Assembly (NCBI RefSeq): GCF_902713615.1
Contig: NC_052164.1
Location: 83,303,830 to 83,367,829, forward strand
Length of the DNA stretch: 64,000 bases
DNA from: Scyliorhinus canicula
Lineage: Eukaryota
Direction: 5' to 3'
Positions 1 through 64,000 of this stretch are shown in pieces. How positions within the stretch are numbered: position 1 is the first letter of the stretch; every line of letters begins with the position of its first letter. The notes beneath the pieces were generated by a model. That model saw only the letters and a program-made list of their open reading frames with translations, did no database searches and was not told where the DNA came from. A program made the translations under genes and the position numbers.

Positions 1-344
1 CCACCCTCCAAAGACAAGCTGGTAAAAAATGTTATGCTAAACAGCCCATAATTCTTTACACAATTGCTTGCAATGCTTGCTTGCAAGATGATATTGTGTT
101 TGTTTAATTTGCCAATCAGTTGAAATAGGTTGATTATTGGATGGTGAAAAAATAATAAATAGCATTAGGATTCCGCCGGAGTGAAAAAGCATTGCTATTC
201 TTCCACTATTCACTTTCAAAAGCTTTATTAATTTTTTAAACCTCTTTGATCCCCTTGGCCTTCACTGTTTCATTGATTAAAGTCTGAAAGTTTTTTATTG
301 TTTTAATATCAATAACATTTCACTTTTGGTATCAGTTTTTTTTA

Positions 345-551
345 ATTTAGAGAACCTAATTCATTTTTGTTTTACAATTTAAGGGGCAATTTTGCATGGC
401 CAATTCACCTACCCTGCACATCTTTGGGTTGTGGGGGCGAGACCCACGCAGTCATGTGGAGAATGTGCAATCTCCACATGGACAGTGACCTGGGGCCGGG
501 ATCGATCCAGGGTCCTCGGTGCCGATGGCAACACTGCGCCACCATGCCACC
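345..551 (-). mobile_element. Short HE1-related SINE
   Basis: CCCACAACCCAAAGATGTGCAGGGTAGGTG...GCCCCTTAA...CTCTAAA family. Related copies at 10690-10915(+), 25524-25710(+), 26432-26640(-), 32843-33055(+), 50275-50392(+), 51600-51790(+). Confidence 0.8.
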
Positions 552-1770
552 CTATTTTTGGTATCAATTCCGGTGAATTTCCACCATGCTCTTTCAATTA
601 CTCCAATATCCTTCCTGCATGGGGTGCCTGTAAATGTACTCTGTGGTGTAATTACTGAGTTTTAAAACATTATTTTTATTTAATACCCTATTGTACATAG
701 TTACACACAGAATTTTGTTTTCAAAAGTGCTCTGCCGGCCCTTGAATGAGCATAATAAACAGTTGCAACAGAAGATGGGTGTCGGCCATTTAGCTCCTCT
801 AGTCTGTTCTGCCATTGAGTTAGGTCATGAGTGGATTGCTCCTCAATGCTATTTAATTGTCTTTCTCAACAAAAAATATTGGGGAAAGCGTTTCATCCTT
901 TGTGGGTGGGGGGAGGGTTCCAATTATTTTGAAACCAAGATACTGTTACTAGACCTGTAAAATGTATTGCTAAGAAAAAGCACAAGTGATTCAACTTTCT
1001 TGTTTGTGAAGTACTCTTAATCATTATCTCATTACTCCTGGCGCCAGTGACCATCAGTCCTTCATTGCAAAGTTACGCAACTTCAATACAGATTCAACTA
1101 AAGATTTGAATTGCAAAATTAGTAACCATACTAGTTACTTTTTTACAGTTGGGGATACAAAGTTTCACATGCCTGTCAGAATGCTTTACTAAAATCAAGA
1201 ATACTTTGAAGTAGGAAAATATTTTGAACACAACTTTAGTGAGTGGATAGGATGATTGTTTTAACATCATTAGCACTCATGTAAATTTTAACGCTTTTTC
1301 AAAACATTTAGATAAACAGTTTGATGTTTTACATATTTTTATTCCTTTGAACATTAGAACAGTTACATCTTTGGCTTTGTTGACTGGATTTTGCCAATTG
1401 ATAAAATGCAAGATTATGGTAATAGATTATCACCCCCGAGGTTATCAATGCATTGTCACAAATTTGTTGATTTGTATGCTGGCACCTAGTCTAGCCTGTA
1501 TAGGACTCACTAATGCCACTAACTCACCATTAGAACTGTAATAGTTTAAGGAGGAGACCCCATTGGGATTGGCAGTAAGGTTAACCTTGCCTATGTTTGT
1601 TATGTTACTATGGAAGAAAAAATTATGATTTATAAATGGTAGCAAATGTCAGTAGATATGGAAATGGAGCTGTGGTAATAATCAACACCAGAGGAAAAAT
1701 TTCAAATCACCTGAACATCTTTCAAAGGTGAGCTCACATTAATGTTTCGTTTTTTTTCCTCCAAATTTAG

Positions 1771-1935
1771 GTACTTTCTAAGAGCAACCATCAGCCGTAG
1801 ATTGAATGATATTGCAAAGGAGATGGATATTGTCGTTCACACCCTCAGTACCTACCCTGAGATGAACTCATCTATAAAAATGGAAGTTGGGATTGAAGAC
1901 TGCCTGCACATTGAATTTGAATACAACAAGTCAAA
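1771..1935 (+). CDS. VPS26B: VPS26B (retromer subunit), internal coding exon; upstream exons lie outside the window
   Basis: tttag|G acceptor and AA|gtatgt donor, 165 bp. Encodes YFLRATISRRLNDIAKEMDIVVHTLSTYPEMNSSIKMEVGIEDCLHIEFEYNKSK, recognisably VPS26B. Confidence 0.95.
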
Positions 1936-3206
1936 GTATGTACAGTGAAATCCTGTTGTAGGCAGTAGTTTGGAGAAAAAAGCTGCATATAACCAGACAT
2001 GCCCATGGGACGTATATTGGTATTGACTGGGTCTGGATTAAGACTGGAACTTGTTCAACCAAGGTATCTGACATCTGGTTATTTCTAAGTCACATGCATG
2101 TAGAATCCATTTCAGTAATGCATGCTTTAATGCATAGCTCTAAATATGGGTTCAAGTTCTGATGCAACAAAAGCAGAAAGGTGCTGGTATTGGCATTGCC
2201 ACCTTGGACAGTTAGGAGGAAAGCAGCCACGTTTCTGCCTACTGATTGCTGTGTTGCCATTGGATTACTAGACTCCAAGAGATGATCAAGCTCACTTGTG
2301 ATTTTGCCCAACCCCAGATTGGCTCTTGTGTAGAGCGGACATTTCTCTTGTGTAGAGTGGGTGCTTTATACCCTAGCATGAGTCTCAATCTTTGGGGAAT
2401 GGGCTAACATATAATCGGCCTTTAATAATTAGGTGATGTCTGACTTGTATGCAGTCTAATGGCTCAAATGGACTGCTGAGATCAGGTCAGAAACATGACT
2501 ATAAATGTGGTAGCAAATCCCAACATGATTGAGTGCTGCATGTAACATGAGTGACTTAGGGTGAGATTGTTAACTCCCTCAAGACCCATCCACTTATACA
2601 GAGGTTAAAATCAGGCCCTTAGATGCAATCATTAACTAGTTAGAAATGTTTCTCCCCACGTGCAACAGCCATAAGCTTATCTGGATATATGCAAGTTTTT
2701 TTCCCCCTTCAGAATTGTTTTGCATACAAGAGGATTTCACTGTTTGTGGATTTGACTGTAGTTGAAATGACATGTACTTCCATGCAACATTGAAGGAACA
2801 TCAAAGTCTCAGTTGGATTCTTGGGGGTAATTCTTACTTTTGCTGGTATAGAATTAACTACCTATCGCATAACCTGTCTAATATCCGTTTCCAGTGAAGT
2901 CACTGGAATGTAGAATTGGGCGAGGCTTGTAATGGGTGGTCAGTTCAATATCACCCATTTTACAATATCCAAAGTAAAAATTGCCCCCTTTGTCCTTTTC
3001 CATTTAAGTTAGATAATGAACTGGCAAAATGGGAATAGTGTATATCTCTTGAAGACCAAAGTGAAATCCATCTTAACAGAAATGATATTGCCTTTTGCAT
3101 AGATATGATTTTAAGATCTTGTGCTTTAGATGTGAATATATTTACTTTACCAGCAGCAGCTTTGTTCATGTTCAAGTAGACTTTGACCAAATAACCTGAG
3201 TGAATA

Positions 3207-3528
3207 TAGAACATACAGTGCAGAAGGAGGCCATTCGACCCATCGAGTCTGCATCGACCCCCTTAAGCCCTCACTTCCACCCTATCCCCGTAACCCAATA
3301 ACCCCTCCTAACCTTTTCTTTGGTCACTAAGGGCAATTTATCATGGCCAATCCACCTAATCTGCACGTCTTTGGACTGTGGGAGGAAACTGGAGCACCCG
3401 GAGGAAACCCACGCAGACACTGGGAGAACGTGCAGACTCCGCACAGACAGTGACCCAGCGGGGAATCGAACCTGGGACCCTGGCGCTGTGATGCCACAGT
3501 GCTATCCACTTGTGCTACCATGCTGCCC
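3207..3528 (-). mobile_element. HE1-like V-SINE with a CR1-derived tail
   Basis: tRNA-like head GGGCAGCATGGTAGCAC with B box GGTTCGATTCC; V domain GGTTTCCTCCGGGTGCTCC; tail GGCCTCCTTCTGCACTGTATGTTCTA. Confidence 0.88.
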
Positions 3529-6500
3529 ACACAAGTGATACAAGTCGTTTCTTTACTAGACTATAAATGCAAACCTGATCAATTAACTGCTGGTTCAAAA
3601 CATTGTCTATTAGCATACCAAGTCATGGAATTGAGCTCCTTCACTGTGCTGAGATTCCAGTTTTGGTTGCTGTGGACACTGTTGCTGAATTGAGCCTGAT
3701 GAAAACCACCTTAAAGTGCTAATGACTGCCCCAGTTGCAGTGTAAAAAGGGCCCGGGAACTAATCACTTGTGTTTCCTCAGCTGTAGGAAATAGTCTATC
3801 CCAGCAGGAGTTTAAAAATTCATGTACAGTAAGATTTCTTCGCCCTATTAAAAACAACAAACTAAAGCAAATGAGCTATCTACTTTACCATTTTCATCAA
3901 CAGCTTACTTAGGTGGTGTTGAATTTCCCTGTGATTCTCAAAACTAGAAATAATTAAATAAAATTTCATTAATAAAGTGGACCCAAGTCCTGCTCCAAGA
4001 AACTATTGGCTGAAATGAACTTACGTGTAAACTTACTGATGTCTGTCATTTTGTTTATTTCACTCTTTCTTGCTTAGTTCAAGTTCTTTAGGAACCATTT
4101 TGTTTCCAACCTCTTCACAGCCTTGATCCAGAAATGGATGCAAGAGTTGAATACCAGAGAAGAACTGCGAATAGCTTCCAAGGCATCGAGGAACCTGCAT
4201 AAAAATAAGGTTTTTAAGTGTCAAGGAGAGAACTGCCTAGCTGGGGACTTGACATAAAGAAATGTAGTCATGGTTTTGGTGGTCAGTTGTCAGATATAAG
4301 ACATCACTGCAGAAAGTGTCTCTGGTAAACCCACCATTAGCTGCTTCATTATTGATCTTGCCTACCGCACAAGGTCACTTTATTTCTGATTTCCCATGGC
4401 TGAGCTCCATTCAATTCTTGAAAATTAAGAAGCCTGTACAAACCTACATCTGAATCTGGAAAACATCCAGGTTTGGGTTAGCAAGTGGCACCATGTAAAT
4501 GTCAGGTAGTGGCCTAGCAACATCCCTGACCTTCAACAGCACCATTACTGCCAGTTTCACCACTGTTAACATTCTGGGGATCATAATAATCGCTTATCGT
4601 CACAAGTGGGCTTCAATTAAGTTACTGTGAAAAGCCCCTAGTCGACACATTCCAGTGCCTGTTCAGGGAGGCCGGTACGGGAATTGAACCCGTGCTGCTG
4701 GTCTTGTTCTGCATTACAAGCCAGCTGTTTAGCCCATTGTGCTAAACCATCCCCTGGTTCCCAGCCTCTCAATTTGACCAGGCATACCAACATAACAGTT
4801 ACAAGAGCACAGTAGAGAGAGGGTGGATACGCTGTGGTGAGTGGCTCATCTCCCAATCCTTCAAAACCTAAGGACAGTCAACAAGGCTCAACTCAGCAAT
4901 GTGATGGAATACGCACTACATGTCTGGATGTAATCACAACAGGCAAGAAGTTCAACACTACCCAAATCAAACAGTCCTTACTCCCATTCCTGCCACCCTT
5001 TCTGAAGAATGAGCTGCAACAGAAACCCCACCAAGAGTGAAACCACCAAGAATGAGCCGAGCTGCCGGATCATGAGAATGCTATCAATTTTAAGGTCCCG
5101 TACAGATTGAAGCCCAACTTAACGTTTGCTTGGGCATATACTGTCACTATTCCTTCATTGCTGGCTCAAAATCCCAGAATTCCCTACCGTACACCATTGC
5201 AAGTGTGCCACCACTACAAGTCCTGCAGCAGATCAAGAAGAGGATTCACCAGTAGCTTCTTGGGGATGGATAATAAAAAAAGTAGCATTATTAGTACCAC
5301 CCATAAATGTGGAATTTGAGTCACAATGAATGTTCTGTACAAAACAACTGTTGTGCATGATCTGTAGTTCTAAAGTATAAAACAGTGATACAGTTCAGTA
5401 GAATATGCTTCCCATTAATTTAGTCCAAAATGTCAACTTTATCCATGCTGTGATGGTTCGTGAAAATTTGTGCAATTGAATTTTCCTCCCTTCTAAATTG
5501 GTAGTTTTAATCATGTCTACTTCAAAATATGCCACGGTTTTTTCATTTTCTTACATGGCACATCATTTTGCTAGTTGTTTTGTTATTATGAAGCCTTTAA
5601 GCATAACTGTAAAGCCAGAAACTACATGCTGACTTTGCAGGTTGGTGTACAGATGAGGCAAATTAAATGCCTTCATTTTTAATGTCTTGCTGAGTGAAGA
5701 AACCACCTTGGGTCCACTGCATTGATAATTTACTTGTGTTGTAGCCTAAGATTTAATTTTGCTTGCACATCTTCTTAACTGCATTCTTTTTGAGGTTTAA
5801 AACAAGCCTGTTTTTGAAAAGTGTGTATGAGATACTGTGGACAGGATTCTCTGTCCTGCCGCACCAGATTTCCATTGCGGTGGTTAGTTGGTCATTTCAC
5901 ATGTGTGCAATTAATTTTTAGATTCACTTGTGTGAAATATCAAAGGGACTAAAACAATACTACTGTCCAGAGAATAATGTTTATGCTTTATGAACACCCA
6001 CACTTAAGCATAGCTGCTAAGAGGTAATCGATTGCTAAATTTTGCCAGGTCTCTCTGCTTTTGAACACTTGACATTGGAATGCTTTGTCTTGGCATGTTA
6101 ATCCACGGTTTTGTAACTGATAATATAGATGTTCATCGAGCAGTTTAGGCTGGATTTGAACCATTGTCCCAAAGGTGACAGGTTATTGTTTAGTCCACTG
6201 CCATCTAGTTCTTTTTTTTTAAGAAGGCATAATCATTAAAACTTTTTAAAGACTTAAGATAATTAAGCAAATCGCACATTTAGAAGGAATTCAGTGTATT
6301 GAGATTCTACTTCTGACGGCAGCAGTACTAATGAATCAATCGTTGTTCAAAAGTGCACTCAAATTCTTAGCGGTCATATTGTGCAATAAATTATGTGTGC
6401 ACTCTGAAAACTGACCGGTCTTGCACTGCTTATAAAGTGTTAAACTGTTGAGAATTGCAACACCGCTTCTTTCTTATTTAGCATTTTCGTTCAGAGGATG

Positions 6501-6665
6501 ATACTTAAATGGCTTCATAGATTTATTTGTCTCTTGCGGTATATTTTTCTATAAAATTCTAATATAAAAGTGGACATAATATTTTGCAATCAGCAAAGGA
6601 AATTGAAATCCAACATGAAAACCGCTAAGTGATTGTACAAGTCCTTGCACCTCTTCTAATTCTAG

Positions 6666-6841
6666 GTACCATTTGAAGGATGTCATTGTGGGAAAGATCT
6701 ATTTCTTACTGGTTCGGATCAAGATCAAACATATGGAGATTGACATCATAAAAAGGGAAACTACAGGAACTGGACCAAACGTGTTTCATGAAAACGACAC
6801 AATAGCAAAGTATGAAATAATGGATGGAGCCCCAGTCCGAG
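6666..6841 (+). CDS. VPS26B: VPS26B coding exon
   Basis: tctag|G ... G|gtgggt, 176 bp. Encodes YHLKDVIVGKIYFLLVRIKIKHMEIDIIKRETTGTGPNVFHENDTIAKYEIMDGAPVR; phases join the flanking exons. Confidence 0.95.
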
Positions 6842-8135
6842 GTGGGTAGTGAAGCTCTTGAGCAAAACCTTATTTGCACTTTCTCTACAACAACAACACT
6901 GTCTTTCTGGCCAATTTACTTTAACAGTTATATCTTGGAGCCAAACTGAATGAACGTTGGCCGATGTGTACTAGAACAGCCTGAATAACTCCATGAAAAT
7001 ATTTCATCTTTTTTCTAATTTTGAAAAATATTCCTCTTAAGTCTTTCGTTCTTAACGTTTCAGTCCTTACCAACAGCAAGGAATCGCTGAAAGAACAACT
7101 CCAAAATAACTTTTTTTAAAAGTTAATTTTTTCAACTTATATTTCACAGGTCTGAAGGAATCCAATTTGGATTGTGGCTATGTAGTCTGATATGGTTAGT
7201 GTAGTCGGTGGGAATTGCACTGGAGTCCAGCAGTGCTCAATGTTCGGGCTGCTATGCTTCAACATTTTAGGAAATAATCTGAAAGAGGGTACTAGTAGTT
7301 CCATCCCAGTATTTGCAGGTGACACACACCTAGTATGATTAACGTAGTGAAGGATGTGCTTGAGCTACGTGAGGTGTGAGGAATTTGGATGGTGGGTAGG
7401 CAATTGACAAATGCAGTTTAATTTAAGCTGTTTATAATTTAGGGGTTTGGGCAGTGTTGGAAAAAACAGTATTTACTACCCATCCCTGGTGCACAAAGCA
7501 CTTTAGGGAATTTTCTCCCCAGGATAGATCCAGACAGGACTCTGCCTGCACTAAATAATACTGTGTATGTCTTGAAAGGATAGCGTTAACTGGTCAGATT
7601 CTCAGATAAAGGATGGTAATTTTGTGAAGTGCAGGAATGCCACCACTGTCCATAGACCTGCACCCAGCATTAATCACTGCTTTGATGAAGTCTACAGTAG
7701 CTTCAGTGTTGCATCCAATAAGTGCACGCAGATAGGTATGGCTAGATCGGTTGAAAAGGGATCGGCTTATGAGGTCAACTGTCCTTGAAAATTCCTGTGT
7801 TCGTAAATGTGGTAAATTAAGTTTGACAATCCACATCTTTCACTTTGTAGTGGTGGTTTGAATCACTTGTAATATTCCAGTGCTACTGATCCAATTAAGT
7901 ATGGTGTTACAATATTGTATCAAAAAGCAGGGAGTATTGTAATCTGCTTTGCTGCTAGTTCAACAAGTAACGGGCATGAGTGGTCTCACATTGGACCAAA
8001 AACCAGAAAAGCTGCACTTCCAATTTTAACGCGGATCAGGGCTTTAATACCTCTTGCTGCCTATTTAATACATTGCCAAAAATATATATGTAATATTCAA
8101 TTTGTGCAGAGCTTTTTTTCATTTTTTTTTGTTAG

Positions 8136-8278
8136 GTGAGTCCATTCCTATCAGGCTTTTTCTGGCTGGATATGAGTTGACTCCAACTATGAGGGATATC
8201 AACAAAAAATTCTCTGTACGATACTACCTCAATCTTGTTCTTATTGATGAGGAGGAAAGGAGATATTTCAAACAGCAG
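8136..8278 (+). CDS. VPS26B: VPS26B coding exon
   Basis: Poly-T tract + ttag| acceptor, CAG|gtaagt donor, 143 bp. Encodes GESIPIRLFLAGYELTPTMRDINKKFSVRYYLNLVLIDEEERRYFKQQ. Confidence 0.96.
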
Positions 8279-8493
8279 GTAAGTACTAGTTAATGTAGTC
8301 ATTGAGTAATGAAGATACCCCATCTATTAGCATACCCAATTTATACTGGTAAATATTTCAGAATATATCTCATTTGATCTGGTTTATCATTTTAAAACAA
8401 ATGCATATACTCTTGAAGAAGCAGGATTCTGGATGTGAAGGGGCCATTTCACCTCCTATTGCCAGAGTCACAGCAGCTGTAATTGAAAACTAT

Positions 8494-8612
8494 GGCCGGG
8501 ATTTTCTGGTTCCTGCCTAAGGTGGGAATTTTCATGAACAGGACAGAAAATTTGACGGAACAAAAATCCGCTGACTTTGGGTGGGAATTCATGGGATCAG
8601 AAAATCCTGGCC
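8494..8612. mobile_element. Small MITE (Harbinger-like)
   Basis: TIRs GGCCGGGATTTTCTG / CAGAAAATCCTGGCC; 3-bp TSD TAT. Confidence 0.7.
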
Positions 8613-10365
8613 TATGACTTTTACAGAGTTATCCCCGTGATAGTGTTCTATGGTTTTATATGCACCTGTTGTGTTTTTTCTACAAGGTGAAACTATTTGG
8701 ATACAGGTGTATTTTTAAAAAAATAATAATAATAATAATCTCCACAGAAGTAACATTTTTCTGCACAGGTTTAGAACATTCTTCCCCCTAACCTCCATGA
8801 CCACTTTTCTCACGTGGTTGGAGATTGTGAATCTAACTAAAACCAACACAATATCTGTACCTTCAATGGGAAAGTTGATAAACTCCATTAAAATAATAAT
8901 TTCATACTATATTTATCACCTTTTTCATTGATAATTTGTAAATTGACAGAAAATAAAAAGGTTTCATAAGCAATCCAAAGTTAACCTGCTGACTGTACAA
9001 AATAACCTTTTTTTCCAAACCAATGTTTCGATGTATAGAAGTTTTTTCTTATTTATTCATGGGATGTGGGTGTCACTGGCTAGGCCAGCATTTATTGCCC
9101 ATCCCTAATTGCCCTTGAACTGAGTGGCTTGCCAGGACATTTCAGAGGACATTTAAGAGTCAACCGCATTGCTGTGTGTCTAGAGTCACATGTAAGCCGA
9201 ACTGGGTAAAGATGGTAGATTTCCTTCCCTAAAGGCCATTAGTGAATTGATGGGAAAGAGAAAATGCTGGAAAATCTTAGCAGGTCTGCTGAGATTTTCC
9301 AGTATTTTCTCTTTCCTTTCAGATTGCAGCATCCGCAGTAATTTGCTTTTATCCAGTGAACCAGATGGGTTTTTATGATAATCTACAATGGTTTCATGGT
9401 CATTTCCATATTTTTATTGAATTCAAATTTCACCATCTGCTGTGATGAGATTCAAACCTGGGTCCTAGAGCATTACTCTGGGTGTCTGGATTACTAATCC
9501 AGCGACAATGCCACTTCCTCCCCTATGGCCGGGATTATACATTCTTAAATAGATTAAGACAAAGAAAAAATTGGCTTAACCATAGAATTGGCCTGAACTA
9601 TTAGTATGGTTTAAACTAGAGTGAGTGATTGCTCTTGCCTTTGCATTGTACCCTTAAGTGGTTCTATAAGACTGGTTGTAAGGGCTTCCAAGAAACGTCC
9701 CTCTGCGATATCTACTGCAGGCAGATACTTCAAAATAGCTCAGGCAAGCTAAATTGTTACGGCTCGAGGCGCTACTCCACAGGTGCAGCAACTTTCATCT
9801 AGTTGATGCCTCTCACTTTGTGGCTTTTGTTGAAAGCAACTGTGTCAACTGCTTACCATGGAGGTTCTTTGCAAATTAAATGCAAGCCACAGACTGCATG
9901 GAGGATTCTGTAGTGTGACCATTTTCATCTGGCCTTTCTCTTAAAATTGAACCGTAAAAAGTGCTTAAAACATTGGAGTTGTCTTTGGTTAGATTATGTT
10001 CAGAAATCAGTTGGTAATTATTAGAAATGTATCAGCTAGGACATGCAACTGTTTCTCTTGCGTTTGTAATCTGTGAAAGATCCTACTCCATTGGTACACT
10101 ACAGAACTTTTTATTAATTACTATATTTTGCAAATTGTGCGTATTTTAACATAAGTAAAATGTAGTCGATACACGCTCCATCGGACCGCAAATTTCATGC
10201 ACTATCCTCACCAATGACTGGTCGTATTAATTCCTGGGAGAAACAATTGCTGCCAGACATTCAGCAATAAAATAAGTTCCAGTGAAAGTGATTACCTGTA
10301 AGTCATCAACAGACATACTTAACTAGCCACCTAATTTCTCCTCTGCCGTCTGAGTAATCTATTTG

Positions 10366-10915
10366 GTGGCACGGTAGCACAGTGGGTAGCACTGCTGCTT
10401 TACAGCTCTAGGGTCCCAGGTTCAATTCCAGGCTTGGGTCACTGTCTGTGCGGATTATGCACGTTCTCCTTGTATCTGCTTGGGTTTCCTCCAGGTGTTC
10501 TGGTTTCCTCCCACAAGTCCCAAAAATCGTGCTGTTAGGTAATTTGGACATTGAATTTTCCCTCTGTACCCGAACAATTGGCGGAATGTGGTGACTAGAG
10601 TCTTTTCGCAGTAACTTCATTGTAGTGTTAATGTAAGTCTACTTGTGACAATAAAGATTATTATTATTATCTTCATGAAATTGTATTTCAACTGGTGGCA
10701 CAGTGGTTAGCACTTCTGCCTCACGACACTGAGGACCCGGGGTTCGATCCCGGCTCCGGGCCACTGTCCATGTGGACTTTGCACATTCTCCCAGTGTCTG
10801 CATGGGTCTTGCCCCCACAACCCAAAGATGTGCAGGGTAGGTGAATTGGCAACATTAAATTCTAAATTGCCTCTTAATTCGCAAAAAATGAATTGGATAC
10901 TCTAAATCTATAGGA
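10366..10915 (+). mobile_element. Two adjacent SINEs: V-SINE with CTTGTGACAATAAAG(ATT)n tail (10366-10670) and short HE1-related SINE (10690-10915)
   Basis: tRNA-like heads with B boxes; the first has a sibling at ~43995-44265. Confidence 0.8.
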
Positions 10916-11314
10916 AAAAAAAAGAAAAATAAGACAGACCACTGCTGTGAACTTGAATTGTGAAACACATTTTGTAGTGTAGCTACCAAACAGAGGTATC
11001 TTTGGTCATGGGGGAACTCGGCACTATAAGTTGGCTTTCTCAACCGCATTTAATTCAGGGCAGTTGACATCATTTAAATTCAGTAAACTTGATTTTGTTT
11101 CTTCCATGTTTTATTAGGATACTTTAGAGAGAACAATGTTATATAGAGCCTCTTTAATATTAATGACGTTTCTTGTGTATAGTGTTAATGTTCTCCAGTA
11201 ATAGTTTTTAAACTATATTTTCCCCTGGAAGCACAACATCATTTTAATGTCATGAAGTAATGGTGACAGAAATCTGCTTGTGTGCCTTGTGTCACTTCTT
11301 TTTCTTATATATAG

Positions 11315-11452
11315 GAAATCACTTTGTGGCGAAAAGGCGATATTGTTCGAAAAAGTATGTCCCATCAAGCAGCCATTGCATCACAGCGTTACGAAGGATC
11401 GGCAAATACTGGAAACAAACCATCGGTACAAAATCAGGATGAAGATAACTAG
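11315..11452 (+). CDS. VPS26B: VPS26B last coding exon, followed by a long AT-rich putative 3' UTR
   Basis: atag| acceptor. Encodes EITLWRKGDIVRKSMSHQAAIASQRYEGSANTGNKPSVQNQDEDN*; the RKSMSHQAAIASQR tail is diagnostic of the B paralog. Confidence 0.95.
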   Translation, partial: EITLWRKGDIVRKSMSHQAAIASQRYEGSANTGNKPSVQNQDEDN

Positions 11453-14400
11453 CCCCGTTTTTGTCAGTCTAGGCAGCTAGATTAATAACATAACCTACAA
11501 AAAAAATCAATGGCAGAGAAATTAGTTTGTTTCACGTTGACCCAATTCCCTGCAGAATACTTCTTTGGGCAAGAGAAGATGGGACTGAAATGTATAGGGT
11601 AGCCTTTGTGTTTTATCATTTGAGTTAATGCAGATTTTTATTTTACTTAAAACACATGGTGGAGCAATACCAAGCGAAGCTCAGAGTCAACTAGTCCCAA
11701 GTTCCGTTATTGTATTGTCTTCAAGCATGTGTAGTTTTTGTCCTATCATGAAGAGCACTTGAATCCAGCACTAGTTTATCAACCAGTTTTTTTTACTATG
11801 AAAAATTAGCCATTTCTTTTGAAAGGTTTTCACTTTAGGTTAATCCTACTATGATCAAACATTGGTATCTGCTTACGTATCCCAATTTGCACTGAATTCA
11901 GCTCTACACTCCACATCTCATACTAAATTCAGCCATTATTGTCTCTTTCCATCCCCACCAAACCCACAGGATGTTATTATGATATAATAATTATGCTTTA
12001 AAATTAAATTATCCGAATGTTTCCATTATTAATGCATGCAATGTCTTTGGCTGTTTCTATACATTTGTCCAAATGTATCTGTTCTCTAAACATTTGAAAG
12101 ATGGGCAAGTTTTGTATAAAAATTACACAATAGAAATTCTTTTTTAAGCATAAGGAAGGTGAGAGTATAGAATTTTACAACACAGGAGGATGACATTTGG
12201 CCATTGTGCCTCTGCTGTCTTTTTAAAAGAGCTATCCAATTAGTCCCATTGCCCAGCTGTTTTCTCCCAGTATTTAGCAAATCCCCTTTTGAAAGTTACT
12301 ATTGGTTCTGCTTTTGGTACCTTTTCAGGCAGTGAAGTCTAGATCACAACACATCTCACACCTTGTGCTGAAAATAGTTTTGGAGTCATGTATTTTCTTC
12401 TTCGTAGGAAAAAAACATTGTACATAAACTTCCAATGGCATAAAAATAGTTTAAGTAGAGAATTTCAATACATTCATTTTCCTCTGTAGAAATGGTGAAC
12501 AAATGTTAACATTCCATACAGATATCTTATTCCAATGTGCCATTTTAATGCTAGATATTTTACTCCCAAGCAGGACAGTTTATGGCACAAGTATATATGT
12601 TGTATTTGTCACACTATAAATACAATATCTGGATAGGTTCAAAGAAGCACGCGAGGTGGGATTTTGCACCTAAAAATAATGTTCATCTTAACACGGCAAG
12701 TGCTTTTAGTGTTTGTGGTAATTAACAGGCATTTTAAAGCAGGACTTACGCAAGGAACTTTGATTTAAGCATGCAATAGATTAGTGTTCAACATCCTAAA
12801 TTTGTCCATAGTACCATCTAAACTTAATTCAATGTACCCATTTTAAAATCAGCTAAGGTAGTTGCAGATGGGAAAGCCGGAAAATGGTTTCCAACTGCAT
12901 CAAAACATCTTGTGGTGTTAACTTTTGACTTTCTATCCTGAAAAAAGATTCTAGTTTCTGGACATTTTTTCAATTATTGTTATTTTATTTAAAGTTACAT
13001 ATTTAAACGTGTGTACTTAAGCACCATTATCAACTTTAAAAATCCGAGGCAGTCTAAAAGAGCATGCAGCCCTGCAGAGGATTTCTTAAAAGACAGATGA
13101 TCTGAAGCCATTACTTAATAAGCACACTCGGAAAAATGCAGTATTAATGATTGGTATTGGGCACTCTCTTAAATCCAAAAGAATAATTAATTTTATAAAT
13201 GATGTTCTCTTTTTGTTACTAACCAGATCATGTTTAATATGGGATGGTGTTCCATTTGTGTTTCCATTATTTTCTTAATGATCATGAAAACTTGTGGAAA
13301 ATGAAACTGTGATCGAATAATCTATTTAAATAATAGATACTACATTAATTCCAAGTCGGCTTCCAACTATAACAAGTGTTTCCTCTAGTCTCAGTCAACA
13401 GTACAAGGTACAAACTTGATAATCTGCTGGTTGCCAGATCAATGCCGAAGGATACTTGACGTTTCAATCAATCAGTCATTCAGATTTAGGAGTTCTGTTA
13501 GTTCTCAGCTATGTTGCTTAATTGGACCTTTGATCATTGCTAGCCGTCTCTATTCAGGAGAGGGGAAATGACTGATGTGCCACCCTAAATAAAAAGGGGA
13601 AACACTGGGTAACTGAATCGCAGAATAATAGAAATGTACAGCATGCAAAGAGGTCAGTCATCAATTGTGCAAGATGGAAGACTTCAGTACAAGAGCACCT
13701 CTTGATTTCTGAATTAGAGCCACTTTGATGGAAAAGTCAACAGCCTAGTTTGGAGCTATGTTTTTTTTTGGGTGGGTGGGTAATGACTATAAGCTAGGAA
13801 TTTGACTTTTGCAGGATGGGAAGGGAGAATGATACCATGAATGCTGCAGTCTTTGTATAATTTGTTTTTTGCATTTTTGTTGTAGTATACTGTAGCTTTC
13901 AAAATATTAAATTGTACTTCTAGACAAAATCCCTCTCAAGTTCATTGTCAGCCTAGTTCTAAAGAAAGCATCAGTTTGTCTTCAGACATTTTTTGTTTGT
14001 AAACTGAATTACAAACCAATGGTTTTGTCTTAATTATAAAGGTGTAATTTGAAGTGGAAAATATTTGGATGTGTCTCTCAGTAATTAAGTATCTGCCAAA
14101 AAGATCTTTCAGTATTTTTTAAATCTCCATACGTTTCCTGATCACAAAAGAAACAAATATTGCATGTTTTATTTTGAAGTCTAAATTATACTACAATCGT
14201 TTAATAACCTGATGGACTTGCTCCGTTTCAGCATTAACAGCAGAAAATTAACTAACTGATTACATCAGTATTCCATAACTAATTTTGTAGATGTTGGACT
14301 TATCAGTTGTCACCCTGCTTTTGTTACATTATAAAACTTGATGTCACTTCAGTTGAAACCAGTTTATTACTAACAATTTGAACTTTTGGATATAAATTCT

Positions 14401-16646
14401 GAAATTGCATTGGCCATTCTTGCCTGATGTTTTTATTTTCTAATTTCTCATGGATTACTGAAATTCGATGAGCCAAGAAGTATGGCCAATGGGCAAACTT
14501 TTGGAAAACTAGTTTTTTTTTTGTTTCTGGAGCGAATGATGGATTATTCAGATTCAAATTTTCTTTTATAGTTTTTGAAAATAAAAATGTTGGCCTGTTT
14601 CATAATGCATATTAAAATTGTGATATGAAAGTGGCAGTCATCAGTTAAGAATACATTTGCCCAGGCCTTTGATCAACATTCATTCACAAGTTTCTATGTA
14701 CCAGCCGTGCTTGTCTGGTGGGGGTACAAAGGGGAGGTGGGGTGTATATTGGCAGGTGAACAACAGAAGAGAACAAAATCTTGCCCAGTACTAAATGTAT
14801 CAGGTGAAAATTATTACATAGCCATCACATGGCCTCTCTAAAGGGGCACTGGGAGAGATAGTAATGACATTCCATGAAAAGGAAGAGGTGGAAAGAGGAA
14901 TTAAGTTGATGCCCAGTTTCCCCTCACTGCTTTCATGTGTTTATTTCTACATGTGCCATTTTGTCCAGCAAAATATAGGCCAGGATATCTTGTCACATTT
15001 GATTTTTTATTGAGATGTGAACAATTCTAGTGCGCAATTAGGTTTAAGTAAGAGTCTGCTGTTAAGGCAACCTCAGTGTAATCAGTCAGTGCGTTCTGCT
15101 CTGTTTTTGGCTTATTTCTTTGACTGCTGTGATGTGGAGGTAGTGTTCTCTAGGAAGTCTTTGTACTTAATTAACTTTCAAAGTACTTTTGTACATTGAG
15201 TCAATTGGAAAAGATAGGACTTGCTGAAATAAATTATAAAATGCCTTGATAATCTTAGTGTTAGAGAATATCATTGTAATTTTTCCTGGATAGTTTTACT
15301 TCCAGTAATCCAGGTCAGTGATGCCTTGTCTTAACTTCATTTATGAACTGCTATCTTAGTTTTGTGGTTTACAAAAAAATTAAGAGGGAGGAGAAAGACA
15401 GAATGTATTGTGAATTTAAGTAGAGATTTTTATTATGAGAAACAATATATATGTAGTGATGTGGAAAAGTTTTATTTTGTTCCCCCAAAACAATAGAAGA
15501 TAAGAAGACTATCATGATGAAGGCTTTTGTCACGCAACTTCAAATTAGTTACATTCTTCAATTTTTTGTGATTAAATCATGACCAGAGTTCTTGCATTGG
15601 ACTGCATAGGGCCAGGTGATGAGCTGCTTTGACATTCAAACGCATCTGTTTTCAGATTGATATTTTGCAGCAGAAACTAATAACCATCTCCTTAATCCTC
15701 GACCAGAAAAGACTCACCAAAGCCTTTGAGAAGTTCTGTCCTGATTGAAATTAGAGAACTAAGAAAACAGCTCTCAAGAGGGTGAAAAAAATAATCATGT
15801 GACAGCTTAGCTTTTTATAGTAACTAGTTACTGTAAAGGAATTTTGTGTACATCTTTGTGAAACTGCCATTGTTGAAAGGATATTTGCCTGCTTGTCAGT
15901 AGCTAGCCTGAAATAGCCTCTTCAAATAAAATTGTACATGTCTTACAAACACCAGATTGTTTTAAAATGGCACAAAAGGCTATAGTTAACTGTTTTAGAT
16001 AGAACATTCCTTTTAATATTGTACGTGCACAATTAGTTTTTTGAAAATATAATTTTACAAAATTACCTTGACTAGTTCACAAGTATGAAATGTCAGTGAG
16101 AAAGAAGGCAGATTTGTACATTTTCTTCCAATGATAACATACTGAATTTTACAAAATATAGTTGTCAAACATAAAATGTTGTTCTGTCTTTTATTGCTTT
16201 ATTATTGTCTTTTACAATGGTCATTAGCTTTGGTAAAGTAACAGTAAAGGTGATCTCCGTTCTAGATTAGCCTCAGTAGAGGTAAATGTGCCGATGGGTC
16301 ATACAGCTCATCGTTTTGGTTCCTGAAATGGTGTAACTTAACGGGAACCTTAAGCCGCTCTGTAATAAAATGGGGCTTGAGTTTTATTTGCTGCGCACTG
16401 CTGCTGATGGGAAGCACCAAGCAGAAGTTGCCTATTTCCTCAAAGAATAAACCTTGTTTATTTCAGTAAACAGATTGCTCACCTGCGCCAAAACCTGTTG
16501 GTCGGCTGGGGATGTAGTTCCACTGAGGCAATGAAAAACATTTTTCTCCTCCAACTATTCAATAGGCCACATTGATGTATCAATACTTTGAGAAATTTTG
16601 TTAAAGGTTTTAATAAAAATATTAATTAACTGAAAAATTACTATGA

Positions 16647-16664
16647 AATAAAGTCAACTTTATT
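16647..16664. terminator. Opposed poly(A) signals between convergent VPS26B and THYN1
   Basis: AATAAAGT-CA-ACTTTATT: AATAAA on + at 16647-16652 and on - at 16659-16664. Confidence 0.4.
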
Positions 16665-17455
16665 ATAAGATACAAATACAATAATGTATACACCAAGTTG
16701 ATACTTCATAGTTACATCCGTGATGTTTTATGTCAACTTCTATTCATATGCATGATTATTTTACACCTGATCTGGAAAGTACCGATTGTTCTAATTGTAA
16801 ACTGATGTATTCCTTCTACAACAGTAAGTCAGCCTAATAATAATGCATCCCTTGTGTATTGAGAACAGAAGTCACCACAGGATCTCAACACTAAATGTAC
16901 CAAAATCCTATGTCACCAATAATTTTTCTTAATTTGTGTTATGGCAATTTAAACAACTGCGAAACAATTTGAATGCATTTTTGAAAGTGTAAACAAGTGC
17001 CAGTGTTCCAATGGTACACTTTTAACTTAAGTTGATTGACATGCAAGGGTTTTTTTTTCTGGCAGTCATCACAGTAAAATTACACCATGCAGGAGAAGGG
17101 TCAGATAGCTAATGTTTCCCTCTGCCTGCACCACTTTATCTGCACATAAAATTGAAGACTTTTTAAACTTGCAGGTAAAGTCAAACCAAGCTATGTATTT
17201 TCTATGTTTTGCTGCCATTCTAAGAGCTGCATAAAGCCGGCATAAAGTTGGCTTGGCCCACAAAAGATAATATGCATACGCCTCTGTGGGGAAAAAAATG
17301 CTGATTGCTGAATCTAGAAGATTAATCTCTACTTGCAATTTTATTCATTCTGAATTCCACCCCAACACCAAAGAAAATGTTACTTTGGATAGACACATTC
17401 AATAACTGGAAGACTGACGATCATTAACGGCTCTCCCATCAGCAACCTCTTCCAT

Positions 17456-17502
17456 TTAAACTGGTTTTTTGTCTTCAAGACTCAGGACAAAGTCAAATTC
17501 CT
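17456..17502 (-). CDS. THYN1: THYN1 (thymocyte nuclear protein 1, EVE domain), last coding exon
   Basis: tttatcag| acceptor; (E)EFDFVLSLEDKKPV*, matching the THYN1 C-terminus. Confidence 0.9.
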
Positions 17503-17764
17503 CTGATAAAGTAACAAAAAAAATCAAAGCTTTTAAAACTGTAAGCTCTTCCTTTCTCACAAAAAACCTTACCATTAAAAGTGGTAGGAAGAAAATTCAT
17601 AGTAAAACGGTGCACAAGGACATTGACACTTAAAAGGACTCTATTAACAAACATAACTAGCTTCATGGATGCAAGCATCAGTGTTAAAGAAAATGTGGTC
17701 TTCACATTGAGGATACCATCCATCCCAAATGGGATAGGATTCGAACATTTGGCAACTCTAGACT

Positions 17765-18960
17765 AGGCATCCACGTGGTGCTGTGGGCCATCAGCAGCAA
17801 CCGAATTGTATTCAACTGCAACCTCATGGCCCAACATAGCCTCTATTCTACCATTACCACCAAGCCAGCGGTCAATCCTGATCAAATGACTGCAGGAGAG
17901 CATGGCAGGAGCAACATCAAGCATACCAAAAAATGAGCTGTCAACCTGATGAAGCGACAATACAGGACTACTTGCACACCAAATAGCATAAGCAGCAAAT
18001 AATAGACAGAGCTAAGCTCTGCAGTCCTGCCACATCCAGCTGTGAATGGTGGTGGATAATTAAGCAACTCACTGGAGGAGGCAGCTCCACAAATATCCAC
18101 ATCCTCAAAGATGGGGAGCCCAGCACATGTGTGCAAAATACAAGGCTGAGGCATTTGCAATAATATTCAGCCAGAAGTGCTGAGTGGATGATCCATCTCA
18201 GTCGCCTCCGGAGGTCCCCAGCATCACAGATGTCAGTCTTCAGCCAATACGATTCTCTCCACATGATATCAAGAAATGGCTAAAGGCACTTGAAACTGCA
18301 AAGGCTATGGGCCCTGCCAATATTCCGGCAATAGTACTGAAATTGTGCTCCAGAACTTGCCACATCCCTAGCCAAGCTGTTCCAGTACAGCTACAACAGT
18401 GGCATCTACCCAGCAATGTGGAAATTGCCCATGTGTGTCCTGTACACAAACAGAACAAATGCAACCCTGCCAATTACTGCCCTCGCAGTCTACTCTCTAT
18501 CATCAGCAAAGAGATGGAAGGAGTCATCAACAGTGCTATCAAGCAGTACTAACTCCGCAATAACCTGCTCACTGACGCTCAGTTTGGGTTCTGCCAGGGT
18601 CACTCAGCTCCTAACTTCTTTACAGCTTTGGTTCAAACATGGACAAAAGAGCTTAATGCCAGAAGTGAGGTGAGAGGACTGCCCTTGACATCAAGGCAGC
18701 ATTTGACCGAGTATGGCATAAAGCAGCCCTAGCTGAACTGGAGTCAATGGGACCAAAAGAGAAAATGCTGGGAAATCTCAGGAGGTCTGGCAGCATCTGT
18801 AAGGAGAGACGAGCTAACGTTTCGAGTCCAGATGACCCTTTGTCAAAGCTGGTTAATGGTACTATCTATAAGAGGCACTGCAGTAACCCGCCAAGGTTCC
18901 TTAGACAGCACCTTCCAAACCCATGACCACTACCAACTAGAAGGACAAGCGCAGCAGATA
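17765..18960 (+). mobile_element. Degenerate CR1/L2-type LINE RT fragment
   Basis: KAMGPANIP, NPANYCP, QFGFCQGHS, ALDIKAAFDRVWH; interrupted by a Penelope remnant at ~18757-18850. Confidence 0.8.
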
Positions 18961-19861
18961 GTGAGATGTCCATTCACCATCTATAGATCAAAAGTTCAAC
19001 AGCAAAATAAAAGGGAAAATAAGGGAATAAACAGGAAGGACCCTTATACAGTTGTTAAACACTTCTCAAAATACTCACTTCTAAAAGAGAAAACTATGAA
19101 ATTAAACTTTGATTTAACAATCAATGAAATAAACTTGCCTCGCCATGGGTTTCTAACAAATACTGGGCAGTTTACTGAACCTCAGCCAGCTAGTCACAAG
19201 ACTGAGTTTAAATTAATATTACTTTTTCAGTACTTGCACTGAAAATATTTAAAGTAAAATAATTCTGGAAATTTATAGCATTACTCTGCATCGGGAGGGG
19301 TTAATGTTTTGGTTGGGACCATTGAATTAATTCTTAAGAATGATCACACAAAATATTAATTGGCTTTTTCAGTTGCTGACTTCACTTTTCCAGGAACCAG
19401 TTGCCAATGAATGTTCTAAACAAGGAAAATGCTCAATTCTACACACCACTAATTATAAACTGGCAGCTATTCTTATCACTAGCTGATTTTTTAAAAAAAT
19501 CTTTGATTTACCAGCAAACGCTATCTTGTGACTGATTACAGGGCACAACACTAATGATGTTGAATCAGCTGACAAGAGGTGCCAGAAAATAAGTCTTCAG
19601 TAATAATCAGGTTGAAAATTTAGTTTTGCGTCAACACAATAGTTAATGAAAAAAAAATCAATTTTTAGAAATAGTAAATTTTAACTCCTTATGCTGACAA
19701 ATCGATGCTTCATTTTCTCACATTGCCCAATGTGAAGACTTGGTAACTCACATAATTTGATGGGACTAATATTTATACTGCCCTTACAACAATGTGATAT
19801 TGCTTAGAAATGGAGCAATAGTTGTGGTTACTACAGTATCAATATAATGCACCAACCTCAC

Positions 19862-20012
19862 CTTTGGCTAGTGGCTGTATGGAAAGCCTAGCCCTGGTAA
19901 AGAGTGCCATGTTTTTCAGTGGACCTTCCTTGGTTTTGTGTTCTTGATGGTGTCGCTTCATTTCAGCCAGAGAGATGAAACGCTTCATCATCCTCACAAA
20001 CTGCACATCCAC
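19862..20012 (-). CDS. THYN1: THYN1 coding exon 6
   Basis: ttttccag| ... G|gtgag, 151 bp; VDVQFVRMMKRFISLAEMKRHHQEHKTKEGPLKNMALFTRARLSIQPLAK. Confidence 0.95.
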
Positions 20013-22656
20013 CTGGAAAAGTCAGGAGTTTAGACAGAGAAGCAAGATGCATTTCTATCAGATATTTTCATTCTTCCAGCGCAGATATTTCATGATACCT
20101 CTCCCTGATGCATCCAACCCTTACTGTCGATATTAACCTGTGATTCAGCATTTAAATTATAGTTCGTCCTCTTGACTTAAGTTGCTATCAATTCTCGCTT
20201 GCAGCCATCACTACCTCACACTAACTGACAAATCATAAGTCAGAAATGAGATTCGCCTAGTTACTAAATTGTTTAACTAATAATTTAATATCTCATAATG
20301 AAAGATGCAAACTTTGACTGGTCAAGAGAAATATTGACAGCAGCCAAGAAATAAGTCAACCTTCCACTTGTTTAAAGAAGATAAGTTACATAGTGGAAGG
20401 CAATGAATACTATTATTATTAAAATAAAAGCACAAGAAATTGGATGATCAGATCACTGCTGGGTGGCATTTTTTAAACATCAAAAAGTATGACATTTAAT
20501 TACCAGAAATAAGCCATTCAATCCACCTGGTCCATGCTGGTGTTTATGCTCCACATGAGCCTCCTCCCAACCCTACAGTATGTAAGCTTATAATCTTACA
20601 TTCCTTTCTCCCTCTAGTACTTGTCTAACTTCCCCTCAAAAGCATTGACCCTATTCACTTAAAGTACTCCATGTGGTATTAAGTTCCACATTCTCAACAG
20701 TCTGGAAAATAAGTTTCCTTTGGATTCTTCATTAAATTTAAATAAAAGGGTAAACATTTGAATTATATTTGAATGGGTTGTGTATGGATTTTGCGTTCAT
20801 TCCAGTAGTTGTGGGCCGCAAAGAGTATCTGGTCAACTAGTTTCTTAAGCTTTACCTATGACACCAACCCAATTATTACGGAGCTGCATATATATGCTGT
20901 TTAACAGTCTCCAGTGGCAGTGGCTAATCAGATCATTGCACGCTACAATCATGTAACTGCTGGGTTCATTAAAAATTCAAAATCATCAGGTATGTCGACA
21001 AGATATGACAAATAATATACAGAACAGAGTATTAATGACATCTATTGAGTCTGCTGTAATGACCATGATCAGTTGAAATTAACTGAACAAATATGAGCTG
21101 TAAAAACATGGGGGTCATTTTCCATATGTGAAAAAATCAGTGCAGGCCCAAAATCCAAGAGAAGCAAATAACATGATTCTCTCCGGCATGTTTGGCATCT
21201 TCCTCCCCCACCCCCCGATGCCAGCCCGGTGATGGGAAAGTGGCCAACATTGTGCCGTGAAGCATGATGGTAAAAGAGGCCAACAGATTTGTGTGTGGGG
21301 GGAAACTCCAGCTGAAGCAGAATGGATTTTGAGGGAACCCCAGGACAACATCTTGCAACTGGAACTTTCACTGCTAACACTTTGTTTTGGAACAGTGAGA
21401 ACAAGGCTCTCTCAAGAACAAATAATACCTATATACTACAGGATTGTTTAACTCAAACCATATAAAAAGCGTAAGATTTTGACGGCGATAACCCGGGGAT
21501 CAATATTCGCAAGACAAGACCAGAGTTTGGAAACTTACAGGGCACACCCTCTACAGCAAGCCTGTCCAAGTTCTCTCTAGTGGGCAGTATTGTTGTTCAA
21601 ATTGTGAGTCTTTAAACTTATATAACTGTTTCTTAAGTGTGAAAGTAAAGGCTATATTTAAATGCAAATCAAACATGTAGTGAGTATCAATTTGTCTGTG
21701 TCATCAATTGATGCCAGCAGAAGGCTGCACCAAAGGAACCTCATTTCAATACATTACCATGTCATTAGTAAGCTCTCTCTAGACCCCCCAGCCCGCCCCT
21801 CCCAAAATCTTGACCCGTCACGACGGTGTGATTTACACCACTTTTGGCCAGGCGTGAGGCAGGCAGTCGAAGGGATTCCCCCTGGGGGTGCAGAGGTATG
21901 TATAGCCCCCCCCCCCCCCGAGGGGATAAAGAGACATGGCAGTGCCAACGTGTGCTATAGCAGGAGCCCCATTGGGGGAGGGAGGGGACATCAAGGGGCG
22001 GTGGTGTGTGGCAATGACTGGTCGGGGGAGGAGGGGGGGAATCTGCCAGTGATTACTGTCTTGGGGGATGCAGAAAGAGCTCCAAGATGTGGCCTGGGTG
22101 ACATTGGGCCGCAGCGCTTTTCAGGGAGCTCTTTAAAGATGGGGCCTCAATCTGTTTGAAGCTGGTTCCCAACTCTAAAAGTTCAAGCCTCGCTGAAGTG
22201 ACAGCATTAACTACATCCACTCACTTTGGTTTCTAAGATGCTCAAGATTCCATAAGAAGTCCACCAATGAATTCACTCAAGTTTTTCTTGCTGGGACTGA
22301 CACTTTGCCTTTTTTTTTTGTAAGATTCTGCCCTTTATGTATTTCCCTCTCTTTGGGGAAAAAGTGCCTATGGGGTGCGATGAGCTCTACTTCATGAGCC
22401 AGAGCGCATTATGGGGTAAAATTGCCTGTTTTCTATCTATTGTGAAATAATCAGTATAAAGAGTAACAAACAGATAACCCTGTTCACATTCGAATTTATC
22501 TCGCAACAAAGCTTAGTCATAGTAGGGGCTGGTTTAGCACAGGGCTAAAGAGCTGGCTTTTAAAGCAGACCAGCAGCACGGTTCAATTCCCGTACCAGCC
22601 TCCCCGAACTGGCGCTGGAATGTGGCGACTAGAGGCTTTTCACGGTAACTTCATTT

Positions 22657-24090
22657 AACATAAGAACTAGGAACAGGAGTAGGCTATCTGGCCCCTCGAG
22701 CCTGCTCCGCCATTCAATGAGATCATGGCTGATCTTTTGTGGACTCAGCTTCACTTTCCGGCCTGAACACCAGAACCATTAATCCCTTTATTCTTCAAAA
22801 AACTATCTATCTTAAAAACATTTAATGAAGGAGCCTCTACTACTTCACTGGGCAAGGAATTCCATAGATTCACAACCCTTTGGGTGAAGAAGTTCCTCCT
22901 AAACTCAGTCCTTAATCTACTTCCCCTTATTTTGAGGCTATGCCCCCTAGTTCTGCTTTCACCTGCCAGTGGAAACAACCTGCCCGCATCTATCCTATCT
23001 ATTCCCTTCATAATTTTATATGTTTCTATAAGAACCCCCTCATCCTTCTAAATTCCAACGAGTACAGTCCCAGTCTACTCAACCTCTCCTCGGAATCCAA
23101 CCCCTTCAGCTCTGGGATTAACCTAGTGAATCTCTTCACACCCTCCAGTGCCAGTACGTCCTTTCTCCAGTAAGGAGACCAAAACTGAACACAATACTCC
23201 AGGTGTGACCTCACTAACACATTATACAATTGCAGCATAACCTCCCTAGTCTTAAACTCCATCCCTTTAGTAATGAAGGACAAAATTCCATTTGCCTTCT
23301 TGATCACCTGTTGCACCTGTAAATCAACTTTTTAGCGACTCATGCACTAGCACACCCAGGTCTCTGCACAGCGGCATGTTTTAATATTTTATCATTTAAA
23401 TAATAATCCCGTTTGCTGTTATTCCTACCGAAATGGATAACCTCTCATTTGTCAACATTGTATTCCATCTGCCAGACCCTAGCCCATTCACTTAACCTGT
23501 CCAAATCCCTCTGCAGACTTCCAGTATCCTCTGCACTTTTCGCTTTACCACTCATCTTAGTGTCGTCTGCAAACTTGGACACATTGCCCTTGGTCCCCAA
23601 CTCCAAATCATCTATGTAAATTGTGAACAATTGTGGGCCCAACACTGATCCCTGAGGGACACCACTAGCTACTGATTGCCAACCAGAGAAACACCCATTA
23701 ATCCCCACTCTTTGCTTTCTATTAATTAACCAATCCTCTATTCATGCTACTACTTTACCCTTAATGCCATGCATCTTTATCTGATGCAGCAACCTTTTGT
23801 GTGGCACCTTGTCAAAGGCTTTCTGGAAATCCAGATATACCACATCCATTGGCTCCCCGATATCTACTGCACTGGTAATGTCCTCAAAAACTTCCACTAA
23901 ATTAGTTAGGCACGACCTGCCCTTTATGAACCCATGCTGCATCTGCCCAATGGGACAATTTGTATCCAGGTGCCTCGCTATTTCTTCCTTGATGATAGAT
24001 TCCAGCATCTTCCCTACTACCGAAGTTAAGCTCAATGGCCTATAATTACCCAGTCTCTGCCTACCTCCTTTTTTAAACAGTGGTGTCACG
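22657..24090 (-). mobile_element. 5'-truncated CR1 LINE (RT to 3' tail) inserted into a SINE
   Basis: ORF fragments YRPLSL, DFQKAFD, PQGSVLGP, FADD, YCVQFWSP; 3' tail at 22657. Confidence 0.92.
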
Positions 24091-24385
24091 TTTGAAGCTT
24101 ACTTGTGACAATAAGCGATTTTCATTTCATTTTTCATTTAATTAGTCCTGGCACACTAACATCTCGCAATATGCTCCATGAGTTTTTACGCTTGCTGCAA
24201 TTTGTTGCTGAAATACTATAAATATATATAATTTGTCCTGGAAGCACTGAAAATGTCAGTTTACAGGCACTTGGGTGATAAATCACAGCATTCCCCCAGG
24301 TAATTTTATGATGGTTCTTAAAGTTTCTGAAAGACTCATCTTTTTTTATGGTTGCAATAAAATGCAAAAGAATACTGTCACTTAC

Positions 24386-24481
24386 CATGAACCATTTAGG
24401 ATTTTCCTTCGAGCTTCTGGGGTCATAATGAGGATCCTTCTTGTCAAACTGTGTGTGATCAACATAAGATGCCTTTACGAT
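24386..24481 (-). CDS. THYN1: THYN1 coding exon 5
   Basis: caaag| ... ATG|gtaagt, 96 bp; IVKASYVDHTQFDKKDPHYDPRSSKENPKWFM. Confidence 0.95.
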
Positions 24482-25164
24482 CTTTGAAAGAAACAACAAG
24501 AATTCCAAATACAATTAGAGAGGAAGGAAATACTAATCTGTTACACGTTTTGTGATTGTTCAAAGTTTATCAAAACAGTGAATTTAGGCTTTTTTAAACC
24601 ACAGATTAAAAGCACTGACAAATTATTTATTGCCTTTGGATGAAGGCAGTTTTCTCTTCAGCTGTACTGTTTATTTTATATTCAATGGCACATTGGATCA
24701 CAGTGCCACACTTAAATGCATCAAATACTGCTCAATATTTCAATCCGATCAATCACGTCTGGGTCCAGAGGGGAAATCATTAATTAAATTTCCTTTTGTT
24801 AACCTTGTTGGAGGAGACAATAGTTTTAGAACTAGTTTTACTCTTCTGCCAGTTCTCCCCCAATCTCCCTCTAAAGGCAGTGACTCCTCCAATTGGGGTT
24901 CAAGTCAACCCATTGAGTCCCTACTCAATACCATATGGCATCCAGAGTCTTGCTGTCAATAGGCTACAACAAATGGCATTATATTTCAGTCCCCAGCACA
25001 GATCTGTCATTTTAATGAGCAAAATATTTAAGGGGGAGGCACCCATTAGTTGCAACAATATAAATTCCACTTATTACAAATGTACAAGAAGAGATCACAG
25101 TCCAAAAATGCTTGAAGAGCACAAAACAGGTACTAAAATGTCAATAGATATTAAAAATGAAAAC

Positions 25165-25257
25165 CTTGACAACTGCGGCGATTCCAGGCTCTTTACAATT
25201 GCTGTGGTAGAAAAAGGCCAGCTGCCCCACCTTCATATCTCTCATGAAATTTCGAGC
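25165..25257 (-). CDS. THYN1: THYN1 coding exon 4
   Basis: aatag| ... AAG|gttttc (weak donor), 93 bp; ARNFMRDMKVGQLAFFYHSNCKEPGIAAVVK (EVE-domain motif FFYHS). Confidence 0.94.
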
Positions 25258-26431
25258 CTATTATTACAGAATAGACAAAATAAACTATTTCACTGCACAC
25301 TTTTCTACCTGGATGCAATAGCTCTTCCATTAGCCCCAAATCTACATTTGATATGTTCATATATGTACAGTACATGAGAAGCAGTCATCCTTATACCACC
25401 AGCTGTTCAATTCTTGTTGAGGAATACTTTCTGCTGTGCTTCATAAGCAAATAACACCAAGGGTGTTTAAAACAGTCTCACAAATAATTCAAAGGATTAA
25501 AATACATGTAAAACTGCCCAAAATGGGGTGGCACAGTGGTTAGCACTGTTGCCTACAGCGCTGAGGACCCAGGTTTCATCCCGTCCCAGGGTCACTGTGT
25601 GCAGTTACGCGTTCTCCCCGTGTCGGGTGGGTTTAACCACACAATCCCAAGATGAGCAAGTTAGTGGATTGCCCTTTAATGGAAAAAAAAATTATTGGAT
25701 ACTCCCTAAATTAAAAAAATATTACTAAAAACTGGCCAAATTAAACCTTCTGAATTTTATATCCAACAGTAAGTATTTATAAATTAGTTGTTTTGTCCCT
25801 AAGGAAACACTGAATACCTTGGACTGTCCTACATCTTTGCACTCAGGCATATATGCTATCAGAGCAACAATGCAGCGTCAAAGATCATGAAAATTGGATG
25901 CAAGTCATTGATGCACGTAATTACAATAGGTCCAGGTTTCCTCAATATTTTACAATAATCTATCTGAGTTCCTGTCCAAATACGTATCTCTTCCATAATA
26001 GCCCATCTTCCAAGTTACAGAGTATTATACTTGGTCTTCCTGCATTTGAGACATGCACTTGGGAATCGGAGACATGGGACGTGGTGTGAAGATGAGACAA
26101 TTGTGTGTGCTTGGATCAGGACTGTTGGTGCCTGCACGCAAGAGGAAGATCCAGAGCTGCCTTGTGCAGTTAGCACCCTGCCTGTTGTAGGAAGACCTCA
26201 CTGGCAGTCTTGGTCAGAGGGGTGACAGCAGCAGATGCTAGCATCACATCAGCCACCCTTCCAACAAAGACATGGTGCACAACAGCACTTGGTAATCTTA
26301 CAGGTGAAACAATGGCTGCCATCAGATCCGGCCAGTCTCTGTGATAGTCTGGAAACTGCAATTCAGTCCGCCCTCCATTCACCAAATTCCTCAAGTGCAC
26401 TAAAGTGGTAGCTATTTTTAAAAATAAATAA

Positions 26432-26640
26432 ATTTAGAGTACCCAATTCATTTTTTTTCAATTAAGGGGCAATTTAGTGCGGCCAATCCACCTACCCTGC
26501 ACATTTTTGGGTTGTGGGGGCGAAACCCACGCAAACACGGGGAGAATGTGCAAACTCCACACAGACAGTGACCCAGAGCCGGGATCGAACCTGGGACCTC
26601 AGCGCCGTGAGGCAGCAGGGCTAACCCACTGTGCTGCCCC
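26432..26640 (-). mobile_element. Short HE1-related SINE
   Basis: Same family as 345-551. Confidence 0.82.
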
Positions 26641-26870
26641 TAAAGTGGTAGCTATGACCACTCCCTTGCTGTCACTTATCTGGGCATCTGCTGTATGATT
26701 CAATGAAGCAGCCACTTGGTTCTGGCAGCTGTTCTATTGCCTGAGCAATGTTGGTGCTGAGCACTGCAGCCTTGGAGACCAAACCAGCTGGGAACTCAAA
26801 AGTTCTTGCTGATGGAGCCCAGGATCCTCATGCTCCACCAGTGTAGAAGCCAACTATTTTCTAATACACC

Positions 26871-29750
26871 TGATAGGTAAAAGATAGCTATTTAGTGTAA
26901 ATATTAAGCCCCAGTTTTTAAATACCCATTTTTAATTCACTCATAACCTCAGGTCATCTCAAAACATACAGAGACACAAAACAGCATAATTCCATTATAG
27001 ATTAAAACAGCACATTTGCAAGACAGTTTGACACTATACTTGTGCTGTCGAATCAAGAATATAGCTACACCATAGCAACGCCACAGTAATACGAAGGCAC
27101 CATTGTTCATAATGGTGATAACAGCCTAGTCAGCAGAAGACCAGTTTAAGCTGGTCGCGATAACAGCACAATATCGCATTCCATAACATGCATAAGTATT
27201 CAGACATGAAACAATTAAAACTAATGTTACACATTGAAGATTGGTAGCCGTCAAATCAAACTCATTTGATCCTAACCCAAACCAATTAGGATTACATAGG
27301 GGTGTAGATAGATGGCTAAAGACTGATATGATTTAGTATAACCGCGAGGGTTAGTACGACCATTTGTATCCGGATCATTCTATACTTTGATCTAAACTAT
27401 TCTCTATCTCTGTACTTTCACTTTTCCACTCTAACTCTTGAAATAAATGCAAGCTGTTTGCCATAAGCAAGAAACCATTTCTGTATTATTTTAAAAGTTA
27501 CATTGTGTACAAGTTGCTTCTCTTTAAGTCATTTTTCCCAGCCAGACTTATTAGAGAATAAAATTTAAGTGATTCTCAATTGTAATCAGATAGAGGCAAT
27601 AAACGATTCTTATTTGCACCCGAGAAGTTTTAACTCAAATTTCTACTGAGTTTTAGTGTTCGCAAGTGCCACTAGATCCGCATGGTAGATCTCTTTCAAT
27701 TGGCGTAGTCGGCAGGAGGGGAGGAGCCAGCCAGGAAGAAATCAGAAGACCGAAGTACCAGAAGGACGGAAGACCCAAAGAAAAACGGCTAGACTGGGGT
27801 AAGAAACATCTTTTTCACCCATTAAAAGTCTTAAAGCCACATCAAGCAGTGCTTCGACCCCTTAGAAAGGACCTTTTTCAGACTTTGTTGATTCAATCGG
27901 GTGCCGATCGGTGAAACTAAAATAAAACGGGACTGAAAAAATAGTCGCGGTAGTGTACACAGATTACACATAGTTGACGACCAAAGGATTGGGTGTACGG
28001 TTGAGTTTATGGCGGAAATTAATCCTAAAATAGATTCAGAACCTTCAAATGGTAGAGAACTACTTCCCACAACGTCCAAGAGAGGCCGTGCTGTACCGGA
28101 TGTCTCTATTGACGATATATTGGATGATCTTAGATCTTTGATTTGTAGACAATTTGGATTGTCTGAAGTTGCAAGAAAAATTGAATCAAAATATGATATC
28201 CCTAAAGGGCAGTGGTCCCTTGATAATCTCAAGAAGGCATGGAGAAAACACACACGCTTAAATAGAGGAAAACGTATGAAATGGTCTTTTGCAGCAATGG
28301 CACAGCTCCAAAAATATCAAGAGACAATTGCAAAAACTAAATTCGATCATGACCACTAAAGACCAACTAGCAGCAGTGGTTGAAGAATTACAAGATGCAA
28401 AATCTAAACTTGAACAATGTGATCAGATTAAAACATTATTGGAAAATGAAACCTTTAAAGTTCAACAACAATCATTTCAAATTGGTGAATTACAACGTAA
28501 AAATACTGACTCAGAATCCAAACTTCAGCAGTTAACTTGCCAGTTACTTGAGGAAAAATGTATTTTGGAAAGTGACAAGGACACCATGAAATGTCATAAC
28601 AAATTACTGACAGACAAATTAACAGCTCAAAAGCCTTCAAATCTGTCTTTAAAAAATCAACTGAACTCTCGAAAGCAAACAGCGCCACCTACGGGAAGAG
28701 TTGAAACAATTTTAACTAAAGTCCAATATGTACCAGTGAATGTACCAAGATGTACTAAACCAAATCTACATTATTGCAAGCTGCTACTGACATGAAAACA
28801 ATGAATACAGTGATCGAATTTCCTGGCCAAATGAATTATCTGTCGAGGACACTTTTACCCCAGAACAAACCATTATCTTACTCTGAGATCACAAAATGCT
28901 GATGGCCCTGATCCAAAAGCCTCTCATGGCAGCTTTAATAGACTGAGATTTTTAAACAAGCAAAGCCTATTTGGTTGAGCAACGAGCCTCGTGGCAAACA
29001 AAGTGTAGTACAACTTAACCCATTAAGCACCAAATAGCTTGGAGTTGAAGTGATAAAGACAACAGCCTGGGTTTTAAACCATTTAAAAGATCTATCAAAA
29101 ACCCATTTCGTCACTGGTTTAAAACCAGAACTGTCTGCAGCTTTAAACTTGATCCTACCCAGACCTCAGTCCGAAACCGAAACTGCTAAAAAAAAAGCAC
29201 GTCAATCGTTGCCTCTCCGCCTCCGTTAACGACAAATGTGTCCAGAAGAGATAAAAAATTCCTTTCTCGTGTTGAAGGTGGCTATTTTGCGAGTTTCAGA
29301 TTTCTTGATTACAAACTGGTCTCCTGCGATGAAGGCCCGCCTCCTGGCTACAGGGATACGCCCCAAGTCACATATCGCTAAAAAGTTGCCAAGAACTGTT
29401 AACTTGAGAAAACTGTCATTATTTTGAATTTTGTTTTATTAATTTTAAGAAATTGACATATCTTGTTAGCTGTGCTTCCTTTAACAGAGTCGACACATTT
29501 ATCCATAGAAAACCAAGTACATTCAACGCAAGATTGGTTCAGTCACATATTCAATAAGTTATTGTGTTTGGAAATTAAATTTGGAATAGCAAATCTATGT
29601 TCCAAGAGAACACATTATTCTAAGACAATTGGCAGCAATCCAACTTTTACTCTCAGTCCATTTGAGTGACATATATAAAAAAAAATGTTTGAGAAAGATG
29701 CGAATGGCATCATTCCAAGCTCTACAGCCATTAAATCACTCCCTTTTTGA
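26871..29750 (+). mobile_element. Truncated LTR retroelement / endogenous retrovirus-like element: 5' LTR (~26871-27698), tRNA-Ser PBS, decayed gag
   Basis: TGATAG...CTTTCA termini and internal AATAAA. PBS at 27701, leader donor GG|gtaaga (~27798), gag-like frameshifted ORFs 28009-28359 and 28289-28795 (coiled coil). No 3' LTR seen. Confidence 0.75.
27701..27717 (+). promoter_or_regulatory. Primer binding site for tRNA-Ser
   Basis: TGGCGTAGTCGGCAGGA is the reverse complement of the vertebrate tRNA-Ser(AGA/TGA) 3' end (UCCUGCCGACUACG-CCA), 2 nt after the LTR ...CA. Confidence 0.9.
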
Positions 29751-31090
29751 AGAAGTGAAGGAATCCCACCGCCCTCTCCCCTCCAACACCACCTTAACAT
29801 CTTTGGTACAATAAAGGAGCTCCTTTTCTGCAACTTCAGAGGGTCACAATGCAAGGTTTCTGATGAGACATTTCCACTGGAATTTTAAGCCCGCTGTCTA
29901 CAGTTGGCGAGGAAAAGTTGGAAAGCGTCATCTTACCATCCCTGTTCATGTCAGGTTATTACATTTCTCTCTGCACGTCTCTTCCATCCTGTACATGTGA
30001 TGTTCAGAAACTCTTTATTATCACTGCCAACACCCTCTTCCTCACTGCATGTGAGGGCTGGGATGTAGGCTAGATGACACGCCAGTCCCCTATTTGCTTC
30101 AATTTCTTCAAGAAGGGTCTCAACAGGGAAATTAAATGTCCTCCCCATTGCTCCAGTTATCCATTATCCCTTTTCTGTGAGAAGGGAAATTGAGACTCTG
30201 CACTGTGTGGTTTAAGTGAATTGCTTATTTAAAAAAAGCAATACAATAAGCATGTGTGCTGCTTACCGTTATACTCTCCAGCCCCACCTTTATAGTCCTC
30301 CACCCCAGCACCTTGAGGCTCTCTTGGTCTTATTCAAAGTACAATCAAACCATGCTGGATTTATAACCATTTTATTTTTGGACATATTCTAGTCAGATTG
30401 GCAAGGAACTCAACCATATCTTGACATGAGGTGAATGGACACATTGTCAGGTCTAACCGCCAAGATTGGCCCCACTGGGAACTCAAGCCCCCGGGTGCAT
30501 GGTATCTGAGTAACATGAAATAGGTAAATTATGAGAAAGATGTAACTAAATATGTACAATTTACCTTGTTGTTCTTACATCATCATTCGAAATACTGATG
30601 CAAAACAATTCCACTGGCTGACTTCCCTAAACCTTTAAAGGGAAAATACTCGGGGAGGCGCAAGAACGCGAAAGCAAACATGTCGAATAAAAGATTTAAA
30701 TCTGCTCCAGGAATATTACTTTCTCATTTGTCTGAATAGAGTTCAATCTTCTGGCCAAGGGAAAAATAAACTACTTTACAGTCTTTAACCGACAAATCAA
30801 ACTCCCAACAGTTGGCAATCTGGGCAGTTAATATTAAGTAAAAGCTCAATAATCGGACAATTCTGAACTTGAAGCAAAAAAGTAGTCAGTTACTGAGAAA
30901 ATAGCTGGATTAACCTCAAAATTGTTATACTTTTGAATCATGCTTCTTATTTTATTCATGTTATCCCAAAGTCCTAGTTTGGTATTATGCTGCTCTAGAT
31001 GTTGCAATACATTCTAAATGGATAAAGATTCAAGTCAGTGAAGTCCAGCCCAGTAAAATCTCTCACTGTGATGTCCAGTTTTTCTTATAC

Positions 31091-31159
31091 CTGGTAGTTC
31101 CGAACACCATCCCAGCATGCAGTCTGATTATGTTGTACCTTCAGATCCTCTACTCCAAA
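31091..31159 (-). CDS. THYN1: THYN1 coding exon 3
   Basis: cccag| ... CAG|gtataa, 69 bp; FGVEDLKVQHNQTACWDGVRNYQ (EVE motif WDGVRNYQ). Confidence 0.95.
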
Positions 31160-32842
31160 CTGGGAATAGAACCAAAGAAAGAATTAAAAAACATAGAAAC
31201 ATATATTTTACTTACCCCTCAAAATAATAACTGCTCATATTTACTTCCACTTTCAAGTTGTACAGGAGAAATCTTTCTTGGACAATTTATCTTCTTGAAT
31301 AAGATCATCCAGTTTTCTCAATGCAGTCATTCAATTCAACTGACACACCATTAAATATTTAGAATAAACACGACTGCTGAAACCTCAATAATAAAGGGTC
31401 AATAATTTAAATTGAGATTAACTTAAATTATTCCCCTTTCAAGAATCACAGAAAGGTCCCAGTAAAATGATGACGCCCATTGCTGGCATCTGGTTACAAA
31501 TATCTGATATGTATGCAGCACGAGTCATTAATATTAAGAGCAGCAATGATATGATGCATTGTTAGTTTGCGTGCATGCTTTAACTGAACCCATTGCAACT
31601 AGTAAACTACTTTATCAGCATCTTGCAATATTGTTAATTTGACAGGAAAATATCCTACTGGCTGTTTATAACTATGCAGACAATAACATTGATTTTGGTG
31701 ACTGCCTCAGTCCTCATTAACATGTGCTGCACATTGCACACAGTGACACTAAATTCAAATTTGGAGGAAGATTCAATACTTGCAACCCAAATAAACTGCA
31801 CAAGATCTTCTCCATTCTGTAGAAGAATTAGAAGATTTTCTCTTGCCAGAATGAATGGAATTATTTCACAGAAGGTGTATAATTGGATTCTATTTTATCA
31901 GTAATCCAACTGGGTAGAAAGATCAAATGATTCCTGAGCAACAACATGGAATGATTAAACAACATAGGTCTTCACTGACAGTGAGAAGCATTGGAGGTCT
32001 CAAGTGTCTTTGTGTGACATAACTTTTAAGAGGCCTGAAGACAAAGACTGAATGGTCCACAATTATACCTGTAATTTTTTTGTGCAGCAAGTCTGGAGAC
32101 TCTGTTGCTTCTCATTACAATATAATTTCAACATCTTTATAACACAATTTTATCACGATGACTCAAAAATCTAATTAAACTACAAGAGTACAATAATAGG
32201 TTAGTAGACAAAAGGACACGGTTGAAGTCAATGGAAAAGACAATCTTGAGAATCATGAGCAGGATAAAACAGGTCACTGATTTGCTATGAGCTCGTTCTG
32301 CACTCCTGTCCATATTTCATTCCACAAAGCCTACTCACAGTAGACTTCCATTAGCAACAAGACAAACAGAACTCCAACCATGATTCCACTCTCTGCTTGC
32401 AAGATAATTATGGATGACAAAGGCGGTCTTCCCGAACTCATCGCATCCATTCAGAATGACATACAAACATACATATTAGGAGCAGGAGTAAGCCAGTCAG
32501 CCCCTCAAGCCTGCTCTACCATTTGATAACATTGCCTACATGATACCAGTGTCTACAACTCAGAAGTATTTAATTGGCTCTAAAGTGATTTGCAGCATCA
32601 TGAAAACTGCTGTACTAAGGTTTTGTTTTCCTTTCATTAGACCGACACGCAGTGGGCAGAGTGACTGCAGCAACGATGAAATTCCCTCTTTCCTCTGGCT
32701 GCTCAGGTTGGGGGACAACAAGAAACTCTGTTTACAGCAATGAGACCAGAACATTCCCACCCACCTAGACCACGGGCCCAAATGTTTGGCACCATTTGCA
32801 CCAACCCCTCAGGCCCTACATTTGGTAACAACACATTACCTC

Positions 32843-33067
32843 GGGCGGCACGGTGGCGCAGTGGTTAGTATTGCTGCCTCATGGCGTCGAGGGCACAGGT
32901 TCGATCTCAGCTCTGGATCACTGTGTGGAGTTTGCACATTCCTCCCCCATGTTCGCATGGGTTTTGCCCCCACAACCCAAAGATGTGCAGGGTAGGTGGA
33001 TTGGCCATGTAAAATTGCCCCTTAATTGGAAAAAATGAATTGGGTACTCTAAATTTGAAAAAAAAAA
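32843..33067 (+). mobile_element. Short HE1-related SINE with A-tail abutting the THYN1 exon 2 donor
   Basis: GGGCGGCACGGTGGCGCAGTGG head, family tail and poly(A). Confidence 0.82.
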
Positions 33068-33075
33068 CACATTAC

Positions 33076-33275
33076 CTTCATATCAACACCATTTTCAAAT
33101 CGGCTTTCTGGTTCTGATTTCATCAGCCAAAAGCTGTGTGCCTCTTTGTTGCCTTTTTCCTCTCCAGATGGCCTTACTTTTGTTTGTCTGCCAGTGGTCA
33201 AACACTCTATGGCCACAGGTTCTGTTGAGTCATCCAGTTCCTTTTTGGCAGATTTGGCAGCTGGTTCAGTTGTTT
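33076..33275 (-). CDS. THYN1: THYN1 coding exon 2
   Basis: aatag| ... AAG|gtaatg, 200 bp; ends HSFWLMKSEPESRFENGVDMK (EVE motif WLMKSEP). Confidence 0.92.
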
Positions 33276-33429
33276 CTATTGGCAACAGAGGGCAAACAAT
33301 AAAGATGTAACAGAATCTCTTCCTGAAGAACACTGCAAAAACAGAATACCTGTTAGAGTTACCTTCATTCTTTAAATACAGATATATCCTCCATACGCTG
33401 TGTGAGTATGCCCTCACTTAAGAATGTTC

Positions 33430-34520
33430 TGAAGACACCATGCGCTGCATGGGCAAATTAAATGTTATCATGATGTTGGAGATAGGTGATGCTGCATATG
33501 CCCTGTGCATAGGTACGAATGCCATAGGTAGGATTAGAGAAATGATTCTACAAAGGGTTCATGAGCAACTAGGGAATAAATTAATAAGTAGAGCTATAAT
33601 GGTAACAATTTGAGCCATGAGAAAATTACATAGGGTAAATACGAAGAAAGTTGAATCTATGGTTCAAAGATTGACATGAGGAAATGTGATTCAATTCATG
33701 CGGTACTGGTACCAGTGCGGGAGGAAGAGGAAACTGCACTGTTGGGACAGCCGTCACCTGAACTTCTCTGGGTCCAGTCTACTGGCTAATCATATAACTA
33801 GAACTGCAGAGAGGACTTTAAACTGGATAGTGGGGTGGATAGTTCATGTGAAGGAAATTTTAGAAAGTTAAAGTGAAAAGGCAAGACAGCAGTGCAGGCG
33901 AGTGATTTGGGTAATGATAAACAGTGTGTTAAAGGAAGGGACAGAATGTACAAACATAAGAGTGCACCAGCAAATAAGATCAGAGCAGGGGAAATGGTTA
34001 AAAAAATGAAAGAACACAACATTTGTAACAAGATGAATAAATTGATAGCACAAATAGAAATAAAGTAGTATGATATGATGGCCCTTACAGAGTCACGGTT
34101 GCAAAGTGACAACGCAGGGAACTGAATATTCAAGGGTATTGGAAGGACAGGATGAAAGGGATGACTTAATAAGGACAGAGGATTTGCTAACTAACAGCAA
34201 ACAGTGTCTGGATAAATGGGCCATTTTCTGGTTGGCAAACTGTAACTAGTGAAGCGCTGCAGGGATCAGTACTACTGATGCCTCAACTATTTACGATCCA
34301 TATTAAGGACTTGAATGAAGGGACAAACTTTACTGTAGCCAAATTTACTGATGATACAAAGATAAGTAGGAAAGCAAGTTGTTAGGATGATACAACGAGC
34401 ATGAAAAGGGATATAGGTAGGTTAAGTGAGTGGGCAAAAGAATTGGAAGATGGAGTATATGCAAAAGTGTGAGGTTGTTCACTTTGGTAGGAAGAATAAA
34501 AAGGCAGAATATTATTTGCT
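33430..34520 (+). mobile_element. Old degenerate CR1 LINE spanning the ORF1 end and deleted ORF2
   Basis: WDSRHLNFSG...RTLN (ORF1 end), EN and RT remnants (QGSV, KFTDDTK). Confidence 0.75.
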
Positions 34521-35208
34521 CCAAGATTTTTATATAAATCAAACATCAATCTTTTCCTTCACCAAAACCATCCAAGTTCAATTACCCTGATAATTCAGTG
34601 AATTCAGTAATAGTTGACAGAATTCTGGGAGGGATGTTACACTTAGTTTCAGAACACACGGCAACACACAAATGCAAGTTGTCGATAAAGATGTTTCTGT
34701 AGCACCAATGCCCACCCTACCCTTAATGTGCTTCTTTTGAGTACTCAAATAAACTAAATCAACAAATTGAAGGATAAAGTAAAAGGCCGAGTGAAAAGGG
34801 ATACTGCATCAAAGCAATCAGAATTTCAAAGGAAACTTAAAATATCAAAACAAAATGTGGTTAATGGGGTTGGGTAAAACACCCCAGTCCCTGGGGTGCA
34901 CACTGGGCATGGAAGGGCTTGATCATGCCGATCGACACGGCGTGCTCCCTTTCCAGGGACACCCAGCAGCAAACAGCTGCAGAAGAGGAACAGACAGGAC
35001 ATTCAAACCCCTCAACCTGTATCTGTGGGAGTGCCAGACAGGAATGACCCCAATAAAGCCACCCCACCCCCTGTAAATATCCTGCTGTCGTCTATTAACA
35101 TGTCATTCAAGAATAACGGCCACCTGAATGAAGGACCAGAGGATGTTCAAAACTCCTGGAGCAATACTCTAGCAAGGGATTAATGGCTTCAAGAGGGGAG
35201 AGGAGGGA

Positions 35209-35532
35209 ACATAGAACAGTACAGCACAGAACAGGCCCTTCGGCCCTCGATGTTGTGCCGAGCAATGATCACCCTACTCAAACCCACGTATCCACCCTAT
35301 ACCCGTAACCCAACCTTACTTTTTTAGGACACTACCGGCAATTTAGCATGGCCAATCCACCTAACCCGCACATCTTTGGACTGTGGGAGGAAACCGGAGC
35401 ACCCGGAGGAAACCCACGCACACACGGGGAGGACGTGCAGACTCCGCACAGACAGTGACCCAGCCGGGAATCGAACCTGGGACCCTGGAGCTGTGAAGCA
35501 TTTATGCTAACCACCATGCTACCGTGCTGCCC
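35209..35532 (-). mobile_element. Young HE1-like V-SINE
   Basis: Near-identical to the copies at 49855 and 56333; tail GTGCTGTACTGTTCTATGTTC. Confidence 0.9.
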
Positions 35533-35777
35533 CTAGGAAAAGAGGAAGTGGAATAGAAGAGAATGGGAGTGAGAAAATTAAAACACAAATTCAGAAACGC
35601 TCCTTATAAATTAGCAAAGAGGGAAATGTTTAGATAGACTCTGTTTTAAAAAGCATCACCAATCACCACAGATCACGATAGATCATTGAACAATATTTAT
35701 CGGTTACAAAGCCACCACACTACGCTACTGTCAACAACAAACACAATCTGATCAGTAAAGCACAAGAAAAAGATTAC

Positions 35778-35820
35778 TTGACTTTCCAGATCCACCACGT
35801 TTTTGGTTTCTTGGAGGCAT
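35778..35820 (-). CDS. THYN1: THYN1 first coding exon; the exon extends to an acceptor at 35846, implying an upstream non-coding exon
   Basis: ttacag| acceptor, AAGATG start, MPPRNQKRGGSGKS, A|gtaatc donor. Its 43 coding bp phase-match exon 2; total CDS 699 bp = 232 aa. Confidence 0.8.
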
Positions 35821-36241
35821 CTTCGATTTTTCAACCTTTTTGTATCCTGTAATTGAAAAATATAAAATGTTGTCAGTGAGTAAATACTGCGTTCATAAAG
35901 AAGCTAGTTAAAAGAGGTTTGCGAAAAGATAGCTTGAAATCCACACGCAAATAGGAGTCACTCAACTGCAAAAGGTTTTGTTAGCTTGACTCTGCTTTTG
36001 GGGGTGCACATAAATCAGGAGGATTAATGCCAGAGGAGTCAACAAGTTAGAACAGTCTGCTATTAATTTTCCAATGACCCAATAGTTCATCTTTAGTCAA
36101 GATTTTCAAGCCAGAAATGCTTGCAAGAAAGGCGAAAGAAATCACTATATTCTTAGAATTGGTCAACCTCATCCCCATTAAAGAGAATGCTTCATTAATC
36201 GCAACACATTTTAAATGGGTGATCAATCTCAATTCACTGTA

Positions 36242-38455
36242 TTTTTTTTTTAATAAACATTTTATTGAGGCATTTTTGGTATTGTAACAACAACAAAATA
36301 AACAATGTATAGGAAACTATAAACATATTGCAAAAGCCGTCTCCCTTCCTTACAGGTCCCACTTTATTAACCCCCTACTCTAAGCTAAAATAACTCCCAC
36401 CCCCTTCTGCTGACGATTAATTTTCCGCAAATAAGTCGATGAACGGTTGCCACATCGGGGCGAACCCTAACAGTGACCCTCTCAAAGCGAACTTGATTTT
36501 CTCCAGATCTGGTCCCCAAACAGAGAAAGCTAGCCATGTCCGATAGCCAGGTCTCCGACTTCGGGGGCTTTGAGTCCCTCCAAGCTAATAATTTCTGTCT
36601 CCGGGCTACCAGGGAAGCAAAGGCTAGAACGTGTCTCTTTCTCCTCCAGGATTCCCGGGTCTTCAGACATCCCGAAAATCGCCACCTCTGGACTTAGTGC
36701 CACCCTTGTTTTTAACACCGTGGACATGACATCTGCAATCCCCCTGCCAAAATCCCCTAAGCTTCGTACATGCCCAGGACATGTGGACATGGTTCGCTGG
36801 TCCTCCTGCACATTTTGCACACCTGTCTTCCACCCCAAAGAATCTGCTCATCCGGGCCACTGTCATGTGAGCCCGATGAACGACCTTGAATTATATCAGG
36901 CTGAGCCTGGCACATGTTGCGGACGCGCTGACTCTACTCAACGAGTCCGCCCATAGACCACTCTATCTCTCCTCCCAGCTCCTCCCACTTGCGCTTCAGC
37001 GCCTCGGTCTGCGTCTCCTTCGACCCCATAAGTTCCTTGTACATGTCAGAGACGCTCCCTTCTCCTACCCACCTCAGGAAACTACCCTGTCCTGAATCCC
37101 CGTTAGCGGTAGGAGCGGGAAGGTTGACACCTGTTTACGTAGGAAGTCCCGCACCTGCAGATACCTGAATTTGGTTCCCGTCGTCAACCCAAACTTCTCC
37201 TCCAGGCCCTCATACTCGGAAAGCTCCCCTCTATAAACATAACCCCTATCCTCTCAATCTCTGCTCTCCGCCATATCCAGAACACCCCATCCATACTTCC
37301 CGGGGCAAACCGGTGATTATTACAGATTGGGGACCAGACCGATGCTCCCTCTACTCCCACATGTCTCCTCCATTGCCCCCAGATTCTCAAGGCCGCCACC
37401 ACCACGGGGCTGGTGGAGTACCGTGCCGGTGGGAACGGCAGAGGTGCAATTACCAACACCCCCAGACTGGTGCCCTTGCATGAAGCCACCTCCATACGCT
37501 CCCATGCCGACCCCTACCCCACCACCCACTTCCTGATCATGGCTATATTCGCCGCCCAGTAATAGTTATTAAAATTTGGCAGGGCCAGCCCGCCCTCTCT
37601 CCTTTTTCGCCCAAGCATTACCTTCCTTACTCGCGGGATCTTGCCCGCCTAAACGAAGCCAGTGATCACTTTGTTGACACGTTTAAAAAAGGACTGCGGA
37701 ATAAAGATGGGGAGACACTGAAATACAAACAGGAATCTCGGGAGGACCATCATCTTCACCGTCTGCACCCTCCCAGCCAGTGACAACGGAAGCGCGTCTC
37801 ATCTCTGAAAATCATCCTTCACTTGGTCTACTAGTCGGGCCAAATTTAATTTATGCATCCGGTCCCATTCCCACGTCACTTGAATGCCTAGGTACCTAAA
37901 GCTTCCCCCTACTAATCTAAATGGCAGCTCCCCCAAACGCCTCTCCTGTCCCCTCGCCTGGACCGCAAACATCTCACTTTTCCCCATTTTTAGCTTATAC
38001 CCCGAAAACCGGCCAAATTCCCCTGGAATCCTCATGATTTCTTCCATCGCCTCTATTGGGTCCAATAAATACAGAAGCAGAAGTCTGCATAGAACGAGAC
38101 TCTGTGCTCCACTCCCCCCTCCTCCCCCCCCCCCCCCCCCCCCCCCCACCCCCCGCAGACCAGCCCCTTGAGGCTCTCAGAGCAATTGCCAACGGCTCCA
38201 TAGCCAGTGCGAACAACAGTGGTGGGGAGAGGGGTCATCCCTGTCTCGTCCCCCGGTGCAGTCTAAAATAGTCCAATATTGTCCGTACACTTGCCACCGG
38301 AGCCTGATACAGCAACCTGACCCAGTCAGTAAAGCCCCTCCCAAATCCGAACCGTCCCAGTACCTCCCACAGATAATCCCATTCTACCTGATCAAAAGCC
38401 TTTTCTGCATCCATTGCGATCACTACCTCCACCTCCCTACCTTCCGGGGGCATCA
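36242..38455 (-). mobile_element. Tx1/L1-clade LINE, 3' part of ORF2 (degenerate), host of the CR1 insertion
   Basis: Poly(A) tail at 36242; fragments DAEKAFDQVEW, RGTRQG, FRYLGI and a C-terminal CxxC..H...C motif (CAKCAGGPANHVHMSWAC). Confidence 0.88.
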
Positions 38456-38539
38456 TAAGACCATAAGACATAGGAGTGGAAGTAAGGCCATTCGGCCCAT
38501 CGAGTCCACTCCGCCATTCAATCATGGCTGATGGGCATT

Positions 38540-41500
38540 TCAACTCCACCTCCCAGCATTCTCCCCATAGCCCTTAATTCCTCGCGACATCAAGAATTTA
38601 TCTATCTCTGCCTTGAAGCCATTTAGCGTCCCGGCCTCCACTGCACTCTGCGGCAATGAATTCCACAGGCCCACCACTCTCTGGCTGAAGAAATGTCTCC
38701 GCATTTCTGTTTTGAATTTACCCCCTCTAATTCTAAGGCTGTGCCCACGGGTCCTCGACTCCTCGCCTAACGGAAACAGTTTCTTTGCGTCCATCCTTTC
38801 TAAGCCATGTATTATCTTGTAAGTTTCTATTAGATCTCCCCATAACCTTCTGAACTCCAATGAATACAATCCCAGGAACGCCAGCCGTTCCTCATATGCT
38901 AGACCCTCCATTCCAGGGATCATCCGTGTGAATCTCCGCTGGACACGCTCCAGTGCCAGTATGTCCTTCCTGAGATGTGGGGCCCAAAACTGGACACAGT
39001 ACTCCAAATGGGGCCTAACCAGAGCCTTATAAAGGCTCAGTAGCACATCGCTGCTTTTATATTCCAACCCTCTTGAGATAAATGACAACATAGCATTCGC
39101 TTTCTTAATCACGGATTCAACCTGCATGTTTACCTTTAGGGAATCCTCGACTAGCACTCCCAGATCCCTTTGTACTTTGGCATTATGAATTTTCTCACCG
39201 TTTAGAAAGTAGTCTATGCTTGGATTCTTTTTTCCAAAGTGCAAGACCTCACATTTTCTCACGTTGAAATGCATCAGCCATTTCCTGCACCACTCTCCCA
39301 AACTGTCTAGATCCTTCTGCAGCCTCCCCACTTCCTCAGCACTACCTGCCTGACCACCTAACTTCGTATCATCAGCAAACTTCGCTAGAATGCCCCCAGT
39401 CCCTTCATCCAGATCATTAATATATATGGTGAACAGCTGCGGCCCCAACACTGAACCCTGTGGGACACCGCTGGTCACCGGCTGCCATTCCGAAAAAGAA
39501 CCTTTTATCCCAACTCTCTGCCTTCTGTCAGACAGCCAATCCTCAACCCATGCCAGTAGCTCACCTCGAACACCATGGGCCCTCACCTTACTCAGCAGCC
39601 TCCTGTGTGGCACCTTATCAAAGGCCTTTTGGAAATCCAGATAGACCACATCCACTGGGTTTCCCTGGTCTAACCTACTTGTCACCTCCTCAAAGAATTC
39701 TAACAGGTTCGTCAGGCACGACCTCCCCTTACTAAATCCATGTTGACTTGTTCTAATCCGACCCTGCTCTTCCAAGAAATTAGAAATCTCATCCTTAACG
39801 ATCGATTCTAGAATTTTACCAACAACCGAGGTTAGGCTAATTGGCCTATAATTTTCCATCTTTTGTCTTGATCCTTTCTTGAACAAGGGGGTTACAACAG
39901 CGATCTTCCAATCGTCCGGGACTTTCCCTGACTCCAGTGATTTTTGAAAGATCTCAACCAACGCTTCCGCTATTTCTTCAGCCACCTCCCTCAGAACTCT
40001 AGGATGTAGCCCATCGGGGCCAGGAGATTTGTCAATTTTAAGACCTTTTAGCTTTTTTAGCACCATCTCTTTTGTAATGGCAACCATACTCAACTCAGCC
40101 CCCTGACCCTTTATAATTTTTGGGATATTACTAACGTCTTCCACTGTGAAGACAGATGCAAAGTACTTATTAAGTTCTCCAGCCATTTCCTCATCTCCCA
40201 TCACTAGCCTTCCAGAATCAGTTTGAATTGGCCCAATGTCTACTTTGGCCTGACGTTTGTTTCTTATGTATTGAAAGAAACTTTTACTATCATTTCTTAT
40301 ATTACTGGCTAGCCTGCCTTCATATTTGATCCTCTCCTTCCTTATTTGTCTCTTTGTTAACCTCTGTTTGTTTTTGTAGCCTTCCCAATCTTCTGATTTC
40401 CCGGTGCTTTTGGCCACTTTATAGGATCTCTCTTTTTCTTTGATACATTTCCTGACCTCCTTTGTCAGCCATGGCTGTCTAATCCCTCCCTGGATAATCT
40501 TTCTTTTCTTGGGGATGAACCTCTGTACAGTGTCCTCAATTATGCATACAAACTCCTGCCATTTTTGCTCTACTGTCTTCCCTGCTAGGGTCTGCTTCCA
40601 GTTGATTTTCACCAGTTCCTCTCTCATGCCCTCGTAATTACCTTTATTTAACTGTAACACCATTACATCCGATTTTGCCTTCTCTCTTTCAAACTGCAGA
40701 CTGAACTCAACCATATTATGATCGCTGCTTCCTAAGTGTTCCCTTACTTTAAGATCTTTAATAAAGTCTGGTTCATTACATAGCACTAGGTCCAGAATAG
40801 CCTGCTCCCTTGTGGGCTCCATGACAAGCTGTTCCAAAAAGCCATCTTGTAAGCATTCCATGAATTCCTTTACTTTGGATCCACTGGCTACATTATTTAC
40901 CCAATCCACCTGCATATTGAAGTCCCCCATGATCACTGTGACCTTGCCTTTCTGACATGCCTTTTCTATTTCCCGGTACATGTTGCGCCCCTGGTCCTGA
41001 CCACTGTTAGGCGGTCTGTACATAACTCCCATTATGGTTTTTTTGCCTTTGTGGTTCCTCAATTCTACCCACACAGACTCCACATCATCCGACCCTATGT
41101 CGTTTAGTGCCATAGATTTAATTTTGTTCTTAACTAACAAGGCAACCCCACCCCCTCGGCCCACCTCCCTGTCTTTTCGATAGGTTGTATATCCTTGGAT
41201 GTTTAACTGCCAGTCCTGAACCCCCTGCAGCCATGTCTCTGTGATGCCTACCACATCATAATCATTCACGATGATCTGTGCCATTAGTTCATCTACTTTG
41301 TTACAAATGCTACGAGCATTCAGGTAAAGTGCCTTAATGTTAACTTTCTTATCAGTACAGATATTGGAAGTCCTAAGATGTCCAAAGTTATCCTTCCTTT
41401 TTGTTGCATTCCTAGTCTGCCTCAAGCTTAAATCCACCTGCCTACATGTTATCCTCCTGCGTATCTTGCCATTTAACTCCCTGCTCCCTGTCGCTTTCAC
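38540..41500 (-). CDS. CR1 ORF2p: APE endonuclease + reverse transcriptase; no AUG at the start (frame is open from 41533)
   Basis: EN motifs YLNARS, ITETW, GDFN, SDH; RT motifs YRPISL, DFQKAFD, PQGSVLGP, FADD; 986 uninterrupted codons beginning GTG. Confidence 0.95.
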   Translation of the reverse strand: MKATGSRELNGKIRRRITCRQVDLSLRQTRNATKRKDNFGHLRTSNICTDKKVNIKALYLNARSICNKVDELMAQIIVNDYDVVGITETWLQGVQDWQLNIQGYTTYRKDREVGRGGGVALLVKNKIKSMALNDIGSDDVESVWVELRNHKGKKTIMGVMYRPPNSGQDQGRNMYREIEKACQKGKVTVIMGDFNMQVDWVNNVASGSKVKEFMECLQDGFLEQLVMEPTREQAILDLVLCNEPDFIKDLKVREHLGSSDHNMVEFSLQFEREKAKSDVMVLQLNKGNYEGMREELVKINWKQTLAGKTVEQKWQEFVCIIEDTVQRFIPKKRKIIQGGIRQPWLTKEVRKCIKEKERSYKVAKSTGKSEDWEGYKNKQRLTKRQIRKERIKYEGRLASNIRNDSKSFFQYIRNKRQAKVDIGPIQTDSGRLVMGDEEMAGELNKYFASVFTVEDVSNIPKIIKGQGAELSMVAITKEMVLKKLKGLKIDKSPGPDGLHPRVLREVAEEIAEALVEIFQKSLESGKVPDDWKIAVVTPLFKKGSRQKMENYRPISLTSVVGKILESIVKDEISNFLEEQGRIRTSQHGFSKGRSCLTNLLEFFEEVTSRLDQGNPVDVVYLDFQKAFDKVPHRRLLSKVRAHGVRGELLAWVEDWLSDRRQRVGIKGSFSEWQPVTSGVPQGSVLGPQLFTIYINDLDEGTGGILAKFADDTKLGGQAGSAEEVGRLQKDLDSLGEWCRKWLMHFNVRKCEVLHFGKKNPSIDYFLNGEKIHNAKVQRDLGVLVEDSLKVNMQVESVIKKANAMLSFISRGLEYKSSDVLLSLYKALVRPHLEYCVQFWAPHLRKDILALERVQRRFTRMIPGMEGLAYEERLAFLGLYSLEFRRLWGDLIETYKIIHGLERMDAKKLFPLGEESRTRGHSLRIRGGKFKTEMRRHFFSQRVVGLWNSLPQSAVEAGTLNGFKAEIDKFLMSRGIKGYGENAGRWS

Positions 41501-41517
41501 TTTCCCTTCCCCCCAAC

Positions 41518-42477
41518 TCAGAAGTTTAAAGTCCTACTGACCACCCTATTTATCCTCTTCGCTAGAACACTGGTTCCAGATCGGTTCAGGTGGAGACCGT
41601 CCCAACGGTACAGATCCCCCCGGTTCCAAAACTGATGCCAATGTCCCATGAAGTGGAATCCCTCTTTCCCACACCAATCCCTTAGCCACGTGTTTACTTC
41701 CCTAATTTTCCTATCCCTATGCCAATTGGCACGTGGCTCGGGCAGTAATCCAGAGATTATGACCCTTGAGGACCTGTACTTCAATTTTCTTCCTAGTGCT
41801 TGATAGTCCCCGAACAGGTCCTCCACCCTAGCTTTACCTATGTTGTTAGTCCCAACGTGGACCACAACAACTGGATCCTCCCCCTCCCGCTCCAGTATCC
41901 TTTCAAGCCGGTCAGAGATGTCCCGCACCCTGGCACCGGGCAGGCAACACACCATGCGAGACTCCCGATCCGGCTTGCATAGGATACTATCTGTCCCCCT
42001 AATTATAGAATCCCCTATAACAACTACTTGTCTTTTTACTCCCCCCTCTTGAATGGCCTTCTGCACCATGGTACCGTGGTCAGTTGGCTCATCCTGTCCA
42101 GAGCCCCTTTCCTCATCCATACAGGGAGCAAGAGTCTCATACCTGTTGGACAAGGTCAAGGGCTGAGGCTCCTGCACTCCTGAACTCAGGTTCCCTCTGC
42201 CTGCCTCACTTACAGTCACACTCTGATGTCCCTGATCAGTTACTGAATGTGAATTACTTAATCTCCCAGGTGTGACTGCCTCCTGAAACAAAGTGTCCAG
42301 GTAACTCTCCCCCTCCCGGATGTGCCGCAGTGTTTGAAGCTCAGACTCCAGATCATCAATTCTGAGCCGGAGATCTTCCAGCAACCAACACTTGCTGCAG
42401 ATGTGGTCATTGCCATTCACAAGGGGAACAGCCAGCTCCCACATCATACAGCTACAGCACATCACCTGCCCAGCCAT
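41518..42477 (-). CDS. CR1 ORF1p: Cys-rich Zn finger / leucine zipper plus SGNH esterase domain
   Basis: CxxC...CxxC with LxxxxxxL heptads; SGNH blocks VIGDS, PGA, VHVGTNN, DGLHLN; 319 aa. Confidence 0.93.
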   Translation of the reverse strand: MAGQVMCCSCMMWELAVPLVNGNDHICSKCWLLEDLRLRIDDLESELQTLRHIREGESYLDTLFQEAVTPGRLSNSHSVTDQGHQSVTVSEAGRGNLSSGVQEPQPLTLSNRYETLAPCMDEERGSGQDEPTDHGTMVQKAIQEGGVKRQVVVIGDSIIRGTDSILCKPDRESRMVCCLPGARVRDISDRLERILEREGEDPVVVVHVGTNNIGKARVEDLFGDYQALGRKLKYRSSRVIISGLLPEPRANWHRDRKIREVNTWLRDWCGKEGFHFMGHWHQFWNRGDLYRWDGLHLNRSGTSVLAKRINRVVSRTLNF

Positions 42478-42767
42478 CTCTGATTAGTTAATTAATTTAT
42501 TACTTTGTATAAATTTCAGTTAAAAAAACTTGGAGACCTCTGCTATAGTCTTTTCCAACCTAGTTCTGGTTAACAAATAAGAAAAAGAGAAATAATAATG
42601 TAATAAGGCACTCACCTGCTCACCCCAATGGGTCTTATTATTAGGTTAGAGGAGGAGGGCGGGTGGGAGACACTACACGTGTAGTGTCTCGGGTTTCCTC
42701 TCCACCAGAATTTATTAACTAGGGAGGGGTAAACCTTCCCAGAAGTCCACGGGACAAACTTCCTGTT

Positions 42768-43524
42768 CCCTGCAAAGGTAAGTAATTTAAACTTACCACT
42801 CACCTCCCGATAGGCTCAGCCCCTGCCGGTATCCAATGGCTGGCTGCTGCAATTGAAATTGACAAATCTACTCACCAGCTGAAGTATCCCAGCTCCCGCC
42901 GAAATCCAACTGACTGCAACCCCTGCAAAGGTAAGTAATTTAAACTTACCACTCACCTCCCGATAGGCTCAGCCCCTGCCGGTATCCAATGGCTGGCTGC
43001 TGCAATTGAAATTGACAAATCTACTCACCAGCTGAAGTATCCCAGCTCCCGCCGAAATCCAACTGACTGCAACCCCTGCAAAGGTAAGTAATTTAAACTT
43101 ACCACTCACCTCCCGATAGGCTCAGCCCCTGCCGGTATCCAATGGCTGGCTGCTGCAATTGAAATTGACAAATCTACTCACCAGCTGAAGTATCCCAGCT
43201 CCCGCCGAAATCCAACTGACTGCAACCCCTGCAAAGGTAAGTAATTTAAACTTACCACTCACCTCCCGATAGGCTCAGCCCCTGCCGGTATCCAATGGCT
43301 GGCTGCTGCAATTGAAATTGACAAATCTACTCACCAGCTGAAGTATCCCAGCTCCCGCCGAAATCCAACTGACTGCAACCCCTGCAAAGGTAAGTAATTT
43401 AAACTTACCACTCACCTCCCGATAGGCTCAGCCCCTGCCGGTATCCAATGGCTGGCTGCTGCAATTGAAATTGACAAATCTACTCACCAGCTGAAGTATC
43501 CCAGCTCCCGCCGAAATCCAACTG
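42768..43524 (-). repeat. Tandem array of ~4.9 identical 153-bp monomers forming the CR1 5' end
   Basis: TGCAAAGGTAAGT recurs at 42771, 42924, 43077, 43230 and 43383. Confidence 0.95.
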
Positions 43525-43690
43525 CATGATCACGTTTAACAACCTTCTTACATTGGCCACCAACTGCCTACCCTTAACAAATCCCGTCTGGTCCTCTCCA
43601 ATAAGGTCCTGAACACAATCCTCATGGACAAAATTCTGGCCAGCAATTTGGCATCTACATTCAGCAGGGATATCACCCTGTAGGATTCAC
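43525..43690 (-). mobile_element. Continuation of the Tx1/L1 element on the far side of the CR1
   Basis: SYRVISLLNVDAKLLARIL ... DQTGFVKGRQLVANVRRLLNVI, contiguous with the sequence at 38455. Confidence 0.85.
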
Positions 43691-44659
43691 AATTCACTGT
43701 ATCATTGATGTCTGCTGCCTCCATTAAGACTGGCTGCTTTTGGAAGAGTAATTGTAGCTTGTCAGTAACAAAGCCAAATAACTGTTTCTGCACCAATACT
43801 GGACCACAGCTGATCACTCCAGTTCCACTGAAAGTTCAAATTAAGAGCTTGGATCTAGAAATGTGACCTGTGCGATCTTCTTAGTATTACATGGAGCTCT
43901 TGCAATTTACATTTGGATTTTGAATAAAGGTAAAAAGTAGTTTCCAGTCCAGACATTCAGAGATTTCCCCAAGCACGGAGATGAGGAGAAATTCTTCACA
44001 GCGCCAGGGACCCGGGTTTGATTCTTGGCTTGGGTCACTGCCTATCAAGAGTCTGCACACTCTCCTCGTGTCTGCGTGGGTTCCCTCCGGGTGCTCCGGT
44101 TTCCTCCCACAAGTCCTGAAAGAGGTGCTTGTTACGCGAATTGGTCATTCTGAATTCTCCCTCAGTGTACCCGAACAGGCGCCCTAGTGTGGCGACTAGG
44201 GGATTTTCACAGTAATTTCACTGCAGTGTTAATGTTAGCCTACTTGTTACACTAATAAATATTAAATACACAATATTATATCTTGCTTCACAAGAGGCCT
44301 GTTTCTGGTAAAAAGGCATTTTGTTGACAGTGCCCAAGAGTATTGGAAATGGTTACTGAAGTTGCTTTTCCCCAGCAAGAAATTTGACCGTACTTCACTG
44401 GTTGTGAAGTGCTTTGAGCAGTCTTGAGTTTGTGAAAGGCACTGGGAGTCTCTTTATTTAGCTACATTCTCAGTCTGTCCAAGTACTCTAGAAAAAAAGC
44501 TGCTCATTTAATCCACACCTGTCAAAATCGCAGCGACAAAAAAAAAAATGTTCTTTCCTCCAAGCAACTGGATTTCTCACTTTTTCCACTGGGTTTTTGT
44601 TGTACATAGCACAGTATAAATACACACAAGATGATCAGACTTTTGCAAGGGGGGGGGGG

Positions 44660-47428
44660 GGGACCTGGGTGGCACCCCTAATGTTATTTACATTTTGTTT
44701 TTGTTATTTACAGGAGTTTAAATTGTTTTTTCTTTTCGTCCTTTTGTTTTCTTTCCTCCTTACTGCGTTCACTGTGGCCGTTGTGGTCCTGTGTTTCCTT
44801 TCCCGCCTGTGTTTCCCTCTTTTCTCCCTCCTGGTTCCCCCCCTTTGTTGCTCCCACCTCCTCCCCCCTTCCCTACCGTCTACGGCTCTCCCGCTGAATT
44901 TAGTTTTGCTTTCTTATTTCCCCGGGGTTCAGTTTCGCTTTTATGTTTCCCCAGGCCCTCCCCCTATTTTCTTTTGTGTCTTTGCTACTCTCTCTTTGTC
45001 CCTGGCTATCTAGTTGCTGGCCACAAACAGAGCCCGGAACAGCTGGGTGAATGGCTCCCACGTTCTGTGGAAGCCATCTTATTACCCACAGATGGCGAAT
45101 TTTAATTTCTCCATTTGGAGAAATTCCGATAGGTCGGACAGCCAGTCTGCAACTTCAGGATGGATCTAAGTAGGAAGAGGCACCAGGGCAGCACATTCAT
45201 TTTGATTGTCTGCACTCTCCCCGCCAGGTCCTTTTTAACTTCCTCTGTCAAACTGGTCAGGTTTCAATTGTGGACCCCTGTCCAGTCATGGGCAATTTGG
45301 ACCCCTAGGTAGCGGAATTTGTGCCGGGCCTGCTTCAGTGGCAGCTCTGACCCTGCCCTTCACTGAAAGATCTCGCTTTTGCTCATGTTGAGTTTGTACC
45401 CCGAGAAGGTACCAGACTCTTTCAGGAGCGCCACGATTCCTTCCATACTGCTTTGTGGGTCCAAGATGTAGAGGAGCAGATCATCCGCAGAGAGAGACTC
45501 TATGCTCTCTGCCTCCTCTTCGGATCCCCTTCTAGTTCTTTGATGTCCTGAGCTTGATCGCTAGTGGTTCGATTGCTAGGGCACGCAGCAGCAGGGATAA
45601 CAGCATCCCTGCCTCGTGCCCTGTGCAGCTGGAAGTACTTGGAGCTGGTGGTATTTGTCCGTACATGTCGGGGGTGTTATACAGGAGTTTCATTCACGCG
45701 GTGAATCCTATTCCGAGTCCGAAACGCTCCAGTACCTCTATGAGGTACTTTCATTCGACACTGTCGAAGTTCTTTTCTGCGTCTAGGGAGTCATGATCAT
45801 GTTCAGCAGGCACCTGATGTTCGATATTGGCTGTCTACCTTTGACAAAGCACGTTTGGTCTTCTGCGACCACCTCTGGTACAGTTCTCGAGCCTCTTAGC
45901 TAGGATTTTGGCCAATATTTTGGCGCCTGCCTTTAGTAACGAGATGGGTCTGTATGAACCGCATTGTTAGGACTTTGTATTTTTTAGGTATTGGCAAGAT
46001 CGAGGCTTGTGCCAGCATAGGCAGCAGTGTGCCCCTCACCAGCGAGTCTGTGAACATCTCCCGTAGGTACGGGGCCAATGCTGTCACAAATCTTTTGTAG
46101 AAGTCCGCCGGGAAATGTCCAGTCCTGGTGTCTTCCCCGCCTGCATGGAGCTAATACACTCCATGACCTCTCCCAGTTCTAGCGGTGCTTCCAGGCCCCG
46201 TTTCCTTTCTTCACCCACGACTGGCATGTCCAGTCCATCAAGGAACTGCTTCATCCCCGAGACACTTGCTGGGGGCTCCGAGGTGTACAGCCCCCAGTAG
46301 AAGGCTTTGTTCACCTTGTCTGGGTCTGTTTCTAGTGTGCCTCTGATGTCTCTAATTTATGGGATTTCCCTTGTGGCTGTCTGCTTTCTCAGTTGGTGCG
46401 CCAGCAGGCAGCTGGTTTTGTCTCGTATTCATATAGGGCCCCCCATGCCTGGCGGAGTTGGTGCACCGCTCTCCTCATGGAGAGCAGGTCAAAATCCATT
46501 TGTAGCTTTTCCCTCTCCACCAGGAGCTCTACGGTCAGGGCCTCGGAGTATTGCCGGTCCACCTCTAGTATGGAGTCAACTAGCTGTTGCCTAGCCGCCC
46601 TCTCCTCCCTGTCTCTTCACACTTTAAAGGCAATAATTTCTCCTCTGATCACAGCCTTTAGTGCCTCCCAGACCATGGAGGGTAAGACCTCCTCGTTCTG
46701 GTTGTTCTTTATGTATTCGTCTATGGCCGGTGATATTTTCTCATTGAAGGCGTTGTCAGCCAGTAAGGCCATGTCCAACCTCCATGTGGTGCATTGGACA
46801 CTGCCTGTCTCCAACCTCACATCCATATAACGTGGAGCATGGTCAGAGATTACAATCATGGAGTATTCCGCCGCGACCAGCTCCCGGAAGCACTGATTTC
46901 CCCAGTATAAGTCGATCCTTGAATATACATTTTGTACTGGGGAGAAGAAGAACTCCTTCTCCCCTAGGTGGGTGAATCGGCATGGGTCCACTGCTCCCAT
47001 CTGCTCCATAAAGAGACTGAGTTATTTGCCATATTGGAGGTCTTTTCCATTTTGGTGTTCGATCTGTCCGTCCGTGGGTTCTATACACAGTTAAAGTTTC
47101 CCGCCCCCCCCCCCCCCCCCCCCCCGGGACCATGATCAGTCTATGTCGGGGATTTCCACCATGGTCTGTTTTATGAATTTCGTGTCGTTACAGTTGTTCT
47201 GCTTTCTCAGCTGGTGCGCCAGCAGGCAGCTGGCTTTGTCTCGTATTCTCGTACGAGGACTACCTGTGCCCCTTCTAGGGCCCCACTGGCCATGACGTAC
47301 CATCCCACTCGGTCCGTAACCATCCTTGTCGCCGTAAACATTGTCCTCTTATTAATTAATATGGCTATCCCCCTGGCCCTCGTCCCGTAACAGGAATGGT
47401 AGATCTGTCCCATGCAGCCCTTCCTCAC
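44660..47428 (-). mobile_element. Second degenerate, internally deleted Tx1/L1 LINE (EN-RT fragments)
   Basis: Fragments RGIAILINK, YSRID, ISDHAP, WEALKAVIRG, SMQAGKTPGLD; many frameshifts. Confidence 0.82.
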
Positions 47429-47459
47429 CCGCAGTGGTCCTGTAGGATCCGTAGAGAGG

Positions 47460-48330
47460 GAAATTGTGACCTTTCATCAAAATTCAAACCAATAAATCCT
47501 CTCACCAACTGTACCTCTCCTGCAGCAGCTTCCAGCAAACTGCAGTCACTCACCAACCCAAGCAGATCACTATGGCAACCGCTTAAAGCTGAAGCTCGAC
47601 TCACCTCCAGGGGAATGGGCCCAACATCGCCTATAATTGTCGGTGTAGGAAAAAAATTAAAAATGGCAAAAACCATCATTCCGGACAGGAGAATGTTGGA
47701 GTGGGTGAAGTAAATAAGGTCGGTGGTGGGTCAGAGAGAGAGAGAGAGAGGAAAAAGGTCGAAGCCGAGTTTCTGGCGGGAAGATTCAAAACAGAAATAT
47801 GACCTAAATAAAAGGTTGCGGAAGCTGGAAGTCTGAGTGGGAAACGTTCAGCAATCCAGACAGAATCTGCACAGGGAGTGGGGGGGGGGGGGGGGGGATT
47901 GCGACCTTTAATCGGAATTCAAACCAATAAATCCTCTCACCGGTTATCTGTTGGTTGTGGGTGGACCGATTGTGGGAGGAGTGGGTCGGATATAGATCGG
48001 CCGGACCGGTTCTGGGGGTGGACCCGAAGTGAATAGGCCGATCCTCTTTATGGGGGGGTGCCGGAAGTGGAGAGCCCGGACTGTTTAGCTGGGGGGACCG
48101 TTTGAGGTGAGAGGCAGCGGCGCGGGCCGGGCGGTTTGGGGGTGTTCCAGCCTCTCAGTTTAAAACAAAGAGGGCGGAGAGTCACTGCCCTGAGAGGCAG
48201 AGGGAGTTTCCGAGTGACCGATTTCTCGCCGGCCGCAATCAACAAGTTTAACCCCAGTTAGCTGTGAGCCACAAGGTTGGGGCTGCTCACCTTGGAGAGG
48301 CGGCGCGGCGCCGCGGATCCAGGTACAATT
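47460..48330. promoter_or_regulatory. CpG-rich putative bidirectional promoter and first non-coding exons of THYN1 (-) and ANAPC13 (+)
   Basis: CpG-dense, largely non-repeat patch between the two ATG exons, both of which start with an acceptor. ETS/GABP motif CCGGAAGT at 48061-48068; + donor GAG|gtgaga at 48106/48107; - donors near 47940, 47604 and 47505; CCAAT motifs. Confidence 0.65.
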
Positions 48331-48885
48331 CCGGCCTCGGGTCACTGTCGAGTTTGCATCTTCCCGTGTCTGCGTGGGTTTCCTCCAGGTGCTCCGGATC
48401 CCTCCCACGGCCCAAAGATGTGCAGGTTAGGTGAATTGGCCATGATCAGTTTCGCCATAGTGTCTAGGGAAGTGCAGGTTAGACTATAGGGTTATGAGGA
48501 CGTGGCTCGGGTCTCTTCTGAAGGGTTAGTGTAGACTTGATGGGCTGAATGGTCTCCTGCATTATAGGGATTTTGCGAGTGAAGAAGGCTAAGAAGGGAT
48601 TTGATGGAGATGTTCAAAATCATGAGGGGGCTGGGCAGAATAGATGGGGAGACACTGTTCCTGCTTGTAAAATGATCAAGTACGAGAGGGCACAGATTTA
48701 AAGTGATTTGGGAAAAAGAGATGTGAGGAAAAAACTTCTTTGTGTAATGGGTGCTTCAGGACTGGCATGCACTGTCTTGAATTGTGGTGGAGCATTAGAT
48801 GATGATTTTTATGTGCAAGGGCATAAGTAATTTGATGAGCCTGTGCAGATGGGCTGAATGGCCTCCTGTCCATAACAATTCTGTG
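48300..48885 (+). mobile_element. Degenerate V-SINE followed by a CR1 3' fragment in ANAPC13 intron 1
   Basis: V domain at ~48370-48440; CR1-like GDLMEMFKIMRG and tail ATGGGCTGAATGGCCTCCT. Confidence 0.65.
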
Positions 48886-49309
48886 ATTTCATGAGAGGAA
48901 AAGTGTAAAGTACTTGCATTTATGTCAGCTGCCAGAGTATTTTGATGTGGAGTCACTGTTGCAATTTAAACACAGCAACCTCCCACGGACAGTAAATGTG
49001 ATAATGATCAGATTTAGTTTTGTAATGAAAGGGCATGAAGGATTTGGTTAAATGTTTGACTCATTAGAATAACAAAGGCTAATGGAAACTGAAGAAGATG
49101 AGTAGTACTTAGCATCGCAGACATTGTATAGGAAGGTCAAGTTGGTCTGGCGGTTTGGGCTGTTGGGGATCAACATCTACTGGCTATTCCTGTTGTACCC
49201 ATATCCCATAAAATAAAGTCTGAGATTAAGGAAATGAGCAATGGTGAAACTTTATAAATGTGGGTTCTAATCCTCTGAAAATGAAATTAAGGGATGGTAT
49301 GAATAACAT

Positions 49310-49781
49310 CAGGGGTGGGCAAACTTTTCCGTGCAAAGGCCACATTCAGAAATTCACCATTTTAAAGGGCCGCATAGTATATTAAGCAAAATAATTCATG
49401 TTTAAAATAGCCAAAATAAAAGGTTTTTAAAGGGAAAAAAAGCAATTAATTTTTATTAATTAATATTTTAAAGTAGAAACTTTACATGAAACACATTTAT
49501 TTGAAAAACAAAGTAACTCAGTTTAAAGAAAAAAAAGCAATTAATTTTTATTAATTGATATTTTAAAGTAGAAACTTCACATGAAACACATGTTGTGCCG
49601 AGCAATGATCACCCTACTCAAGTCAACGTATCCACCCTATACCAGTAACCCAACAGCCCATTGACCTTAAAATTATTATTTTTTTAAATTTTAATTTTTA
49701 ATTTTTTTTATGACTTGATCTTGGTGGGCGGCATAAAGACCTTTGGTGGGCCGCATGCGGGCCGTAGTTTGCCCACCCCTG
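49310..49781. mobile_element. Non-autonomous hAT DNA transposon (MITE) in ANAPC13 intron 1
   Basis: 16-bp TIRs CAGGGGTGGGCAAACT / AGTTTGCCCACCCCTG; perfect 8-bp TSD AATAACAT (49302-49309 and 49782-49789). Confidence 0.93.
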
Positions 49782-49854
49782 AATAACATGATCAAAGTGA
49801 AGTTGACTATCAGGGAATAATTCTTCAATTGACATGAGAATTTGAACAAGATTA

Positions 49855-50173
49855 GGGCAGCAGGGTAGCATGGTGGTTAGCATAAATGCTTCACAGCTCC
49901 AGGGTCCCAGGTTCGATTCCCGGTTGGGTCACTGTCTGTGTGGAGTCTGCACGTCCTCCCCCTGTATGCGTGGGTTTCCTCCGGGTGCTCCGGTTTCCTC
50001 CCACAGTCCAAAGATGTGCGGGTTAGGTGGATTGGCCATGATAAATTGCCCGTAGGGGGGGTTGTTGGGTTACGGGTATAGGGTGGATACGTGGGTTTGA
50101 CTAGGGTGATCATGGCTCGGCACAACATTGAGGGCCGAAGGGCCTGTTCTGTGCTGTACTGTTCTATGTTCTA
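49855..50173 (+). mobile_element. Young HE1-like V-SINE
   Basis: Head, V domain and LINE-like tail all intact. Confidence 0.9.
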
Positions 50174-50689
50174 TTACATCATAGAATTCAAGTGAACTCA
50201 AATTGTGAATACACTATAGATGCAAAATAAATTGAATTTTACTTTAATGGGAAGTAGATAATCATGAAGATGTGCAGGTTCTCCCCGTGTTTGCATGGGT
50301 TTTGCCCCCACAACCCAAAGATGGGCACACTAGGTGGATTGGCCATGCTAAAATTGGCCCTTAATTGGAAAAATGAATTGGGCCCTCTAAATTAAAAAAA
50401 AAGAATCAAGAAGATTGTGAAAATTAAGGGTCTCGAGAGTAAGTAGTGAGGTGGCTTTGCAGATTCAATGGGCTGAATGACCTAGTCTTCCTTTGACAAA
50501 CCTTCTGTTTGCCATACAGCGCCACTAGAATTAACTCAGCACATCCTAACCACCCATTGAGCTAACTGAAAAAGAAACATATCCTGGTGTATGCACTGGG
50601 AAATAATGACAGCTACAAGCTTTTTTTTAAATAGATGCATACTAAAAGATAGGAAATTGGATTTAATAATAATTGTTGTTGTAATTACT

Positions 50690-51075
50690 AATTATATAGC
50701 ACCTTTCGCAACCTCAGGATCTTGCAATGCACGTTGTAGCCAATGAAGTACATTTGAAGTATAGTCATTTATATACAGCAATCTCTCCCAAGCTGCAACA
50801 TGATGATGACTAGATAATCTTTTTTTGTGATGTATTAGATAGATTGTTGAGTGGAACGCTGGAGGTCACTCCGCGGCTGCTCTTTGAAATAATGCCAAGG
50901 AATCTTTTACGGACACTTTATGGGAGAAATGGGGCATTGGTTTAATGTCTAATCCAAATTACAGGAGATCCCACAGTGCTAGATTTTCAGTCCAAGTTTT
51001 TGAGCTCCAGATCTAGAGTGGAACTCAAACCCACAACCTTCTGACCCATGAGAGTGCTATCAACTGAGCCATAGT
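50690..51075 (-). mobile_element. Old Deu-domain SINE (SacSINE1/AmnSINE-like)
   Basis: Decayed Deu core CTGCTCTTTGAAATAATGCCAAGGAATCTTTTAC...GGTTTAATGTCTAATCC plus a tRNA-like end. Confidence 0.6.
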
Positions 51076-51258
51076 TGGAAAAAAAAAACAGATTGGGCAA
51101 ATTATTTCCTATTGATATTTTTCAGTCAAGGAATTAAGAAGCCAGCAGCACCAAAAAATAATAATGGGAGAATAACTTATACACATTCTCTGCATTTGCT
51201 AATTTCCTCGTTTTTCTGGATGTGTTTGTGTAAAGTCTACAGCACCAACAGAGGATAA

Positions 51259-51357
51259 ATGGACAGTGAAGTACAAAGAGACGGCAGAATTCTGGACCTT
51301 ATAGATGATGCATGGCGTGAGGACAAACTGCCATATGAAGATGTGGAAATACCTCTT
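51259..51357 (+). CDS. ANAPC13: ANAPC13 (APC/C subunit 13), first coding exon
   Basis: MDSEVQRDGRILDLIDDAWREDKLPYEDVEIPL then CTT|gtatgt donor; candidate acceptors at ~51235 and ~51242. Confidence 0.96.
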
Positions 51358-52486
51358 GTATGTACAAAGTTGATATAAATACTTGCATTTATTTAGAGCC
51401 TTAAAATGCTGTAAGGTGCATCATAATTACTTTTGGAGAGCAGCAACTATTAATATATGTCAGACAGATATGGCAAAATGAAAACAAGTGACTCAAATAG
51501 ACCTATCCAGTCGTTTTTGTGCTAATTCCAGATGCCTTTTTGTAGCATTGCTATTGTGATAGAAACCCAACTTAGAATACTGTAAGTACACTGTACAGGA
51601 GGATGGCATGGTGACGCAGTGGTTAGCACTGCTGCCTCACAGTGCCGAGGACCGGGGTTCGATCCCAGCCTCTGGTTACTGTCTGTGTGGAGTTGTCACA
51701 TTCCCCCCTGTCTGTGGGTCTCACCCCCATAACCCAAAGATGTGCAGGCCAGATGGATTGGCCATGCTAAATTACCCCTTAATTCAAATTATTTTTTAAA
51801 AAAATACATAATAAATATAAAAATTCAGTTTCTAGGAGTTCCACAATTCTAGGCTAAACAATGGAATAATTTTGGAAGAATTTAGCTGTATACACCAAGA
51901 CAGTACACTAAGTTGTACTCACAAAGACAGCACACGCTAGAGCAGTGTTATATCACTCAACATCCAATACCCTGCGGAAAGTGGACAGCAACCATAGTTC
52001 CTACTGCAGTTGCTATCGTGTGCGTATGTATATATATGTGAATGAATGAATGAAGATTAGGGTGACATTTATCTACGCTTCAACTGTGATATCTTCAATT
52101 ATAAATAGCTTATAGACATTTACTGTGGAGAGTCCTGGGTGAGGTACCAGATATCTATCACGTGAACAGTACTTCAGCGGATGCCAGCATCTTCAGGAGA
52201 ATGACAGGAGGGAGGAATGTGAGGGGACTGGGGTTGGGGGAGAGACCTAGAGCACTTTAGTTAGTAGAATTAAGGAGAGCTAGGGTGGCAAAAACATTTT
52301 TTTAATGGGCCTGTGCTGTTGCAAGTAATTGTTATTGTGTAGAAGCTGGTAATTAAAACCACATACTACTCCAAAAGAAGTCGAGGTAAGCAAGCTTTAC
52401 TTGTTGAGGGGCTTAATATTTCTTAATAATACATCTTAATAATTCCACTTGTCCTAATAATTCCTTTCTTTATTTGCCTTTCGCAG

Positions 52487-52612
52487 AGTGAACTTCCAGA
52501 GCCTGAACAGGATAATGGAGGAACGACTGAATCTATTAATGAACAAGATATGAAATGGACTGACCTGGCCTTGCAAAACCTGCATGAAAACACTCCCTCT
52601 GCAGGAAGCTAA
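52487..52612 (+). CDS. ANAPC13: ANAPC13 last coding exon
   Basis: tttcgcag| acceptor; SELPEPEQDNGGTTESINEQDMKWTDLALQNLHENTPSAGS*; total protein 74 aa. Confidence 0.96.
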   Translation, partial: SELPEPEQDNGGTTESINEQDMKWTDLALQNLHENTPSAGS

Positions 52613-52892
52613 CTTCTGACATCATCACTACCAAAATTACAGCAAGACTTATTTCCATATTGGTAAATAAGCCAGGTGCATTACAGCCTCAGAATTTATT
52701 TTCAAATGAAGATGTACTTTAAGCCATTGTGTCCATACCATTGCAAATGTGACAATTCAAAACTATAAACCTGACAAACTCCGTGGAAATTACCATGAGC
52801 AAGTCTGTGCAAATTGAAAGTGTGCACATACTTACGTGGTAAATTTTAGTCCCGTTGATTTTACTATTCAAAGAAATAGTTTGTTTTCATTG

Positions 52893-52898
52893 AATAAA
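52893..52898 (+). terminator. Likely ANAPC13 polyadenylation signal
   Basis: First AATAAA seen after the stop codon, ~280 nt downstream. Confidence 0.55.
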
Positions 52899-53572
52899 AT
52901 CATTGGAAAATAGCCTACAAGAAGCAGTGCCGTGATGTGAAATTAATTCCCACAAGTAACTGAACGTTACTCTATTGTTGCAACAGGATTTCTGACGCTA
53001 CACAGTCCTGCCACAACTCATTTCATGTGTTATTTATAAATTCAATGTTATAACTAAAAGTATGAACACACTCTTACTAGCGTATTAGCCTAAACTTCAT
53101 AATTCTTTGCAATCTTATTGCCGGAACACATTTAACTTTAACACTTCATATCAGCAAATTGAATCTGGTTCCAAATTGTGTGGCGAAATGCCCATGATAC
53201 ATGTTTTTGAGCATATACTTGAGCACAATGAGACTTTCAACCAAATTAATGTTGCACTCAAAGGTATCTTAAGTGATACCAGTTGTGTATGAGTGTTAGA
53301 TTCTCAGTTTTACAAAATTTGTGTTGGATTTTGGGTTGCATGCAGTTGCAATTAAAAGAAGTGAATGGATGTCTTACAGATTTGACTCCATGTTGTTAAA
53401 ACTACAAAAAAACGAATTGGCTGATTTCCAGATTGGTAAATATGGAATCATTTGTTATAAGAACTAGGAGCAACAGTAGGCCATCTGGCCGGTTATCAAT
53501 TTATAACACTAAATATAGAGTTTGAGTGCATTGTAAAAATAAAGTCATTCATGAATTGTGACAGCTATCAAT

Positions 53573-53746
53573 AGGGAATATTTAGCACAGGGCTAAATCG
53601 CTGGCTTTGAAAGCAGGCCAGCAGCACGGTTCGATTCCCGTTACAGCCTTCCCGAACAGGCGCTGCAATGTGGCGACTAGGGGCTTTTCACAGTAACTTC
53701 ATTTGAAGCCTACTTGTGACAATAAGCAATTTTCATTTCATTTCAT
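53573..53746 (+). mobile_element. Short tRNA-derived SINE with (TTTCA)n tail
   Basis: TTTAGCACAGGGCTAAA...GGTTCGATTCCC...GGCGACTAGGGGCTTTTCACAGTAAC. Siblings at 4584-4750(-) and the split copy 22524-22656 + 24091-24136(+). Confidence 0.8.
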
Positions 53747-54719
53747 AATTCATTGGCTAAATGCAATGTGTACAAGATGAAATAATTAGATGTGCATTAG
53801 AGGAAACTTATTAATTTATGCAATAGCACTTTTTAGTTTCCTGGTGTATATTTATAATGCAGATGGGGTGAGGTGGGTGAGAAAAATACAGGGCTGGAAT
53901 TTGTATCCTGTTAAAGAGTATTTGCATTCCCGGTTTATATTGCATTATATTAGCACCACAATTTTCTGGATTGTCGATCATTCTTCAATGTAGCAATATC
54001 AATGTACCTCTTGCATTGATTATACAGTCAATGGCTTACCCTCCAAATAAACCACAGGGTACAATAAAACCCTGAGAACAGATATCAGAACTCAGATTGA
54101 TGTGTGGCACTGGGCAGGTAAGTGAGCTGCAACTTCTGAAAATCACATTAATTCAACTTAAAAATGTTAACCACAATTTACTCAAAGGCTGTATAAAGTA
54201 ATCTTCCTGAAACATCTCCTTTTCCACAGGAATGTCACAGGATAATTTCAAGCAACAGTCAAATTTGGGCAGAAGCATGGACCTTCATACCCTATTGGAT
54301 GAAGTGGAGTGTCACCAAGAACTTCAGCATCGGATCACATCGTGTTTTCCATATTGTACACTGATTCTAAAGCTGGCTATGTAATCTGAGGGGGTCTGCA
54401 TTCTGCACCGACGTAACATTTCAATCCAGCTTCTCATACAGGCATAAGCTCACTGGGGCAGCAACTGAGAAGAAGGATGGTTTGAAAAGTAGGAGACCGA
54501 GTACTGCAGAGGAGTGAAAGACACTTCTATCCCCAGGCTGCACCTTGATGTGCTGAAATGGAGATGCTTGACTGTCCTTCATAGGAGCTCTGCATCCTTA
54601 GCAATTCCTGTTGCACAAGGATGTATCCTACTCCCTTACGGCAACAGCTGTGAAGCTCCACCCTCTACCGTGGAACGTGAGAGATGGGAGATATAACCCA
54701 CAGTCTGAGTCAACCTTTC

Positions 54720-55230
54720 GAGGACCACAGGGAGAGTACCTGTGACCTATTGTTAATCAAGTGCCAGGTGACTTTGGTGGACCATATACAGGCAGGAGGT
54801 TGCGCAGAGTGTTCCCTTGATTGCTGAGTGCCTGTATATGACATCCCCCCCCCCCCCCCCCCTCCCTTTTAACGTACCTTTTTTTGAAGGTGCCCCATTG
54901 CATACAGAATCTACCTACTGCTCCCCCTCTGGACCCAAGGAACTCTTCAGACTGCATAATGTGTTATTAAAAAGACAATTATGCCCCCCTTTTTTGATTG
55001 ACTACCTCAAAGCAGTGTCAACTGACGTTGGTCTTTAATTCTTTAGCCGCCTTCCTTATTGTACCTGTTTTACTGCTTGACTACTGCTGAAAGTGAACGG
55101 ATGTGCACTTTGCCTAATACCTGCTTTTAAAATTGTTCAGATTTTAGTTATTGTTTTGTATTGATAGGAATTTCCTTTCGTTTAACTTTTTTGCCCTGCT
55201 GTATTGAATAAAAGTTCAATTATTTTAAAA
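54720..55230 (+). mobile_element. Tx1/L1 3' end fragment
   Basis: Resembles the 3' region of the L1 at 36-37 kb; T-rich 3' UTR ending AATAAAA...AAAA. Confidence 0.5.
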
Positions 55231-55371
55231 ATATTGCCTGTCCTTTTTAATGCTCACAATGCCATGGGGATCACTTCATAGCAAAATTGTTCTGGACTTC
55301 CTGTCTTTCTACAATTTCCTACATTACAACAGTGATTATTTTAAGGCCTCCTGAGAATAAGGGAAGGTACC

Positions 55372-55987
55372 TGTCATGGAAGTGTTCCTTTTTAAAATGT
55401 TTTTGTCTTATCACAGGGCTTCAGTGATGTCATTGTGTGGGTGGAGCTGGGTTGTGGCTCTGGGAGTTGGTTTTACTTTTGCTTTGACTTTGAACTGGTT
55501 GAAAGAAGGTTTTTTTTTTTCTCTATCTGCATTTTAAAAGCTGTTACCAGACTGCTTGATAACTTGAAAAGAACTAACATTTCTGGAAGAAATTTAAACC
55601 TGTTTTGGAAAGGAAATCGGAGCATCCGTACCAGGTCTTGAGTGCCGTGTGCTGGGCCACCCCTTTGAAAAGGATTTTCTGGTTTATGGGATCTTGTTGT
55701 TAAATTGTAACAGTTAAAGGGGATTTATTAAGGGCTATACATAGATTACTGTAGCTGTGTGGGGTATTTGTTGGTAGTTGATAAAAATGGTTATTGGGTG
55801 TATTTATAAAAATGTTAACTAAATTTGTAGAATAAACCTTGTTTTTGATTAAAAGTTATTAAGGCCTCTGTTGAATAACACCGGAAAGATGGTCCCTTGT
55901 GCTCATTGTAATCAAAATCAATAAACAGTTGTAGGTAGGTGAACTCCATGATATACTTTGGAGTTTTCTAAACCCTGGCCCATAACA
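55372..55987 (+). mobile_element. Solo LTR (probably Gypsy)
   Basis: TGTCAT...ATAACA termini, AATAAA at ~55831, imperfect 4-bp TSD tacc/cacc. Confidence 0.65.
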
Positions 55988-56332
55988 CACCAAATCTCTC
56001 TTCCTGGCTGCCTCCAATCCTCTGATGGAACTTTGGCGGATGTTCAAACCAGAGCTATTAGCTGTTGTTTAGACAACAGAAACCCATCCACCAGGAGACA
56101 ACCACTCCATAGACTCAGGTACAGGCAGGTTGAGGCCCTCCAGTTACTTGGACATTTCATCTTCCTGCAGATTGGAAAAGTGGCTGCGATTTTCTGGGCC
56201 TGTTCGCTGTGGGCGCAAATCCAATTATGGCCACTGACTCTCATGAGAGGGCCATAATGGGATTTGCAGGGGCGAGATCTCTAAATTTGAGATTTTCCCC
56301 GCCGGCAACATAATCGAGTTCATGCCCAGCAA

Positions 56333-56676
56333 GGGCAGCAGGGTAGCATGGTGGTTAGCATAAATGCTTCACAGCTCCAGGGTCCCAGGTTCGATTCCCG
56401 GCTGGGTCACTGTCTGTGTGGAGTCTGCACGTCCTCCCCCTGTGTGCGTGGGTTTCCTCCGGGTGCTCCGGTTTCCTCCCACAGTCCAAAGATGTGCGGG
56501 TTAGGTGGATTGGCCATGCTAAATTGCCCGTAGTGTCCTAATAAAAGTAAGGTTAAGGGGGGGGTTGTTGGGTTACGGGTATAGGGTGGATACGTGGGTT
56601 TGAGTAGGGTGATCATGGCTCGGCACAACATTGAGGGCCGAAGGGCCTGTTCTGTGCTGTACTGTTCTATGTTCTA
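56333..56676 (+). mobile_element. Young HE1-like V-SINE
   Basis: Head, V domain and tail intact; possible AAGGGC TSD. Confidence 0.9.
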
Positions 56677-57217
56677 AGGGCGTGAACCTGATCACCATGA
56701 AATTGACTAACTTTAAATATTCTTAAATGGCTTAATGTCAACGGGAATCACTGCTGCTGTCCAAAACAAAAAACAGTTGTGATGAACATACTGGTGGCTC
56801 AGAGGTGATGAGGGACATAGTTGGGCAGTGCCCTGGCACTGCCAACTTGGCAGGGCCTCCAGGGAACACCATTGGCAGATGATGCCGATACTAGTGATGA
56901 TGTGGAGGAGGGGGTGATGCCCTGATGCTGCTGATCCCAATGTCAGCGATGATTTGGGGAATGATACCCTGATACTGGCAACAGTGGGCAGGAAGGGGGA
57001 AGGTAGCCCTGATGCCTGTGGGGGGTTGACCCAAACAATGAGTGGTGGGGTACGGAGGCTGCCCCTCTGTCTTCTCGGGTTGTAGGTGTTCCCCTTGTCT
57101 GCCAGGAATCCAAATGGCTGTGGGGGAGGCGGAGCCTTTACTGTGACTTTAAGGTCAAGGTGCACTTTAAAAATGATGCCTGGATCTCCGAGAAACTAGG
57201 TTTGCCAGCTCTATCAT

Positions 57218-57254
<37 letters not shown>

Positions 57255-58188
57255 CCAGAATAACACCGCTGAGCACACGCCCTGCTTTTTTTTTTTTGCT
57301 AAAGTATCAAAAGATCTAGACTTAAAACCTGGTTATGTTTTGGGGAGAAACATCAGGTATTCGGTCAGTACCTGACACTGCTGTTTTTTAGGAAATTTCT
57401 GTCCAGTGTGGTTACACATCATTCCACCACAAGATTTGCCACTTTATCCAGCACTTGACAGTTCTTTCCCAGATCCTTGAGTGTGCACAGTTGTGCCGTA
57501 TCTGCTGCAACCTTGTTGATGTGGAATGGTGTTATCTGCCATGGTTTCAATGGATAAGCATTGCCTCCCAGAATCTATATGCCTCCTCAACCCCTTCTCC
57601 TGAGGTAAGTCAAGGATATTAAAGTGGAAAAGGACATCAGTGGCTTGAACACTTGCCCAATGCTCTGGGCGTCAGGTAATTGCACATGTCAGTCAGGTCA
57701 GGACATAGTTAAGCTGTGATGTCAGATAGACTGTCAATAACTGATGGTCTTCGAGACACACTCAGACTTGGGAAGCATACTGGAGGATGATCAATATAAA
57801 CTGAATCAGTATTTACAAAAGATAATTTTAAAAATTGGGTGAAATTTGTGTAAATTAATGTGTAAACTATTACGGTCCCATAATATTCAGACTACTCAAG
57901 AATGTAAAGATCCAACTTGCAATAATGTAACATAAATAGTTTCAAACAGTTTCCCTCTGTACCTTCATGGTAAATCAAGCTTGCAATTAAGACATTTTGG
58001 CAAAAGCTTTCCAACCAGAATTTGTATTGATAGACTAGTTATGATACACCTCAAGATTCATGTTTTCGGCCATTAAGCTTGTATCACCTTCAGGGTTAAC
58101 CCAGAACATACTGTTGGCCAACTGCCCAGGAAACCGGGAGTAAAAGTACAATACCGCAGATGCTGAAAATCTGAGATAAAAAGATCAA

Positions 58189-58741
58189 GGCCGGGGTTCT
58201 CTGAAAACGTGGCTAAGTGTTGACGCCGGCGTAAACACCAGCGTTTCATGCCGGCGTCAACGGGCCTTTTGGCTCAGCGATTTTGTTGCCTGCAGGGGGC
58301 CAGCACGCTGCCGGAGTGCTCTGTGCTGCTCCAGCTGCTGTGCATTGCCCTGCACTGCTCGCCGCGGGTTCGCGCATGCACGCGGTGGCCGCTTGCGCAC
58401 AGTGCCGCGCAACGTGGTGGTGCCACACAGCGGGCTGGCGCAGAAGGAAGCCCCCCCCCCCCCCGGATCACGCGTGCCTGCCGATCGGTGGCCCCGAAGT
58501 CATGGAGGTCCCCCCCCCCGGAGTCTGATCCCCCCAAGCCCCCACCAGGACAGCCACGTTGGCCGCGGGTCCGAGCTACCACCGGGTGCAACCATGTTAG
58601 AACAGTGGCAGGGGAACTCGGCCGGTTGACCACGGCCTCTTTCATCAGCCCCCGACCGGCGCTGCGTCATACCGGCGTCATGGGCCGTCTCGCCGTCATC
58701 TCCTATTCTCCGAGTCGGTGTGGACTCAGAGAGTACCGGCC
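58189..58741. mobile_element. GC/CpG-rich MITE (Harbinger-like) inserted in a Penelope remnant
   Basis: Imperfect TIRs GGCCGGGGTTCTCTGA / TCAGAGAGTACCGGCC; 3-bp TSD CAA; internal CGCCGGCG palindromes. Confidence 0.65.
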
Positions 58742-58796
58742 CAAGTCCTGGATAAACTCAACAGGTCTGGCAGCATCTGTGGAGAGACAAACAGAA

Positions 58797-59650
58797 TCAC
58801 AGAATACTACAGTACAAGAGAGGCCCTTTGGCCCATCGAGTCTGCGCCAACGCAGTAAAAAGGCCCTGACCTGCCCACCTAATCCCACTTTCCAGCACTT
58901 GGCCCATATCCTTGAATGTTATGTTGTGGCAAGCACTCATCCAGGTACGTTTTAAAGGATGTGAGGCTTCCCGCCTTTACCACCCTCTCAGGCACTGTAT
59001 TCCAGACCGTCACCACTCTCTGGGTAAAAAAGGTTTTCCTCAAATCCCACCAAACCTCCAACCTCTCACTTTGAACTTATGTCCCCTTGTTACTAACCCT
59101 TCAACTAAGGAACAGCTGTTACCCCTCATAATCTTGTACACCTCAATCAGGTCACCCCTCAGTCTTCTCTGCCCCAGAACAAACAACCCAATCCTATCCA
59201 ACCTCTTTATAACGTAAATGTTCCATCCCAGGCAACATCCTGGTGAATCTTCTCTGCACCCCCTCCAGTGCAATTGCACCCATTCTATAATGTGGCGACC
59301 AGAATTGCACACGGTACTCCAGCTGTGGCCTCACCAAAGTTCTATACAGCTCCATTATGACCTCCCTGCTTTTGTAATCTATGCCCCGATTGATAAAAGC
59401 AAGTGTCCCAAAAGTATTTTTCACCACCCTATTAACCTGCCCTTCTGCCTTCAGAAATCCAACGTGTATCACCTCACGCTTTTTAGGGTTAAATTCTACC
59501 TGTCACTTATCCGCCTATTTGACCATCCTGCCTATATCTTCCTGTAACCCAAGACACTCAACCTCACTCTTAACCACCCGGCCAATCTTAGTGTCATCCA
59601 CAAACCTACTGATCGTAGCCCCCACTTAGTCATCTATGTCATATATATAA
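58797..59650 (-). mobile_element. CR1 LINE 3' portion; continues at ~63096-63165 after the Penelope insertion
   Basis: LVRPQLEYRVQFWSP, LRGDLIEVYK, FFTQRVV and a CR1 3' tail. PVTSGIPQ...IYI on the right flank continues into ...DIDD...VDDTK on the left flank. Confidence 0.88.
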
Positions 59651-59732
59651 ATGATGTGGAGATGCCGGCGTTGGACTGGGGTGAGCACAGTAAGAAGTCT
59701 TACAACACCAGGTTAAAGTCCAACAGGTTTGT

Positions 59733-59903
59733 TTCAAACACGAGCTTTCGGAGCACGGCTCCTTCTTCAGGTGAATGGAAAGGCTTGTTCCAGAAATGTT
59801 TATATAGACACAGTAAGAAGTCTTACAACACCAGGTTAAAGTCCAACAGGTTTGTTTCAAACACGAGCTTTCGGAGCACGGCTCCTTCTTCAGGTGAATG
59901 GAA
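59733..59903 (-). ncRNA. Two tandem minimal hammerhead motifs (59733-59780 and 59856-59903)
   Basis: Same motif as 63004-63051, on the - strand, 123 bp apart. Confidence 0.8.
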
Positions 59904-60041
59904 AGGCTTGTTCCAGAAATGTTTATATAGACACAGTCAGAGATGCCCCGGAATGCGAGCACCTGCAGGCAATCAAATCATCAAAGATGCAGAGAGAGAG
60001 GTAACTCCAGGTTAAAGAGGTGTGAATTGTCCCAAGCCAGT

Positions 60042-61792
60042 TCAGTCGGTAGGCCTCTGCAAGTCCAGGCTTGTTGGTGGGGGCCGAATGTAATGCGACA
60101 TGAATCCCAGATCCCGGTTGAGTCCGCATTCATGCGTGCGGAACTTAGCTATAAGTTTTTGCTCAGCAATTTTGCGTTGTCGCGTCTCCTGAAGGCCTCC
60201 TTGTAGAATGCTGACCCGGAGATCAGAGGCTGAATGTCCTTGACTGCTGAAGTGTTCCCCAACTGGAAGGGAACAGTCCTGCCTGTTGATAGTCGCACGA
60301 TGCCCGTTTATTCGTTGTCGCAGTGTCTGCATGGTCTCGCCAATGTACCACGCTTCGGGACATCCTTTCCTGCAGCGTATGAGGTAGACTACATTGGTCG
60401 AGTCGCACGAGTATGCGCCGCGTACCTGGTGGGTGGTGTTTCCACGTGTAATGGTGGTGTCCATGTCGATGATCTGGCATGTCTTGCAGAGATTACCCTG
60501 GCAGGGTTTTGTGGTGTTGTGGTTGCTGTTCTGAAGGCTGGGTAATTTGCTGCAAACAATGGTTTGTTTGAGGTTGCACGGTTGTTTGAAGGCCAGTAGT
60601 GGGGGTGTGGGGATGACCTTGGCAAGATGTCCATCCTCGCTGATGATGTGTTGGAGGCTGCGAAGAAGATGTCGTAGTTTCTCCGCCCCAGGAAAGTACT
60701 GGACGACGAAGGGTACTCTGTCAGTGGTGTCCCGTGTTTGTCTTCTGAGGAGGTCGGTGCGGTTTTTTGCTGTGGCGCGGTGGAACTGTCGATCAATGAG
60801 TCGAGCGCCATATCCCGTTTGTACGAGGGCATCTTTCAGCATCTGTAGGTGTCTGTTGCGCTCCTCCTTGTCTGAGCAGATCCTGTGTATACGGAGGGCT
60901 TGTCCATAGGGGATGGCTTCTTTAATGTGTTTCGGGTGAAAGCTGGAGAAGTGGAGCATCGTGAGATTATCTGTGGGCTTGCGGTAAAGCGAGGTGCTGA
61001 GGTGACCGTCCTTGATGGAGACGAGTGTGTCCAAGAATGGAACTGAATTTGGAGAATAGTCCATAGTGAGTTTGATGGTGGGATGGAACTTATTGATGTC
61101 ATCGTGTAGTCGTTTCAGTGATGTCTCGCCGTGGGTCCAAAGGAAAAAAATGTCATCGATGTATCTGGTGTATAGCATCGGTTGAAAGTCCTGTGTGGTG
61201 AGGAAGTCCTGTTCAAACTTGTGCATGAAGATGTTGGCATATTGAGGTGCAAATTTGGTCCCCATGGCTGTTCCGTGCGTCTGGATGAAGAATTTGTTGT
61301 CGAAGGTGAAGACGTTGTGGTCTAGAATGAAACGGATGAGTTGCAGAATTGCGTCTGGAGATTGGCAGTTGTCGGTGTTGAGGACTGAGGCTGTTGCAGC
61401 AATGCCGTCGTCATGGGGGATGCTGGTGTAGAGTGCCGAGACATCCATTGTGACGAGGAATGTTCCTGGTTCAACTGGTCCATGGGTGCTGAGTTTCTGT
61501 AGGAAGTCCGTCGTGTCGCGACAGAAGCTGGGTGTACCTTGTACGATGGGTTTCAAGATGCCCTCGATGTGGCCAGAGAGGTTCTCACACAGGGTCCCAT
61601 TGCCTGAAACGATAGGACGGCCTGGTGTGTTGGCCTTGTGTATTTTCGGGAGGCAGTAGAGATCTCCAATGCGGGGATTACGTGGGATGAGAGCACGTAG
61701 GGTGTTCTGAAGGTCTGGATCTAAGGTCTTGATCAGTCTGCTGAGTTGGCGGATGTGTTCCTTGGTTGGATCTGCGGGTAACTGCCTGTAGT
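60042..61792 (-). CDS. Penelope RT + GIY-YIG endonuclease ORF (N-terminally truncated, otherwise open)
   Basis: The 599-aa ORF in the track; its first ~16 residues read through from the inverted arm and are not genuine. Confidence 0.88.
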
Positions 61793-61793
61793 T

Positions 61794-63095
61794 ACGACTA
61801 CACGATGACATCAATAAGTTCCATCCCACCATCAAACTCACTATGGACTATTCTCCAAATTCAGTTCCATTCTTGGACACACTCGTCTCCATCAAGGACG
61901 GTCACCTCAGCACCTCGCTTTACCGCAAGCCCACAGATAATCTCACGATGCTCCACTTCTCCAGCTTTCACCCGAAACACATTAAAGAAGCCATCCCCTA
62001 TGGACAAGCCCTCCGTATACACAGGATCTGCTCAGACAAGGAGGAGCGCAACAGACACCTACAGATGCTGAAAGATGCCCTCGTACGAACGGGATATGGC
62101 GCTCGACTCATTGATCGACAGTTCCACCGCGCCACAGCAAAAAACCGCACCGACCTCCTCAGAAGACAAACACGGGACACCACTGACAGAGTACCCTTCG
62201 TCGTCCAGTACTTTCCTGGGGCGGAGAAACTACGACATCTTCTTCGCAGCCTCCAACACATCATCAGCGAGGATGGACATCTTGCCAAGGTCATCCCCAC
62301 ACCCCCACTACTGGCCTTCAAACAACCGCGCAACCTCAAACAAACCATTGTTTGCAGCAAATTACCCAGCCTTCAGAACAGCAACCACAACACCACAAAA
62401 CCCTGCCAGGGTAATCTCTGCAAGACATGCCAGATCATCGACATGGACACCACCATTACACGTGGAAACACCACCCACCAGGTACGCGGCGCATACTCGT
62501 GCGACTCGACCAATGTAGTCTACCTCATACGCTGCAGGAAAGGATGTCCCGAAGCGTGGTACATTGGCGAGACCATGCAGACACTGCGACAACGAATAAA
62601 CGGGCATCGTGCGACTATCAACAGGCAGGACTGTTCCCTTCCAGTTGGGGAACACTTCAGCAGTCAAGGACATTCAGCCTCTGATCTCCGGGTCAGCATT
62701 CTACAAGGAGGCCTTCAGGAGACGCGACAACGCAAAATTGCTGAGCAAAAACTTATAGCTAAGTTCCGCACGCATGAATGCGGACTCAACCGGGATCTGG
62801 GATTCATGTCGCATTACATTCGGCCCCCACCAACAAGCCTGGACTTGCAGAGGCCTACCGACTGAACTGGCTTGGGACAATTCACACCTCTTTAACCTGG
62901 AGTTACCTCTCTCTCTGCATCTTTGATGATTTGATTGCCTGCAGGTGCTCGCATTCCGGGGCATCTCTGACTGTGTCTATATAAACATTTCTGGAACAAG
63001 CCTTTCCATTCACCTGAAGAAGGAGCCGTGCTCCGAAAGCTCGTGTTTGAAACAAACCTGTTGGACTTTAACCTGGTGTTGTAAGACTTCTTACT
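61794..63095 (+). mobile_element. Inverted second Penelope arm (RT C-terminus + GIY-YIG + one pseudo-LTR unit)
   Basis: Near-perfect reverse complement of 59812-61113; ORF 61843-62865 matches the left arm except for 2 residues. Confidence 0.95.
63004..63051 (+). ncRNA. Minimal type I hammerhead ribozyme motif in the Penelope pseudo-LTR
   Basis: cac-CTGAAGA-a-ggagc-cgt-gctcc-GAAA-gc-TC-gtg: core boxes, stem II, stem I and a palindromic AGCT stem III. Confidence 0.8.
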
Positions 63096-64000
63096 ATATA
63101 TATAAATGACAAACAATAGGGGACCCAGCCGGATCTCTGTGGTATGCCACTGGTCACTGGCTTCCAGACACCAAAGCAGAGTTGGTATTTTAAGTCCAAT
63201 ATGACACTTCCTTGGAACTGGTCAGGGAATCTGTTCTCAAGACGAGAAAAGGAGTGTGGCATCATAAATCATCTGGCTCTTACGTTGCATCACAATCACT
63301 TCAGCTAATGTCCAATCATTGTCATGTGTCATTATTACAGCACTTCATTTTAAACAGCTAACTGACGTGCTTACATCATACATGTATCCATAGTAACACC
63401 AATATTCTAGGATGTGCTAATTTGAATTGCAAAGTAAATTGTGAACAGTCAGTTGTCACCAAACTTGTTAAAGACATGTTAAAAATCCCAAAACATTGTT
63501 TATTACCCTGACTCTTTATCTCCATGTTTGATACTTTGTAGCAGTACTTATCTCTTCCAGTACATTAAGAGGTATGTAATAATAGGGCAAAGGTCAAAAT
63601 AGCCCCATAGGAGAGAAGCTAAGTCAGATATGTGAACAATTGTATATATCCATCTGATTTGCAATATCTTAAATGTTGATCTTTAGAATTTAGAAGTAAG
63701 ACAGCTTTTGTAACTTTAGAATTAAATGTGACATGTATCATCAAAGTGCCTCTAATATACTGACTGATTTTGCCCTTATATTTATGCGAAACACACATTG
63801 CTGAATCCGCTGATGTATAGTGGGTACTGCGCGGTGTGTTGGAACTCATTCTAATGAGGGAGGCCCTAGATTCAGTCACTAGCCACTGTTGACTAGGCCC
63901 TGGTTACTTCAGATGGAATACTGGTGAATGGCATCCTTTGGAAAGGTTGCAGCCATAATCAGAAGTGTGGGGGGGAGGGGGTGATGGTAGTGGAGGTGGG

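What the first reader, a model, noticed from the sequence alone, without database searches (positions are those of the whole stretch)
41479..41536. Candidate programmed -1 ribosomal frameshift fusing CR1 ORF1 (esterase) to ORF2 (EN-RT)
Seen on the - strand: ORF1 ends ...AGT AGG ACT TTA AAC TTC TGA, so the heptamer U_UUA_AAC (41530-41524) is in the correct X_XXY_YYZ phase, one codon before the stop. The -1 frame reads TAG GAC TTT AAA CTT CTG AGT TGG GGG GAA GGG AAA GTG AAA GCG... It opens only 3 nt before the heptamer and runs unbroken into ORF2, so the ~15-nt overlap is essentially the slippery site. ORF2's first AUG (41284, residue 73) lies downstream of the first endonuclease motif (YLNARS), so AUG initiation would remove a conserved EN residue. 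Nine nt after the heptamer come G6-AA-G3-N15-G3-N4-G3 tracts, a possible G-quadruplex stimulator. Established: UUUAAAC is the coronavirus-type -1 slippery sequence, and mammalian L1 makes ORF2 by termination-reinitiation rather than fusion. Inference: this CR1 makes a ~1310-aa Gag-Pol-like ORF1-ORF2 fusion. I cannot confirm whether this has been shown for CR1.
Basis: partly seen in the sequence, partly recalled or inferred. Interest (0 to 1): 0.88.

Follow-up and report, generated by a model that had tools for sequence, protein, structure and literature searches.

The report
Conserved -1 frameshift site in CR1 LINEs
An intact CR1 retrotransposon ends its first gene on a classic ribosome-slip signal (UUUAAAC), and the same kind of signal sits at the same spot in CR1 elements of rays, eels, turtles and birds, so these LINEs probably make their endonuclease/reverse transcriptase as a Gag-Pol-like ORF1-ORF2 fusion by -1 frameshifting.

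Summary
On the minus strand, ORF1 (GDSL esterase, 42477-41518) ends ACT TTA AAC TTC TGA. The heptamer U_UUA_AAC (41530-41524) is in X_XXY_YYZ phase. ORF2 (endonuclease and reverse transcriptase) lies in the -1 frame, which opens 3 nt before the heptamer and runs to 38540.

The frameshift reading is strongly supported by comparison, not by experiment.
- Of 93 ORF1 homologue clusters (50% identity) with a complete tail, 54 end in LN*, QGN* or KN*.
- DNA fetched for ten relatives gave T_TTA_AAC five times, C_TTA_AAC once (a decayed copy), G_GGA_AAC once and A_AAA_AAC twice. All are in phase, seven of the nine are followed directly by the stop, and ORF2 is always in -1.
- The tenth relative and one further locus (FFR* tails) carry a T6 run with ORF2 in +1.
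- Where the -1 frame reaches the endonuclease motif, no AUG precedes it, except in the decayed swallow copy.
- TTA is otherwise a rare Leu codon in most of these ORFs.
- Hosts include an electric ray, an eel, a turtle and a swallow.

A run of four or more G lies 8-12 nt downstream in 9 of 10 lineages. A four-tract G-quadruplex is not conserved and no stable fold is predicted, so the stimulator is unresolved.

No report of this was found in the literature held here. Key older CR1 papers were not held.

The parts
38454..43524 (-). Full-length, apparently intact CR1-type LINE of about 5.07 kb, inserted inside an older L1-like reverse-transcriptase ORF on the same strand
   Evidence: The flanks at 43525-43700 and 38300-38453 read as one interrupted RT ORF. 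The 3' end carries a TCTTATGG-type short repeat. Both ORFs are unbroken. The ends are approximate to a few bases.
42768..43524 (-). 5' UTR array of five 153-bp monomers, 100% identical to each other
   Evidence: Self-BLAST and the sequence. The identity implies a very young copy.
41518..42477 (-). ORF1: 319 aa with an N-terminal Cys-rich and coiled region plus a GDSL/SGNH esterase. Stop TGA at 41520-41518.
   Evidence: Lipase_GDSL_2, 1e-12. (PDB 4c1b, ORF1-encoded esterase, 5e-28).
41524..41530 (-). Slippery heptamer U_UUA_AAC in the ORF1 phase, one sense codon before the ORF1 stop
   Evidence: No variant is listed among hundreds of family contigs at 80% likeness. The equivalent heptamer is present in relatives.
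41534..41536 (-). TAG that closes the -1 frame upstream and limits any frame change to a 13-nt overlap
41479..41514 (-). G-rich tract G6-AA-G3-N15-G3-N4-G3, starting 9 nt after the heptamer. The first G run (plus a nearby G3) is the conserved part.
   Evidence: a run of four or more G at +8 to +12 in 9 of 10 lineages; no significant fold.
38540..41533 (-). ORF2 in the -1 frame, 997 open codons with APE-type endonuclease, reverse transcriptase and CR1 C-terminal domain. Decoding after the slip would begin at CUU, 41524-41522.
41309..41326 (-). First endonuclease motif, YLNARS
   Evidence: The same motif follows the linker in relatives.
41282..41284 (-). First AUG of the ORF2 frame. It lies downstream of the first endonuclease motif.
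   Evidence: first Met at codon 83 of the open frame.
33817..33823 (+). The same T_TTA_AAC heptamer, in phase, at the ORF1 end of an old, decayed CR1 copy. Its ORF1 remnant is 33455-33826 in frame 2 and its endonuclease remnant is 34018-34107 in frame 1, which is -1. A GGGG run lies 8 nt downstream.

Best explanation
The element is a young, intact CR1 LINE whose ORF2 protein (endonuclease and reverse transcriptase) is made by programmed -1 ribosomal frameshifting. Ribosomes translating ORF1 reach U_UUA_AAC with tRNA-Leu in the P site and tRNA-Asn in the A site. A minority slip back one base to UUU_AAA and continue in the ORF2 frame (CUU CUG AGU UGG ...). The product is a Gag-Pol-like ORF1-ORF2 fusion of about 1312 aa. 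The majority terminate two codons later and give free ORF1p. The ORF1 stop placed at or next to the heptamer, and a conserved G-rich tract 8-12 nt downstream, probably set the efficiency. How they do so is not established. Shown here: the anatomy of the site and its conservation, including at synonymous positions and through replacement by other canonical heptamers. Inferred: that slippage occurs, its efficiency, and that the fusion is the functional ORF2 product.
For: (1) Anatomy: the heptamer is in phase, ORF2 is in -1, the overlap is 13 nt, and no AUG lies before the first endonuclease motif.
(2) Protein tails: a phmmer search of ORF1 against 1.84 billion cluster representatives gave 2874 hits. 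Of the 93 among the top 150 with a complete tail after the DGxH motif, 42 end LN*, 8 end QGN* and 4 end KN*, and 6 more have xKN followed by 10-12 residues.
(3) DNA behind those tails matched predictions made from the peptides. T_TTA_AAC occurs in L001 (snapping turtle), L004 (electric ray), L006 (cutthroat eel), L009 and L012. C_TTA_AAC occurs in decayed swallow copies (L007, L008). G_GGA_AAC occurs in L003. A_AAA_AAC occurs in L005 and L010. All are in phase. The stop follows immediately in 7 of these 9 relatives (the window copy has one sense codon before its stop). ORF2 is in -1 in all 10 lineages, counting the window. The -1 frame opens 13-40 nt before the ORF1 stop, and 100 nt before it in L010 (hosts).
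(4) Codon level: TTA is 0-2 of 26-34 Leu codons in the body of five of the six LN-type ORF1s. Given the peptide x-L-N, the joint chance of NNT-TTA-AAC in all six is about 5e-13 (my arithmetic on the counts).
(5) Within this genome, hundreds of family contigs down to below 90% identity vary at 22 sites in 41537-41583, but no variant is listed in 41523-41536. Diverged subfamilies read TTTAAAC-TAG followed by a G6 run.
(6) An old copy in the window with 32% ORF1 identity keeps the in-phase heptamer and the -1 ORF2.
(7) On an ORF1 tree the tail types are clade-structured, with LN on both sides of the midpoint root and GN and KN in sub-clades. This looks like function-preserving turnover of the slip site.
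(8) No joints and no indels at the heptamer appear in contigs from DNA runs and runs guessed to be RNA, so splicing or templated slippage is not indicated.
Against: There is no direct evidence of the transframe protein. No stable pseudoknot or hairpin is predicted downstream in any lineage: z is +0.47 for the window, and the other lineages fall within shuffled controls. A bare UUUAAAC usually frameshifts only weakly. The swallow copies have C rather than U at the first heptamer position, though their ORF2 is broken. About a third of the cluster representatives end otherwise. Many are scattered singletons that look like decayed copies. One clade (FFR*-type) has ORF2 in the +1 frame with a T6 run, and ZfL2-1-like L2 esterase ORF1s lack the motif. 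The mechanism is therefore not universal among esterase LINEs. Human L1 shows that a LINE ORF2 can be translated without an AUG by another route (PMC5972666).
Confidence: 0.78

Rival explanations
1. Termination-reinitiation, as proposed for human L1 and shown for silkworm SART1. Ribosomes finish ORF1 at the stop, and the 40S subunit is retained, perhaps tethered by the downstream G-rich tract. It restarts in the -1 frame at a non-AUG codon, giving separate ORF1p and ORF2p.
For: The ORF1 stop is positionally conserved right at the junction, and a conserved linear motif lies nearby. L1 and SART1 precedents are described in PMC5972666 and PMC2881922. No strong frameshift-stimulating fold is predicted.
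Against: It does not explain why the last two ORF1 codons plus the preceding wobble base form a canonical X_XXY_YYZ heptamer in phase, in three interchangeable versions, against codon usage. It does not explain why the ORF2 frame is always -1. No conserved AUG or near-cognate codon follows the stop across lineages. In L010 the heptamer is kept although the stop lies 11 codons further on.
Confidence: 0.1
2. The heptamer is incidental. The x-L-N C-terminus is conserved for ORF1p function. ORF2 is translated independently by leaky scanning, internal entry or initiation at GUG 41500 or AUG 41284, or from a separate subgenomic or spliced RNA.
For: N318 is nearly invariant in the ORF1 alignment. A GUG at 41500 and an AUG at 41284 exist in this copy.
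Against: The rare TTA codon, AAC and a matching preceding wobble base recur in every LN lineage fetched. Tail replacements are exactly those that give other slippery heptamers: QGN gives G_GGA_AAC and SKN gives A_AAA_AAC. The linker of 50-70 codons between the heptamer and the endonuclease domain is open in every undecayed lineage, yet has no conserved start. The first Met follows the first endonuclease motif or is hundreds of codons away. No joints appear in the contigs.
Confidence: 0.07
3. Frame change at the nucleic-acid level: slippage by RNA polymerase or reverse transcriptase on the A/T run produces a subset of RNAs with ORF1 and ORF2 in frame.
For: AAAAAAC sites (L005, L010) and the T6 sites of the FFR* clade (L002, L011) are homopolymer runs of the kind that can slip.
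Against: TTTAAAC and GGGAAAC have runs of only three bases, too short for efficient polymerase slippage. No insertion or deletion at the heptamer is seen in contigs from four runs, although contigs drop rare variants.
Confidence: 0.03

Closest known systems
Gag-Pol -1 frameshifting of retroviruses and LTR retrotransposons (for example MMTV A_AAA_AAC, HIV-1 U_UUU_UUA, many Drosophila LTR elements, and the domesticated PEG10)
   Same: An in-phase X_XXY_YYZ heptamer lies at the end of the structural or accessory ORF. The polymerase ORF is in -1. The expected product is a minority fusion protein that sets the ratio of the two proteins. Atkins et al. 2016 (PMC5009743) summarise this for LTR elements and PEG10.
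   Different: This is a non-LTR LINE with an esterase ORF1, not Gag. No pseudoknot or hairpin is predicted. The 0-frame stop abuts the heptamer. That review lists only HeT-A and TART among non-LTR elements. The individual heptamers are quoted from memory.
Coronavirus and arterivirus ORF1a/1b signal (U_UUA_AAC plus pseudoknot)
   Same: Identical slippery heptamer, with tRNA-Leu and tRNA-Asn as the slipping pair.
   Different: The viral signals depend on a strong pseudoknot 5-7 nt downstream (established knowledge). Here there is only a purine-rich G tract 8-12 nt downstream.
Luteovirus and dianthovirus -1 frameshift sites where the 0-frame stop follows the heptamer directly (BYDV GGGUUUU-UAG, RCNMV GGAUUUU-UAG; from memory)
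   Same: A heptamer immediately followed by UAG or UAA, as in 7 of 9 CR1 relatives.
   Different: The plant viruses use adjacent stem-loops plus long-range pairing. The heptamers and hosts differ.
Protein-dependent frameshift stimulators (PRRSV nsp1beta/PCBP on a C-rich motif about 11 nt downstream; cardiovirus 2A on a stem-loop 13-14 nt downstream; from memory)
   Same: A short, conserved, largely unstructured motif at a longer-than-usual spacing from the slip site.
   Different: The CR1 motif is G-rich, and no binding protein is known. This is a resemblance, not a tested property.
ORF2 translation in L1 and SART1 LINEs (termination-reinitiation, UAAUG coupling)
   Same: A bicistronic LINE RNA, with ORF2 expression coupled to ORF1 translation (PMC2881922, PMC5972666).
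   Different: Those give separate proteins and need no slippery heptamer. L1 has a 63-nt spacer and SART1 has an overlapping stop-start. Neither feature is present here.

Membership tests
Canonical eukaryotic -1 programmed ribosomal frameshift signal | X_XXY_YYZ heptamer in the 0-frame phase | tested here: met
   T|TTA|AAC at 41530-41524. In-phase heptamers are present in 9 relatives.
Canonical eukaryotic -1 programmed ribosomal frameshift signal | The downstream ORF is in the -1 frame and open across the slip site, with a short overlap | tested here: met
   The -1 frame opens 3 nt before the heptamer and runs for 997 codons. The same holds in relatives, with 13-40 nt of overlap (100 nt in L010).
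Canonical eukaryotic -1 programmed ribosomal frameshift signal | A stable 3' RNA structure (pseudoknot or stem-loop) 5-9 nt downstream | tested here: not met
   The window fold is -18.7 kcal/mol against a shuffle mean of -19.9 (z +0.47). None of 10 lineages exceeds shuffles, with or without G-quadruplex energies.
Canonical eukaryotic -1 programmed ribosomal frameshift signal | Phylogenetic conservation of the site beyond what the encoded peptide requires | tested here: met
   The rare TTA codon, AAC and the matching wobble base recur in all LN lineages. Substitution is by other canonical heptamers. No variant is listed within the family.
Canonical eukaryotic -1 programmed ribosomal frameshift signal | A measured transframe product | not testable with these tools
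   Needs a reporter assay, ribosome profiling or mass spectrometry.
CR1-clade LINE with esterase-type ORF1 | ORF1 with an SGNH/GDSL esterase domain | tested here: met
   Pfam PF13472, 1e-12. PDB 4c1b, ORF1-encoded esterase, 5e-28.
CR1-clade LINE with esterase-type ORF1 | ORF2 with an APE endonuclease and a reverse transcriptase | tested here: met
   PF03372 and PF00078.
CR1-clade LINE with esterase-type ORF1 | A 3' end with a short microsatellite-like repeat instead of poly(A) | tested here: met
   The 3' UTR ends in two TCTTATGG-type units at 38470-38454, with no A tail. An octamer repeat is described for CR1 in PMC2612034 (abstract).
Termination-reinitiation LINE (L1/SART1 type) | A start codon overlapping or shortly after the ORF1 stop | tested here: not met
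   No AUG for 83 codons in this copy. No conserved AUG or near-cognate codon in relatives.
G-quadruplex-stimulated frameshifting (so far synthetic only, PMC5009743) | Four G tracts able to form an intramolecular quadruplex at the right spacing, conserved with the site | tested here: inconclusive
   Four G3+ tracts are present in the window copy. Relatives have only one or two conserved tracts, with the third and fourth absent or far away. The predicted quadruplex energy is marginal.

The most novel reading that the evidence does not exclude
Canonical CR1 LINEs, the dominant retrotransposons of birds, reptiles and many fishes, have for several hundred million years expressed ORF2 as an ORF1-ORF2 fusion. 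They do so through a module of slippery heptamer (XXXAAAC), abutting stop codon and a linear G-run 8-12 nt downstream. This stimulator would be neither a pseudoknot nor a hairpin. It might be a natural G-quadruplex in some families, or a G-tract bound by a host factor or by ORF1p. Sister clades have swapped heptamers, and one clade appears to have switched to a +1 arrangement on a U6 run.
Probability: 0.4. Interest if true: 0.9.

Novelty: new variant of a known kind. Interest (0 to 1): 0.8.

Why it matters
How LINEs translate ORF2 is a long-standing question. The accepted models, from L1 and SART1, involve reinitiation and separate proteins. A conserved canonical -1 frameshift site in CR1 would add a second, retrovirus-like solution within non-LTR elements.

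It would predict a covalent ORF1-ORF2 fusion, which is a simple physical basis for cis-preference and for a fixed ORF1p:ORF2p ratio. It would also give a directly testable 120-nt cassette.

The conserved G-run may be an unusual frameshift stimulator. Atkins et al. 2016 state that natural use of G-quadruplexes for frameshifting was not yet known.

In practice, TE annotation pipelines could use the heptamer-stop-G-run module to recognise intact CR1 copies and to join ORF1 and ORF2 correctly.

Tried and rejected
1. Watson-Crick stimulator. Folding 136 nt from the site and 75 nt downstream in ten lineages gave nothing beyond shuffled controls, so a conserved hairpin or pseudoknot is rejected.

2. 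Conserved four-tract G-quadruplex. This is not supported outside this family.

3. Splicing or RNA-level indels. No joints and no indel at the heptamer appear in contigs of the runs laid, including runs guessed to be RNA. The only indels listed are at 41494 and 41508, in single contigs. Contigs miss rare variants, so this is weak negative evidence.

4. Metagenome scans for more junction DNA. The first alignment was too diverse to search with. The second scan found no confirmed relative.

5. P0002, the single E-L-N tail that cannot give U_UUA, could not be fetched.

6. Literature. Ten full-text searches and several papers were read. None describes a slippery heptamer or -1 frameshifting for CR1 or L2. 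That includes the 2016 recoding review and a 2026 survey of CR1-group elements. Kapitonov and Jurka 2003 and Kojima et al. 2005 were requested but are not held. Haas et al. 1997, Kajikawa et al. 1997 and Poulter et al. 1999 were not looked up. Earlier remarks on a -1 overlap cannot be excluded.

7. ZfL2-1. The PDB construct 4c1b stops before the natural C-terminus. ZfL2-1-like ORF1 tails (DGLHP type) do not end in LN, so that experimentally active element is not an obvious test bed.

Full report
**What is at the site.** On the minus strand the window holds a full-length CR1-type LINE at about 43524-38454.
- The 5' UTR contains five 153-bp monomers that are 100% identical to each other.
- ORF1 runs 42477-41518 and encodes 319 aa.
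- A long ORF follows in the -1 frame and ends at 38540.
- An 86-nt 3' UTR ends in two TCTTATGG-type units.
- The element sits inside an older L1-like reverse-transcriptase ORF.
- ORF1 carries a GDSL/SGNH esterase: Pfam PF13472 at 1e-12, and PDB 4c1b, an ORF1-encoded LINE esterase, at 5e-28.
- ORF2 carries Exo_endo_phos and RVT_1.

- ORF1 ends ACT TTA AAC TTC TGA, so U_UUA_AAC (41530-41524) is in X_XXY_YYZ phase.
- The -1 frame is closed by a TAG at 41536-41534 and is then open for 997 codons.
- The first AUG of that frame, at 41284, lies after the YLNARS endonuclease motif (41326-41309).
- The G tracts G6-AA-G3-N15-G3-N4-G3 start 9 nt after the heptamer.
- TTTAAAC as a bare word is frequent in this AT-rich window, 36 matches against 17 expected. 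The case therefore rests on phase, position and conservation.

**Conservation within the genome.** Contigs of four public runs of the same organism were laid on the junction at 80% likeness.
- Hundreds of family members aligned, many below 90% identity.
- With a 1% threshold, variants are listed at 22 places in 41537-41583, but none in 41523-41536, which contains the heptamer.
- Many diverged contigs stop aligning exactly at 41523. Their loose ends read, on the element's strand, TAG directly after TTTAAAC, followed after a few bases by a G6-7 run.
- Caveat: variants very close to alignment ends are not listed, so this is supportive rather than decisive.
- A decayed CR1 copy elsewhere in the window (ORF1 remnant 33455-33826, 32% identity) keeps T_TTA_AAC in phase at 33817-33823. 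Its endonuclease remnant is one frame back, and a GGGG run lies 8 nt downstream.

**Conservation across lineages: proteins.**
- ORF1 was searched against 1.84 billion representatives of 50%-identity clusters and gave 2874 hits.
- Of the best 150, 93 have a complete tail after the conserved DGxH motif. Of these, 42 end LN*, 8 end QGN* and 4 end KN*. Six more have xKN followed by 10-12 residues.
- The residue before LN is almost always one that has an NNU codon. The single exception is ELN.

**Conservation across lineages: DNA.** From these tails I predicted U_UUA_AAC, G_GGA_AAC and A_AAA_AAC, then fetched DNA.
- LN tails gave GCT TTA AAC TAG (L001), GGT TTA AAC TAA (L004), TAT TTA AAC TAG (L006), TCT TTA AAC TAG (L009) and TGT TTA AAC TAA (L012).
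- Two decayed copies gave GCC TTA AAC TAG (L007, L008).
- A QGN tail gave CAG GGA AAC TAG (L003).
- SKN tails gave TCA AAA AAC TAG (L005) and TCA AAA AAC followed by 11 more codons (L010).
- In every case ORF2, recognised by the Y/C-x-N-A-R/H-S endonuclease motif where the contig reaches it, is in the -1 frame.
- That frame opens only 13-40 nt before the ORF1 stop, or 100 nt in L010.
- In the intact copies no Met precedes the endonuclease motif (L009, first Met at codon 59; L012, 167; L010, 333). Only the decayed swallow copy has one earlier.
- Named hosts are Narcine bancroftii, Synaphobranchus kaupii, Macrochelys suwanniensis and Hirundo rustica. The arrangement therefore spans cartilaginous fish, teleosts, turtles and birds.

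**Is it more than peptide conservation?**
- In the ORF1 bodies, TTA is 0-2 of 26-34 Leu codons in five of the six LN-type elements. AAC is roughly half or less of the Asn codons, and T is 19-37% of third positions.
- Given x-L-N, the joint chance of NNT-TTA-AAC in all six is about 5e-13 by my arithmetic. At 30-45% protein identity, synonymous sites are saturated, so treating the lineages as independent is reasonable.
- Other in-phase XXXYYYZ sites number only 0-5 per ORF1.
- On a maximum-likelihood tree of 91 esterase domains, the tail types are clustered: 24 changes against 44 in shuffles. LN dominates one well-supported clade (34 of 42 rows) and also occurs on the other side. GN and KN occupy sub-clades.
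- This is what function-preserving turnover among slippery heptamers that share the A_AAC A-site would look like.

**Downstream element.**
- No lineage has a predicted fold better than shuffled sequence.
- A run of four or more G starts 8-12 nt after the heptamer in 9 of 10 lineages, and in the old window copy. It is usually followed 1-4 nt later by GGG.
- Such runs occur only about 3 times per kb elsewhere in these elements.
- In the -1 frame the run encodes a Gly, often within [W/Q/K/R]-G-x-G. That Gly codon is mostly GGG and is mostly preceded by G (my count from the sequences). This hints at an RNA-level constraint, but a peptide constraint cannot be excluded.
- Four G3 tracts exist only in this copy and its near relatives. 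The G-quadruplex idea is therefore possible for this family but is not the conserved feature.
- The spacing is longer than for classical structures. It resembles protein-dependent stimulators, but that comparison is from memory and was not tested.

**Mechanism and rivals.** The best reading is tandem -1 slippage on XXXAAAC, giving an ORF1-ORF2 fusion of 318 + 994 residues, with the abutting stop and the G tract modulating efficiency (confidence about 0.78).
- Termination-reinitiation explains the conserved stop. It does not explain the phased heptamer, its three interchangeable forms, the invariable -1 frame, or L010, where the stop is distant.
- Independent initiation is contradicted by the always-open, start-less linker.
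- Polymerase slippage is implausible for runs of three bases and has no contig support.

**Limits.**
- About a third of the tails are different.
- An FFR*-type clade nested among the QGN elements has xxG TTT TTT CGN TAG, with ORF2 in the +1 frame.
- ZfL2-1-like L2 ORF1s lack the motif.

**Novelty.** Reviews of recoding (PMC5009743) and of LINE biology (PMC2881922, PMC5972666), the ORF1 surveys (PMC4120745, PMC3905857) and a 2026 CR1-group survey (PMC13343379) do not mention a slippery site or frameshifting for CR1. Ten full-text searches found nothing either. Two older CR1 and LINE papers were not held and others were not looked up, so a passing remark on a -1 overlap may exist. I rate this as a new variant of a known kind: canonical -1 frameshifting, newly evidenced in a major non-LTR clade with an atypical downstream element.

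Noticed in passing
L002:981-1006; L011:1226-1252: FFR*-type esterase ORF1s end xxG TTT TTT CGN TAG. ORF2 is in the +1 frame, not -1, and that frame opens 23 nt before the stop, so the overlap holds just the T6 run. On the ORF1 tree this clade nests inside the QGN (G_GGA_AAC) clade. This suggests a switch from a -1 to a +1 (or -2) recoding site.
   Followed up: partly
window 42768-43524 (-): The 5' UTR of the CR1 is built from five 153-bp monomers that are 100% identical, reminiscent of mouse L1 promoter monomers. The element starts mid-monomer.
   Followed up: partly
window 38300-38453 and 43525-43700 (-): The CR1 is inserted in an older L1-like reverse-transcriptase ORF on the same strand (motifs ISLLNVDAKLLA...DQTGF upstream and DAEKAFDQVEWDYL downstream). 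ATG appears on both sides of the insertion, so the target-site duplication is at most a few bases.
   Followed up: no
window 38114-38163: A run of about 45 nt that is almost pure G on the minus strand, inside the flanking L1-like sequence. A similar run lies at 57220-57258.
   Followed up: no
window 22754-24089 (-), 58885-59625 (-), 34206-34518 (+), 48577-48792 (+): Further fragments of CR1-like ORF2 at 35-65% amino-acid identity to the intact copy. None includes an ORF1-ORF2 junction, except the old copy at 33455-34107.
   Followed up: partly
L007 and L008 (Hirundo rustica contig QRBI01000093.1, about 20 kb apart, opposite orientation): Two copies with identical ORF1 protein and the same junction, C_TTA_AAC TAG, in inverted orientation. 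Their ORF2 frames break at different places. This is probably a recent inverted segmental duplication of a dead CR1.
   Followed up: no
all junction loci: After the slip the -1 frame reads F/G/K-K-L and then, 3-5 codons on, a [W/Q/K/R]-G-x-G motif in nearly every lineage. It is unclear whether this is a conserved N-terminal peptide of the ORF2 part or only the translation of the conserved G-rich RNA.
   Followed up: partly
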